DNA from: Microthyrium microscopicum
Taxonomy: Eukaryota
Length of the DNA stretch: 64,000 bases
Assembly: GCA_010405405.1 (NCBI GenBank)
Contig: MU004231.1
Location: 3,094,401-3,158,400 of the forward strand
Reading direction: 5' to 3'
Part shown: in pieces, positions 1 through 64,000 of the stretch
Position numbering within the stretch: the first letter of the stretch is position 1
How the letters are laid out: every line of letters begins with the position of its first letter
Position numbers and translations under genes: made by a program
The notes under the pieces: generated by a model
What the model saw: the letters and a program-made list of their open reading frames with translations, nothing else
What the model was told of the DNA's origin: nothing
Database searches by the model: none

Positions 1-4
1 GGTC

Positions 5-1222
5 ATGGAAGAAACCTCCCTCGAAAACTCCATCAGACGCGCCGGCTCATTCCCCGAAGTCGAGGCTGAAATGCCCATTCTTCGGTCTCGAAGACGCGGG
101 AGTATCATCGACAAGATCTCGTCTCTTCTGGGTGAACGGAATCCATGGCAAAAGCCCATTAATCCGCGCGAACATACCATCTGGCTGTTCGACAACACAG
201 CCTACAGAGCGCCCGGCGCGACATCCAGCAAGAACGAATGGCAGGCAGAAGTCGTCGCTGCATACTTTGTTAAAGAGAGCGGCGAAGATAGCTCAGAGGC
301 CGTCGCGAAGATTAGTGAACTGATCGGGTTGGCACCAGACGATGCAAGCCGCAAGAAGGTCGCGCTGCGCTTACAGCCATTCCTGGATTGCGTGTTGCCA
401 GCACACACGGCGCAGTTGGAGATTGATAATCAGACATTCAAACTTGGTCCCAGCTCATCTGAAGGCATCACCACAGATATCATCAAATTCAACTCCAAGG
501 CAAAAGCTGGATCAGCAATCGCTCCACAGCTCGTCGGCATGGCACCACAAGTACCGATGGCCACCTACTTTGCCGAGCCAGAAGGCTGGGCTGTCATTTC
601 GGATGTGGATGATACGATAAAGAAGACGATGACATCTTCGGCGCTGGGCGTGCTTCAGTCGACCTTTGTTGACGATCCAGAACCGATTGCCGGCATGCCA
701 GAGCTGTACCAGCATATACAGAAGAGTTTCAAGAATCCGCCATTTTGGTACCTCACTGCGAGTCCTTACAACCTATACACGTTCATCCGCGAGTTCAAGG
801 CCACGTTCAAGTTTCCTCCCGGTCAATTGATTCTACGAGATGCGTCATGGATGTCACTAGCCGGTCTACTAGCGTCAGTCACGCAGGGAACACAAGCATA
901 CAAAGTTGATCGCATGAAGAAGATACATTCGTGGTTTCCGAAACGCAAGTTCATCTGTATCGGCGACAGCACGCAATCGGACCCTGAGGCATATGGAGAG
1001 ATGTATCGAGCGAATCCTGAATGGGTTAAAGCAATCTTCATCCGCAAAGTCACTGGTGTCGATGTACCGGGCTCGTTTGATGAGGATGAGAAGAATCTGC
1101 CTGCACGATTCGAGAAGGCGTTCAAAGATGTGCCAGCAGAGATATGGTATGTGTTTGAGGATCCGAAGGAAGTGTATGGGAAGTTGGAGGAGCTGAATAA
1201 TTCGAGTTGGAAGCTTTGGTAA
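5..1222 (+). CDS. App1-family Mg2+-dependent phosphatidate phosphatase (APP1 catalytic/DUF2183 domain, HAD-like)
   Basis: 405-aa intronless ORF with the HAD DxDxT motif (VISDVDDTIK), YLTASP, and GDSTQSDPEAY typical of App1 catalytic domains. The start lies at the window edge, so an upstream exon cannot be excluded. Confidence 0.85.
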   Translation: MEETSLENSIRRAGSFPEVEAEMPILRSRRRGSIIDKISSLLGERNPWQKPINPREHTIWLFDNTAYRAPGATSSKNEWQAEVVAAYFVKESGEDSSEAVAKISELIGLAPDDASRKKVALRLQPFLDCVLPAHTAQLEIDNQTFKLGPSSSEGITTDIIKFNSKAKAGSAIAPQLVGMAPQVPMATYFAEPEGWAVISDVDDTIKKTMTSSALGVLQSTFVDDPEPIAGMPELYQHIQKSFKNPPFWYLTASPYNLYTFIREFKATFKFPPGQLILRDASWMSLAGLLASVTQGTQAYKVDRMKKIHSWFPKRKFICIGDSTQSDPEAYGEMYRANPEWVKAIFIRKVTGVDVPGSFDEDEKNLPARFEKAFKDVPAEIWYVFEDPKEVYGKLEELNNSSWKLW

Positions 1223-1772
1223 ACGTTAACGCAGGCATGAATTTGGAGTCTAGGCAGCAACAAATGGCAGGAGATTGGCTCGATTCCTTTACCTGGTGGT
1301 CGGAATTGTATGGTTCATGATGGCGGGCAATTCATTCATCGATGTCCTAGAAATTAATATCAAATAGTTCCTTACTGGGGATACTTGTACAGTGCTTAAA
1401 TGAAAGCCCACAGTCAATAGATCAGGGTTCAAAGTTTAAATGAAGAATATCCTACCCCAGTAACTCACTTGGATGTTTCTTGGGCCATGGCTGAATCAAC
1501 ATAGAGTTTTCCCAACTCCGCATCCCCGATTCTGTCTTGGCTTCAAATGACGAATCGCATGCTGTGTGAAAGTGATATTGATATTTACTTGACACATGTA
1601 AACATGAACCGATGCATTATCATTCTGGTTTTAGATATGCTGAGCCTGATCAACCATATCACTCTCCTCGCAGCTCTCATACAGTTTAGATAGGTTGCCA
1701 GCAAACATTACAACGCTATCTTGTCGGGCATTGTATTTGACATAACCCCGAGATAGACTGGGTCTTGCCTTC

Positions 1773-3512
1773 TCAAAATGCTTCCAATTCAGGAAATGCC
1801 ACCCTAATCAAGCTCGCAAGAACGATCAGGTACATAAGCGTTCTCACCACAAGAGGCATGCACAGTGCTCTAAAGGTCCCGAAAGACATCAGTAGACCCA
1901 ACCAAGTCCCAACAAAGAGACAGACACCCAGAATGATGCCCTTGTAATTCTCGTCCCAGGCCTGCACGGCATGCCAGTTGCGTCTCAGTGATAGTACGCC
2001 CAGCCAAGGTATGCCGTAGAAGATCAGCGCCCATTCAACACCACAAGTCCCCCTGAAATAGAGATGTATCAGCGCTGAAGTTGGGAACCAAGCCAAAAAC
2101 CACAAAAATGTCGAGGCAACGGCATCTTCTGGGTGCAAATGCTTTGAGACACCTTGCTCCAACGCCCAGATATCAGCGTCTGGGTCCCGAGCTTGTACGC
2201 AAATATCCGTCATTAGCTGCATCGACTTGATTGTTAGCTCATGTTTTCGACCAAATTGCGCCGATCTGGCTTTGATTGCTTTGTGACAGGTCTCCTTGGC
2301 GATTTCGGGAGCCGCTGGATTGATCTTGAAGTCTGCGACAGCTCGGAGGTGAATGACCTCGTGGAGTTCATGTGAATCGCTCAGATCCATCGCCTGTTTG
2401 AGATGATGCGTGATATCAAGTGGGACGCTTCGCAACTGGAGGTAAGCATCAATCAAGAGTAGGAGGATCTCGCGCTGCAATCTTTTCTTGCTTGACGCGG
2501 CGTGATTGGTAGTTTGCGTGAAAGACTCTAGAGTCTTCTTCAAATAGGGAATCGCCTGCTTGAGTCGTCCCTTCTGGCAGAGTTCAACAGCATGCTTGTG
2601 TCTTTGTTTGATGATATGCGTGTCAATATCGAAGTTCTTATCTTCCATTTGATCACCGTCCTCGGTAACAGAGGACGCAGGCGTGTAAGTTGTAGATTCT
2701 GGCGGGCTTGTGGAGGTTAAAGGGCTAGTACCTATATGAGCCTGATCTCTCAATCCTTGGGCTGTTTGCTGAAGCCATACGCGGGTGTTTTGAAAGGTGG
2801 AGCCAACAGTGGGTTCTGTGACACTGATGCCACTGCTGAGACTGGTCGAGTATTTAACGATGCCAGCGGCAATCTGGATCAGTTCTTCGCTTCCTTCTGT
2901 AAGCTCAAGAATCTTCACTCGTTCACGAAGGGTGAACTCGGTGAGGTCCCTTGCATTGCTTTTGTCCAGTTTGGAAAGGTCTGAATTGGTGGACTCAAGA
3001 AGTCGGATTCCATCGCCCACTGTCACTGCTAAGCTAGTCGAGCTCTTGAGTAGGTGTCTATCGATTGTGAGCTCACATCTCCAACAGTTTCGAGCATCAG
3101 GTACTTACAATTGTCTCAACTTGATCATCATGCACAAACTCAATGAACAAGTTTTGATCCGGAACACAAGGTGGTGGATTTGTCTGTCGCGCAGTGCCGC
3201 AGAAAAGGAGATATTGTTGTGTTGGGCTAATCCGCGTTCCCACCCGAGTATAGCTTGCAGTTGAGTTATTGCTTCGGAAGTGATGGTCAAGACCTTCTCG
3301 ATTGCTCGATTCCCCACCAAACCAATGGGACCTCCAGTTGCTGTTAGGTTGCTAAGCTCTGTTTCCACCAGATTGAGCGACAAACCCAGATGGTCCAGTC
3401 TTGTGGGAACATCATGGCCAGTTTGATGAACCTGCTGGACTGCTTCCCAGTGCTCTTTGACAATGGCTATGGCAGGCTTGACCAGGGATATCAAGGTGAG
3501 GTAGTGAGGCAT
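1773..3512 (-). CDS. Two-exon protein (~560 aa): N-terminal helical fungal N-terminal/HeLo-like domain, TPR-like repeats, C-terminal hydrophobic (TM) helices
   Basis: ORFs 3105..3512 and 1773..3026 join in frame through intron 3108..3058 (GTAAGT donor, GCTCAC branch, TAG acceptor), giving ...LRQL-HLLKSSTSLAVTVGDG. TPR-like segments: AVELCQKGRLKQAIPYLKKTL and KAIKARSAQFGRKHELTIKSMQLM. About 4 hydrophobic segments at the C-terminus. Confidence 0.6.
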
Positions 3513-5166
3513 CGCGTCATGTATGGTAGAACGTCCAACGGGAGGCTGTTTACAATGATATGTAGTGGTGAAATGAAGGAGATGAAGCAGTCGAAGATTG
3601 ATTCCTTACAAAAGGTCGCGAAGAAGTAAGAAGTAAGCAGTAATAGATGAGATGAAGTTGAAATTGGCTCTAGGCTCCAGCGATGCTAGAGTCTCAATGG
3701 GGCAGGCGCGATACATCGAGGCTCCTAACGCTACTGCCTTACCTTGCTGGCTCCTAGTTGTACTTGCCTCACATGCAAGTAGAATCTTCATAGCGTCCCG
3801 AACCTATTGGGAAAGCGCAACGGGTGGTTCCCCTGATCCTGGAAAGGGGTAATGTTTGTCAATAATCGACTTTACTTCATGTCAATCGGGGTAATTGTTT
3901 ATACATGGGAGAATTGGAGTTAAGTAGCTGTGAACATCAGTCGTGATCGATATCGAAGATGATAATATTCATGATCTGACCTGCAGCCGGCTGATGAAAC
4001 GAATATATGGCACTCTCCCAGCGAGTGCGATGTCTACCACCGCATGTTAAGTATAGCACAGTCTGTCATTCCCATCGTAATCGATATTTCACCATTACAT
4101 TTGCGCACTCGATGGGAAGTAGAGCCGATGATAGACGAACGTAGCGGATGGGAGCCATAGAATCTGATGGGAGCGCACCGTCTATTTTGTCGACCGGTTG
4201 AAGTACATCGAAGTGGTTATCGGCCTCGAGGTATGAGACTCCACATTAAATAAACGTCGGGAGGACCTTGTCGGTCATTTATAGCTGTGAGTTATCTTTT
4301 AAGCCGGGTCGAGTAGCCTCTACAAGATGAGGATTTTTCCGAGCGAATACTGTTTGTGCGCCCTTTCAGGCTGGGCTAGAGCGCTTCATCTTCCACCAGG
4401 AACATGGCTGATGGGATTCATTTTCATTCCTTTGAATCACCCCAAGAAAATGGCTTGGTCGCCATCGTCGTTGGTTGATTCTGTAGATAGTCGATGATGT
4501 TGGAGCTCGAAGGGTTCAGAATAAGCATCAGGGATGCTACCACAATAAGCCGGTGCTACCTGTTATGAATGGCGGAGATCTTCCCCAGGATATCTTCACA
4601 ACCTGGATCTACTTGATTGAAAGTATAGTGCTTTGTAGTTTGTAAGATGATTTGCTGGTAGCGTAACGCGCGGACGGGACAACTGACATGCTCATTCTGC
4701 AACAACCATGGTGCATGATAGCGAACTCATACTAAATCCGCAGCGGACGATAGGGATAGCAATTGATGGTAGAGCGACAGTGGTTTTGTCTCCCCGTTTG
4801 CAACTGAAAGCGCAACATCTCGTTATCTATGAGATGCTTGCACAGTGTGACTGTTGACAGCGCGAACGAATGCAGAACATAGCTAGAAAAAGCATCTTAG
4901 AGTCATGGATGTCATTACGCATCCCCGACCTCCTCAACCTAAGTGGGACATTCAACCGTGCACATCTTATCCGGGACAATGGCGTTCGTCACCTCTCTGT
5001 GCTCGCTAATTTCTATCCTCTAATCTTCTCGTCTTATTGCTAGTAATTGAATTTATTCCTATCCATATCTCTTTTGTGTTTTCGTGGATGTAGTTGTCCA
5101 AGTTCTTCCCTCTCCCACGACTGCGACGATCGCACGCCTCCGCAGCCCCTCACGAATGGCGCCAGG

Positions 5167-6681
5167 ATGCGCCGAGTCCTTGGTCGAGTCCTTCAGGTCG
5201 CGCTCCTAGTCTTGGCTTTCTGCGGCATCATACTGCTCCTACGCTCGAAGGAATCGTTTCGTATAAACACAACCTCATCAAAGTCCTCGCCTTCAGAGGA
5301 TGAACGGCTACAGGATATGCGCGTTTGGTGGGCGCGCTACGAACGTGCGATGCTTGATGCTCGTCCGAACGCAAACCCGATTGAGCTATCGTCGGGAGGT
5401 GCGCAGACGGTGAGCGTGGAAGGCGATATTTTCAGGACTGATAGCATGAATTTTGTCAGGAACGAGGGTGTCGTGGAGGAGCTGAAGAGAGCACAAGCAC
5501 AATTTCGTGGTATCCTCGATCAAACATTTGCCGGCAATGGGCGGCCCATTGATCATTCCATATTGAAGCTGTTCAATGGCCAAGGAGTGGTGACTGTGGC
5601 AGGAGGAGAATACTATGGCCCTGCAATGGTGGGTATCTTAATGCTCCGAAAGCTGGGGTCGAATTTACCCGTTGAGGTGTTCGTGGAGAACAAAAAGAGT
5701 GGGGAATATGAGAAGGAAATATGCGAAACCATCCTACCCTCGATGAATGCGCGGTGTGTGGTTTTGACACAATTTCTTGGTTCGTCGTCCAGGTTTGGAT
5801 CTGGAATCAAAGTTACGCATTATCAACTCAAGAGTTTGGCCATGTTGTTTTCATCTTTCAAAGACGTCTTGTATCTGGATTCCGACAGCATTCCTCTGGT
5901 GGACCCCAAAGTGGAACTGTTCACAAAGGAACCATACCTCTCGACTGGTTTTGTAGGATGGCCCGATTTTTGGAAAGCTTCCGAGTCGCCTCTATTCTAT
6001 AAAATTGCCGGACTGGATGGCATGCCCAAAAATCTTCCAGCATCCTCATCCGAGGCAGGACAGTTGATGCTTGATAAGAGCAAGCATCTCAAAACGCTTC
6101 TTCTCGCCATTTACTATAACGTGATGGGTCCAGAATGGTATTACCCACTACTCAGCCAAGGGGCGTTGGGACAAGGTGATAAAAACACATTCGAGAGTGC
6201 GGCAACCGTCCTCGGTCTACCATGGTACCGCGTTCGATCGGAGGTTCACACACTCGGTCGGCAAGACGCTGGCGAGCTACGAGGGAGTGCCATGATCCAG
6301 TATCATCCAGGAGACGACATGAAGCGTCATGGCGAGAGCACCACCGCAGCCAAAGCGACAGCTGTCAAAACGTTCACTGGGCTCGGTCCACAGCAGAAAG
6401 TGCGACCTGCTTTTATACATGCCAACACGCCAAAGATGAACGCTGGGCATCTTGTTGACGAGGGTGATTTGCAAGACAAGGCCTCTGCACAGCATATACG
6501 ACTATGGGGTACCCACGAGCAACAGATGGAAATATTCGGGAAAGATGTGGAGAAGGTGACGTTCCAGTATGTTGTTGAGACTGGGTGTAAATACGTCAGG
6601 ATGCTGAAAGACTGGAAACATAGAGGCGATATATGCGCCAAGTTGATGGAACATTATCGTATTGTCTTTTACGAGTCTTAA
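5167..6681 (+). CDS. Alpha-1,2-mannosyltransferase, glycosyltransferase family 71 (MNN2/MNN5-like), type II Golgi membrane protein
   Basis: N-terminal anchor MRRVLGRVLQVALLVLAFCGIILLL. Motifs GVVTVAGG, LRKLGSNLPVEVF, YQLKSLAMLFSSFKDVLYLDSD (DxD), WPDFW, SEAGQL, QGALGQGDKNTF. First ATG is at 5167 (the track start at 5047 is non-ATG). Confidence 0.9.
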   Translation: MRRVLGRVLQVALLVLAFCGIILLLRSKESFRINTTSSKSSPSEDERLQDMRVWWARYERAMLDARPNANPIELSSGGAQTVSVEGDIFRTDSMNFVRNEGVVEELKRAQAQFRGILDQTFAGNGRPIDHSILKLFNGQGVVTVAGGEYYGPAMVGILMLRKLGSNLPVEVFVENKKSGEYEKEICETILPSMNARCVVLTQFLGSSSRFGSGIKVTHYQLKSLAMLFSSFKDVLYLDSDSIPLVDPKVELFTKEPYLSTGFVGWPDFWKASESPLFYKIAGLDGMPKNLPASSSEAGQLMLDKSKHLKTLLLAIYYNVMGPEWYYPLLSQGALGQGDKNTFESAATVLGLPWYRVRSEVHTLGRQDAGELRGSAMIQYHPGDDMKRHGESTTAAKATAVKTFTGLGPQQKVRPAFIHANTPKMNAGHLVDEGDLQDKASAQHIRLWGTHEQQMEIFGKDVEKVTFQYVVETGCKYVRMLKDWKHRGDICAKLMEHYRIVFYES

Positions 6682-7085
6682 TGATTGAAGTTTTGGTGGC
6701 TTCTGTTTGCTCATCATGACGGTAATGTAGTTTCATGATGATACCTTTGATTCTCGCACTTCTAGCGGACGTACATAGCAACATTAATTATACCGCACAT
6801 GCTCCCGACATAGCTTCGGAGTTATTCTATTCCTACACCATGTACGCTGGGAGCGCAACGAGCATGGGAATGCTTGATGATCAGCAATGGGCACATTCCG
6901 GATAGTAGCAAAATCTATAGGATTTCTGAGAAGGTAGAATATCTACAGCTTAAGGTAAATACTTGTATTAACGAGAAGTGATTGAAGAATCAGTATTGCG
7001 AGTGCCAGGCAACCACCGCTGAGCTGTGTTGGAGGACCACTTCAATGTTCTCAGCCTTGTCACAGCCTTGAAAGCTCGATGGCTA

Positions 7086-7321
7086 CACCCCTTCTCATAA
7101 TGTGCCGTCCACTGAGACCCTCCCCCCCCTTATCAAATTCGCAGATTTGCTAGGATTCTACCAATCATAGGTAGAATAGACATAGCAAAAGTCTGGTATC
7201 ATCCATTTAGCGTTCCAAAGACTTTGATTTTTAAGCTATTTTGACTGTGATTGGCTGGTTCTGCTCAAAACCAAGCTGAGGGGGGAGGGTCTCAGTGGAC
7301 GGCACATTATGAGAAGGGGTG
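7086..7321. mobile_element. MITE (non-autonomous Tc1/mariner-type DNA transposon), 236 bp
   Basis: Perfect 42-bp terminal inverted repeats (7086-7127 CACCCCTTCTCATAATGTGCCGTCCACTGAGACCCTCCCCCC and 7280-7321), flanked by TA at 7084-7085 and 7322-7323. No coding capacity. Confidence 0.85.
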
Positions 7322-9687
7322 TAGCATGATATATTGGTGGCAAATTCAATGCTAAGATATCGTTGGCTCGAAGCCGAAGCTTGCAGGATCAACTCGTTTT
7401 TGGAGCAATGAACTTCCCCGAACTCCTCCATTTAAGCTGCAAGGCAATGCCTGTCATACATCAAGCATTTTCAGCCTATGGAGGCCGTGACTGTAGCCGA
7501 ATCATGGTATGGTCATCACAATAGCAAAAGAATCAAACCCAGAACACCGGATTCTTTCAGCTCATCAATCGTGGCTGAATGTTCCTTCTATTATCTCTGC
7601 CTCGGGTGAGCACTGTAGCACTACTTTGGAGGCCTATGTGGCGATCAAAATGCTACTTCTCATCAAAGCACAATTCAGCGTTAAGCCCGTCTTGCTTTTT
7701 CGCCATATACTCTGCAGGTCCTGGATTAGTGAAACTTAAAAAATGGCTGGAATGAGTTGATCGAAGTAGCCACAGCCTCCAATTTGCCTTCGTCACCATC
7801 CGCCAACCGTGAGATGAAGTATGGAGCATAAGTGGGCGGAGCAATTAGGCTTATCAAATACCCAGTAAGACTGGGCCGCCCATCGTATTCGTTTGATCAG
7901 AATGTCAACATCAATTGCTGCTGTGAAATTCAGCATGACACTTCTGTGGGCCAATCAATACTACCGATTATTCTCGAAATTTAGTTGATTACAATTGACA
8001 CTGTGGAGGCAGAGTTTGACACTTGTGAATCAAGACGACTTTGCCCAACGCTCTTTTAAATTCCATGGCCTCCCGGAATTGAAACAGGTGGTGGGTAGAG
8101 TAAAGCAGTCGATAGGAAGCCAAGTAGATGGAATACATCGTAGTTGGTGGGAGACATCGCAGCTAATGGGAGTACTTTGGACCTTGGTTGAATGGTACAT
8201 GACAGCTCTGGCTACCGTACTGCATTTCGCCTCATGGTTCATGAAATGCTTCCTGAATTTCGAACTTCAACGATCGAAAAGCTTGAAATCTGCTCCAGGG
8301 CGCTTGGCCAGGCTCAGTATGGCGTGGAAGCAGACCCTGTAAGAGCGAAATCATCCGACTTCCTTGCCAGCCATAACATGGGAAATATTGAGCACTCATC
8401 TGCCTCGTCTTCCTGATCACGCGCGGCATACTTCCAATAGACCGGTATTGGCCAAGTTTGAGGGTGTACAGCTGTAGAGGTCCATTACAACACGACATGT
8501 TTCTTCTCCACCTGCATTAGGTGCCGCCTGTAAGTTACAGTTTCTGCTGCGAACACTGAAAAGAAGGTTCGCGCATCGTGGCTACGAGGATGAGACTGGT
8601 GTAACTCAAGTTCATGAGACGGCATTGCAGCGGGTCAAGCCGCGTACCGAGCCAATCAGATCCATGAATGGCATTCCATGCTACGATACCAGCAGTTGAT
8701 CATAGCGTTCATTTCATAGCCTTTGCCGTGCCGCTGCAAAGTCCCGCCTTTGGTTTAGCGGCAATCCTCCCTCCCTCAAATTCCTCCAGCCTCCCAGCTC
8801 ATTGCCAAAGAGTGCCACACCTTGTCTGATGCATGCGAATCACTGATCCAAACTTCGCCGCATCTGGCTCGCTGTTGACTGAGTGGTATGATTAGACGCT
8901 GGCCTTGAAGAGTCTGGCATGACAGGCAGTAAGGAGGCAAATCACCGCACTTTGGTCCTTGCGGCCTCCTCAAGTAGGCGAAGTTTCGGTCAGCAATAGT
9001 CTCCATCGTGAAGGCTAGGTACTAATGTAATGTAGGATCGACCAATGCCCCAGTGTGGCTGGAGCAGTGGAGAAGGACAAGGCTGAAGTGCAGGCTACGA
9101 TTGAGCATTCATAAGGCTCGTGAGAATCGTCTTCATTGGATCTTCATTGGATGACGACTTCTTTAGCAACTCGCAAATCATTCAAAATGGAAAGATCTTT
9201 TCTCTATTCTACCTGATGCGTTTCCCTGACTATACAAATCAAAGTTTTCCTTTCCGTTCAAGTGTTGTTTGTCCCTGTTGACCTGCAGCTGAAGAGCGTG
9301 GTCGATGGTCTCAGATCATTGTCACCTGGTTTATCCATCCACTCAACCAATAACGACGCATGCGAGTACGCCTGTCTGCATGATACTATCAGTTCAAACT
9401 ACCTAGGAGCTGCTATTTCGAACTAAAATACACTTGGACACCATTACCAGCATACCAAGCATCACTTCACACCAACTACTACTTCCTTCTTGGATTGCCT
9501 CATCTGGACCTCAGAAAGCTTCCATACTACCATGTCGCCTTAGAGTTGGCATTGGTAGTGATAACATTATCATTTCAAACAACTACTTTGGAAAACAAGA
9601 AGTTGGCCTCAACCTCTCCCAATCGTCACTGAACGTTATACGACCCTACTCGAACCGGAATCCTCCTGTCACCTTACTGGAGCGACC

Positions 9688-11256
9688 ATGTGTCTATACG
9701 TCACTAAGAAATATGTCCATAGAGACGGGCGTACTGAGATTGTACCCGAGTTGGTCCACTGTCGCCATAGTAATGGCAGAGAGCCATGTTCTAACCTATC
9801 AAGGCGCGAGCAAATCATACAGGTCGGTTCCTCATCAAGCTCGCCGGGCTTGACTCCACACGATGGCATGTCTACCGTCTCCTCGAGCATGCCCGCGACT
9901 CCCATCTCCACCACATCTGGTGGCCTTCCCGCTTTTGGCCTGCACAAAGGCACTTATGGTGGGAACGCAAATTATGAAGATAGATCACCTTCCAAAAGCC
10001 CTACGAGGACGAATAGACGGTTCAGGCTGTTTCTAGACTCCGAGTCTAGGTCGCCGCGCGGTACAAGGCCGCCGGCTCCTAGACCAGTTGTCACACAGGC
10101 GCAGCCGCCGTCGCCATCTTCGCCTTTGGGCTACGGAAGAACCGCGCGTTTGCCAGAACGTACTCGAACCGACCATCGACGTGTACGATCGGATTCAGAT
10201 TTCGGTGACTCTTTGCTCACTGCTCGCCCTCATACCGCGGAAGATCGCGCGACCGAGATCGTCGATCGAGCAAATGCTCGTGACCAGCTAAGAAGAGAGA
10301 ACCGCGAGAGATTGCGGGAAGAAGCTGATATTAGGCGGCAACGGGAAGAGTTGGATAGGCAGACAGCGGAACGGATCCATAAAGATCAACGGCGAGAGAA
10401 GGAGGAAAAGCTGCTCGATGAGCAAGAGCAAAGGACGGCAGAACGGTTGCGTGCGCGGGAGCAACTAAGAGAAGAAGCGGCAAGGCGCCGTGAGCAAGAA
10501 GATCGGGCGAAACAAGACCGAGAGCAGCGAGACCGAATGCGAGCCAGACAAGCCGAGGAAGATGCCCGCAAAGAAGAGCGAGAACGACAAGAAGTAGCTG
10601 AGCGGGAGCAGGTGGACCGGCTAAGAAGACAGATTCGTGAAGGCCGTGAGCGAGAAGAGCGTGAGCGGCGAGAACAACAAGAAGCGAGAGACCAACGACA
10701 ACGGGATTTACGAACACGTCAAACTCGTAGTCGCCAAGCTGAACAAGAAATAAATGAGCAGGCAAGGATAACTGATGAGCGACAACGACATGACCTACGG
10801 GTTCAAATCGAGGCTCGTGAGCGCCACTTACAGGAGGCAGAAGCACGTCTATTGCGCCGAAGACAAGAAGAGAATGCCAGACAGGAGGAACTGTGCCAGG
10901 CTCAGCGAGATTTCGAAGAGCTAGATCGTCGGATTCGAGCAAGTGAAGCTCGAGCCGGAGAAACACTTAATCGACTTGATGGCCCTCGCTTTGGTGAAAG
11001 ACGAAACCTCACCGCCACTCAATCACCATACCTCGACGCGCTCTTCCAACCACCACTACCCCTAGACGATGCCGAATACCGACGGCGGCGAGGAGAGCAA
11101 GTGTTGGAGCGTGCTAGGCAGCAAGCCGAGACTTGGGATAATGATGAGGAGTTTGGCGCTTATCGTGTACCGCTGATACGTCGAAATACAACCACTGGCG
11201 GTGACAGATCGCGAGAGACGAATTATAGAAATATGCGTCGAAGATACCCCAGTTGA
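9688..11256 (+). CDS. Hypothetical protein with long Arg/Glu/Gln-rich charged helix or coiled coil
   Basis: 522-aa intronless ORF. Short Cys-containing N-terminus, Ser/Pro-rich linker, ~230 aa of alternating E/R runs. No recognisable catalytic motif. Confidence 0.75.
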   Translation: MCLYVTKKYVHRDGRTEIVPELVHCRHSNGREPCSNLSRREQIIQVGSSSSSPGLTPHDGMSTVSSSMPATPISTTSGGLPAFGLHKGTYGGNANYEDRSPSKSPTRTNRRFRLFLDSESRSPRGTRPPAPRPVVTQAQPPSPSSPLGYGRTARLPERTRTDHRRVRSDSDFGDSLLTARPHTAEDRATEIVDRANARDQLRRENRERLREEADIRRQREELDRQTAERIHKDQRREKEEKLLDEQEQRTAERLRAREQLREEAARRREQEDRAKQDREQRDRMRARQAEEDARKEERERQEVAEREQVDRLRRQIREGREREERERREQQEARDQRQRDLRTRQTRSRQAEQEINEQARITDERQRHDLRVQIEARERHLQEAEARLLRRRQEENARQEELCQAQRDFEELDRRIRASEARAGETLNRLDGPRFGERRNLTATQSPYLDALFQPPLPLDDAEYRRRRGEQVLERARQQAETWDNDEEFGAYRVPLIRRNTTTGGDRSRETNYRNMRRRYPS

Positions 11257-11521
11257 ATTATACGTTATGGAGTTCGCAATGGATGGCAAGGCGTCGTTAT
11301 ATCACATTGGTTCGGTCCCTGGCTCCTTATCAGGCATATACAATACCATTTCGTTCAACCCTAGCTTCTCCCGTGTTGGGGTCTGAGATCGATTTTACCA
11401 TTTTGTGATGAAATGCTCATTGCAGTAGCAGTAGCTGTTTGACAACGTACAGAAGAATTACTTGGCTGTTATCCCAACGGTCAACCTAAAAGTTCAGCCT
11501 TATGCGTATAGGCAAACTAAA

Positions 11522-14500
11522 CTACATCTTGCGAACAGTAATAATGCCCAGATATGTGAGCCCGCTTACCGCTGCTGCAAAGCAGCCAACTAAAACTAAC
11601 ATAATTACTAGCCGCCGCGTGTTAGACATTCTGTCAGCCGTCAAGAAGAAGATAAGAACACATGTAGCATACGCCACGATGGATCCAAAAACGAGCCCTC
11701 CAAGCTCCTGTTCCTTAGGATGAATGAATTGCTGTGGATTGAAATTCCATAAGTGCATCCAACCTTTCTCACGTAAGCTGAAATATGCGGTTGTGCAGTA
11801 GGGTGTGCTCATGACCTATGACACATATTAGAAGAGAATTACCTTGAGTTCTTTGACGTCTTTACATTTGTATAGGTGAGTAAGCTCCACGCTAGAATCC
11901 ACAAGGCATTTACAGCTGCAATTGACTTGCCAGCGAGATTGCTGAGGACCGCGTAGATGCACAGAGTGGAGTGCAAAATCGTATGGCGGGTAGATCCAGG
12001 ATCATGGTCTGGGTTTTGGATATGCTGGCGCTGATAATAGAGCATACCTCCATGAGCAGCCAATATGCTAGACATTTGCAAGAAAGCCGATAGACTACCA
12101 AGGACTCCGTAAATCAGTAAACCCCCTAGACCGGTTAGCGATAAGTGATCTCGAAGTGAATCTCTCCTGTTCTGTATAGAGATATTGGCGCCTTCCTCCC
12201 TGACTAAGTACTTAGGAAGTAATATGAACCACATTTACATGGCATGATCCAGAGCGTGACGGGGGGAGTGATACAATCGAAGAATATCTCACCGGAGTCG
12301 CAGCCAAGTCCCTAACAAGAATTAGTAAGGAGTGGTCAATTTAAATAGACAGAACTTACGACTGGAGGGGAGTTAAACATGACATATATTGCTAAAGTAA
12401 TTAGCGCAACATCATTAGAGCGATAGCCCGATTCAGGTGCGAAGAGCTTACCAGGCCCACATGTTCCCCATAGGACCGCCAGGCCGAATGAAATCGCTGA
12501 GCCAAGTCGGAACCACTGCGACCAAGTAATCTCACTCCATTCTGGATATGCTGTGATGGTGGAGATATCTATATTGGTGAAGTGGTCCAGAGCCTCCGCA
12601 GTTCCTGATAGATTTTCTGAACGCGACAATGTGTGGTCCCAGGATCGAGGCTGAGAGAGGCTCTGAGTGCTTAATGTTACCAACTCTATGGCAGCTTCGA
12701 CATCAGTGGTCTTTGAGTCAGTAGCGACTTCATGACTTGACTCGAAAAGTCCGTCTAAACGAAAGGATACTCTACCAGACCCGGTATTGTCAGTTGGGGT
12801 CCCATTGGCTTCCTCAAAACTGGAATATGGGAGCCTGTTTTCTCTGAGATTTTGGCTCATGCTTTCGAAACCATCTACAACGATCTGAACAGCTCGTTCA
12901 GCGGCAAAGAATTTACCTATGAAATTGATAGGCCCTTCTTGCTCTGTGTAAGGTTCCAATTGGCAGCCCAGCCACTTAGGTGTCCGAAGCATTCTATGAA
13001 CATGCTCATCATCGCTTTTGATTTCATGTTCCCATGTGGATCTTCTACGACGCTGGTAGGCAGGAAGAATTCCCGGGCGACTCGTGATAGCAGTTTGCGT
13101 ACGGTGTTGTCTGCTTACACCGCCATCGAGAGCGGAGTAAATCCAATTGTCACCGTGTTGGCTAGTGGAGGAGAAAACTTGTTCCAAGACCCGAGCCTCG
13201 CGCAGGGATTTGATAGCAACTGGACCTGATGTTGCCGGAAACTGGCAACGATAAGTATTGTAGTATTCTTAGCAAAACTATGATGAGGTGCCTACCATCC
13301 AGAGCCATAGCGAACCCATACATATCTTCAAACAGTCAGCAGGCTTCTTGCTTACTGCACTGGCTCATGCGGAAGCCCTAACGACGCTAACATTGGGAGA
13401 CGGAATGCTCGAAGCTCTTCATGCTAGATCTGAGCTGCTACAAGTGAGTGGCTAGCAAATTCGAGGTTGTCTTACCTGCCATTCAAAGCTGCCGGGTGTA
13501 GCAGAAGCACCTGGTATGCTTGAAAAGTCCCCAATAATTGCCAGGATCCAAGCAGCGGCTGCTACTAAGCTTTGAGCAATAAAAGGGAAATCCATCCCTC
13601 TTTGCTTGGCGATAATTGTTTTTCTACCTTCGATCCACCACCAATGATTTCCTGGCAATACGATCAGGCTAGAGAGTAAGCCTGGCCGTGTGCTGAGTCG
13701 GACAGGAGCTTGTAGGAATGATTGCAAAATCGTCTGGGCAGCCGCACACCTGTCTTCTAAGTGGAGAAAGAGAGCGCCGGTTGGTCCGTCAATCAGCTTC
13801 CGTCGCAGCTTGTTGATCCTTTTGCTAACATGTCGTTGATAGCGAACTCCTAGCCAAATATTGGACAAAATCCAAGCCGGGCTGCCAACAGATATAACGC
13901 TGACAAGAGGTGAGCAAATATAGGTAAATTCTTTTTCAGGAACGGCCATATTTTCAGGGACCCAATGTCCGCGCTGTGAGATTCCGGCAAGATACCAATT
14001 GAACTGCGAAGGGTTACTTACATACTAAAAAAGTCACCCCAGTGTGATCCCGTCTGTCTTGCAAGTTGTGCAAAGATTGCCACCCCTGTCAAATTAGCAT
14101 AACTTGAAGATTATAAAACCTCGCTTTATTTGACATGGGGGAACACTTACATGGAAGCAGGAGGCCAGCCGTGGAGCCAGTGAAATCAAGGAATGCAAAT
14201 TTCGAAGGAAGGTCAGCCTACCGTGCATAGCGGAAAGTATTGTGTACCTGTTTTATCGGTCGCCCGCAGAAACGATATAAGTCTTTGGAACGAATGCCTA
14301 CAGCTTTGGCGAACCCAGAAGTAGGCTTTCCGAACTGATCAATGAAAACCGTGATTGTATAATTGGGGAAGCCAGTCCAGCTATCGCACTGTGCGCGATC
14401 GGCAGGATCAATCACTAGATTCTGTCGTATAACGTCTGCATCCGGCCCATTTGTTGTGTTTGTTAATGAACGCAGCACTAAACAAGCGCAGAATGAATCA

Positions 14501-14580
14501 AACTGAACGACCTGCGTGGAATTGACTGCCAGGCTAATTGCAACAAGACTGCCAAGTAGGACGACCTTGTGTTCCAACAT
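11522..14580 (-). CDS. Multi-exon uncharacterised fungal multi-pass membrane protein
   Basis: Signal-like start MLEHKVVLLGSLVAISLA (ATG 14580). Manual splicing gives GLLLP|WVAIFAQLA, ISVGSPAW, LQAPVRL, GLLSSLIVLPGNHWWW, MGSLWLWM|FP, GLGCDSG, GLLIYGVLG and C-terminal TM helices ending at 11522. These motifs resemble a conserved hypothetical fungal membrane family. Several exon borders are approximate. Confidence 0.65.
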
Positions 14581-15430
14581 TTTGGCGGCAAGATATTTGA
14601 ATCGTGGATTCAAGGGGAGTGAAATTCAATGGACTGGATAGTATGTAAGCATTCCCATTTGAATATTAAATATACTTGACATGCTATTTGCAAGCCTCAT
14701 GCTGGCCTCGAGATTGGCTATGATAACATTGCATATGCCGCACTTCCACCCCAGCGGTTTTTAGGCAGAATTAAAAAGCAATGTTATTCTAAAGCTTGTT
14801 GGGCTGGAACCAACGTGGTTCAGGATTCTGCCTTGCCAAGCCGGCATTCCTGGGGTGCAGATGGCTTAGCAATCGCTGAAGGAACATGAATGTCGCGAAG
14901 GGTGGAGTTGAGGGCATGAAATAAGACTCAAAACGTTAAGAGGGTCTAGAATTGGCCACTGCGTCATAGAGATACTCTACACCAGGCGGACTCAGGTAGA
15001 CATTCGAAGTAGGCTGACAGATCAAGCAGAGCAGATGAACTTACTAGTAATAATAAGGCAGCCAATAGAACGGGGTCAAGAAGCCAATTGATCCCAGTGT
15101 TCTTGAGAGAGCCTTAGTTGTAGGATTGATTGGTGCCGCCATTGCACCAATGGCCATCAAACTATCAGCGGTACTCTTGATCATCCTGTTCTCTGGAGGA
15201 TGTCGACTCAGATAAGTCTAGGTCCTATCAAAGCATCTGCTGACCGTTGAAGACGTTCCTCTGGCCATCGTGATAGCTGATGAGGTGGTGTCTCATACAT
15301 GTGTACTACTTCAAAATATATAGGTAGGTGCCTAGATTTTGGTAGCAAATGCACAATTGCAGGATTAAGTTGTACTGTTATGCGATCTGATGTGCTCGCA
15401 GCGGGCGAAGTTGCCATTGCGATGAAACTA

Positions 15431-17209
15431 TCAGGCGTTGAACAACATCCGAACGGCTACAAGGTCCAGGAAGTAGAAGATCTGGTCTGTTCAGCAAAAG
15501 TCTAATTCTTCATAGTTGCATCAGAACTTACGCCTGAGAGATAATATGGCAAGCCTTGCATGCATTACTGAAGTTAGCTTTGTGATATTTCAGAGAGCAA
15601 CCAGTGAAAACAATTTACAGGAGAGGTATTGCAACACACAAGGCCAAGCTGTAGATGAGCGGCAAAGTTACACCTAGGCGACGGGCTCTAAGAAAAGCAA
15701 ACTCACCCATTGCTGATCCCCCAAAGTGAATCCCCTGACTCCATGCAACTGTCATCAGAGGTAATCCGAGGCAAGTCCCTAAAGTTCGCAATATCATAAC
15801 AATAGAATAGTCATTTGCATGAGCCTCTTGATTGCTATCCGCGATCGTGGGTGATCTCACCAAAGACATGGTAAAAACGGGTAATGCTGATCCTGCAGCA
15901 TACAAAATAAGTGCTAAGCGAGAATTAGCTCCTTCATTGCGACTTTGGGAAGATGATGGAACATGGTAACAGTTGCCAAGTCTTAACAGACAGTCCCACT
16001 AATGCAGCTCCAAGAACGGAGAAGGATATGCTAGCTGCCGCTCCAATGATATTTGTAGTAGTCCCTTCAGTGGTCTGTTTGGAGAGATACCGTATAGATG
16101 TAGGTACCACTATGGTTAACAAAATAACATTTATGACGGCCTTGACTGAAAGTAGATATCCCGCGTCAGAGAGTGTCCAACCATAGCGCTTCGAGATATA
16201 TTGAGCTAACAGTGGAGTGTTTGAGCTTGCTAATGATGCGAGGAAGAACACTGACAGAAGCAGTCGGAACCTTGGTCTTTTGAAGGCCTGCATAACTTTT
16301 CTAAGGTCCGAAATAATGCGAGCTGTAAAGGAAGCTACATCCTCCTTAGGTGCATCCCGGGCGCCGGAATTTTGGCCGAGCAGCGGCTCGACTTGACTTG
16401 ATGCCGCGGTGTTCTCTTCAGAGTCCGTAAACTCGTGCGATTGATCTGGCAAGGACCGTGCTATCAGCATAGCTACCAGAAGAGAAGACATCCCGATGAC
16501 AAATGGAAACCAGATAGACCAAGCCATGGTAGTTGCAGCAACAGTTGGTCCAAGTATTGAACTTATATAAGAAATGGAACTCATGTATGCGAACCACGAA
16601 GCCCTGTACATGTTAGTGGTGCTTGTGGCGTATGACTCGTCAAATACCATTGAACATTATTGGTAGTTAGTTCCGTAATGTACGTCGCCATGACTGTGTT
16701 CAACACACAATCGCCTCCACCAAATAGCGATAAGAAAGGAGCGATGAGCATAGCACCAATTGGGAATGTAGCTCTTGCATAGCCTACCACCAAGAGCCAA
16801 GAATACATCAGTGCTAGACCTCCAACATTGAAGCATAAAAACAGTTTTCTGAAGCCTCGATCGGACAACGCAGCATAGGGGATTGTGACAATCAGATCTG
16901 AGGTCGTCAGCTCACTTCATAGCCTCTGCAGGAATGCCCAGTACCGCAGAGAACGTGGAGCGTCTCGACAGCTCCTTGAAGCCAGGCTAGCTGCTGCTGA
17001 ATCATGTCTAGTTTGCATAGGTGCTCCGGGATATCGAGCCCATCTTTGCTGATTAAAGGGTCATGCTGATCATAATAGTCGAAGCAATATCGAGCTTCTA
17101 TGAGCCTGTTGAGCGCGAGGCTGATGATCCGAATGCTGAGATTCTGAAGCCCCAGTATCACCAGAAGAGTACCCAAAGCTTTCAGCCTCTTACGATCAGA
17201 AAGTGCCAT
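15431..17209 (-). CDS. MFS transporter, ustT-like efflux pump
   Basis: Exons from ORFs 16907..17278, 16581..16868, 15934..16650 and 15615..15905, plus micro-exons GLPYYLSG and IFYFLDLVAVRMLFNA* (stop 15431). Loop 'RLIEARYCFDYY..DP..IPEHLCK..IQQQLAWLQG' and 'LSDRGFRK', 'GGG', 'QYISKRYGW' are typical of this MFS subfamily. Alternative ATG at 17233. Confidence 0.85.
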
Positions 17210-17730
17210 GGGAACAATTGTTGATCGTTGCATGGAGTTGCTGTATTTCAAGGCGTTTGATGCCAAGGCTCTGACCAAACGCGCGTCACACGCGTCGCTT
17301 CAAGCTTGGCGTCAAATATCACTAGCGTATGGGTACGGTAACGGATAAGATAAGACTCCCGTCTTGTGGCGTATCATCTCATCCGCTATAAATACTCCAG
17401 GTCCTCCATTTGTGTTCTCTATTTCTCCTCAATTACAATCGCGTAAAACTCATTTGCTGTGCTCTCGCTCAGTATCTTGGAACATATGTACCCCATCGCC
17501 GTTTCTATGCCATTTTGGCATCTAGATTGCTATGATCGCTGTCCGTACAATGCTTACCTCGTGTCTCTTACGTCTTGAGTATCATTGGATGACGGGTAGA
17601 CCGCATAGCCTTCTGGTCACCTGATTATCATGAAAGGACCAAAAAAGCGTGCAATTCTGATATGGCAACTTCAGAAGTTATTGGCTGTGTTCATCTAGAA
17701 TTGACCACGTGACCAATAGCTCCTGCGATT

Positions 17731-17882
17731 TGTTGTAAGAATATAAGAAATAAAGCGTGGTTAATTACTATGGGAGTCTAAGGGCCTAATATAGTTTTTA
17801 GGATACGCTAATTAGAGGATTATATTATTCCTAATTAGGTCTTATAATTATCTAATCTCTTAGTATATTTTTTATTATAATA
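17731..17882 (-). repeat. 3' LTR (left copy)
   Basis: 152-bp direct repeat of 28719-28870. About 28 differences, all transitions. Adjacent to the polypurine tract. Confidence 0.95.
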
Positions 17883-17891
17883 TTCTCCCTT
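17883..17891 (-). promoter_or_regulatory. Polypurine tract (plus-strand priming site)
   Basis: Minus strand reads AAGGGAGAA immediately before the left LTR, fixing the element orientation as minus. Confidence 0.7.
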
Positions 17892-17979
17892 ACTAGTATA
17901 AACTCTCTTAAGATTATAAATCCTATAGTTATAGCTTTAATAAATAAGTAAAATAAAAAGAATATTATAATAACTAATA

Positions 17980-18072
17980 GGAGGAGTAGTATAGTGGTAG
18001 TACTTACGATCTCGTGGCAGGCCCTACCTGCTTAAAATTCGTAGGGCATAGGTTTAATTCTTGTCTCCCCCA
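17980..18072 (+). tRNA. RIP-degenerated tRNA-like gene (pseudo-tRNA) with intron-like insert, inside the retrotransposon; isotype unresolved
   Basis: Acceptor GGAGGAG/CTCCCCC + A; D arm GTAT-AGTGGTA-GTAC (A box); anticodon stem TACGA/TCGTA enclosing a GCAGG/CCTGC hairpin; T arm ATAGG-TTTAATT-CTTGT (ACAGG-TTCGATT-CCTGT before RIP). All stem defects are C>T or G>A. Confidence 0.75.
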
Positions 18073-20339
18073 CTACCCTAAAAAGGTAATCGTTACTTAC
18101 TTTTAAAGCTATATTTACCCTTTTTTAGGGAAGGTTATCCTTTCCTTTTTAGTAAGTATAGAGGATAAGCTATAGCTCTTTTTAATACGTTACGGAAGGT
18201 ACAAATTTTTGTATTACGTAATTACTATATATAGCTATAAGATTATCCTTATTAAAGCCCTACTAACTAATAATAGACTAGCGTTAAATTATATAATTAG
18301 AAACTAGCTACGCAAAGCTATACTAAAATAAGCTATAATACTACTAAAGCGTAGTAAAATTAGCATACTAAGATAACTCTTTTATAGCTCTTAGCAACTA
18401 GATTGAAGGATTGGCCCTAGCTTAGTAAGCTTGAAATCTAGCCGCGTAAGGCAAGATTAGACTAAATGACATAGTAGTAAATTACGATATCTAGGAACAC
18501 TACGGCTTAGTAAGTATAGTACCTATAGGTTAGTATAAACGGCGCTATAGGATAAGTTAGTAGACTTAGGGGAGGTAACCTAGAATACGCTGAGCTAAAG
18601 GACCCTAGATCTTGGCTTAAAAGCAAAGTACAGCGTAGCAGATAGCCCTTAGTAGACTAACGGCGCTGCCTTAGATTTAGTATTTAACGGCAAGAATGGA
18701 GGGATCTAACATAATAATAAGGAAGGAATCTTGGCCCCTTGGGGGACGACAATATTAGCAACTTTAAGAACTTGAAGTAGTGAACTAAACGGAAGAATAA
18801 TAACTTGTAATGGATACTAGCCTAGAGAGGTGTTACGGTTGGATACTACCTAGAATTTGGCTCTCCTAACCCACTAATGCTTCTATGGCTTGGGAAGCTA
18901 ATGGGGCTTAGCATAGTATTAATAGCCTTAGTATGGATTAGTCTACGGAATATAATAGCGAGGTTTTCCCTTATATAGTTAGCGCCTCAGTTTGCTAAAC
19001 ATGTAGGGATTAGCTAAAGCTAGACTAGGCCTTAGGTCTAGAGTGAGCTAGCTTAGCTAGATTTGGGTAGATTAGCTAATTAGATAAAAGTTTTTACCCG
19101 CTTATTAAGAGTAGCGTCTACATAGCCCATTAGCGTAGCTAAAAGACAATAAACAAGATTTAATAATATAATAACTAATAAGGAACCTTTACTTAAAACT
19201 TAGGACTATTGCCCTAGTTATACTATAAAATAATCTTTAAGAAGTTATTTTCTTAAAATCTTCCTTAAGATCTAGGTTAAACTATTATAAATAATATTTA
19301 GACGTTTATAGTTCTTAATCTTTTTAGAAAGATTTATTTATATAAAGACTATTAGTAATAATAAATTAAAGAATTATAAGAAGTTTATATAAGCGTATTA
19401 AAGCTACTTAATCTAATAAAAAATATATATAACTTATATTCTAAGGCTTTAAAGAATAAAGTTCGTAAGAAGTAATATATAGGTAGTAATAAAGAACTAG
19501 GTAGTAATTACTAGTTTAAGTAAATATAAAATAGAGGCTTAATCCTATATCTATAAAGTTTTATAATTTATTATCTTCTCTTTTTCTTCTTTATTATACT
19601 TTTATAATACTTTAAGTTAGTAAAAGTAGATTCTCTTTTATACTTTTAATATTATTAAGTATAAATAGCTTTATATATTCCTCTTCTTTAATTCTTAATT
19701 CTTTTTAAGCTCTTAATTATAAGAGCTCTTTAAAATAGCTTTTTATACTAAGCTAACTACGTTACTTTTAAAAATACCTAAAAAGCATAGTACTTACTCT
19801 TAAGTTTCTTAAGCTTAGCGTAATTAAGCTAAATCTTTATAATAAGTTCTAAATTCTACTACTTAGCTTTTAAGTTTAGTTACTTAACCTTATTCTAAAG
19901 AACGTCTATAATTATTTATAAATATACTTAAGCATTTATCTTCTCTAACTAAGGCTTATAGCTAATAAGATAGTATATTAAGATTCCTAAGTATAAGGAA
20001 TAATAATAACTACTTTTCGCCTCTTCTAGCTAGATTTAGTTATTAATAGAGTATTAGCTATCTAAATTCTTCTCTTAAAGAAGCTTACTAGTAGTTTTCT
20101 ATAAGTTACTATAATGTTAATTCTAAAACAAGATAATCTTATAAATAATTACTTATATTTAGACTATATTCTCTAGTTCTAAAAAGTAAGTTCTTTTACT
20201 AATAAAAGTTAGCTTATAAGTAAGCTACTTAAGAAATACCTAAATAAAAGGTAGGTTTTACTAAGAAGAATACTTTAATATAGGTAATATTTTAATAACT
20301 CTAAGAAATAAGTCTCTTAAATTAAAATAAGATTAAGCT

Positions 20340-21330
20340 ATTTATAATATTTAGTACTTATATTACTAATATTTTTAGTCTAGACTATAACTTCTTAAAT
20401 ACTATATTACTTAACTTTATATAAATATATATAAAGTAAGATATAATATATTTTTAAGTTTAAGTAATAAAAGATATACTCTAATATATTTAGAATAGTT
20501 TAATACGTTCTAAAATAATTTTATACTAAGTTATTAATTAAGAGTATAGCTAAAGCTACTACTATTATATAATACCTAAGCTAAAGTAAACTTATAGTAT
20601 TTCTTAAGTATATAAATATATAGTTAGTAAGACTAGCTTCTTAACTATTCTTAAAAATAAACTAGAATATATTAAGTCTTTAAGTAAAGAAAAGATAAAG
20701 ATACTATTATATTAGCTTATAAAGAAGTAAAGTAATACGTATAAGACTTTACCTAAGTCTTAAATTAAAGTAGAGCCTAGTTTAAGTTATTATTTAGCTC
20801 TCTTAAAAAAGCTTAATAAGTAGATTTATAAGTATTTACTTAATAATATAGCTTATACTATAGTAAGTAATTAATTAATTTACTTAAACTATTAGCTATA
20901 GATATATAAAAAGAAGACTTAGGATAAGCTTATTTAGGTCCTATAAAATCTTTAGAATTAAAGAGTTAAAATTCCTTAAGAGATCTTAGTATTACTTAAA
21001 TACTACGTTAAGTATAGTTTTACTTAGATTAAGCTAGCTATTATAGTAATAACTAACTTATTATCTAGTAATAATAAGCTATAAGAAGCTATAACTTATA
21101 TTTAGAGTTACTAACCTAACTAGCGTTATAAGAAATATAAATACTACTATATACTTAAGCTTTTAAATAAGGAAGTTATTATTTAGTATAATTATATAGT
21201 CTTCTAAGATATAAAGGGCAATTTTATATTTAATAAGGCTTATATAAATTATACCTTAAATAGTAAATAAGATTACTTATTTATAATAAAGAAGATAAAT
21301 ATAAGTACTATATAATTAATATAAGTAATT
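20340..21330 (+). pseudogene. RIP-destroyed accessory ORF antisense to gag/pol with DUF3716-like Cys motif
   Basis: Frame of 20581 restores R-C-x-x-C (21124-21138), C-V-V-F (21193-21204) and A-C-x-N-C-A-L-N-G-K-x-D-C-S-F (21238-21282) when TAT/TAC are read as TGT/TGC. The stops are TAA/TAG, as expected from RIP. Ends approximate. Confidence 0.55.
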
Positions 21331-21849
21331 ACTAAACTACTTATTACTCTTATTTATAGCCCTATTAGTAGCCTATTATCTATACTATCTTTAAGTTATC
21401 TAGAAGCTTTATTAACTACGTTTAGTTTTAGTAGGAAAAAAGTATATTAGCTTACTTATATAGAAGAAGAAATAAAACTAGACTCTTAGAGTTAGTTATC
21501 TTCTAAGGAATAGAAAAAGGTAATATTAGGCTTATATTACTTTAAAACTAGAAAGTAGAAAGTTAGCTTAGGAATTTAGGTTATTTAGGTTTCCTATTTC
21601 TTACTATTAAATATTTTATAAAAAAGCTTTTAATAATAGTCCTAGAGATTACTAAAGAGATTTAAAAATAGCTTATTATATTTAAATAACCTTAGTAATA
21701 GTTCTAAGAATTACTAAAAAAATTTAAAGGTTTAATTTTAGTTATTATTACTTATAATAGTTTACTTAAATTAATAATAAATAAAAGTAATTTCTTATAA
21801 ATAGTTTCCTTAAATAAATATAATTAAGAAAAGTTATAAAAAAGATAAT

Positions 21850-24800
21850 AAAAGGTTAATTTTTCTTTTTTTTCTTATAAATATTTTACTTATATCTATA
21901 TATAAGATAATCTCTTATTTAGGAGTAGCCTTTTATTATCTCTATTCTAATTTTAAATATTATAAACTAGTACTAAGGCGTATAAAACTATTAAGTATTA
22001 TAGTTAGCCTAAATATATTAGTATTCTATAAAAATCCTTTAGTTATATCTATTTTTTATAGTAAACTAAGTTTAGAGTAATTTATAAAAAGAACCTTTAC
22101 TTTTTTAATATCTAATAATAAAGAGTTAATATCCTAATAGCTTTCTTTAGAATTAGATACCTATTTATATAGATTTATTACTTTTAATATAAGCGTATAG
22201 ATAATTAAGGTAGTAATTTTATTATAGCTCCTTAGCTTTAATAATTTATCTTCTTACTCTTATTATTCTAGTAATATAAAGATTAATTCTTAATCTACTA
22301 TAGCTAGAAGGATTTTCTTCCTTACTAAGCTTTAATTTAAAAAGATAAGAATATTATTATTCTTTTTCTTTACTAAATCTTATAGTATTATAGAATATTC
22401 TATTTCTTATATAATTTACTTTATTTACTCTAAATTGCCTTATATTAAAGCTAGAATTAAATTAAGAAGAATATATTCTAATATTATAGAAGTCTCTAAG
22501 TTACTACTTAGATTATAGATAGTTACTATAAGATATTTCTTTTCTTATTTATAAATACCTACTTTAGCTTTCTAAACTTTTCTTATAAAGTTAAAAAAGA
22601 TAATAAATAAACTTAAGTAATATTTCTTAGTACTAAACCTCTTAATATTAATTAACTCTACTAAAAGGTTTCTTAATTTATTAAGCTAGTTTTTCTTAGT
22701 TATAGTAAATATATTTATTTTATTTTTATACTCTTTATTTAGGATACTTTTAAGGTTATCTTTACTTAGTTATTTATACTTAAAGTATAGCTAATTTTAG
22801 TAATAATATTTATTTTCTTCTTATATATATATTTATATAAAGTAATTTCTATAGATAAGGTTTTTAAGTACTTTTCTATTAAGTATCTTAAAAGCGTATA
22901 TTTTTAAAAAGTAAGTCTTTAAGACTTTATAAAAGTTAAACTATACTACTTAAAACTTAGTTTTATTTAAGTTTTTAAAGAGTATATAAAAACTTATAGA
23001 GAACTTAATAATAAAGTTCTTTTTTAAAATTATATTACTATTAATAAAGTTTAAGGCTATAGCTTATTTTAATAAAGTATTATAATAGACTTATTTAATA
23101 GTTTTAACTTTCTCTAAGTAATCTTTAGTAATTATATAAATAGAAAATATAATACTAGTTAATTTAGCTTATTTATTTTCCTTTACTTAGCTTATTTTAA
23201 AGTTTTTAGAATCTCTTTTATAAATAAAAAAAAAGGAGATATTCTTAATATAATATAAGCTTATACCTTAGTAGTATAAACTACTTAATCTAAGTATAGA
23301 TTCTAGCTAGCTATAAGTTTTTCTTTTAAGAACTTAGTTAAGAATATACCTAGTAAGCTATTAAATCTCTTAATCTTCTTATTAAACTAGGAGTTATATA
23401 GAGCTATTAAATAGTACTTAGTCTTTATCTATTATAATAAAAATAAAATTATATTTAAAATAAACTAAGGTTTATTATCTAAAGTTAATAATTAAGAAGA
23501 ACTATATTTTAAAATAATTTTCTTATAAATAAATTCTATAACTATAGAAATAATAGTATTTAGTACTACTTTTATAATAAACTATCCTATAATATAATTA
23601 ATTATATAGATAATATACTAGTTTTTAAAAAGACTCTATAAAAGTTTATTAATTAAGTTAATTCTCTAAGCCTTAAATAGCTATAGGTTTTATACTTAAT
23701 AGTAGGACTTATATTTAAGCTTACTTTAATTTATCTATTAAACTTAATATATAAAATAGAACTTAGTAAATTTTTAAAAGTTATTCTTTATTTCTAGCTA
23801 CTAATCCTTTAGTTTAAAGATACTAGTAAGGCTTATATATAATAAGTACTTATACTAATTATATATTTTCTTAATAAGGTCTTAATAGTAGAAAGAATAA
23901 ATATAAAATAAACTAGTAAGTATCTTTATTTTAATAGAATCTATCTTTAAGAATAAATATTTATATTTCTTTTTAATATTACTATTAAGATTAATCTAAA
24001 AATAATTAAGAATACTTTTCTAAAGCCTTTTCTATATACTAATAAAGATAGTATAATTTTTCTTTTCTAATACTTTTTATAAGTCCTATATATAGAGAAT
24101 TTCTTATCTTTTTTACTCTTATAAAGATTTTAATAAAGTAGCTTATATCTTAAAAGATAAATTATTATTACTATTTTTAAGCTTTATTTCCTAAATAGTA
24201 TTAATCTATTCTTCTTAAAAGTTTAAGTAGTAATTAAGAATATTAAGAACTACTACTTAGGAACTCTTATAATATATAAAAATAAGATTAAATTCTTAGA
24301 ACTCTTTAATTTATTAAGTAATATATTAAGTATTATTCTTAATTATATTTATATACTATAAGCTATTATAATTTATAATTATTTTAGTAGTCTTTTCTAA
24401 AAAGTAGTATTAGTATTTTCTAATTATATTCTTAACTATAAGAAGCTCTTTCTTATATACTAGATAGTTAAGTTTAGCTTTATTTAGCTTATAGCTATTA
24501 AAAGTAACTAAGTACTATTTATTTTAGTTATTTTCTTATACTAGCTTATAACTAATTATATAATTTAAAGTATTTATTTAAAGCTTTATAGACTTTTATA
24601 AATTATATATTACTAAGATAGATAATAAAATTAATAGAGTCTTAATTCTATTAAAAGCTATAGTATATTAATAAGTCTAAGTAATAAAGTAGTACTTCTT
24701 TTTTCTAATATTTAGATTAGCCTTCTTTAAGAAATTAAAAATAAAAGTAGTAATCTTAATAAAGTTCTTAATATACTACTAATAGTATAAAGTAAAACTA

Positions 24801-27500
24801 AGAAATTAATATACTTTATATATATTCTTAAGTATAAGCTAGAACTTAATTAAGATAGTCTTTTTATATAAAGATTAGATTTACTAACCTTCTACTTTAT
24901 AGCTATAGAATTTAATCTTCTTAACTTTAAAGATATATTTATTAAGATAAGTATAAAGCTTATTATTTTAAAGAATCTTTAGAACCTAAGTAATATACTT
25001 ATAATATTTCTTTATAGTATCTAAGTAAATAATAATATTATCTAGGTAAATAACTATATAGATTAATAAAAAGAGCTAAAAAAAAATATTTATTATATAT
25101 TAAAAAAATAATAGTATATTTATTAATCTAAAAGATATAATAAGAAACTTATACTTCCTAAACTTAGTATTAAAAGCTATTTTCTTAATATTTTTTTCTA
25201 CTATATAGACTTATTAATAGCTTAATAAGAAGTTAAGCTTAAAGAAGAATCTTACTCTATTAATAGTATTAAGATACTTATTAATTTATAGTAAGAAATA
25301 AGTATCCTTATATATAACTATATTAAGTAAATAGTAGTTAATATATATTCTTTATTTTTCTCTTAGCTTTAATATAAATAAGATAAAGAAACTCTAAGAA
25401 CTTTCTAAGACTCTAATAAGTTCTTTAATAAATAGTTCTTAAATCTACTTTTCTTACTCTTCTAATTATAGATTAGATATTTAATAATAAGCCTAATTAT
25501 AAAGAGAGGCATCTTTTATAAAGATTTTATAATTAAACTTAGAATATAGAAAAAGTTTAGAAAGAGTATAATAAAAAGACTTATAGTAATTATTTAAAAG
25601 TTTTTATATACCTTTATCTTTTAAAGTAAGTTTATTAATATTAAAGTTATTAATTATTAAAAGGATATTAAGCTATTTTTATATTCTATAAATTAGCTAA
25701 AAAATATCTTTAACTTTATCCTTTATTCTTTTTACTCTATTTTAAAGTACTTAAAAGATTATATAAAGAAAGCTAGCTATAAACTACTTTATTTATTTTA
25801 GATAGCTTCTTTTATTCTAAAGAAACTCTACCTAGCGTCCTATAATAAGCTTATAAGTATAAAAGCCTTTTAAGCGTTACTTTATAAGCTTAATTTACTC
25901 TATTATTTAATTAATTTATAGATTATATAACTAGAACTATAAGAGTCTAAAAATAACATTAAGATTAAAGATATCTAGGATATAAGCCTTAAAGTAGCTA
26001 TAAAAAGTCCTAATATAATAAGATAAATAAATTCTAAAGGAAGTTATAACTATATAGCTATTTATAAAAATAACTTCTTTCTCTAGAATAAGTATTATAA
26101 AAGCTTTAAGTTTCTTAATAATTTTTTAACTAATATAAATAGAGTTAGTTTCTAAGTTTAGAAAAGCTATAGTCTTAATAAAATAATTTTTATAATATAA
26201 GTAAATAAGTAAACGTAAGAGAGTATTATTATATCTACTTATATAGTTAAGAAAAGCTTATTAGTTATTATATAAATAAGTAGAGTATTCTAGTTCTAAG
26301 CTAGAAAATTCTTATTTATCTTCTAGTAATAATAGTTTTTTAAACCTTATTATTACTAGTTAAGCTTTTTATAATTTATAGTATAGTAGCTAAGTTTACT
26401 ATAATTTTAATACTTAAGTTTAGAGTTATTTATAAAAGCTTTTCTACTTTTAAAGTCCTTTTTATAAAAGAGCTATAACTTCTTATTAAAGTTAAATTTC
26501 TTAGAGTATTAAGTATTATATTATCCTTTAAGATAATAACTATAGCTATTTATAGTATTAAGCTACCCTAAATTATTATTATTTAACTTAAGCTTATTAT
26601 TAGTATAACTATTACTACTAACTTCTTTAAAATATTCTTTAGAATTAATATCTAGAATAGGCTCTTTATTTTCCTTAAAACTAGAGAAGATTTTATTAAG
26701 CTATTTTAGCTTATAAGTATTATAAATATTACGTATATTTTTATAAAAGTCTATATTATATTTAATAATCTCTTATTTAAAGACTAAAATATTAACTATA
26801 AGATTAAAAATAGTACTATATTTATACTTAGCTTTAAGAATAACTTATTCTTTAAAGCCTTCTTAGATTTAGATACCTATTTTATAATTAATAAATATAA
26901 GATTTATTTAAGTTTATAGAATATAAAAATAATAAATAAATTTTTTAGTAAATAAAACCTATAATATATAATCCTACTAAATACTAACCTTAAGTATATC
27001 TTTTTTAATACTAAATATAGATTAAAAATAAATAAAGAAGTAAAATAAACTTTTAAGTATTTTAAACTCTTTAATAGCCTATTACTAAGCTAAGTTAGCT
27101 TATAAAAGACGTTACTTAATAGAGAGATATTTTTTAACCTTAGTAATTTTTTACTACTTAAGTAGAATAGAATCTAATAGAAGAATATCCTTACTAGCCT
27201 TAAAGGTATAAAGAAGGCTCTTAGCTTAAATATTATATTTACTTAGTTTCTTAAAGAATAAATTATTAAGAAGTATCTTAAACTTAGTTAAATATTATCT
27301 TTATTCCTAAGGAACGTCTCTTATTATCTTAATAAGTTTTTAAGAACTAAAAATTTAGAAAAGTAATTTAATAGTCTTATCTAACTTCTTACTTAGCTTT
27401 CTTATAAGATCTAGGTAAGTAATACCTATTTATAAAGTTTCTTAAGTTAAAGTCTAAGTTTAAATATAAGCCTTAATTTTATTTATTTAGTAATTTTAAA
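21850..27500 (-). pseudogene. gag-pol relic of the Ty3/Gypsy element
   Basis: De-RIP readings: CxxCGKxGHxxxxC; AFLDSGA; SPWGFPILFVPKPGGKWRMCIDYR...VMPFGLTNAP...YLDD; WGIDLIG...AIDYATGW...TSDNGPQF...YNPQSNGKIERFNG...SPFFL; W-F-G-P-Y. The frame seems to continue ~300 codons past GPY. Both ends approximate. Confidence 0.9.
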
Positions 27501-28671
27501 TATATAGAATAAACTTACTTATATTAAGGTAAAAGGTTAATTTAGTAATATAATTTACTATTTTCTATTACTAAGTATATTAAATATTTTTTATAAGTTT
27601 AGAGCTATAATCTTATTTAATTTACTTATTAGTAGTAGAGTAAAATAATATTTTTTAAAAAAGAATAAACCTATTTATAGACTACTAATTTTTATTATTA
27701 TTATATTAGAAAGTTTAGTTATAAGCCTAAGGAATATAGTTAAGTTTCTTAGAAGTATAATTTTAAGCCTAAGAGAGAGTTTATAATTTAATAAAAGAAT
27801 AGTTAATAGTTTAGGAATTAACTTAATACGTATTAATAAGATAGTTTAGAACTTAAAGCCTTAATTACTAAATATTAATAACCTAAGTTATAAAGTTAAA
27901 ATTAGGATTTAGTATACTAGGAAGGTTATTTAATAATATAAGAATAAGTTACTTATTTTAAAAACTTAAGTTAGTAACTTAGGCTTAGTATTATACTTAC
28001 TAAGTATTTTATTTTATAGCTTAAGCTATAATATTATAATATTAGTTATTTATTTTAGTAAAGAGAGATAATAGTTTTAATAAAGAATATAATCTTAATA
28101 AAATAAAGAAAAAGTCTTAAGATTTAGAAGTTCTTATACTAAAGTTAGTTAAATAGAATCTAAAGTTAAAAGATTATTCTAAGGTAGATTTTTATACTTT
28201 TTTAGTATAGATAAAATCTTAATCTAATTTCTTAAGATAACTTAAGGCTAAGAGTCTATATTATTATTTATTAGCTTTAATCTATATAGTAAAGTTCTTA
28301 TAATATTATTCTAAGGAATTTTCTAAGGAAAAGTTCCTATATTTTATCTAATAGCTATATAATTAATATAATAAAGGTTAGTAAAAATAAAAAGGGTATT
28401 ATTATAAGAGAAATAATTCTTATAATATATTTAATAATTCTTAAAGTAGTAATTTAAATTAAAGATAATTTAAGACATTTTTAGAATATATTATAATAAA
28501 GAATATTATTATATATAATATTTTAAGAATTATTTCTTAATATATAGTTACTAAGTATTAAGCTATAATAAGGCTAGCTAATTAAAGAATAGTATTCTTA
28601 GAGTATATCTTACTAAATATTAATCCTAAATAATTATTAATAATATAATAAATCTAAGGATTCCTATAAAA

Positions 28672-28716
28672 GGTTTATTATCTAAAAGTCCTAATTAAAT
28701 TAAATTATTACTACTA
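28672..28716 (-). promoter_or_regulatory. Primer-binding site, probably initiator tRNA-Met, apparently extended
   Basis: Starts 2 nt inside the 5' LTR: TAGTAGT.. (TGGTAGC before RIP), followed by RIP-compatible matches to the TTTCGAT and GACCTCCGGGTTATGAGCC complements of tRNA-iMet (tRNA sequence recalled from memory). Confidence 0.6.
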
Positions 28717-28718
28717 AA

Positions 28719-28870
28719 TATTATAAGAATATAAGAAATAAAGTATAGTTAATTACTATAAGAGTCTAAGAACCTAATATAGTTTTTAGGATATGCTAAT
28801 TAGGGAATTATGTCATCCTTAATTAAGTCCTACGATTATCTAATCCCTTGGCATGTTCTTCATTACAACA
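28719..28870 (-). repeat. 5' LTR (right copy)
   Basis: 152-bp repeat ending TTACAACA, followed by TSD CGATT. Confidence 0.95.
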
Positions 28871-29543
28871 CGATTGTATGTTTTTATATCACATATTACA
28901 ATGTTAATCAGCCCGCTCCGTGTTCGGGTGTGATTCATGCTTGATCAAATTAGTCTTATCTTAACCAGTTAGCAAGCGACATATGGTCTGCTTGATTCCA
29001 CTGACCGTGCCTTGTGCCAGGAAGAGCCAGCGAGGAAACCTTTTGTCCACACTGCCACAGTTGACCGCCCGAAGAAGTTTTGGCTGCGACATGCTCCAAT
29101 ACTTTACTCCCAAAGGGCGATCTTTTGAAATAGGTGCTCTGACACTGTGATGAGCTTCACTAAACTTCTCGCCACAAGCTCTAGTGGTACTCTTCCACCG
29201 GTGTTGTTTACAGTTCCCTCAATGGCCGCATCCCATTCGAAATAAGGGTGAGGGTGACTGTGCCCATGGAGAACGCACTTTGCTGCACATCATCCAGTCA
29301 GGCTTTAGCTTTTGCTGCGCGGCCTTGTGGCCAATCTGGATTGAAATTCTTTCAATCGCCTACCATGGTTAATAACTGCGGCTTCGGGCCTGGCAACCGC
29401 TCGTAGCCAATATCATTCCTCTCAAGAAGCGTGTCCTGCTGTCCTTGACTTGCGTGTCCTGCTGTCCTTGCTTTACATTGGAATCTTAACTTATTTCTCG
29501 ATTCACGAAAGCTACAGGCTTCCATCCCGTTCCGTTGCGCATC

Positions 29544-30035
29544 ATGCTGCCAATGTTATCACCAGAACAGATCACTGCTTTCGCTACCTTAGGAGATGAA
29601 ACTGCACCGCCTCACCCTGCAACTATCTCTGCTGGGGACGTCGCAAACTTGCAGGCGGCTCAGGATTCCAAGTAACTCTTCATTTGTCCACACCTTGATG
29701 AGTAGGCTTACTGACATATTCTCAGACCATGTTTTCCCTCCAACAGCAAGAACACTCCAACTCAATTAGCGAAAGTGCTGCCCGAGAGTAGTTCCACCAC
29801 AAGCGGAAATTACATCAACGTTGCGAGAGTCCATACCAACGCTAATAACCCTGCCACTCTCCCGCCCACGGCCACATCTCGATACACACAGATTGGTCAT
29901 AGAAATGAACCGTGGAACGCGATCAAAGAAGTCAAAGAAACGGCTGGAGAGACCATTGTCAACAGTGCAGAGCAGACTGAAGTAGACCACATGTCTAATG
30001 GGTATATCATCACCAACTGTGCTCAAGAAGCTTAG
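29544..30035 (+). CDS. Small hypothetical protein (~145 aa, two exons)
   Basis: ATG 29544; intron 29672-29725 (GTAACT...CTGAC...CAG) joins in frame to ORF 29775..30035. No recognisable domain. Confidence 0.4.
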
Positions 30036-30532
30036 TCGTCAGAATCAGGGATACTTGCAAGCCATGAGTATTATACTCAAGCCCAGAATGGAATTGATCT
30101 TGCCATACTTTGCTCTTGCTCGGTCGTGTATGCAAAGCTGACATTGCTCAAATCCATAGCAGGTCCTTGTAGTAATTTTTTCAAAGAAACTACGATGGTA
30201 AGGTATTTTGCCTTAGACTCACTCATTCCCAAATTGTCTTTTCGATAAGTCTATCATCAGCATATAAGTTCACCACTATTGAAGATCGGCAATTACGTTC
30301 CATTTGCTTATGCAGGCACAATCAGAAATACTTGAACTTTTAAGATCTAAAGGAAGTACCAGAATATGTAGATGGGCTGTATGTAGGTAGATTACTCTAT
30401 TTTTGACCAAAATTGTATGACCTTTGCTAAAATGCAGCAATGCTAAACCAGAGATATAGATAGCACCAAAACACGACATTAGATAGCACTATATCACGGA
30501 TCCTTTATCGACCAGAGTCACATGTGGTAAGT

Positions 30533-31401
30533 CTAGACACTTCCTTTGACGCGCTTGACCATTTTCAAGGATGCATCTTTGGCGCAGCTTCTCAAAGTTA
30601 GCCTTCAATAATCAATTTAGGTGCCTGACTTACAGCACAACACTCAGTCCCGCAGTCTGAGGGCAATCCTTGACAGCTAGATTGTCATCGTCCTTCATAT
30701 ACCAATGTGCACCTGTGTCACATGTATGAGGTCCTGATAGGCGGTCAGTTCTGGTTTTGCTCCATTTGTTTCGATCCCCAAGGCAGGATCTGAGAGCAAC
30801 TCACGGCACATAGCCTCAGTGCAGGTGCTGCCAAATTGGCCCCCAGCACCTTTGAGCATAACACCGCTGTCGTAAAATGGGCACTCTGTTCCATGGCAGT
30901 TGATGTTAGAGCCATCAAACCATACTCTGCCATTCTTGACAGAGTACTCAATTTGCAGAATGCCGTGTGACCAGTGGCTGGAATCAGGGTCACGGCTAAT
31001 CTTGATTGAAGTACCATCACCTCCTCCTAGCTCCTTTAAGCGCTCCTGGTACATGTTGTTTTGAGATATTCCAGCAGGAGCAAGAGTGCTCAAAGGTGGC
31101 TCTGGTCTGCCCTTACCGCCTGGGAAATGGTCAGTCATAATGCATATGATGCTAGCACTACTCGGAACCTACCATCAATGCTCTTCAAGTATACTGGATA
31201 GTCGCAACGATTGATTACCGCAATCAAGCCAGTTTCGCCTATTTCATAATCAGATGTTTTGTCATGATTTGTGTAAGGTCTCAGATGCTCACCACCAGCT
31301 ACGCTAAAATTTCCCGAAATAGAAGTTTTGCCTTGAACTGCGAGGTCAATGGCCGAAACCGTTGCTGCTGCAGCTAAGATGAGAGCAGTAGTGAAATGCA
31401 T
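30533..31401 (-). CDS. Secreted Bys1-family (thaumatin-like fold) Cys-containing protein
   Basis: Signal peptide MHFTTALILAAAATVSA; VINRCDYPVYLKS, GTSIKIS, ILQIEYS, VWFDGSNINC, CPF, and spliced C-terminus DDDNLAVKDCPQTAGLSVVL|C. Four exons with canonical introns; stop at 30533. Confidence 0.8.
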
Positions 31402-32434
31402 ATTGGTGAGGGATAGTAAAAAGTAGTGGCGAGATGTAAATAATTATGGAAGGGTGATAACGTGAGTAATGAGTCTGGACGGGCTGTTGATTGTGCTAAT
31501 GCTTTGGAGATTTGGTGTGATGGTAACAGAGAAATCTCTACCAGCCTTCATTCTTATAACTCTTGAAGTCTGGACGTTCTTTGAGAGGTTATAGGTACCT
31601 ATTTTCAGAATATGGACTGGACCAATGGCGGTTCCTCCCAAGGCCGAATTTGAGTCTGTAGGATGCAAGTCAAAAGTAACAAGAATAGCACCTACTTTTT
31701 AGCCAATAGGACGGGACACCAATACCGAATGGACATAGTCAACTATAAGATTCAGACAAGAGTTACACAAGAGGAATAAGCATGGGCCAACCAAAGGGAT
31801 CCAGGGCTAAGAATAAGCATATTTAGATTAAATTTAAAATCTAATATCGATTGTACAGGATGAGACCTAACTACGTCGCTATACAAACCATGAACCTTGT
31901 CTTCAAAGTCCAGACCAGATTGTGGCTTGAGTTGGTAATTGAAGAGCCTCAAAGGATTGCAGTGATGGACAAGTGCCCAAAGAATGAATGTGGCGCGCTC
32001 CCGTCAATCGCTTTGGCAGCCAGAGCTACAGTCTGTTGTTGACTAACTGATTTGCTATTGAGTATGTTGGAAGAGCTGTAACATTTCGAATACGATTAGA
32101 TACCTAGAGAGGATCCTATCCATAAGCTGTGATGATTGATATCGCACTTGATGGAAGCGTGCCATCTTTTTGTCCACACTTTGGAAGGATGCATCCTAAG
32201 GATTATTTTGGAAAGGCAAAACAGCTTATTTTGAGCAACTATTCCTAGAACAGATAATGTTACTGCCGCGCATAAATATGGAAAGCTTCTTCTATGACAA
32301 CAGAACAGCATCAAGCCAATTGCAATAGTATAGAAACAGTGTCGCATGCCATCGAATCCGACAATTATTTTCACTCATCTGTCCAATCCTTATCCGCAAT
32401 ATTCACAAATCTATATTTCAACCTATCAGCCATT

Positions 32435-33650
32435 ATGCGATTTCAGCACACTTTGCTTGCTCTTGCTTCGGCTCAAAGTGCCTTAGCCGGACTTCTTAGA
32501 TACCCCGACTCTTTATCGGGGCATACTTCCAATACTATAGACAGGTAAATCAAGGCTGTGGCATGTCATAACACCGGCGAAGCATTGAAGACTGATGAAT
32601 TCTTAGACGAGCGGCCTCAAACATTACAACAAATTATGCCGTAGAAGCAAAAAAGGCTATCGCTGGTCTTACCGCGCAAGGCGCCGATTTTCTCAAGAGT
32701 AAAAACATCAAGCAAGGAGACAATCCAAGATCCAACGGCCCACAAGGCATATGGCTTGGTAATGACGGGCAGTACAAGCTAAAGGTGACCAACTATAAAA
32801 ATGAGCCCATGGTTTTGGTAATGTGGCATGGTGAGAATATCTTGAACCACTTTTCAAATGATGTTAACTTTAAGCTGAAGGCAACGCCTGGTTAAATGAC
32901 AACAAGCCCATCATCACGCAATCCCTCGGGCCTATCGAAGAAGCAATAATTTCTGTTAACGGCAATGCGCCAGGGATAGCTTTCTCGGCGGTGTATGCTG
33001 GAACAAAAGCCAATGGGCTCATCGAAAATACTTGGGTAAGCTTAAACACTATTTGCTTCACAAAGCATAACTAATGCTTTTATCCAGGGTGAACTTACTA
33101 CTAGTCAATGGGTGCGTTCTGACACAACAGATGCTCGAAAAGAAGGCTTTTGCTAACTGTATCAGTCGACCATCAATGTCTCGAGACTGCCTAATATGAA
33201 CGGCGATGGGCTCACTCTGGTTTCTCCAACTGGTTGCCGCGCACATATGAGCTCTTGCGTTTTTATGTGCAGAAACGGAGCTACAAAATGTGGAGATCCT
33301 AAGAGTTATGATCTTTACAATTGCAAATTCCCAGGAGGTATGTCCTTGTTTATCCACGAGCAAGTCGAAAATCGGCCTGATGTCAAAATGAAGTATTTTT
33401 TCATTCTTGGTCCATTATAGCACCCTAGAATATTTTCATGAAGCTTAAGTTTCCAAAATAAATGCTGACTGATATTTTACAGCGGGCACTGGAGAAGACC
33501 CCTTCACTCATGACCCCTCTGGTAAGTTCAATGTCAACCCCTTGAGAAGTTGTTTTGAAGACAAATCTTTCATACTAATTAATTGCAGGTGGCTGCAACC
33601 TTGGCTCTGGAGGAGACATCTCCGCCATCTTTTCCGTCAAGCCTAACTGA
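32435..33650 (+). CDS. Secreted Asp f 4-like/effector-type Cys-containing protein
   Basis: Signal peptide MRFQHTLLALASAQSALA. Spliced product contains GIWLGNDGQY, LVMW, IENTW|GELT, STINVSRLPNMNG, GCRAHMSSCVFMC, CGDPKSYDLYNC, SG|GC. About 7 exons with canonical introns. Transcribed divergently from the Bys1 gene. Confidence 0.75.
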
Positions 33651-34318
33651 GCTAAGTGTTGTAATGCATTTTCAGCGTTTTTATTGCATAGCATAGCGGG
33701 AGCAAATATTCATTAGCATAGCAATATATTGATAATGTTCCCATTGCAGGGAGTGTTGGGAATGCACCTTTAGACAAAATATTATGACATCTGATTTGTT
33801 AGTCACTTTTGCGTCGCTGCACATCACCTGAATTAAGATGAGCCAGCTGATTGCATGCGTGTATAATAAACTTGAACAACGAAAGGAAAGAAAATCCATA
33901 TAGTCGCGTTTAGTGTGAGTAACTCAACACCTGCTTAATCTTTCTGGCCAATCAGGAACCAGAGCAAAAGCTCGCAGCGCCACAGCATGGTAGAACTACT
34001 CTAGTTCCCCACCACCCGGTTCTAAAAAGTCATGACATGCAACGCAACATGTACTTTGAGAGAGACTGCGACCGAAGAACTTTGCAATGTATAGTTCGCA
34101 GGAAAAGGGAACGGTCTATCTCCTGCTGCAATCTCGATCAAGAAATCGAAACTTTCTCGAATGAAGTTGCTGGTACAAATCCTCTGTCCGGCTCTTGCAC
34201 AGAAACGCTCTAGTTCTCACCGACCGGCGACAATCACGAAGACAGTTCAAATGAAACAAAAAATAAATTCTTCAAAGTGGTATCATACAAAATCACCCAT
34301 CAACAAAGCCTTCCATTC

Positions 34319-35359
34319 CTACCAAGGCGTGGCCTTACTCTTTCCAGAACCCACCCAAGGCGGTGGAGAGGAACTAGAAGAAGACCCTGCCGACGATGCT
34401 GGGCCCGACGAAACCCACGGTGGAGCAGACGATGAGCTTGCTGGCGCACTAGATCCCCAACCGCTGGGCGCGGAACTTCCAGATGAGCTCGCTGGTGAAC
34501 TAGAACCCCATCCAGATGGAGCCGAGCTTTTGGGTGCAGGCGCTGGTGAACTGGATCCCCATATCGATGGTGCGGAGCTTTTGGGTGCTGGTGCAGGTGC
34601 AGGCGCTGGAGAACTAGATCCCCATCCTGAAGGTGCAGAGCTTTGAGGTGCAGGCGCAGGAGAACTAGATCCCCATCCTGCTGGCGTGGGGCTTTGAGGT
34701 GCAGGCGCAGGAGAACTAGATCCCCATCCTGCTGGCGCAGGACTACTTGGTGCAGGCGCAGGAGAACTTGCTCCCCATCCTGCTGGCGCAGGACTACTTG
34801 GTGCTTGAGCAGGCTGACTACCGCTCGATTTCGGAGCACCACTACCCAACAAATTTCCCAAACCACTCATTGCGCCGCCAACAAGATCAGACCACCCGTT
34901 TGCGATCCCGCTCGCGATGCCCGATAGATCTGGTAATTGGGGGAGGGAAGGGAGTCCTCCGCCTCCGAATGATGAGGACCCTGAGGACCCTGAGCCTTGG
35001 TTTCCTGAACCTCCATTTCGTGCGCCACGGTCTGAAAGAGAGAGGGAGTTAGCTGAAAAGATATCAAAGGAACAATGGCTGGTATGATGAGCGTGAGTAC
35101 TTACTGTCATTATGATCACCACGTGCCGGACTGCCATGATTGTTGTTGCTGGGAGCACTGTTATGAGCAGGCTGGCTATTGTGATTCCCTCCGCCCATTC
35201 CATGCGCTGCTCCACCACCTCCATGTGCTCCTCCGCCTCCATCTGTGGAACTAGTCAGCTATGAAGTCACAGGCACAAAAGGTCGAGTTGTGACGGACGT
35301 TGTGGAAGGGGAGCGGCGATCGCTAGAGCCAAAAGACTAAGAACAACAACAGACTTCAT
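34319..35359 (-). CDS. Secreted Gly/Ser/Pro-rich low-complexity protein with seven 17-aa (G)WG repeats
   Basis: Exon 1 MKSVVVLSLLALAIAAPLPQ (ATG 35359); exon 2 Gly/His/Asn-rich; exon 3 joins the frame of ORF 34319..35242 at NRGARNGG. Repeat unit xSSAPSGWGSSSPAPAP. Confidence 0.8.
34440..34805. repeat. Coding minisatellite, ~51-bp period, ~7 copies
   Basis: Recurring GGTGCAGGCGCAGGAGAACTAGATCCCCATCCTG on the + strand; encodes the GWG repeats on the minus strand. Confidence 0.85.
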
Positions 35360-36512
35360 ACTTTCACGTAAAAGAGCGACTGGATATAAAGGAGTGTTTA
35401 AAAAAGTATAAAATCACAAAAACAGATCTGAGCTGCACAATTACGTCGCCCGGCACTATTCCATACTTATAACAAAGCATATTCTTCCCAGCAAACTTGG
35501 CGAACTATACCCTAATTGCGATGCGCGTTCCTTCTTACCAGACGCGAAGTAATCTATATGGCATGTTCATATCCCGCATTGGACCACGCTTTCCTTCTCA
35601 AAAAGGTAAGTCGACCAAAGAACTGTAGTTCACTACCAGGATACCAATGTCGGTCATCCTCTGTATCGGGCAAATTTATAGACCGAGGTCGCGCGGGGAG
35701 TAGATTGCATTGGCAGGGCTACCACGCTCTCATTTGCCCACGGATAAATTGGTTTTCGAGCATTTGTTTGTCCGGAACATTGGCAAGCTCGATTTACTAA
35801 CAATTGAGCCTGGTTACTTGGCTTGCAAGCGAATATAGGGTACGGGTTTCCTGGTTATTGGCTCAACTGCTGATTGTAGATCGACACAGTGGTATACCGG
35901 AAGAGGCCCGGTCTGTCCGATCTTGTGATAGTGCTGGTAGATCTCCAAGCAGTGCTTCTGGCATTATGTGGCATGTAAGTTACCAAAAGTAGATATGTCT
36001 ATTAATATACAGCTAGGTCCCCTGCCTGTGGTGAGTTCGGCAACTGTAATACTTGGAAAATGGTGCGCCAAGAATATGATCAAAATAGAGGCGAGGTGTC
36101 GAATTGAGGTCATACAAAACGAAGTGCGCATGCGCCCAGCTTGTTGATCGTTTACGTATTCCATAGGCTCGATATATACTGAAAAAATTGTGAGCATGAG
36201 GAGTTCGCCTCTCGGGCAAAGGATCAAAGAATGGACAATAACCATGTCACAGCTCTATCAAAAATCTTTCTTAGAGCTTCGAGCACAATTATTGTACAAG
36301 TGTTTTTTTATTTTAAAATTTGCTTCACCCTAACCTTGCAGAAAAAGCACTATAGTATCAAAATCCCCTTTTTGTACATCTGAGGCCTCAAGAAGCCTGT
36401 TTGTGGTCGACCGCACTTGCACCTTTTTTCCCCTTCCGCTGCACCCAACATAGCAACACTGGCAGCCACTCCTCCCCGACAGTGTGAAAGAACGTCTAGA
36501 CAATACCCATGC

Positions 36513-39500
36513 CTAGTCCGAAGAAAGAGTAGCAGTCCATAGATCTTCGCGATCATATAGCTGATCCAGGACCTCAAACTCCTCTTCATCCTCGACATGC
36601 TCAAACATGCTGACAAGAGTCTTGAACACTCGACTGCATTTTGGCGCTGGACACTTGTAGATCTCGTCACCATGAGTCTCTCCAATGCAATGCTTCTTCA
36701 GACCAAACCAGGAGGTAAAGTTGGCCGAACAACGAGAGCAGATGGGCGGAGTGCCATGAATTTGATCAGCTTCACTACACTGCTGGATTTTTCGCGGTTT
36801 GGTAAAGTCCCCTTGGCGATCATACTTGCGCATGTGCAGATAAATGATGCCGGCTTGCACATTAGGTAGTCTGGAGCAACTTCCCGACTCGAGGTGATCG
36901 GCGTACTGGCTGTGACAGTGGAATCTCTCTGTGCAGAGCAGACATGTCACAATGAGTTCGATCAGCGATGGTGAACGATCTTCGATATGCGTGCTGTTGA
37001 CGTGTGGAGTGATAGGTACCTCGGTAGACGGTTTGATATTTTCTTTAGTAGGTTGCACGACGCTTTGAGATTTGACAGGTTCTGGCGCGCGAACAGAAAA
37101 GTCTTTCCGGCTTCCGGGAGCCTTCATGTCTCCGACAACTTCCTCAGCCACGACAAGAATATTTTTCTTCGGTGTAAAAGGTGGAGCATCGGCTCGTAGA
37201 GGGCTTGGTTGTCGTTCTGGAGGAGCGTTACCATCAGATGCGGCATAACCAATCTGTATGATCGTTTCTGTCGAGCTCTCGTTATCAGAGTCAATTGTGC
37301 TGCTGTGATCGTTGCAGGCGGGTCGTGGAGTACTGCTCTGAGACTTGTCAGTGGCAAGAGCATCTTCTCGAGTTATTGATGGAGATCCTAAATCCACAAG
37401 CTCAGAGGGAGTATCGCTTGCCACTGATTGGGTTGTTGGGAGACTGATGCTCAGGTATGCTTGTTCGCTAACTGGGCGTGTTGGTGTCTGTGTGGGCGAT
37501 TCTTGATCTTCCAGGTCGTGGTTGTCGAGAATGAAGTCAAAGCCAAAGGACTCCGCAATACCACCTAACGGCTGATCTACCAGGCTAGAATTTGACTTCT
37601 TATGAGAGTATGGGCTTGCTTTCAACGAAACGAGCAGCTCGGGATATCTAGTCTCAAAGGGCTCGTCGAAATCCAACAGGTCTCCCGCCTGTTGAAAAGT
37701 TGTAAATTCTTGGAAGGCGGTATCGAGTTCTTCAATAAGGACGGGAGTAGTGCCATGTACACTCGGCGGCTTGAAGTGGTCCTGAAATAGGTTAGCAATT
37801 AGCTACTGCGGAATCAAGCAGTTTAATAGGAAGCCATACCGTGGAAACTGCAGTAGGTTCAGCCCATCTAGAGGTTTCCAAGCCATTTCCCAAATTAACG
37901 ACTGGAATGGGGAATGAGATCGGAGCACGTTGAGGGCGCAAAGCATGAGCATGTATATCATCCACACAGATCTGACCAGAAATAACGCGAAATTCGAGAG
38001 CTTGAAGCTGATTCAATTGACCCTGGGTAAGAGCGTCTAGCTCAGCGCATGCTAGAATAGGCTGAAGCTGAGTAGCACCGGGATTAGCGATAAAATACTT
38101 TCTCAGACCACTGAAAAGAGTATTGACGCTGATTTGACTTTGCGAAGCATCATTCAGGACGATATCGGTGAGAGTTGCCATGGTCATTGGATGAAGCATT
38201 GGACCTTTCGATTGCGTGGTTTTGTTGGCCAACGTGATAGCACAAGCTACGGCTGGAGCTAGACTGCGGCCGAACTTCTTGAGATTGATATAGAGAAGGG
38301 CATCCTTATCTGCAGCTGGTTGAGGAACCTCGCGTGGAAAATGACCAAATAGGAGCATGTGCGAGAAGCATGTAGCCCGACTGTTGAAGGATCTTCTACA
38401 TTGAACACAACTGAACTTTGGAGGTTCTGGATGATTGGCACAACCAGTAGCCTTGTCAAAATATGGCTCACAACAAACATTGCAAAATCCAACCGCATGG
38501 CCAGATAACAGAACATGGAGACCGATCTCTTTGATCGTTCGAACCTTGATAGGACAACGGGGACAAGTGAACTTCAGGGGATGGTCGTCTTTGATATGCT
38601 GTTCCACTTGCCGAAGACGTGCGAATCGGTCTCCGCAGAGCTTGCAATGACTTCCGCAATGTCCACTGGATTCATAATGGTCCTCAAGCTTGTCATTGTT
38701 GGCGAACACGTGCTGACACAATTTGCACACGAGTTGCTGCGTATCACATGTCTTAGGCAGACTAGAAGAGGAGGGTAGAGCCGACGATAGTTGTAACGGA
38801 CACTGAGAGCCATTGATCAAGGACTGTGAGGAAGAAGTTGACGGCTTTGCTTCCATGGGCTTGTTTTGGATGATATTGTTCGGGGCGGCATTTGAAGACG
38901 GTGACGACTTATCCTCAGAATCTTGATTCGAAGAAGCCGAAACTGATGGAGACCGACCATTTTCGTTGTGCTCATTGGAGGTGACTGGCTTGGAGTGACT
39001 CTATAGTCTGTTAGTACAAGATTACAAAGGTTGTCGTTCTTGTGCGAATTGTGCGAATTTGATAGAGTGCGGTAGCTGCTATCATACACCAACCGAACCA
39101 TTCACTCTTCAATATCATCTCGCAAATGCCAGGTAATGGATATTGAGCTGGGCAGTGATTTATAAACAGGGAGTTCTTACCATACTGTGCTGCTGAATTT
39201 CCTTCTGGTGAGCGAACCAAGTACCGCAACGCTCACAGTTATAGCCACCATGGTTACAGACTTCATAATGCTCTTCCAGCTCGTCGAATGCAAAGAAGCC
39301 GCCATGGCAGGTCTTACAGCTGAATGGGTAATGCATATGGACGCGAACATGCTGCTCGTAGGCAGCGCGAGTTGGGAAGGTAAGGGTGCATTTCTGCTTG
39401 TTGGTACCGCTGCATTGGAAAGGCTCGCGGTTCGTAGTAGGAGGAGCCATATTTGGTGTTTGGATAGACACAGTGGAGGGAGATTGCGCAAGACCGCCCG

Positions 39501-40038
39501 TCTTTGACGTTGTTGACGAAGCGATAGAGGAGGAAGTTTGTGTGAGAAAGGGAGTGGTGTGTTGCTTATCGACAAGAGTCAAGGATTCCATGCTTTTGGT
39601 CAGCAGATGAAGTTGGTCAATGGGTGACAATTTGAAGCTAAGCTCATTAGCCTGGAAAGTGGCAATGGTCGATGTGGAAGGAGCAGGCTCGAAGTTGCAG
39701 GAATGAATTTGGCTCTCAAACTCAGTGTCGTTTGACGGGTCAAGAACGTGTTGGCAGACTGGACAGGTATAATTGCCACAACAAGTACTGGCCCGATGTG
39801 CCCGGCTCGAGTCGACACTGTCGAAGAGCGTGTCACACTGGGCACAGTAATAGTGCCAGTGGTTGCACTCTTCGAAGTGGGCATGTCGTTCCAAGTATGT
39901 ATGGAATCGACCCAGACACATCAGGCAGCCGACATGATGACCCTCTTGCAACAAATGGGCATCCAATTCGCCAATGCTATGATGCTGCTCGCTGCAGCTA
40001 CCACAGGCATATTGACCCCCGCGAGAAGTTGCACTCAT
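36513..40038 (-). CDS. Large multi-C2H2 zinc-finger protein (~1,095 aa, three exons)
   Basis: Exons 40038-39181, 39000-37840 and 37781-36513 splice in frame; the first junction completes the finger CERC...QQHSM|SH. About 15 CxxC...H-x3-5-H units in clusters, including the HLESGSC type near the C-terminus. Confidence 0.8.
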
Positions 40039-40464
40039 GGCTGCGGCTCAGCCAGTGAGTATGTTTTGAGTGACGAAGTGAACTGAACACTGAAAGAGAG
40101 ACAATAGCGTAAACACTCTGAGTGAGAATTCAGAGCGGAATTTGCAAGTAACAAGCGTTTAGACGTGAATGTTTTGCGTATATGTGCGTCGCCGCCAAGG
40201 AGCAATCGTGGAGTAATAAACAAACCCAAACCCGGGCAAGAGCAAGAGCAAGCAGGAGCCGCAAGCCGGTCTCGATCGACTTCCACTGTCTGCGAGGATC
40301 GAGGATCGAGTATCGTGGGCCGCTCTTGCCCCAGTTCAAACACGACTCTCCTTTCTTTCATTTTAGCAATGGTGCCTATTGCAGGCAGAGAAGCCTGGCT
40401 GCAGGTACCTAGCTCTTACATCTATACTGACACTGGTAGGAAACTCCTCATCTCCAGTCTCCTC

Positions 40465-42217
40465 TTACGCTCTTTTGTTCTTTGAAGGATGTAGATACGA
40501 TCCAACAATACGATACCACGGCACACGGCCTCCCTCCTCATCTTCGGCATCATCGTCAAAGCTTTTCGCAATCTCATACTCCTTATTCCGAGCGTACACG
40601 TACCAAAACAGCCACACCACCAGCGTTCAGCAGCTCCGCGGAGACAACATAATGACAGATCCAGGCCGACGTGACCACATGTCTTTCAGCGCAAAGTTGA
40701 AGAATGCGAAACTGATAAGATCTATCAAGATGGTCAGCACATGCTGACAAACACAGAAGGACAACCATACGGCAACAAACGTGGGTGGAAGAAAAAAAAG
40801 CATCGTGACATCGGCTATGCGGCGCAATGAGAAACTGTCTTTCGCCGTATTAACTACAATTTTCTTCGAAATACTCGCGATCTCCTTCATATCGGCTCCA
40901 TCCTTGGCCATCATGGCGTTGGGCTTCATACTCGTGGCACTGTCCTGCTGCGCGATAAGACTCTACACGTAGGATATGGGATAAGTGGGGGTAGAGAGCT
41001 TGGAAGCTTATGGAATTGCTCACTATCTGGGATTGAGCCTGCACTATTTTCGAAAGATACGAAGCTCGCTCCAGCAGAGTCGAAAACCAGTTGCGCAGTG
41101 CGTGTATCTCATCTGAAAGGTGCGCAGCGCCAGCGGATTGTATAGGACCTAGCTTCGCCAGATCCTCATTCACTTCTATCAGATAATCGAAAAGTGCTGT
41201 TTGCAGTTTACTACTTTATTTCAAATGAGCAAACCTCGACGATACACGGTCAATCGCCTTGTCAAGCTACCGAGATCAGGCGCTTCTCGATTCGATTCAT
41301 CATCTATTTTCCACAGGTTATCGTCACGTCGGATATGTCTTTCAGACTCGATCTGCTTCATAGCATCCCTACAAGTCTGGAGTTGAGTGTTTATCATATC
41401 ATCTTTTGGAAAGGCTGAAACAAAGGGGACCATCGCTGGAAGTCCGGCAGCCAGTCTAAGATCCTTGATGCGAGTGACATGAGGTTTTCTACGTGGCTTT
41501 GCGCCAGTAGCCCATATGATATCTTTGGTTACGGAAGACTTCTTGTTGGAGGCCAGAGCCATGCTGAAGTAGGTCCCTTGGCCATGAGATCGGAACACGT
41601 ATCCTGGGGCGGTCAATAAGTAGTCACAGCAGCTCGCTTTCGAGAACTTACCAACGGAATAGTTGCCGGAATTTCCCTTTTGTGAAATGCAGACACGCCT
41701 CGATCTAGGGCTGACAACCACGAGGGAGCAAGACCAAACGAGTTCGACACTTCCTCAAATATTGTCTGGAAGGTAACAAGCGGAAGCATGAGATCTCCAT
41801 GCGGACCTCACTCGTCTAAGCAACTAACCCAATGTCAGTACAATCAGCCAGACTAGATGAATTCATTCCGATACCTACAGCAATTAGAAGCCCCTATGGA
41901 CATGTCCTCTTTGCTCTTGAGGAAGAAGCTGCGGAGTCTGATAGAACAGCATCCAGCAGATGCCATACGCAGCAACGGGAATCGAAGATCGTTACCTCAA
42001 CCCAAGTCGATATCACTCCCTCGCTGACGACCTTGTGTTCGAATATCAAATGCTCCGAATCGTAGATCGTAAGCAATGTGTAACTCGCGTCGGTGTAATC
42101 CGCGCTTGAAACCTACTTACCCCATCTTTTTCCCACAGTTCCAGAATGATTCATTTGCCCGGCTCCATCAAATGTTCCGTGGTCGGGTAGGAGCTGCTTG
42201 TACTCAGCATCAGCCAT
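40465..42217 (-). pseudogene. Disrupted CorA-like (fungal Mg2+ transporter-like C-terminal domain) gene
   Basis: Signature AKDSFSLRRIADVTMLFFLPPTFVA followed by a TM helix (TLVVWLFWYVY) that lies in another frame. In-frame stop at ~42113 and further frame breaks near 41220 and 40600-40700. Confidence 0.65.
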
Positions 42218-42919
42218 TTTGAGCGGTGAGAGCTTTTGGCATATCGAGCCAACTGTTGACAATGAGATCAACCAGTCTGATTTATGTATGAATAATAATG
42301 GAGCGAAGTTGGAGTCTTGACGCGACGCCGATCGATCTCGTAAATCTACCAGCTTGGCATTGAGAAAAAAAAGAAAATAAAAGGGGAAAGCAGCACAGCC
42401 AATCACTGTGCGCGAATCTCAGCCTCAGCCTTGCTGTCCTGTTTGCCGTAGTGAACGCATGTATTCAATTGCTCTTTTGTGCTGGAGAAATACTGAACAG
42501 AACATGGGGTTTTCCAGGTTTCACTGGGAATTACTCCTTGCTACCGCCGATTTCGGTGCCTAGCTCACCGTATATCAGTCACTTTTCTAACTTGGCAGCC
42601 TAATGGCTCGTTGTACACCAAACGTGTGCGCCCATTGTAGAACACCAAGATTTTCATCGTCCAGAAATTTCCGTCGGCTTACATAGGCCACGAGGCGTCT
42701 ACGCCCCTGGTAGCAATGCAGCTTATGCTTGGATATGAGCTCGTAAGCGCACATTGCGCTTCTCGGAAACTCGGATCTATTGAAGTTGTACCGTTTGGTA
42801 TGGCTGTTCTGAAAGCTATGGAGCTTCATCGGAGCAATCATCATAAGATCTTATTCTTGGCATGAAAGAGACAGAACAGTAGGGACAATTGAAGTCTTCG
42901 CTACTTCCATCTTGATGTC

Positions 42920-42926
42920 TATAAAA
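42920..42926 (+). promoter_or_regulatory. TATA box of the antifungal-protein gene
   Basis: TATAAAA ~95 bp upstream of ATG 43018, followed by a CA-rich leader and CAAAATG start context. Confidence 0.55.
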
Positions 42927-43017
42927 GGGATGGAAAGACAGTGAGATTTGGGAACGTCAACCTCAACAACAACTCAACAACACACTTGTATCTTCAACCA
43001 AATCTCAAACTATCAAA

Positions 43018-43392
43018 ATGCACTTCTCCTACGCCGCGGTCTTCTTGGGCCTCCTCTCCATGGGAGTGCTTGCCGAAACTGCCGAAATCTACCAAGGTGT
43101 ACGTTTCCCCTTCCCTTGTTGACTCCTCAACCTTCCTGAAAGAATTTATTGATACTGATCGGAATAGACCTGCAAAGTCGCAACCGGTAAATGCGCCGTC
43201 CACTCTCCTCCCGGACCCGGTCGTCCGATCACGACTGTTAAGAATTGTCCCGCCCATGGTCAGCCCCACCATGTAAGTCTTTGATATAATCTGGTATTGT
43301 GGAACAAATGAAAGTTAATTGTTGTAAAGTGCACCGCTGATGGTCGTGCTTGCAACTGGAGCACTACCACTGGGAAGGTTGTGTGCTCCTAG
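43018..43392 (+). CDS. PAF/AFP-family small secreted cysteine-rich antifungal protein (82 aa precursor)
   Basis: Exons 43018-43098, 43168-43272 and 43330-43392 give MHFSYAAVFLGLLSMGVLA-ETAEIYQGTCKVATGKCAVHSPPGPGRPITTVKNCPAHGQPHHCTADGRACNWSTTTGKVVCS. Six Cys with PAF-like spacing (YxGxC-x5-C...CP...CTxDxxxC...VxC), gamma-core GxC-x5-C, two phase-0 introns. Confidence 0.85.
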
Positions 43393-44182
43393 AGCCTCAC
43401 TGGTTAGAAAATAGCGAAGCTTTTGGTGGACGTACACGCTGAGAGATGAACTGAGAGAATAGAAGGGCTTCATTCGTTTATGGCTATAGTCAGAAGAGTT
43501 ATATAGAATAAAACCAAACATTGCCGGCAAATCTGCGGAGTTATCCGATATCTCTGTGCTATAGCTTGCTTCGCACGGTTTACTCTGCCTTTCCATGACC
43601 CGGGAAGACGAGGAGCTCCAGTGACACCGTCGTACGAGGAACAGTTCGCCCAGGTCTGATGTTACTGCTACTGATGCCATAGTAGACGTTAATTGGCCAG
43701 ACCTCCATAGCGCCCAATCGATGAAGCCTTGCCACATAGCATGCTCGATTTCCTGACCAATAGAATACTGGCGCAATCTTGAATGTCCAGTCATAAAAGA
43801 AGGCACAAGGCGAACGCACTCTACACTGCCTTCTAATTCAGATATAAGAGGAATTCTGGTTGAAGGGTCCAAGCAAAGTCCGATTGAAGGACCCGGGGGA
43901 AGCTCTAGTGCACTGTGGCCAATCAAAACTTTGATCCAAATGCTTCCTTCCATCATCAAGCCAATCACAAAAGGGGAAGAATTCGCCACCAGTTCTTATT
44001 GGTGTAGAGCCATCGTACTTGGACAGGCATAGGCATAGCCTGACCGGTGTTGACCATTGCCCATACTGAGACCGATGGGCATATAAGGAGCTTTAATAGC
44101 CTCCAAAAGAAGATTCTCCGTTCTCATCTTCCTCCAATTCATCACATAATACTAGTTTTCTCACAAACCAAACACCTTCACC

Positions 44183-45067
44183 ATGCAACACCAAGCACTC
44201 TCTGAAGAAGACAGCCAGAGTCGCAAGTCCTACTATGCCATGCTCCATGAATCCATCGACAGCGAAGCAGCTGCCGGCAACGACAACACCCTCGATGTGA
44301 CTATCGGCAGCGGTATCTACGCTACGCTGGCCCGCTGTGCCATCTCCAATGACAGCCCTGCCGCTTTTGACTTTGAAATGCGCAGCTTGGCGTACACCAC
44401 GTATCAAGCGGCCAAAAACTACGACTGGAAAAATCCAAAGCAAGAACGTCTAGTCTTCTTGCTCCTCCAGGCCAAGAACATTGGCACGCTGAATCGAAAA
44501 TACACCGACAATGCTGGTAATGTGTTCAGTGAGGCTGCGCAGACTTCGAATGGGGCCAGGATCTTTGCGGACATGCCGTTTTTCGTGGAAGATTTCCTGC
44601 ACATGTGGGTACGGGATCTGTCCAGTCTATCGCCAGAGCAGAGACGCGATTTAGCGGCATTCATGGCAAAGCTGGTGTCTGTTGGTTTCTCGGACAAGCT
44701 TGCTGTTGTAGGGCTGTGGCTTTTTCGACGAGTCTTTGAGAGTCCTGTTCATGAGCTTGACGGTCCTGCTTTGCATTGGATGGAAGCTGTGTCTGCTTGG
44801 TACATGTACGCTGGGCATAAGCTAATGTCACTTTGTGGATCTGACTTCAGTGACATGCCCGAAGAGTTCGCTGTTCCAGGAGAGCTGGCGCAGGCAGCTG
44901 GAATTGAGGGCACCGGTTTCTCGGTTGCTCGATGGAAGTTTTGGCAAGAGAGGGTGAAGGAGATTTGTCGAACACTTCCTTTGGGAATTGAGAATGAAGT
45001 TGCATTGCCGCCGCAGTCCTTGTATGGGCTTGCAGAATTGGAGCCTCTCTTCTTTGGAACACATTGA
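44183..45067 (+). CDS. DUF3632-family protein
   Basis: 294-aa ORF with QERLVFLL, IFADMPFF, LAAFMAKL, GLWLFRRVFE and GFSVARWKFWQERV, motifs typical of fungal DUF3632. Confidence 0.75.
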   Translation: MQHQALSEEDSQSRKSYYAMLHESIDSEAAAGNDNTLDVTIGSGIYATLARCAISNDSPAAFDFEMRSLAYTTYQAAKNYDWKNPKQERLVFLLLQAKNIGTLNRKYTDNAGNVFSEAAQTSNGARIFADMPFFVEDFLHMWVRDLSSLSPEQRRDLAAFMAKLVSVGFSDKLAVVGLWLFRRVFESPVHELDGPALHWMEAVSAWYMYAGHKLMSLCGSDFSDMPEEFAVPGELAQAAGIEGTGFSVARWKFWQERVKEICRTLPLGIENEVALPPQSLYGLAELEPLFFGTH

Positions 45068-45671
45068 CGACTTGAATGTACTTGCTGACTTGGTTCTTCA
45101 TATGAGCAAGATAGCCACATATTCTATAGGAACATTCAAAACCAAAATTTCAAGCAGCTCAATCATGTAGTTTCTAGTATGATGCCAAGTATATACCTGC
45201 AGATCCAAAACTTTTTGACGCCAAGAATTGTGTAAGGCTCTGCGACTCAACGCCATGAATAGAGCTCCAGCCTTGATATCCCAGCTTCGCTGAGCATCAG
45301 GCCTTGGCATAAGCGCGCGCAAGTCATGGCCAGCTTGGAAGTATATCATTGCCATATATGATCTCTGAACCTCCGATCATACTGAGGTTACTGAGGGGTT
45401 AGTTATTTTCACATGGATTCGTAAGTGGTAAGTGGAGCCATTTGAGTAACGCCAGATCGCGTGCAGATGACGCCTTAAGACCCTGAACCAGAGTGACGTG
45501 AGCGTGAGCTTGGTGGCACAACATCATCAAATAGCAATCAAGAAAGAGTTCTTCCTTCAAAAGTAATTTCACACCAGCTCTGCTCTGACAGAAGAACCAT
45601 CCCGCTGCGCACACGATATCGACTTGAGGACTCTCTCAGCCTTATTTGATCAGCCAATCACATCGAGCGAA

Positions 45672-46937
45672 ATGCCTCCAGCAGCATTTGAGGTTCAGCC
45701 AGTTGGCGCTCAACCAACTGGACAGCCTGGTGAAGTATCGAGCTCCAAGCAGCAGCCGCTGAAGCCACTGAAGCAAACCGGCGTAATGGACAACTACGAA
45801 CACTTCGACGTGACCCCCGTTATTGGTCGCGAATTCCCCAAGGCCAGCCTCGTCGAATGGCTCAATGCACCAAATTCCGATGCTTTGATTCGCGATCTTG
45901 CGATCACCAGTGCGTCTATTCAAAGCTCCTAAAATGCCAATAGCCGCTGCTAATTTGGCCATAGTCTGCGAACGCAACGTGGTCTTCTTCCGCGCTCAGA
46001 ATGATCTGACCAATGACTTGCAGAAGGAGCTCATCCTGCGACTCGGTAAACTTTCTGGTCGACCAGAGACATCTGGCCTTCACATCCACCCCTTGCTCAA
46101 CAATGAGCGCGAAGGTGGTGGCTCAGACCCTCAGATTAGCTCCATCAGCTCCGCACAGCACCAGAAATTCTACGATCGCAAAAATCAAGCTCAGATTGCG
46201 GCAAGTGGAGCAAAGTGGCATAGCGATATCTCGTTCGAAAAGGTTCCAGCAGATTTCTCATCCCTCCGTTTGGTGAAGCTACCATCAACTGGCGGCGGTA
46301 AGTCAAAACAGACGAGCATCCTTTTTTCTTGCTGACAGACTGTAGATACACTTTGGGCCTCTGGCTATGAGATATATGATCGTATTTCGGAGCCGTACCA
46401 AAGGTTCCTTGAGGGTCTCACAGCCACGGCCGAGCAGCCAGAATTCGGGAAGGTCGCGGAGAAAGGTGGTTTCAAGCTGTATGAGAAGCCTCGCGGTGCA
46501 ATCGAGAATGTCGGCTCTGAGTTGAAGGCAATTCATCCCGTGGTCCGTACACATCCAGTGACAGGATGGAAGAGCGTATATCCCATCGGCTCGCATATCA
46601 AGCAGATCAACGACGTGACCGAGGACGAAAGCAAAACACTTCAGAATTGGTTCCTCGACTTGATTACGAAGAACCACGATCTCCAGGTTCGCTTCAAATG
46701 GCTCAACTCTAATGATATTGGTCAGTCTCAAACCACTAAGACAAAAATTGACCACTTACTTACTGACCACCAACAGCTATCTGGGATAATCGTTGCACTT
46801 TCCACACGGCAACCCTCGACTATGATGGCTTGGGCGAGCGCTATGGAAACCGTGCGGTTGGCGTTGGCGAGCGACCTTTCTATGATGCAAACAGCACTTC
46901 TCGCCGCGAAGCGTTGGACCTTTATCGGCAGAACTAG
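45672..46937 (+). CDS. Alpha-ketoglutarate/Fe(II)-dependent sulfonate dioxygenase (TauD/TfdA family, JLP1-like)
   Basis: DVTPVIGREF, ERNVVFFRAQ, WHSDISFE (HxD), GG|DTLWASGY, HPVVRTHPVTGWKS, IWDNRCTFH. Four exons. Confidence 0.93.
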
Positions 46938-47057
46938 GTGCCTTGGAATGAAACCAACCGTCTGAACTGTCAGGCAGGTGCTCAAAAATGAGCAGGAATT
47001 GCCTCAGCAATGCCAAATTTATGTAGCAATACCATTCAATTCTCGATATCACCTGTC

Positions 47058-47428
47058 TCAGCTTGCATTGCTCTTTGAATAGCCCATTTTCTCGCGCCAC
47101 CAATCCAAAATTCCTTGCTCTTCCATCTTTCTCGCGAATTCAGGTGTTGTTTCGACGCGTTCTACGCCTGCTTCCATATGTTGCAAAGAGCAAGACGGGT
47201 CCAGCAGAGGATTGACCGCCGAGAGAAGGTCATAGCCCATATAATTCTTTTGCTTCAAGACTTCGACCATTCATTGACACCGTCCTTGCTTCCGCAGCAG
47301 TAAAATAGGCCAGGCTTGCCATACTTGAAGAGGAGGTAGACTTGATGCCTTTCGGCAGCTGATCTGAGGCCTTCCAGCTTTCGAAGAGACCTAACGTGAT
47401 GTGTTCTCGCTAAAAAATTGTGTACCAT
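47058..47428 (-). pseudogene. Small RWDD2/DUF1115 C-terminal-domain-like gene split by a 1-bp frameshift (pseudogene or sequencing error)
   Basis: MVHNFLARTHHVRS...KYGKPGLFYCCG..GVNEW continues as VEVLKQKNY...EFARKMEEQGILDWWREKMGY if one G is added at ~47267. HH, GKPG and W motifs match that domain. Confidence 0.6.
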
Positions 47429-47833
47429 GACCACTTTGATAGTCACACATTTCGATCGCCCGCGATTGAGAAAAGAGTTCGCTAGTCAACTTAAGTCACC
47501 AAGCTCGAAATGAGTTGAAACATGAAATTTTCTTGAGTAGATGTGGTCCAAGCTTTAGAGCTCAAGTTTGGATGATTGGATCCATGATCCCTGTAAATCC
47601 TTCAGGTCCCTCATGGCCCGAGCTTCTTTGGGTCACTAACTGTACATTCTAACTTCATTGTTACCGCTTGCAGCTAGGCAACCAAAACACTAAACGATCA
47701 TGTCCACATGATATATTTAACCTCAGAGTGCCTTTACTATCCACCAACCACTCATCGCCAAAACCGAAAACACAACCCAAACCAAGACACCAACACATTT
47801 TGAGTTTGATACACAGCGCAAGCTGGAGCAACC

Positions 47834-49071
47834 ATGTCGACCCAAGCTGCGAAAGGCGCAGCCTTTCTCGAAGAGAAAAAATACGACGAAGCTATTGAGC
47901 AGTACACCGAGGCTCTGAAAATCAGCCCAAGTGCTCCAGACTACTACATCAAACGGGCCATGGCATATCAGCGAAAAACACCCCCTGACTATGCCGCATC
48001 TCTCAAGGATGCCGAAATAGGTCTCGTTTCTGCGGATCGTCGAGCCCGTAGAGAGCTCATAACACAAGCGCAACTACGTCGAGGTGTCGCTTTGATGAAC
48101 CTTGAACGATATGCCGACGCCAAGTTTGTCTTTGGCATCGTCAAAGAGCTAGATCCGAAAGAGAAAACGCTGTTCGCATTCGAATACAAAGTTGATAGCA
48201 AACTAAAGGGCCTGCCGGCCGACGATGAGCGAGTCGTTTGCAAGGTCAAGAAAATCCCTGATGTTGAAATACCAAGTGCGGAAGTATCCAAGCCAGCAGC
48301 TGTGGCCAAGCCGTCGACTGCTACTGAAAAACTTCCAACTGCTCCAGTTCAGACTCCTGCCGCCAAAATTAAACACGACTGGTACCAGAGCGCAGACAAG
48401 GTTTACTTCACTCTCCTCGCAAAAGGAGTGCCAGAAGACAAGACTAGTATCGACATTCATGCCGAATCTGTAAGTCATCTGTACTACTATCTAGTTCCTG
48501 GACTAATATTTCGCAGCTCACTATCTCATTTCCAACCATTACAGGTGGGGATTATGACTTTAGTCTAGAACCGCTGTATGCGCCCATCGACCCAGAAGCA
48601 TCCATCTCGAAAATCAGCGCCACCAAAATCGAAATCACGCTCAAGAAGGTTACCGCCTCCAAGTGGCCTACCCTGGAGGGCGTAGCCAAGCCAGTCGCTC
48701 CATCAAACCCTACCGGTATGGATGCTGTCATTCGCGAAAAGGTTCTCGGCAGCGAAGCGCCCTCAACAGCCGCCGCACCAGTCCCAGAAAAGTCGTCTGC
48801 GCCTGCCTATCCGACCTCATCACGCACCGGTCCCAAGAACTGGGACAAGTTAGCTGATGAAATCGGCGACGATGCTACTGGCGGCGACGATGTGAACAAT
48901 TTCTTCCAATCTCTGTACAAGGGTGCAGACCCCGATACACAGCGCGCCATGATGAAGAGCTACCAGGAGAGCAATGGTACTGTCTTGAGTACCAACTGGA
49001 GCGAAGTTGGCAAAGGCCAGGTTGAGACGGCTCCACCAGACGGAATGGTAGCAAAGAAGTGGGGTGAATAG
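47834..49071 (+). CDS. SGT1: Hsp90 co-chaperone SGT1 (TPR-CS-SGS)
   Basis: N-terminal TPRs, CS domain (KHDWYQS), SGS domain (YPTSSRTGPKNWDKL, FFQSLYKGADPDTQRAMMKSYQESNGTVLSTNW). Intron 48470-48516. Confidence 0.96.
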
Positions 49072-51480
49072 CTACGCGGTGTGCGCCAGGTCTGAAGAAG
49101 GTGGAACGCGGTATTGCCTACATAATCGCCAAGGCATCGGAGGAGATTCACAGTGCGTATTTTTATGTTAGCGTCATGGTAAATGGCGTTTCAAACCTGT
49201 CTTAGTTCTAGTGAAAAGACTTCTTGGCTTTAATCCTTTGTTTTTCTTGTGATTTACGCGGCCTCAAATCGGTGAAATAAATAGATACTGGTTTCAACTG
49301 ATATAAGGACAGCAAAGTCGGCGAGATTGATGAAGATGGGATAATGGCCCGATTGAAAAGACTGCTAGTCATTAAACCTCTTCTCCTTAATCAACAACGC
49401 GGCCTCAAATCGGCGAAATGACTTGATCGTGCACCAGGTGTTCTAAGACCAGTGAATCGATGAGATTAACAAGCATGTTCCTCCACACTTTCTGATAGCC
49501 ATCTCAATTGCATGCATGTCGCTTGACCTACCGTTCGGCCATACTTTCTGGTTACCACCCCTGATCGGCCAGTGGGTTCATTTGGACAGTAAACCGAGGG
49601 TCCTGACCATTGTTTTATGCTTCACCGCCTGAATTGTTGAATGCGACATCTCAGCGATTGCTCACGGTGGCTGGCATGTTATGAACTGAAGGTTGTATTC
49701 GGATTGTGTACGATCGGTCCTGAGGGCTCTCTGCGTGAGACTATTTGGTCCTGTATCAAGTATACAGTCCGGCCTGAATCCTCCATTGTAACATATCTCG
49801 CAGCGTCAAAGTATAGAGGGAATTGACTTTGTCTGGACAGGCTTCGCGCGATATCACCAAGTCCGAGCAAGTGTCGAGGTTTGCCGACTAGTCGCTCATT
49901 CCTAAGAACCCGGACTTGTGTGTTTCAAAGCATAGCGTATCGTGAAAGAGGAACTATTGCAGTCTCGTGTGTGTTATGATACCGAGTGAAGTTAAGATTG
50001 CAAGAGCGCGCGGCTCACCCGCGCAAAGACCTGATGGTCTGTGAGTCCGGTCCGAAGATTCGACGATCCAATCGCAAAGTGGAATTTCTGGCTTCTATTC
50101 CAAGTTGAAACGCCTCCTCACTAACTTCATTACATTCCAACTTCACCCTTCATCGACCGTTCGGCGTTTGCGCGGCTGTGCAATATTATCTTTCTGAGTA
50201 GGGATATTCCGTGTGTCTCATGACCAGAATTCTCTCAGTAGCCAATGTCCTCCATTCAGGCTCGGATTGCTCGATACGAGATCTGTCTGATAGATCTATC
50301 TACCAACTCTTCCTGGCATACATGACTATTTTTGGACGATCTCGAAGCAATCGAAGAACATTTGCATTAGACTGGTACATCTACGATGGAGCGCGCAGGT
50401 TCAATGCTCATCTCAACCGGAAATGATCGAGCACTTCCTACTACATTCCCTCCACACGACCTGTGGTCTATCTCTCGTATATTCTATTGCCCTATGTGCT
50501 TTTTCCCTAGATTCCTTGGTACCTGACTTACAATGATATTGTAGACATAAGCTTCAATAGCCCTCCGCCGAAATAATGGCCTCAATACTCGCGCGGAGCC
50601 ATGACGCAAGCTATATTCTGTGTCTTACACCCCTGGAACAGGCTATTGTAACGAAGTTGTAGTTCAAGTGGTCTTTGCGTCTACATATGCCAAAAGCTAC
50701 CACGGGAGAACTCTGAAGCTTTTCCTTCTATAATTTAACTTGGACCTTTAGCCCGAGCACTGGCCCTCCTAGTCGCGGGTGCAACCGTTTGTACACGATG
50801 ACTATTGGTCGACTTTATTTCCCGCAGCGTACAGGGCGACGATCGACCAATACCCCTTTCATCAAGCGTCTGTCGCCTTGGTGTACATCGTACTATGAGT
50901 CTGGTTTGATGCTACTGGTGCCTGGTACCTGCGTGGGTTCAGCCGTTTGTTCCGCGGTAGACACCTCTTCTAAGCCCTCTTGAAATATTATTCAAAGCGA
51001 CTCGTTTCCCTTCGCCCTGACTGGGACTGTTCACGACAAAATCTTGGTCTACTGCGGTTGGTAGTGGTTGAAGAGGCCCTCTTGTTGACCGTCATCTCGT
51101 GTACTGTATAATTACAGCTTCACTAAAGATTATTCCTATAATCACATACAGATAATCCGAAGTGTGTGAACCTTTAGCTGGACGGATTGTGTCGAAAGTC
51201 TCCGGGATTATCTCCGAATATCTCAGCCTCACCTTCCTTTTCCAGCCTCACGATCTCGGGAGCCTCATATTCTTGGGAGCCATCAAAGTTAGCGCACTAA
51301 AACCAACCACCAGCACACTCATTTTAATTTCACCTTCACCTTCTCACGCTCCTTTCCTTCTACCCCACATTTTACGGCTTCCTGGTTCCAATTGAAGAAT
51401 TTTCATCAAACCACCTTCACTCTCCTTCATTAAGCCATTGTTCCTCTCGTTCGCCAAAACAGTCATTCTCGAATTTCAAC

Positions 51481-53053
51481 ATGCGTGTCCTCGATACTAT
51501 ATGCGCTCTCGTGCCGATTTTAGGCGCTGCGCAGGCAATGTGGCGTATGCAATGCCTCAATTTCGATGGAATATACCGCATTGACCCCCTCGTCAGTCCG
51601 GGAAAGCTCTCTGATCATGCGCACACATTTCACGGCTCACCTGGGTTTGGCATGAATATTTCGCACGACGAGATTCGAGCCGGCAGCTGCACTTCTTGTC
51701 TGGTCACGCATGACAAATCGGTTTACTGGTAAGCACCCCATTCTCATCATGCGCGCAGGTGGATTTCCTCGTTATTGCTTTAAGTCCGCCTCAAACAGAC
51801 TATCGCATTATTGTCATACTCTAACATTGAAATGAACAGGACTCCGCCTTTGATGTTCCAGTACCCTAATGGAACCACTGTTGTTCTTGAGCAAATTGGC
51901 GGCATGCTAGCCTACTACGAGCAGTTGCCCATAGTCCCTATTCCACAGCCAGGCCAAACTACGGCGTTCCCAGCCGGTTTTCGTATGATTGCTGGAGACA
52001 ATACTCGACGGGGATCCACCTTGCCTGCCACAATTGAACAAAAATCAGTCTGGGTTTTTGATCCCAAAATGAGAGAGCAAAGCACACTTGCCCAGCTGGC
52101 CATTGGCTTCAATTGCCTAAACTATAAAGGAACACCAGAACCTTTCGACGATCGCAACAAACTCCCTGGCCGCCACGTTCTAGACAGTTGTGCGGATGGT
52201 CTTCGGCTGGAGCTTACATTTCCTAGCTGCTGGGACGGTGAACATTTGGATAGTCCCGACCACAAGAGTCACGTGGCGTACTCGTCGCTAGTATTCGATG
52301 GTACCTGTCCGGAGGGTTTTGAGAAACGACTGCCAACTCTCAAGTACGAGACTATATTCAATGTGGCGAAATACAACGGCGTTGAGGGCAAATTCATGCT
52401 CAGTAATGGCGATGAGACTGGTAAGTTATATCGAGTAATAACGAAACGGCAAGGACTAACATCAGTGGGCAGGCTACAGTTATCACGGAGATTATGTGAT
52501 GGGATGGGATGAAAAGTTCCTTCAGGATGCTGTCGACGGGTGCCAAAACCGTTCTGGCTTGGTCGGGGATTGCCAGTATTTCAAGGACGCAATACAACCT
52601 GAAAATGCGGCAGCCTCGTGCCACTTCAACCCACCCGAAAAGGCTCAGGAAGAAAACTGCGCGGGACCTCGGCTTGGAAATTGTCACGGCCCCGATGGTC
52701 ATGCTGGCTCGAAAAGCTGCCCTGCAAAGCGTAAGAGATCAGACAATTGCGGTAGCTCACCTGTTCAGAATGGCAACATCCCTTCACTGGCTGCGATTAA
52801 GCATCAGAGCCGGTCAACAGTTGCAACTCAATTGCCAGCACCGCCAACGCCTCTCGCTGTCCCTCCTCCAGCTTCATCGCGAAATCCAAAGATTAAGATA
52901 GTTATTGAGGAAGTCACCGTCGAAGAGACTACCACGCAATGGATCAAACGCGCTGAAGCGACCGAGCTGCCCGGAGCTGCTCATCATTCACATGCAGGCC
53001 ACGTTCAACGACACCAGAACCTCCACAAGCGCCATGGGCATCATCATGGCTAG
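51481..53053 (+). CDS. Secreted DUF1996-domain protein with His-rich C-terminal tail
   Basis: Signal peptide; RIDPLVSPG..SDHAH, CTSC...DKSVYW|TP, GGMLAYY, FPAGFRMIAGD, FPSCWDG..LDSPDHKSHVAY, GYSYHGDY.MGWD. Three exons. Confidence 0.92.
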
Positions 53054-53800
53054 ACGCCATGGTATCCTACTCGCAACTGATCGAATAGTGCACACTGCGC
53101 GCTGTGCCATCACTTTTGTTGCTCATATTGTCCGACTGATTTCTTTTTTTGATGATATCCCATCCACCCTAATCGGGCGGAACGACTGCACATGTATTAT
53201 GATTTTTCATTCTTGGGCCAGCGGCGGCCGCAGTCGCGGGATTCGTTGTTGACCAACGAAGGAAATAGATATACCTTAGTCAGTGCATGGGAACACAACT
53301 GGCTCATTGAGCTCAAGTGAATAGACAGCCCTGTTATCGAATTCCTGAAGTCTATTGCAGAGTGAGTATATGTAATAACAGCGGCATGTAAAATATCTAC
53401 TTGGTCATGGAAGAACAAAATAAAAACCTTTCCCATAATGGTCATTCTCTCTTGTACCGCATATATGTAGGTACCTAGCTAATGACATCGAGATCCCAAA
53501 GCCTATGATGGCCCTTAAAGTAAACTTTTTATGATCTCGACAGCTGATTTTCACCACAATCAGGCTCGAAACTGCCCTGTCATGGAGTCCAATGTTGCTG
53601 CGATTCTAAATAGACTCACTCAGAATGCGCTTTCGTGATACCATCCCTGATACCTTCCTGAATTCGTGATTAGCGCCAATGCTAACGTCTGGTTTGTCCC
53701 CCGTCAAAAGCAACGTCTTAAACTCCTTCCCAAATCATATACCATATGCTAGAAACTGTACACGATGACATAACAATATCAACGATATGCCCGTATCACT

Positions 53801-54916
53801 CTATGCCCTCAAGATCGGATCTCGTCCGGCTCGGAGCTCCGCTGCAATTTCACCAACTCCTCGTCCCAGCCTATCGACTTCAGCCAATTCACTGGCGATC
53901 AACAACACTAGTTCCTCTCGTTCATCTTCCACGTCATCTCTCCTCGCGGAACTCAGTCCTTCTCTCGCCATCTGTACCGCTTCAAGCGGGACACCCCGTC
54001 GACCACTCGCACTCGACAGCATGAGCGTTACCACTGCCAACCGCACCAACACCTGTGCTCGCAGATCAGCCGGCGCACTTGCCAGCAAACCCCGGAGTTC
54101 GGCATTCGCAGGCACCAGCTGTTCGATATCACCAGTTGCGCGGAACAGCAGCTTGCGCGCGACACACAGATTCAGCGTACGGTGGCGATAGTCAGCAGCT
54201 CTTCCGTCTTGGCACGCAGCTATGCCATATTGCACAGCACGCTGAAGGTCTTCTGTGGGTATCGAGGAGGCTGCTGCTCGTTTCTGGTAGTGAAGTCCAA
54301 GGTCGTTGCAGATACTGGCGCGCTGACGAGACCCTGCGATGGACAGTGCCGCTCGACCAGACTCAATGGCAGCGTCGATATCATCCTCGTTATTGTACTT
54401 GTCGAAGCGTTCTGACAGGAGATTTGCACGATTGACTGCGGCCTCGACTCGTAGTGCTGCGGCCTCTGCTGGCAAAAATTGCAATGCATGTTCGTATGCG
54501 TTGATGCCAGCGTCTAGGGACGTTTCGCTGTCGAATTTATCAAAATGGTCCTCCAGACGCTTGCCTTGGAAGCAGTAGCGTACACCACGCTCATACGAGG
54601 ATGGAGCACTGTTGATGGCTGTCTGACCCGCTTCAATGGCACAGTCATAGGCCTGGCGAGCGAGGTGCAAGTCAGACGACTGACGGGTTATGGCGCTTTT
54701 GGCAACGTAGAGTTCTGCAAGCTGATCGTATTTGGCAGCGAGGAAATGGTGGTCCAATGAACTCGCAAGGGAGAGGTCACGGCAGAGGGCGTGTATTTGA
54801 CTGTCGATGCGAAAGAGACGGGGCGTGGATGGCATGATAGGTTGATAGACTTGGGATTGGGGCTCCCGCGAGTTGAGATGGGCACGGCTTGTTGAGTATT
54901 TTGCTGTCATAGCCAC
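53801..54916 (-). CDS. Stand-alone TPR-repeat protein of the type usually found upstream of CHAT domains
   Basis: Repeats such as SLDAGINAYEHAL, NRANLLSERFDKYNNEDDIDAAIESGRAAL, DLQRAVQYGIAAC. No CHAT domain in frame. The true start may be the internal MPSTPR ATG. Confidence 0.7.
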   Translation of the reverse strand: MAMTAKYSTSRAHLNSREPQSQVYQPIMPSTPRLFRIDSQIHALCRDLSLASSLDHHFLAAKYDQLAELYVAKSAITRQSSDLHLARQAYDCAIEAGQTAINSAPSSYERGVRYCFQGKRLEDHFDKFDSETSLDAGINAYEHALQFLPAEAAALRVEAAVNRANLLSERFDKYNNEDDIDAAIESGRAALSIAGSRQRASICNDLGLHYQKRAAASSIPTEDLQRAVQYGIAACQDGRAADYRHRTLNLCVARKLLFRATGDIEQLVPANAELRGLLASAPADLRAQVLVRLAVVTLMLSSASGRRGVPLEAVQMAREGLSSARRDDVEDEREELVLLIASELAEVDRLGRGVGEIAAELRAGRDPILRA

Positions 54917-55380
54917 GGCTTTGGCGATACGAGGTCGCTCGATATTGAATGAGTAAGTTAAGGGGTGTATACTATTGCTAGAAGGTTAGAGAATCCGTAC
55001 TGGCTGTGTAGGAACTGAAAATTGGCACTGACGGTTATGAGTGTCCTCTAATAAGGATCTCTACACGGCAAGTTCTATATCGGATACATCCAGTCCCCTT
55101 GGTCTGGGTGAAAAGGTAAGGCGAATGAGTAGTGATATATGCGAAAGGATTTCTCATTCTCTCTATGCTAAGTTCTACCTGTGGTAGTAGTTCATCGAAG
55201 AAGAACAAAAGATTCAAGCCTCAAAGTACCGTACAACCGGAAACAGGACTGATATCATAGTCACGAAAAAGACATTTTGTTCATTTGGAACATGCATATT
55301 CAGCGTGGACCAAAAGAATCCCTGCTCCTTCGTACCGTAGTCTTTACAGCTTTGGAAATACGCAGATGTAGGGAGGTTCT

Positions 55381-57051
55381 TCATGCGCCATCTATGAGGC
55401 GGATCGACGATGATCCATTAGCGCATTGCTCGGAGACTAAGGATTTAAAGTTGTCTCGAGCTTCTGACCGGCGGCCGCACAAGATAGATGGGTGCACTAA
55501 GTTCCGAGAGGTATGGCGGACTTGACCAGTATCATTTTGTCCATTTTTGATCGCAAGAGGCACTGTCCCTTGAAAATGCTTGAAGTTAGGCGCGTGGTCG
55601 CAAATGTCAAACGAGCCGAGTGATATGCTTGGTCGAAAGTGGCCTGAGGTGTACATCAACACGAGATAAACTCGGTAGTTTGGGGTGTCAAATTCGAAGC
55701 ATGGCGACCTTGTGCATACAGAACCAGGTTGGGCTGAGCCTCTCGTCGATAATCTAATCTAGTATAGTAGCCTCGATGATCGGCGGCACTCTTCCTGGTG
55801 AACCCGTTGCTGCATTGCAAGCGTGAAGCGAAGATGGTATCAATCCCCAGCTCCGGGTTGGCGGTTCTCGAATGACGTGAGGTTGGGACCACTAGGTTAC
55901 TCTAAACTCAGGGTCTTGAACAACCACATCTAATCAAGATATCGCCGCAATTGTTGCTTTACAACGCTTGGAAACTGCGCAGGTAGTTAGCCTGATCAAT
56001 CTTCAAAGTCAAGCTCAATTGTCAGACTACTGATGATTCTTTGAATCGGCTCTTCGTCTTCCGCGAACAACACAAAGCAAAACCTTTGCTTCGAAGCGAT
56101 TTGAATCAGAACGCCGTACGTAGAATCAAGATAGGAGATGATACGACGATCATTTCCAATATCTACCATGGGCAGGCGACACCTTTCAAGAAAATGTATA
56201 ATTTGTAGCCAGTTTGGAGAGAGTAATGCAACGAATGATCGAGAAACCTCCACTCCGAAGAATTTCGGGCAGCGACTCCTTTATGCTGTTCCCTGCAACA
56301 ACAAGAGGTGAGGACGCTTTAGAGAGTAGTTGCAGATGGCTTGTCTCTCCGCTGCGTGCCACAGATCTCGGTAAATTCCAGAAAAAGCCTTGCACCAGGG
56401 TCCTGGAAGATTCACACCCAGAATACGGTAATGGAAGAACTCCAAGAGAATACTGATGGCTGTGATGGTCGTTCGGAATTATGCAGCCGTGCTCCGCGGC
56501 GTCTCCGCCCCAGCTTTTTTTGCAAACCCAACCATTATTGGCGACCAACCTCACGTTTACTAATGCGGCGTTTTGGCGTTGCAACCCAGCAGCTCCAACC
56601 GGAACTTTGTTCTTTTATCGGATGAATCATGCAATATGCACACCACATGCAGCAGTTCTCGATTTCAGAGAGGGATCCAGCAGGGTTAGAATCGAAAAGA
56701 TGTCAGTGGCTACAATTTTGTCAGTACGAAGGTCATACGACTGATAATTGGGCTGAGGATGAATGTCATATGTAATCCTGGCCAATGACAACCCGTTCTC
56801 TAACGACATTGGTGAAATGCTCCGCAGTGATTTTGAAAATGCGTCTAGAATGCTCCATATTGCAGTCAAGTGAAGCTTCCCAAGGCAAATGCTGCCCATT
56901 GAGAAATCGGCGACGACTTTTCCCAGCTTTTGAAGTCGAAACGAAAGAGTGACAGTTGCTTCACTTGGTTCTGGCACCATGTTGGCTGCTGGTGTGTGTT
57001 GGCCTCCCTGGGATGTCCTGTATGGCTTTTGCTCTTACGCCTTTCATCCAT
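55381..57051 (-). pseudogene. Probable decayed gene of unknown family
   Basis: Chain of co-oriented, protein-like ORF fragments (56866..57051, 56627..56980, 56186..56584, 55996..56253, 55381..55662) separated by stops and frameshifts rather than clear introns. Confidence 0.3.
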
Positions 57052-58601
57052 AGTCGTGTGAAATGAGCTTGGAATTCTTTGGTGAACTCAGATTGGCCAG
57101 GGGTATGTAAGAGTCAAGATCGCTTTCGTTTCACATAATTATGTATTGTGAAAAAATCTGGGGCTTGGTTGATTGAGAGGAAATATTTAGACACTGCGAG
57201 AGAACTTTGGCAAAGTAAAACACTATAGCTCAATTTCCAGCACCATTGCCAGTAGTGAGCCTTAAGTATATCAGAATCGCCCAAAAATCACACTAGCATC
57301 GGGCATAAACCACCCGCAGACTGTCCAGTCCGCGGAGTTCATATACAGCAATGGCGGCTATCACTTCAATACCAGATAGGCGAGGTATGCATATGCCTCA
57401 GCCAAATCCTCCTGTCGGACAGTTGGTACAGTTTATGCCCAAAAATACAACGTCATTTTGAATTCTTTATAGATTGCTGCCCAATTCATCGTGTTGCTGC
57501 ATCGTCATAGGTCTAGATTGTTCTTTTCCGGTTCGCATACATTCAGGTTGCAATGACTTGACATCTGAGCCTCCATGCGCTGTAAGATCCTACATATAGT
57601 CATAGCTCCCAGATATCCAAGTCTAGATTCGCAAAGCTGTAGTGGGTTGTAGGTTGTCGCTTCGTTATACCGATTGGGGTTGTTGTCAACGTGCCCACAT
57701 ACATCGAAGTACATCGGTTCAAGATCGCGGTTGTCAATGCAAGTTCCGCACATGGAACTGATCAGTATCCGATGCTAGCATCCGTGATATCTGTAATCGT
57801 GAGCATAGTTCAGCGGGTTTGGACCGTTGGGAGTATGCGCGCTGCCATGGCAAAGTGGATGAATACCATAAACAAAAGCCCATGACAACGAGAGGCGATC
57901 GGCAGGGGCGCATCTGCAGGGCCAGGCTTGTGTCGATGCTTGACGGGTGAATCTTATATCTTCCTGCAGCCTAGCCATGATTTGTTTACCTTGCAAATCA
58001 TCAACCGACTGAAATTCGACAGAACAGTCTCATCAACACCAACGTATGACAACGGGAATGATATCTTTGAGCAAGTGAATTTGGACCGGGAGAGCCTGTT
58101 TCGAGTATGGGGCAGCTGATGGTGGTAGTCATCGACATCGAGAGTACTAATCGCTGAAATAAGTCGCAGGTCCCCATATGCCTCCTTCCTTCCTTCCTTC
58201 ACACTCACGATAGTTAAAAAATTCTTTTTTTCTCCTATAGAATTCGTTACCTTTGGCTTGAATGCTGACCTTCTTACATCTTTTTCAACAAGTTGGCGCC
58301 ACTAGTCATCAGGTTTGATGAGAGGATACAATTGACTTTGTGCATCCATTGATAACAATCTTATTGTTACCTCACACATCGAACTTATGAGCTGTAGAAA
58401 ACAATGATGATCGTTATTGCGTCGCATATAGCACCAAAATACCCCTTGGTGCTGTTTTGTATTACCGAAAGCCGTATAACAATTCGTATCCCCATATCGT
58501 GCAAATCATGACTGATACACCATAAGCCCATGAAACCATAAACCCATGAGACCATGTCCCAAGCCATGGAAATCCAAATAATTTGCCCAATCGACCACGA
58601 C

Positions 58602-60362
58602 CTATGCAGTCTTCTTGCTCTCATCCTTCTCCAGCAACGGTTCCGACTGCTGTTTCGCGTCCCGTTCCTGCAACACCGCCGGCGGCGGAATAACCGCCAT
58701 CGCGCGATCAATAAAGCCATCACCGCGGAACAAGCTCAACGTCTTACGAATCATTGGGCTATTAACAGCCTTTGGATCCAACTCATAAATCACCTGCATA
58801 GCCACCAAACTCGCCGTAAACAGCAACACATCGCCATCCCTCACACCCTTCCACCAGCCATGCTTGACGCCGACTTTCCACATGCTGTCGAGACTGAGAC
58901 GTGTGGAGAAGAGGAAGTTGCCACGGCCATTTTTGCGGTCGATAAATGCCCACATGCCGCCGAGGGCACCGCCGAGGATCCAGCGCTTGGTGGGTAGGAC
59001 TTTGTTGGGCATGATGTTTTGGAAGAGGCAGATGCTGCCCCAGGCCGTGCCGATGGCGCCAGTGACGAAGATGGAGTTGCGGAGGATTACTTGGGCTAGG
59101 CGGGAGAATGCGGGGATGGGTGTTTTGATGAATGCTTGGATGCGGAGGAGGCTGAATGCGCCGATGAGGATGGAGAAGTAGCGGACGATTCCGGGGAATG
59201 CTTCGAGGAAAAATTGAAGATAGGTGCGGACACATGATGGGTCGTGGGGGTGAGTAAGTGCGCAGGAGAGGTTCTTAATTGTTGGGTGTGCTGGTGACGT
59301 TATAGGGTTGATGGCTGCTAATGATTTTGGTAGTGTTGTTGAATTTGGGAACATGCTGGGAGAAACAAATATTCTGGATGATATTAGTACTGCGAAGAAC
59401 TTAGAGCCTCGTCAACTTACGGCCATTTCAGGCGTGAAATCTCAGCCAGACTGTCAACGATATCTGGAGTAGTTGGCCACTTGAAGTTGGCTGGGTAATC
59501 TATCGGTCTTCCTTGTAGATACGTCTTGGAATTTCCAATGATGAGATTTCCATAGCTTGCTGGGAAGCAATCTCGATCAAAGACAAAAGCATGTAGCAGC
59601 TGTCCGCAGGATGCTGGCATAAGCAGCCACGATCCAAACCACCATGGACGGTCCTTCATGTATCCCAGATCTTCTATGTAGTTGTAAAAGAACTCGAGCG
59701 ACCGTGTAAACATATACAGTGTGATTGTAATTCTTAATTGAGCAGCGGGATACACCCCGAGGAAAAGACCTGCCAAACCAGATCCAATCACTGGTGCAAG
59801 TTTGGATGTGAGAGCGGCACTGATCCGAGGATTCCTGCCTCTAAAAGGTTTGGCATTATCCGTCAAGAGGCTGGACCGTAGTCGCACCAGGAATCGGTTC
59901 AATAATCGATGGAACAGGAGAATGAGGGACAAGGATGCGGATAGCCGGACACTGGTCTGTTTCCAGAACGGTGGTTTCTTCACGACACTGTGCATTATTT
60001 AGCATCTCCATCGCAGCTTGGATCTTGATCTTGATCTAGATAACTTACGGCAAAGTCTTGCCTCGAGCAAAAATCATCGGCGCCAGGGTTTCCCATAGCT
60101 TCAACCCTCCATATGAGGCTCCAAACAGGCGCAACGCGATGCGGACAGTCGATGCGTTAAAATCGTCAGAACTTTCCACAACGCGCTCGTACTTAGCGGG
60201 CGGAGGTGCTTTCTTCTGAACGACAGGTGTGCGAGCCAGCAGATATTTATGCAGTAGTTGATATTCCTTGGGACTGAGGGAGTATCGCATGGCGTTGAGC
60301 GTGACTGGATCCATGGGCTTTCCGCTTGACGCCGCTGACGCGGAGGAATTGACCGAGGCCAT
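58602..60362 (-). CDS. TMEM135-like integral (peroxisomal-type) membrane protein
   Basis: Three exons. Motifs RLSASLS, YMFTRSLEF, WFGSWLLMP.SCGQLLHAFVFDRDCFP, LSCALTHP.DPSC, GWWKGVRDGDVLLF. Confidence 0.8.
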
Positions 60363-61074
60363 TGCAAAGGGCGACGCGATCAACTACACGCAGTTGTCGA
60401 TTTGAATAAGGACGACGATGATGATGATTTCATGGGAAGGAGGGGACTCATGGGTGCAGGCTGGCTGGTAGAAGAGAGGATTTGTCTTCACCTCGGCTAC
60501 TGCTAATGTACGGACGAGAGACAACAACAGGTTAGATTGGTGGGAATCAATGGTGTTGTTGCCCAATCGAGGGAGCCTTGGCACTTCCTGCCCTTGGCTG
60601 CTGCTTACTTTCTATTGTGACCTCCGTGCTGGCATTAAGTATTTATTTGCGGGCAAGAGCTTATTACATGAGTTGATGCTGCTGTCGTTGGCATAAAGTT
60701 TGGCGCGTGAAAGGCACGCGATGATTACCAGCCCCCTGTTTCGACCAGAGCCCAACTTCACCTCCTCATCTGACATCGACAACAGCGGCTGGCCAACAGT
60801 GACATGAGATCATGGATGTACACTTTCTGGCGCTGATCCCGCTTCCGGCTTAGTCTTACTCTTACCCCACATCAAATGCTTGTGGAAGCTCAAGCTGCAG
60901 GTGCTGTGCTGCTGTGTACAGGTACTGGTGGATGCGTGGCGATGACCTCACGCGAGATGAGAAAATGATTGTAACTGGCGTGTATCAAACCTTGCGGTAG
61001 CTGCGGTATCAATCAGAACGCTCTCATTACCCTTCGCGTCGTCTCATTCAGTTCCAACTTCCTACCGATCCAGC

Positions 61075-62898
61075 ATGTCAAGCACATCCAGCGCAAACTA
61101 CATCGGCATCGATGTCGGAACCGGCAGTGCGCGAGCATGTATCATGAATGATGAGGGAGATATACTAGCAGTCGCTTCTGAACCGATTGAACTCTGGCAG
61201 CCTCAGACTGGCTACTATGAACAATCAACGACCGATATCTGGCACGCTATATGCAAAAGTGTAAAGCAAGCGGTCTCTGAGAGCAATGTTTCTCCCGAGT
61301 CTATCAAAGGCCTTGGTTTTGATGCTACCTGCTCTCTGACAGTCTTCTCCATAGACAAAGATGAGCCTGTTGCAGTCACAGGTCCAAAGTTTGACAACGC
61401 CGATGGCAAAGATCGGAATGTTGTCCTATGGCTTGATCATAGGCCAGAGCAGGAGACCGAGAAAATCAATGCAACCAAACATAACCTGTTACGCTATGTT
61501 GGCGGCAAGATGTCAATAGAGATGGAGATCCCAAAGGTGTTATGGCTAAAGAATAACATGCCGAAGGAGCTCTTCTCCAACTGCAAGTTCTACGACTTGG
61601 CCGATGCACTCACACATATGGCAACTGGCGCCGAGACAAGATCGTTCTGTAGTGCCGTGTGCAAGCAGGGATATGTACCAGTAGGCGTAGATGGAAGCGT
61701 CAAGGGATGGCAAGAAGACTTTTTGAAAGCGATCGGACTGGAGGACTTGTGTGAAGACGACTTCAAACGGATGGGCGGTGTCAATGGGGTGGTATCTCCA
61801 GCCCCTAACCCCTGAACTCGATCAAGCTGACTTTTCTAGAACGGCGAGTATCTTACGGCTGGCGAACTGGTCGGCACTTTGTCCGAAAAAGCTGCCAACG
61901 AGCTTGGTCTTATTCCAGGGATCGCAGTTGGCAGCGGTGTAATTGATGCCTACGCAGGCTGGGTTGGCACAGTTGGAGCAAAAGTGAAACTAGAGAAGCA
62001 GTCAACAGATACGTCTAAATCAGCAGATGATGTATCTCAGGCCTTCACCAGACTTGCAGCAGTTGCTGGAACGTCCACTTGCCATCTGGCCATGAGCGCC
62101 GAGCCTGTTTTCGTCAATGGAGTCTGGGGTCCTTATCGAGATGTCTTGATACCAGAATACTGGATGGCGGAAGGAGGACAGAGTGCAACAGGTGAACTAC
62201 TGAAGCATGTTATCGAGACACACCCAGCGTATAACGATGCCGTTGAGGCAGCCAAAGCATCTGACTCCAACATCTACGACTTCCTCAACTCCCATCTTCA
62301 AAAGACAGCAGAAAGCCAAAAAGCGCCAAACAAGAACGTCAGCTGGCTCGGACGACACATGTTCTTCTACGGCGATCTTTTCGGTAACCGATCTCCCATC
62401 GCAGATCCAAACATGAAAGGTTCCATCGTCGGTCTCTCCTCCGACAAAAGCATCGATGCGTTAGCCCTCTTATACTATGGCGCCATGGAGTTTATCGCTC
62501 TACAAACCAAACAAATAGTCGAGCAGATGAACGACTCTGGCCATGTAATACAAAGCATATTCATGAGTGGCTCTCTCTGCCAGAACGACATCCTGATGGA
62601 TCTTATGAGTACTGCTTGCGATATGCCAGTACTCATACCCAAATACATTCACGCTGCCGTCGTCCATGGTGCCGCTATGCTGGGAGCTAAAGCCGCCAGT
62701 CATGCAGATGGTGGCAAAGGAGAGCCGTTATGGGATATAATGGTTCGGATGAGCAAACCTGGTGATGCTGTGTATCCTAATAAGGATGCGGCAATGAAGA
62801 AGCTGCTTGAGGCGAAATACAGGGTCTTTCTTGAGCAATGTGATCAGCAGCAAAAGTGGAGGAAGGATATCGATCAGGCTGTAGCTGATTGGAAATAA
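61075..62898 (+). CDS. FGGY-family pentulose kinase (D-ribulokinase, Ydr109c-like)
   Basis: YIGIDVGTGSARA, GFDATCSL, WLDHR, MSIEMEIPKVLWLK, IDAYAGW, GTSTCH, EGGQSATG, GNRSPIADP. One intron at ~61790-61838. Confidence 0.95.
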
Positions 62899-63393
62899 CG
62901 TGTGCTAGTGAGTCCAGCAATCCTTACATTTCAATATCCAAAGGGGTCCTCCAATGGTTGGGGGAATCCAGGCAACGATCAGTAGTTGACGTAGACAGTA
63001 TGCTTCAGGTTAGCGAGCTCTTTCATGCTCATCACCAAACCTTCTTCAAATAATATCCACCGTAGGCAAAGACTTGCAAAGCAATGCATTAAAGAAGAAC
63101 ACTTTTTCGTGTAGTATCATAGCACTAAAAGCTGTTACACACCAATACACCATGCCTTGCCCTCAAAGCCTCATAGCCATTACACCTTTAGCATCTATCG
63201 CCAAATTCCATGCTAATCATCACGTCGTGCTCGTCTTATCATTCACATACTTCAACGTCCGCAGTACCATACACATCAAATCGATCAATGCCATAAGAAC
63301 CACGGATATCCTTTCCCAACATGATTTTTGTGGCAACACAGTCGTTAAGACTATTCGTATTGCTTATGACCAAACGCTGCTATCGCAACAGGA

Positions 63394-64000
63394 CTACGCA
63401 CTGTCTCGCTCTCGGAACTTTGCGCGCTGGTTTGGAGGGACATAATTATCGCGATCCGGTTTTCGGTGCTTGGGACGAGAAGATCTATTGGCAAGAGCGA
63501 GTTGCATAGAAGCATCCTCTAGTCGAACATCGCGAGACAAATTGCCAACTTGAGCAGATCGTTGCGGTCGTAGAGGCACTTGAGCAGAAGTGCCAGTGTC
63601 TCCACCATCGACTTGGACCGCTTGACCGCCATTTTGAGCGACAAGGCTATTGTCTTGAGCAGGTGGATGAACATTTGGCTGCATCAGTTCAGCAACGTCT
63701 GGGATAGTACAACCTTGATATGAGATGGTAAAGCCACGGGCTTGCAGTCCACGAATCTCTTCAGCCACTTGGTCGTCATCTTTCTCATCAGGGTGAGGAC
63801 CGTTGCGACTATGCAAATCATCGTTTCCAGCTGGTGCGCGTACATCTCGTCGATCCCGAGGAGTATAGTTATCTAGTGGTATCGACACCACTTGCTCCTG
63901 TTGAAGTATTCCTCGAGCAGGACGATTGTGGTTTCTAGTTGCTTGGCTTAGACGAAGTCGAGGAGTAGTATTGTTTCCTGGTGGTGTGGGCACCACTTGC
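63394..64000 (-). CDS. 3' part of a hypothetical low-complexity protein running off the window
   Basis: At least 200 open codons on the minus strand reaching the window end; no recognisable motif. Confidence 0.45.
   Translation of the reverse strand, partial: QVVPTPPGNNTTPRLRLSQATRNHNRPARGILQQEQVVSIPLDNYTPRDRRDVRAPAGNDDLHSRNGPHPDEKDDDQVAEEIRGLQARGFTISYQGCTIPDVAELMQPNVHPPAQDNSLVAQNGGQAVQVDGGDTGTSAQVPLRPQRSAQVGNLSRDVRLEDASMQLALANRSSRPKHRKPDRDNYVPPNQRAKFRERDSA

Follow-up and report, generated by a model that had tools for sequence, protein, structure and literature searches.

A tRNA-headed SINE-like retroposon nested in the long tail of a RIP-saturated Ty3/Gypsy element

The Ty3/Gypsy Element

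The window analyzed here is a stretch of 64,000 nucleotides from contig MU004231.1 of Microthyrium microscopicum, and on its minus strand lies a RIP-saturated Ty3/Gypsy element that spans 11,140 nt. The 3' LTR (17731-17882) and the 5' LTR (28719-28870) align over 152 nt without gaps, with 124 matches, 28 transitions, and 0 transversions, and the loose ends of other copies of the element fall at 28868-28871. When the less mutated letter is taken at each end, the LTR termini read TGTTG...CAACA (TG...CA type). The pair is enclosed by a 5-bp target duplication (TSD), CGATT, at 17726-17730 and 28871-28875. A polypurine tract (PPT) that reads AAGGGAGAA on the minus strand, the reverse complement of 17883-17891, adjoins the 3' LTR. 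The minus-strand sequence past the 5' LTR, at the place of the PBS, is TTTAGTAGTAATAA and is too mutated for a tRNA to be assigned. These features agree with an initial annotation of the locus, which had described one LTR pair and one outer TSD around 11.1 kb, a PPT, and no second LTR pair or TIR inside. In transition-collapsed dot plots the LTR pair alone was detected at a threshold of at least 88/100, and at a relaxed threshold of at least 78/100 nothing exceeded the maxima of 77-79 given by Markov nulls. Tandem Repeats Finder returned only 11 tiny arrays.

Remnants of the pol domains are found on the minus strand in the order PR-RT-RNaseH-INT, and the nearest relatives show the same order. 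The aspartyl protease (PR) remnant at 25943-26221 matches residues 54-145 of P0012 (E 0.001), which carry RVP_2. The RT and RNase H remnants (24335-25438, or 25636-23435 in the domain-order comparison) also match P0012, with a phmmer E of 1.9e-88, and Pfam places RT_RNaseH_2 at 24383-24661 (E 1.1e-11). The integrase remnants (22836-23689) consist of a core at 23225-23689, corresponding to residues 596-728 of P0013 (E 6e-14), and a C-terminal piece in a different frame at 22836-23075, corresponding to residues 771-850 (E 5e-05). The end of pol is placed near 22050 by extrapolation from the length of relatives, and the canonical domains lie beyond it, as had been annotated. A Pfam search of the three minus frames of 17883-28720 recovered RNase H alone and missed the element's own RT and integrase. 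No Pfam chromodomain match was obtained in the window, where RIP may mask one, and 7 of the 7 nearest relatives gave none either (E<=0.001). Direct LTRs with TG...CA-type ends, a TSD of 5 bp (4-6 bp in Ty3/Gypsy elements), and the PR-RT-RNaseH-INT order place the element in Ty3/Gypsy. This element, with its 152-nt LTRs, probably inserted here on the minus strand, and RIP afterwards drove it to mutational saturation. Elsewhere in the window, a host ORF at 9565-11253 was searched for context and gave 2 matches.

From pol to the Polypurine Tract

The 4 kb that separate pol from the 3' LTR had been interpreted, tentatively, as an accessory module made up of a Pol III unit and a zinc-binding protein. 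What stands of that proposal is a long tail: the RIP-saturated sequence from 19181 to about 22050 (minus strand, ~2.9 kb, upper limit extrapolated from relatives) is family sequence, common to copies in two organisms. Other copies were studied in contigs of at least 80% likeness from four runs, of which X1, X2, and X3 represent one sample, perhaps the source of the window, and X5 represents a second organism (organism B). The contigs are mostly shorter than 500 nt, none reaches from pol across the 2.9-kb region to the PPT, and depth sums are not to be read as copy numbers. X5 gave no cover on the flanks at 16000-17451 and 29068-30500, which proves nothing about organism B. No depth bin of 19181-22000 is left uncovered in any of the four runs. 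The 2.9-kb region is represented in each run by at least 4-7 other contigs and is present in organism B. In contigs that lack the insert described below, this region runs directly into 17883-17979 on the PPT side. The region and the insert are both multi-copy.

Cover of the tail is uneven. In X3 the 2.9-kb region is represented by 4-13 variant contigs per place as opposed to 18-20 in pol, the number is 4-7 at 20164-21299, and depth dips in the bins of 19872-21323. The smaller number of contigs at 19872-21323 may mean that some family members lack this part or have diverged past 80% likeness. Two joints, 19975>24793 and 21318>22706, were set aside as AT-rich and with 20 letters only on one side.

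Two stretches of the tail, each of roughly 750 nt, have a coding-like codon signal when codon usage is scored with the RT-INT of the element itself as the training set. Stretch A (19514-20263, sense, minus strand) has an LLR of 14.9 over 250 codons, with a p value of 0.006 under one Markov null and 0.02 under a second, and stretch B (20608-21357, antisense, plus strand) has an LLR of 20.7 over 250 codons, which was reached in 0 of 500 sequences of each null. The strand of each is uncertain, as in the gag control the score gave +26.5 versus -23.5 and did not tell the strands apart. Additionally, the period-3 signal at 20700-21299 (z 5.4) is comparable to that of pol windows. These signals suggest that the 2.9-kb region may once have contained coding sequence.

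The window copy has no open frame in 19181-22050, and every frame contains ~6-18 stops per 100 codons, with a compositional expectation of ~9.5. The minus-strand helical ORF of the initial annotation is accordingly not open, and its antisense Cys-motif ORF could not be recovered, as 17883-21850 contains no stop-to-stop frame of at least 30 aa with at least 3 Cys. Stop density alone was misleading: one frame of the gag region has few stops on account of T in second codon positions. Pfam gave no match in any of the six frames across the pol-to-LTR interval (plus frames: 17883-22200); since it missed the element's own RT and integrase, the lack of matches is weak evidence either way. A PDB sequence search with stretches A and B returned 0 matches at E<=1, and a word-index protein search with the plus strand of 20530-21579 scored 2510 candidates with none at E<=0.01. 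A relaxed tblastn search of 150 Gypsy polyproteins against 19181-22450 gave 316 matches, all with E>=0.088. Approximately 30 of these pile up at 21895-21939 (plus strand) from the YXDD region of the queries, and they were rejected: the codon score is negative there, and the pile-up counts as one chance event because the queries are mutually homologous.

One possible reading, judged less likely than not, is that the 2.9-kb region represents one or two extra genes destroyed by RIP, a sense gene at about 19514-20263 and an antisense gene at about 20608-21357, in the manner of brtn in Boty or of the genes that Grande, RIRE2, and Retand carry in antisense, the printed precedents (PMC7264820; PMC8365987). 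The pol-like periodicity, the codon scores, and the presence of the region in copies from two organisms agree with this reading, while the closed frames with stops near the expected density, the empty Pfam, PDB, and word-index searches, and the strand-blind codon score speak against it. A doubtful reading is that the region derives from a different transposon, as an older nested fragment that entered a master copy and spread with the subfamily. Such a fragment would account for a coding signal on the opposite strand, where stretch B scores as coding, and for the thinner contig cover at 20164-21299 with the dip at 19872-21323, and complex nested LTR elements are described as common in fungi (PMC3248453). 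Against it, no termini, TSD, LTR, or TIR were detected around any sub-stretch, the Pfam searches gave no transposase, RT, or integrase domain there, the Gypsy polyproteins produced only the weak tblastn matches, and the junction on the PPT side is identical in the empty-site copies. It appears that the family has its own stretch of ~2.9 kb between pol and the PPT and that this stretch was the target of a later insertion.

The Nested tRNA-headed Insert

The block at 17980-19166 (plus strand, antisense to the Gypsy element) is a nested, partly RIPed, tRNA-headed SINE-like retroposon of 1187 nt. It is bracketed by an exact direct repeat of 14 nt, TATAATAACTAATA, with the left copy at 17966-17979 and the right copy at 19167-19180, and the repeat adjoins tRNA position +1 on one side and the end of the GC-richer block on the other. 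The initial annotation had seen no second TSD inside the element; this repeat brackets both the tRNA and the less-RIPed block. A 14-mer recurs 200-3000 nt downstream at only 10 of the 7822 positions of the island. The TSD 14-mer is present once more on the opposite strand at 26272, so that words of this length do repeat in the island.

The tRNA-like gene that had been noted is real. The head of the insert (17980-18072, plus strand) matches Rfam RF00005 with 40.1 bits (gathering score 29, E 1.1e-05), and this is the sole match at E<=1 among the 13,001 bases searched with Rfam. The A box, TAGTATAGTGG, is nearly intact and fits the consensus in 10 of 11 places. In the window copy the B box has decayed through transitions to GGTTTAATTCT and the acceptor stem is also damaged; a paralogous contig keeps an intact B box, GGTTCGATT. 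ARAGORN in its default mode reported no tRNA in the window. With introns allowed it proposed a tRNA-Phe(aaa) whose 22-nt intron would sit at a non-canonical position; this anticodon is not trusted, and the tRNA is given no species.

The block was also correctly described as less RIPed, with a GC content of 0.369 and a substrate index of 0.47 as opposed to 0.17-0.20 and 0.01-0.03 in the rest of the element. The lighter mutation of the insert would reflect a later arrival or fewer rounds of RIP, and we infer that it arrived after the Gypsy element. T-runs of 4-6 occur from 18101 on and would stop Pol III in the window copy, preventing a transcript of the whole unit. The insert ends in ...AAGATTTAATAA, which is A/T-rich only, with no clean poly(A) or simple repeat. 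SINEs are usually shorter than about 600 bp. With its length of 1187 nt and its T-runs, the insert falls outside the short SINEs and is filed as SINE-like rather than as a SINE.

Contigs from other copies confirm the termini. The joint 17965>19167, found in X3 and X2, skips 1201 nt, with 14 letters that fit both sides and 66 letters on the shorter side. In the joint 17979>19205 (X3 and organism B) a diverged copy of 19181-19204 lies between the two sides, and 17979>19215 in X2 is a third variant of the empty site. The precise empty site is present in at least three distinct paralogous contigs, one of them from the second organism. Additionally, the joint 17980>28482, found in X1 and X2 with the two sides on opposite strands, attaches the 5' end of the insert to another Gypsy position. 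This is the one independent junction for the dispersal of the insert, alongside loose ends behind 19174, and all of these contexts are short. Variation among copies is also seen: 10 X3 contigs read C at 19037 where the window reads T, an X5 contig spans 18599-19002 with 17 differing letters and 3 gaps (96% alike), and variants with internal deletions exist. A fuller picture is considered unlikely. In it, the tail coded before RIP for two accessory proteins without a known family, one in sense and one in antisense, which would make this a fungal Gypsy lineage with extra genes of its own; separately, the insert would represent a family of unusually long (1.2-kb) tRNA-headed retroposons that two organisms share near-unchanged.

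The own TSD, the paralogs with an empty site, and the 5' end joined elsewhere mean that the Pol III unit is not cargo of the Gypsy family. Most probably another mobile element, a non-autonomous tRNA-headed SINE-like retroposon of 1187 nt, landed in the tail, 83 nt from the PPT and on the strand opposite to the Gypsy element. Its copying-in would most likely have relied on a LINE and its target-primed reverse transcription, with the 14-nt duplication left as the trace. The 'tRNA gene' and the 'less-RIPed block' would both come from this one insertion.

It is very improbable that the block is host DNA with a tRNA gene that was patched in through repair or recombination. The length and the T-runs past the head are odd for a SINE transcribed by Pol III and speak for such a patch, but the exact 14-nt duplication, the start at tRNA +1, the many variant contigs, the independent junction at the identical 5' base, the 96%-alike piece in the second organism, and the RIP of the block, as is seen for duplicated DNA, all argue against it. 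The weakest reading makes all 4 kb, with the tRNA gene among them, an accessory module that copies of the family pass on. It draws on a real tRNA-like gene within one LTR pair with one TSD and no internal LTR pair or TIR, and it has almost no probability left given that a 14-nt TSD flanks the tRNA block itself, that at least three paralogous contigs (one from the second organism) have the exact empty site, that a further contig attaches the 5' end of the block to a different Gypsy position, that the interval contains no Cys-rich frame, and that the B box is mutated in the window copy. Own termini with a TSD, a precise empty site in paralogs, and a 5' end joined elsewhere, observations of the kind that the initial annotation had named as contrary to a module, apply to Pol III unit and less-RIPed block alike.

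We consider it probable, with good confidence, that the interval is a composite of a nested retroposon and a family-wide tail. It is an ordinary case of nested transposons and not a new system. The tRNA gene within the LTR pair looked like cargo and proved to be part of a second transposon with its own TSD. In the annotation of RIP-rich fungal genomes, such duplications should be checked for before captured Pol III units are proposed. The points that remain are a retroposon of twice the usual SINE length and a long Gypsy tail that was possibly once coding, like that of Boty with brtn, and neither of these opens a long-standing question.

Comparison with Known Systems

Among 79 Gypsy loci found in a metagenome scan, none exceeded ~27% identity to the mutated reading of the element. 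Twenty of the 79 have a repeat pair around pol; 10 of these were dropped as the pair corresponded to contig ends, and 1 had no pol stop. The distances from the pol stop to the LTR in the 9 usable loci are -132, 36, 36, 145, 587, 670, 774, 1749, and 2259 nt, and nothing transferable was found in the two loci with the longest spacers (L064 and L049).

Boty/BcGypsy1 of Botrytis cinerea has an antisense extra gene, brtn, between pol and the 3' LTR (PMC8365987), and the plant Gypsy elements Grande, RIRE2, and Retand have additional antisense genes before the 3' LTR (PMC7264820; PMC11963269). The element described here resembles Boty, Grande, and Retand in its long stretch after pol and before the 3' LTR, which other copies of the family share, in the antisense coding-like signal, and in the lack of similarity to known proteins. 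It differs from them in having no open frame and LTRs of only 152 nt, and the likeness to brtn lies in the architecture. An undescribed system had been suggested for this locus; a long pol-to-LTR region is already in print for Gypsy elements (PMC7264820; PMC8365987).

The arrangement proposed initially, an LTR element carrying a Pol III promoter, is that of the TRIMp3 elements. These LTR retrotransposons (Cassandra, Helenus, and Ajax) have a Pol III promoter derived from small RNA genes; they are small and non-autonomous, and in all copies each of the two LTRs contains a tRNA- or 5S-like sequence (PMC10886601). In fungi they are reported from Pucciniales and some Agaricomycetes (PMC10886601). 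Neither LTR here contains a sequence derived from a small RNA, and the Rfam tRNA match is single and internal. Unlike in TRIMp3, the tRNA-like sequence has its own 14-nt TSD and is absent from paralogs.

The tRNA-derived SINEs of filamentous fungi, such as the AfuSINE2 families of Aspergillus fumigatus, are 140-493 bp long with TSDs of 4-14 bp (PMC5063351). The insert is like these SINEs in its 5' head, which is related to a tRNA and has A and B boxes, its tRNA-unrelated body, its short direct-repeat TSD (14 nt here), and possibly in having several dispersed copies. In contrast to them, it is 1187 nt long, about twice the typical fungal length (140-493 bp, PMC5063351), it has no clean 3' repeat or poly(A) and no identified LINE partner, and it is damaged by RIP. 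Complex (nested) LTR transposons occur in fungal genomes (PMC3248453). The insert at 17980-19166, a second insertion within a Ty3 element, shows no essential difference from these.

Structure of the Gypsy element

The only AT-rich island in the window extends from ~17.7 to 28.9 kb (GC 0.16-0.25; surrounding DNA ~0.46-0.50) and is bordered by an LTR pair, direct repeats of 152 nt at 17731-17882 and 28719-28870 whose ungapped alignment contains 124 matches, 28 transitions and 0 transversions. The target duplication CGATT lies immediately outside both copies. Indices of repeat-induced point mutation (RIP) reach extreme values within the island, with a substrate index of 0.01-0.03 and TpA/ApT of 1.6-1.7, compared with normal values of 1.43-1.46 and 0.73-0.75, respectively, in the flanks. 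The island is a single LTR element that was mutated by RIP after insertion, with the one LTR pair and one target duplication described in the initial annotation, and its whole content is inactivated by RIP. A joint found in one contig each of X3 and X2, public runs of organism A, carries an LTR end into an LTR start (17882>17731, back 152), which can be read either as another copy with tandem LTRs or as a junction common to two elements.

The protein remnants of the element are on the minus strand throughout. Pfam identified RNase H at 24383-24661 (E 1.1e-11), and the read-through translation of 25900-22301 gave 22,498 matches at E<=0.001 in a full HMMER scan, the top one being the Gypsy-type protein P0012 (1.9e-88). 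With the best 150 of these 22,498 matches as queries, tblastn located the protease (25943-26221), RT-RNase H (25636-23435), the integrase core (23689-23225) and a second integrase piece in a different frame (23075-22836). In the seven nearest relatives the domains run PR, RVT_1, RNase H, integrase, and ~400-450 residues follow the integrase core, which places the end of pol near 22050. On reading the sequence, a minus-strand purine tract, AAGGGAGAA, was seen to adjoin the left LTR. These domains and the purine tract bear out the anatomy first proposed, in which ~4.2 kb separates pol from the PPT. The coding-like frame changes from 2 on the gag side to 1 near ~26300, which may be a natural gag-pol frameshift, and from 1 to 0 inside the integrase (~23225-23075), where an indel is probably responsible.

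A nested tRNA-headed unit

The initial annotation suggested that the interval between pol and the PPT may be an accessory module of the Gypsy family, made up of a Pol III unit and a zinc-binding protein. The Pol III unit instead belongs to a separate insertion that probably arrived later. Its tRNA-like head (17980-18072, plus strand) scored 40.1 bits with the Rfam tRNA model (gathering score 29) and was the sole Rfam match at E<=1 across 13 kb. The 14 bases directly before tRNA +1, TATAATAACTAATA (17966-17979), have an exact second copy at 19167-19180 that coincides with the end of a GC-richer block; only 10 of 7822 positions within the island have a 14-mer that recurs 200-3000 nt downstream. 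The unit between the copies (17980-19166, 1187 nt; GC 0.369, substrate index 0.47) is RIPed, yet far short of saturation. The tRNA-like gene and the less-RIPed block, both correctly noted at the outset, are one nested element. With transitions ignored, neither inverted repeats nor a second, internal LTR pair came to light (at >=88/100 the LTR pair alone was recovered; at >=78/100 no repeat rose above the null maxima of 77-79), in agreement with the initial view, but the accompanying statement that no TSD was seen inside is not confirmed, given the exact 14-nt repeat.

Contigs of X1, X2, X3 (a single sample, possibly the source of the window) and X5 (organism B) were placed on 16000-30500 at 80% likeness. 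In one contig each of X3 and X2, 17965 is joined to 19167, skipping 1201 nt, with 14 letters fitting both sides and a shorter side of 66 letters. One contig each in X3 and X5 joins 17979 to 19205, the intervening 24 letters being a transition-diverged copy of 19181-19204, and a third variant (17979>19215) is found in X2. These are paralogous Gypsy copies with an exact empty site, and they lack 17980-19166; the copies do not all carry the whole 4 kb. A joint in X1 and X2 (17980>28482, opposite strand) begins at the unit's first base and is the same 5' end elsewhere in a Gypsy copy. Among variant contigs, ten from X3 carry C instead of the window's T at 19037, X5 record 24 differs from the window by 17 letters and 3 gaps over 18599-19002, and one contig departs from the window at 18030 into an intact B box. 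Taken together, the empty sites, the 17980>28482 joint and the variant contigs indicate a mobile unit that exists in multiple copies and does not belong to the Gypsy family. The share of its words present was 0.73-0.94 in four runs of the one organism A sample and 0.26 in one organism B run.

Several of the placed contigs carry internal deletions of the unit (58-102 nt; joints 18310/18311>18370, 18428>18492, 18442>18545 and 18520>18599), so the unit family is variable in length. Separately, X5 record 31 matches the window at every position across 281 nt of heavily mutated sequence (27722-28002) and the island's unique flanks have zero cover in X5; organisms A and B seem to have at least one already-RIPed copy in common.

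The remaining 2.9 kb

The rest of the interval, 19181 to ~22050, is sequence of the Gypsy family. In the empty-site contigs, including the one from organism B, the 83 nt on the PPT side lead straight into 19181 and beyond, and all depth bins are covered in 4/4 runs (X1, X2, X3 and X5). X3 contigs that differ from the window number 13 at 19617, 4-7 at the places listed in 20164-21299, 7-13 in 22141-22678 and 18-20 in pol. The middle of the stretch has fewer contigs than pol; continuity with pol is taken from unbroken cover by short contigs only.

No open frame was found in this stretch (stops ~6-18 per 100 codons vs ~9.5 expected by composition). The zinc-binding part of the proposed module was not recovered, as no frame of at least 30 aa with at least 3 Cys was found in the interval. 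Searches for homology in Pfam (six frames), with 150 Gypsy polyproteins, among PDB sequences and in a word-index protein search gave none, which is weak evidence since Pfam also missed the element's own RT and integrase. The longest stop-free frame of the interval (21814-22080, plus strand, 88 aa) is antisense to the pol end; many Gypsy RTs match it weakly at a YXDD-like motif (E 1-4), which was judged to be chance.

Some coding-like signal persists in the stretch, with a period-3 power of z 5.4 at 20700-21299. A codon score trained on the element's own RT-INT and compared with two Markov nulls (500 simulations) was 20.7 at 20608-21357 on the plus strand, reached by 0/500 simulations in both nulls, and 14.9 at 19514-20263 on the minus strand (p 0.006 and 0.02). 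Both strand calls are tentative because the strands were not separated in the gag control (+26.5 vs -23.5). What stands of the accessory module is a long tail of the Gypsy family, possibly once coding.

Comparison with known elements

The arrangement in which small-RNA-like sequence lies within both LTRs, described for the Helenus/Cassandra type in the excerpted text of PMC10886601, is not the case here, and that reading of the unit was rejected. The unit would have been copied in, SINE fashion, by LINE target-primed reverse transcription, a mechanism that fits its 14-nt duplication, its first base at tRNA +1 and its A/T-rich target and 3' end. Fungal SINEs in the part of PMC5063351 cited here are 140-493 bp with TSDs of 4-14 bp; the unit is twice their length and has T-runs shortly after its tRNA head, and for these reasons it is labeled SINE-like rather than SINE.

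Among 79 metagenomic Gypsy loci gathered as a convenience sample, nine had usable LTR pairs, with pol-to-LTR spacers of -132 to 2259 nt (median 587); the 2.9-kb spacer is long, yet not of another order. One very GC-rich metagenomic Gypsy (L064:8080-10740) has a 2.3-kb spacer with an 844-aa antisense stop-free frame, which may be chance in such DNA.

Both parts of the interval are of known kinds, a nested insertion and a Gypsy element with a long pol-to-LTR region. Nested 'complex' LTR elements are frequent in fungi according to the excerpted text of PMC3248453. Long pol-to-3' LTR regions like the one here are described, in the cited portions of the sources, for the plant Gypsy families Grande, RIRE2 and Retand, with extra sense or antisense ORFs of unknown function (PMC7264820; PMC11963269), and in a fungus for Boty/BcGypsy1, which carries brtn as an antisense gene (PMC8365987).

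Follow-up and report, generated by a model that had tools for sequence, protein, structure and literature searches.

A tRNA-like cloverleaf as the probable 5′ head of a SINE-like retroposon nested in a RIP-mutated Ty3/gypsy element of Microthyrium microscopicum

By convention a SINE is shorter than ~700 bp. Cassandra TRIM elements of plants offer another kind of link between small RNA genes and retroelements, carrying 5S rRNA units within their LTRs in every copy. According to PMC5063351, the tRNA-related SINEs of ascomycetes are flanked by target-site duplications (TSDs) of 4-14 bp and have, besides an annotated CCA end, a LINE tail of the Tad-like kind; the fungal SINEs described there run from 140 to 900 bp. 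Gain of the SINE head via template switching has been proposed (10.1101/081950).

Here we describe a tRNA-like cloverleaf in a stretch of 64,000 nucleotides from contig MU004231.1 of Microthyrium microscopicum, called the window in what follows and the source of all coordinates. We consider it about 80% probable that this cloverleaf forms the 5′ head of a SINE-like non-LTR retroposon, non-coding and derived from a tRNA, which is nested in antisense orientation in a Ty3/gypsy element. The evidence comes from the head itself, the boundaries of the two nested elements, their RIP damage and contigs of public sequencing runs that hold other copies or empty sites.

The tRNA-like sequence is real. 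Rfam model RF00005 (tRNA) matches the raw sequence at 17980-18072 on the plus strand at 40.1 bits, where the gathering score is 29, covering model positions 1-71 of 71 (E = 5.2e-05 with the 64-kb window as search space), and this is the sole gathering-level Rfam match in the window. A preliminary description, made from the letters of the window, had already noticed the cloverleaf, and the cmscan alignment pairs all four of its arms: acceptor stem (17980-86 / 18065-71), D arm (17989-18003), anticodon stem (18005-09 / 18039-43) and T arm (18048-64), all on the plus strand, with the discriminator A at 18072. The stems have a single non-standard pair, A3-C70, and the T stem includes G-U pairs. ARAGORN called nothing at the head in its default mode; with introns allowed it concurs with the covariance model, returning tRNA-Phe(AAA) with a 22-nt intron at the odd position 31/32, the AAA anticodon being read from a RIP-made A run. 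The thermodynamic fold of the head is no better than that of shuffled sequences (z = -0.85; 35 of 200 shuffles fold equally well or better), so it is the covariance model, and not folding energy, that carries the case for a tRNA.

Both internal promoter motifs can be located on the plus strand. The A-box-like motif TAGTATAGTGG (17987-17997) fits the A-box consensus, TRGCNNAGTGG, at 10 of 11 positions. The B-box-like motif GGTTTAATTCT (18051-18061) departs from the consensus GGTTCGANTCC by three transitions, one of them at the C56 position, and the same place reads GGTTCGATT in a contig of another copy, which has a loose end at 18030. With these three transitions this copy has most likely lost both its promoter function and its site for TFIIIC.

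The anticodon loop (18010-18038, plus strand) is enlarged to 29 nt against a normal 7, cmscan assigning 28 inserted or loop letters to it, and holds an intron-like insertion of 22-23 nt. The hairpin GCAGG-CCCTA-CCTGC (18017-18031, plus strand), which the preliminary description had likened to an intron, is present in the MFE fold. The same description had judged the anticodon register non-canonical, and our analysis bears this out: ARAGORN's intron falls at 31/32, and one placed at 37/38 would leave C33 and U37. The head thus lacks the canonical 7-nt loop, with U33 and a purine at 37, of a functional nuclear tRNA gene, and its B box is damaged; because the anticodon loop breaks tRNA rules, we regard the head as a pseudo-tRNA. 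A 21-nt pattern for the intron region, searched against metagenomes, gave two matches, both attributable to chance, as they lie in GC-rich contigs that look coding and contain no tRNA, and so revealed no relatives.

Two further readings of the preliminary description are also seen in the letters, namely C-T-A directly after the discriminator (18073-18075, plus strand) and a TTTT run at 18101-18104. A single CpA>TpA change would turn CCA into C-T-A, but by our estimate from base composition a fit of this kind would arise by chance in ~8% of cases.

The surrounding element lies on the minus strand. Its 152-nt LTRs, the 3′ LTR at 17731-17882 and the 5′ LTR at 28719-28870, are direct repeats of 82% identity that have terminal inverted repeats of 8 nt and end in TG...CA; pieced together from both copies, the LTR ends read TGTTGTAA...TTACAACA. 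A blastn search of the window with the LTR returned these two LTRs and nothing else. They are flanked by a 5-bp TSD, CGATT (17726-17730 and 28871-28875), and the polypurine tract GTAAGGGAGAA (minus-strand letters; 17883-17893) adjoins the 3′ LTR. With RIP-made stops read as X, the RNase H domain of gypsy pol is found at 24326-24661 (Pfam RT_RNaseH_2, E = 1.1e-11; RT_RNaseH, E = 3.1e-09), with matches on the minus strand only, while the reverse transcriptase, integrase and gag domains were undetectable at Pfam E-values up to 10. Paired LTRs with TG...CA ends, a 5-bp TSD, a polypurine tract and RNase H are the marks of a Ty3/gypsy LTR retrotransposon, and in these the element resembles those of filamentous ascomycetes. 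It differs from typical members in its overall length of 11.1 kb, long for the class, and in that RNase H alone is detectable after RIP; it may contain further nested inserts. The tRNA-like head is antisense to it and stands in its internal region, 97 nt from the 3′ LTR, in keeping with the orientation and the distance of ~100 bp first proposed.

The head has boundaries of its own. It is the extreme 5′ end of an insert of 1187 nt (17980-19166, plus strand) which is delimited by a flanking repeat and by the joints of empty sites described below. The repeat, TATAATAACTAATA, is an exact 14-nt direct repeat whose left copy (17966-17979, plus strand) abuts tRNA position 1, so that the head with its A and B boxes follows directly after the TSD, and whose right copy occupies 19167-19180 (plus strand); with one mismatch the repeat stretches to 19 nt (17961-17979; 18/19). 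Repeats of at least 14 nt at that fixed place appeared in 13 of 2000 Markov simulations (chance ~0.007) and at none of 886 control positions within the same AT-rich element.

The insert is non-coding, with no ORF of at least 80 aa (the longest open frame has 50 aa) and no Pfam match in six frames. Its body, compared with Rfam at E-values up to 1, gave just one sub-threshold match due to chance (16.5 bits against 37.8). No tandem repeats were found in the insert, nor terminal inverted repeats at its ends by eye, and its 3′ end, though A-rich (27 of the final 60 nt are A), shows neither a clear poly(A) nor a simple repeat. Within the 64-kb window blastn of the insert returned the self match only, with no second copy, and no LINE was found. 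On its sense strand this copy has eight T-runs of at least four letters, the first of them 29 nt past the tRNA, and T6 is reached at 18121-18126. Such runs would halt Pol III long before the 3′ end of the insert unless they were RIP-made; six of the eight precede an A, and if the T next to that A was once a C, each of the six would be shorter by no more than one T. The one duplication seen is the outer one, so the insert could be a composite in which a short SINE is joined to some other sequence. Its length exceeds the usual bounds for SINEs, which are a matter of convention and not of mechanism; on account of this length and the possible composite nature we name it SINE-like.

Contigs from public runs contain multiple diverged copies of the insert in two organisms. 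Likeness among these contigs is 80-99%, and nearly all their differences are transitions (in run X1, 659 transition against 40 transversion places). Contig depth summed over 17976-19151, which is not a copy number, is ~9-14x that of the single-copy flank at 16800-17681 (runs X1, X3 and X2). In another copy, diverged by 43 differences over 329 letters (X1 record 2), the head is contiguous with the body, and contigs of organism B span 17978-19145. One contig of organism B (record 25) matches from 17978 onward, and another 53 of its letters are unlike the gypsy flank; dispersal outside gypsy copies is backed by only a few loose ends of this kind, with unlike flanks.

These copies bear most directly on an alternative that we consider unlikely, though it fares better than the others: that the insert arose as a chimeric retrocopy and not as a SINE driven by Pol III, made when a LINE reverse transcriptase working on an RNA of ~1.1 kb finally switched to a tRNA precursor, as happens in U6-L1 chimeras. 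The product would then have multiplied via Pol II read-through, segmental duplication or carriage in gypsy copies. Such an origin suits a unit of this length with eight internal T-runs, which is ill-suited to a full-length Pol III transcript, and it accounts equally for a TSD as long as 14 nt, typical of target-primed reverse transcription, and for a tRNA that begins exactly at position 1 and has C-T-A after the discriminator; template switching onto tRNA has itself been proposed for SINE heads (10.1101/081950). However, diverged contigs over all parts of the insert, at the depth given above and in two organisms, need repeated amplification of the same chimera, and that amounts to a SINE family. 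The organism B contig whose match stops at 17978, with an unlike flank beyond, also argues against a chimera and for the nested SINE-like retroposon.

Other gypsy copies do not have the insert. In contigs of X3 and X2 (organism A) position 17965 is joined to 19167, so that 1201 nt are absent and 14 letters fit both sides, and in further contigs (X3, X2 and, for organism B, X5) position 17979 is joined to 19205-19277 with diverged letters between. Gypsy copies without the insert therefore exist in two organisms, and those with the joint of 17965 to 19167 carry the 14-mer once. The preliminary description had inferred that the retrotransposon owned the tRNA unit as an intrinsic module of the LTR family, which was either a captured pre-tRNA or a Cassandra-like Pol III promoter or insulator. 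A position between two LTRs with matching CGATT, which means that the unit moved with or after the element, and RIP mutation of the kind that repeats undergo are both what a module would show, and the likeness to Cassandra extends to a Pol III-type gene inside an LTR retroelement. The Cassandra unit, however, lies within the LTR, whereas this one is internal, is missing from other copies and is bounded by its own TSD, which begins exactly at the tRNA 5′ end; internal site, absence elsewhere and own TSD together indicate a nested insertion and not a module. The empty sites contradict a module, and we give it very little probability. The insert is a nested repeat of an ordinary sort, and the retrotransposon does not carry a tRNA gene here. 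A SINE head, which the preliminary description had kept as its alternative and which it expected to be marked by a TSD of its own, is thereby supported.

RIP damage separates the two elements further. The insert is RIP-mutated, as had been proposed for the tRNA-like sequence and as the transitions in its B box agree, yet it is less so than its host: (CpA+TpG)/(ApC+GpT) is 0.47 in the insert and 0.01 over the remainder of the gypsy element, with GC contents of 0.37 and 0.18, respectively. The differing RIP indices mark the insert as a separate unit with its own history, which is again at odds with an intrinsic module. The gypsy element inserted first and the retroposon second, and RIP mutated both.

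Least probable of all is that the retrotransposon landed next to a host tRNA gene already in place, which RIP leaking from the repeat later damaged: Ty3/gypsy elements in yeasts use Pol III genes as targets and the tRNA does stand at the edge of an AT-rich block, but its position inside the CGATT duplication, the polypurine tract and the 3′ LTR contradicts this, and it belongs to a multi-copy 1.2-kb unit. Two other roles for the tRNA were considered. An origin from strong-stop DNA (tRNA primer plus U5 complement) is rejected for this LTR family, in that the sequence past C-T-A is unlike the LTR, which had no blastn match beyond the two LTRs. As for the embedded tRNA serving as the gypsy primer, the letters after the 5′ LTR fit the tRNA 3′ end loosely, like any RIP-mutated A/T string.

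As a nested SINE-like retroposon the insert would have landed in the 3′ untranslated part of the gypsy element, duplicating 14 nt of AT-rich target. Master copies would be transcribed by RNA polymerase III from the A and B boxes of the head, and their RNA presumably copied into the genome by a Tad/I-type LINE reverse transcriptase; target-primed reverse transcription of this kind would yield long TSDs of variable length. The head was probably born by a template switch of that enzyme onto a tRNA precursor, and a birth of this kind would explain both the start of the head at tRNA position 1 and the possible CCA. After insertion, RIP would have mutated this copy.

Much of this is shared with AfuSINE2 (Aspergillus fumigatus), Mg-SINE, Foxy and EGH24/Eg-R1, which, according to PMC5063351, likewise open at their 5′ end with a tRNA-related head that contains A and B boxes. 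The ascomycete SINEs of that source are also non-coding, with variable TSDs of up to 14 bp, and are presumed, as we presume here, to depend on a Tad/I-clade LINE; for AfuSINE2 some rows annotate the tRNA part as ending in CCA, where the insert has C-T-A. At 1187 nt the insert is unlike the 140-900 bp given there (PMC5063351). It is unlike ascomycete SINEs also in its 22-23-nt intron-like insertion in the anticodon loop, the T-runs of its body and its heavy RIP mutation, and its 3′ end is A-rich, with no LINE-like tail seen in the window. With the U6-L1 chimeras and PittSINE (10.1101/081950) it shares a small Pol III RNA at the 5′ side of a TSD-flanked, target-primed product; unlike them it is a repeated family and not a single event.

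A more specific account of the founding event is tentative, and we would sooner doubt it than adopt it: the LINE reverse transcriptase may have switched templates onto a pre-tRNA that was end-matured and CCA-tailed but still unspliced. Fungal tRNA processing deals with the ends and CCA first, and splicing follows later in the cytoplasm, the site of LINE particle formation. Founding from an unspliced precursor would explain the start at mature position 1, the kept 22-23-nt intron and C-T-A. In a less mutated copy the 3′ part of the intron reads GAGA, which pairs with TCTC of the anticodon loop. A limited literature search, which is not proof of absence, found no SINEs with intron-containing tRNA heads; to our knowledge this would be the first SINE head from an intron-bearing precursor.

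What had appeared to be a tRNA gene carried by an LTR element, by retro-capture or as an insulator, is thus corrected to a nested SINE-like insertion, and for annotation a tRNA-headed 1.2-kb repeat family is defined in this ascomycete and a relative. Together, the intron-like insertion and the possible CCA would suggest that the founder template was a pre-tRNA with matured ends that had yet to be spliced. If this is true, the family, at 1.2 kb, would be long enough for RIP, unlike short SINEs, and its head would be a genomic fossil of the order of fungal tRNA processing.

Apart from a single block of 15-25% GC at ~17.9-28.8 kb, the window has the character of ordinary ascomycete DNA (~48% GC). 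A direct repeat of 152 nt marks the limits of this block, with copies of 82% identity at 17731-17882 and 28719-28870. On the minus strand the repeat starts with TGTTGTAA and ends with TTACAACA, and one copy or the other preserves each end intact. A CGATT target duplication flanks the whole (17726-17730 and 28871-28875), and the purine run GTAAGGGAGAA (17893-17883, minus strand) adjoins the left repeat. Six-frame translations, searched against Pfam with stop codons read as X, matched only RT_RNaseH_2 (E = 1.1e-11) and RT_RNaseH (E = 3.1e-09), at ~24326-24661 on the minus strand. The block is a Ty3/gypsy LTR retrotransposon (17731-28870) on the minus strand, one insertion unit with a 5-bp target duplication. 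Its RIP index, (CpA+TpG)/(ApC+GpT), is 0.01 versus 1.43-1.46 in the flanks; RIP is nearly saturated in the element, and by these indices its signature is absent from both flanks.

At 11.1 kb the element is long for its class, with ~9.5 kb between the SINE-like insert treated below and the 5′ LTR. Two weak contig joints with sides of only 21-22 letters (19326 to 20341, skipping 1014; 19975 to 20410, skipping 434) are a possible sign of additional nested inserts, or of length variants, in the element. RIP damage is mirror-imaged between the LTRs, with G and C kept in the flank-facing half and lost in the interior-facing half, so RIP fades over ~80 nt at both repeat edges. In contigs from the public sequencing runs X3 and X2, the last LTR position (17882) is followed directly by the first (17731), a step back of 152; somewhere the genome has two LTRs of this family in direct head-to-tail contact, as a tandem array or a two-LTR junction relic. 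In the letters directly after the 5′ LTR (28690-28718, minus strand; TTTAGTAGTAAT...) a primer-binding site of the TGGTAG... type, for initiator tRNA-Met, may lie altered by RIP; these letters show no specific match to the 3′ end of the embedded tRNA. The neighbours are an MFS-transporter-like gene (15934-17299) and a Bys1-family gene (Blastomyces yeast-phase-specific protein; 30695-31168), both on the minus strand.

The tRNA-like head (17980-18072, plus strand) is internal to the element and runs antisense to it, with 97 nt separating it from the 3′ LTR. It matches the full Rfam tRNA model (40.1 bits against a gathering score of 29; E = 5.2e-05 over the whole window), and nothing else in the 64 kb searched reached the gathering level of an Rfam family. 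In the Rfam alignment the acceptor stem has a single non-standard pair (A3-C70); D arm, anticodon stem and T arm read GUAU/AGUGGUA/GUAC, UACGA/UCGUA and AUAGG/UUUAAUU/CUUGU, respectively, and the anticodon loop has 29 letters against the usual 7. It is this covariance-model score that confirms tRNA likeness, the folding energy of the head being no better than that of shuffles (z = -0.85). ARAGORN made no call in default mode; with introns allowed it too placed a tRNA at the head, read as Phe(AAA), its 22-nt intron lying between positions 31 and 32, a reading that relies on an A run missing from another family copy. Placing the intron at 37/38 gives a loop with C33 and U37. The anticodon register is non-canonical, as the preliminary description had stated, and the cloverleaf it proposed is real. 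Three further details of that description hold as well, all on the plus strand: a GCAGG-CCCTA-CCTGC hairpin at 18017-18031, C-T-A at 18073-18075 following discriminator A, and a TTTT run at 18101-18104. Its placement of the head at ~100 bp from the 3′ LTR agrees with our measurement.

Directly before tRNA position 1 stands the 14-mer TATAATAACTAATA (17966-17979), which recurs with all 14 letters identical at 19167-19180; over 19 nt, 18 of the 19 positions agree. A third exact copy in the interior of the element (26259-26272, minus strand) is most likely a product of low complexity in RIP-saturated DNA. Because of this copy in the AT-rich element we tested chance directly, asking how often a repeat of at least 14 ends at the fixed position before the head and recurs 100-3000 nt downstream: 13 of 2000 Markov simulations trained on the element gave one, and none of 886 control positions inside it bore one. 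The 1187 nt between the repeats (17980-19166) have a GC content of 0.37 versus 0.18 in the rest of the element, and a RIP index of 0.47 versus 0.01. Contigs of X3 and X2 (both from organism A) join 17965 to 19167, skipping 1201 nt, with 14 letters fitting both sides. Additional contigs from X3, X2 and X5 (organism B, a separate study) join 17979 to 19205-19277 through diverged letters, which correspond to the RIP-variable stretch past the repeat. Copies of the gypsy family without the insert therefore exist as classical empty sites, holding the 14-mer once. The exact-match contig may be allelic to this locus or come from a paralogous copy of the gypsy element; under both readings the insert is a mobile unit in its own right.

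The insert belongs to a repeated family. Summed contig depth, which is not a copy number, averages over eight bins ~11 (X1), 13.5 (X3) and 9 (X2) times that of the single-copy flank (16800-17681) across 17976-19151. Over the full 4.4-kb stretch, contigs are 80-99% alike, with transitions making up almost all differences (in X1, 659 transition places versus 40 transversion places). One diverged X1 contig (43 differences in 329) runs from head to body across a 59-nt length difference (18311-18369), so the two are joined in other copies too. Contigs from organism B cover 17978-18159, 18453-18610, 18599-19002 and 18917-19145. The match of the first ends at 17978 and is followed by 53 unlike letters, while the gypsy flank of this organism aligns well in its own empty-site contigs; this is modest evidence for an insert copy in another context. 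Three X3 contigs continue past 19174 with letters unlike the window and in low mutual agreement (0.68), which suggests different 3′ flanks. The family has internal length variants: by contig joints, other copies are without 58-102 nt of the body (18311-18369, 18429-18491, 18443-18544 and 18521-18598). Short direct repeats occur in the same region.

A less mutated copy of the head is seen in an X3 contig that departs from the alignment at 18030 and continues for 30 letters. As we align them, these letters depart from the window through transitions alone, apart from an added G that five X1 contigs also have at 18035, which supports the earlier view that the stem defects are RIP-type changes. The T loop of this copy is GGTTCGATT, a canonical B-box core; its T stem 5′ strand is ACGGG and its anticodon stem 3′ strand CCGCA, and it reveals the tRNA ancestry of the head. 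Where the window has an A run it reads GAGA, able by eye to pair with the loop TCTC. In eukaryotic pre-tRNAs the 3′ part of the intron pairs with the anticodon loop, and the insertion in the head is plausibly a true tRNA intron. A literature search on SINEs headed by intron-containing tRNAs returned nothing relevant and was too thin to claim their absence. The B box of the window copy carries three transitions, one at the position of C56, which is important for TFIIIC binding, so the copy at this locus is most likely inert.

The unit is non-coding: the insert has no ORF of at least 80 aa (longest open frame 50 aa) and no Pfam match, nor did we find an Rfam family beyond the head or terminal inverted repeats. 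With a tRNA-like Pol III promoter module at its 5′ end and a long duplication of AT-rich target at its flanks, and being repeated and missing from orthologous or paralogous sites, it most likely has the anatomy of a tRNA-derived SINE, mobilised, we propose, by a LINE through target-primed reverse transcription. The gypsy element would have inserted with its CGATT duplication, the retroposon would then have entered its 3′ region, and RIP would have mutated both. Since RIP has changed the insert less than its host, the insertion probably followed the element's own RIP, with fewer rounds affecting the insert thereafter.

A less probable origin of the family, which we consider unlikely, is amplification of a chimeric retrocopy by another route. 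The insert's length of 1187 nt counts against a plain SINE. So do eight T-runs of at least four on the sense strand of the window copy (the first 29 nt past the tRNA; T6 at 18121-18126), where Pol III would stop unless RIP had made them; six of the eight are followed by A and would each be shortened by only one T if that T was once C, so RIP is no obvious source. No LINE lies within the 64-kb window, and the 3′ end is merely A-rich. For these reasons the rival is kept and the insert is named SINE-like, not SINE.

A CCA-bearing founder whose end had matured may still apply, but only to the origin of the family: one CpA>TpA change would turn CCA into C-T-A, yet by our estimate ~8% of random triplets of this base composition would also read [C/T][C/T]A. 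The element-borne tRNA or Pol III unit of the preliminary description, and with it a Cassandra-like intrinsic unit, is contradicted by the insert's own duplication, the empty sites, the position outside the LTR and the distinct RIP level; the SINE head it named as an alternative is supported, the insert having a 14-nt target duplication of its own, a sign which that description had itself set against its main reading. Under the strong-stop-DNA model, an origin with the host LTR family is rejected, as the letters past C-T-A are unlike the LTR and BLASTN of the LTR matched the two LTRs only. A resident host tRNA gene is rejected by the boundaries of the host element.

Among ascomycetes there is precedent in the AfuSINE2 families of Aspergillus fumigatus, whose duplications span 4-14 bp, whose tRNA part has an annotated CCA end and whose 3′ region resembles a Tad-clade LINE; the same account lists fungal SINEs at 140-900 bp (PMC5063351). 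For birds, it has been proposed that a SINE acquired its head when template switching onto a tRNA occurred (10.1101/081950). The insert is of a known kind, the tRNA-derived SINE-like retroposons of ascomycetes, here nested in a RIP-mutated LTR element, and is ordinary for such genomes; what is unusual is its length and the intron-like insertion in its head.
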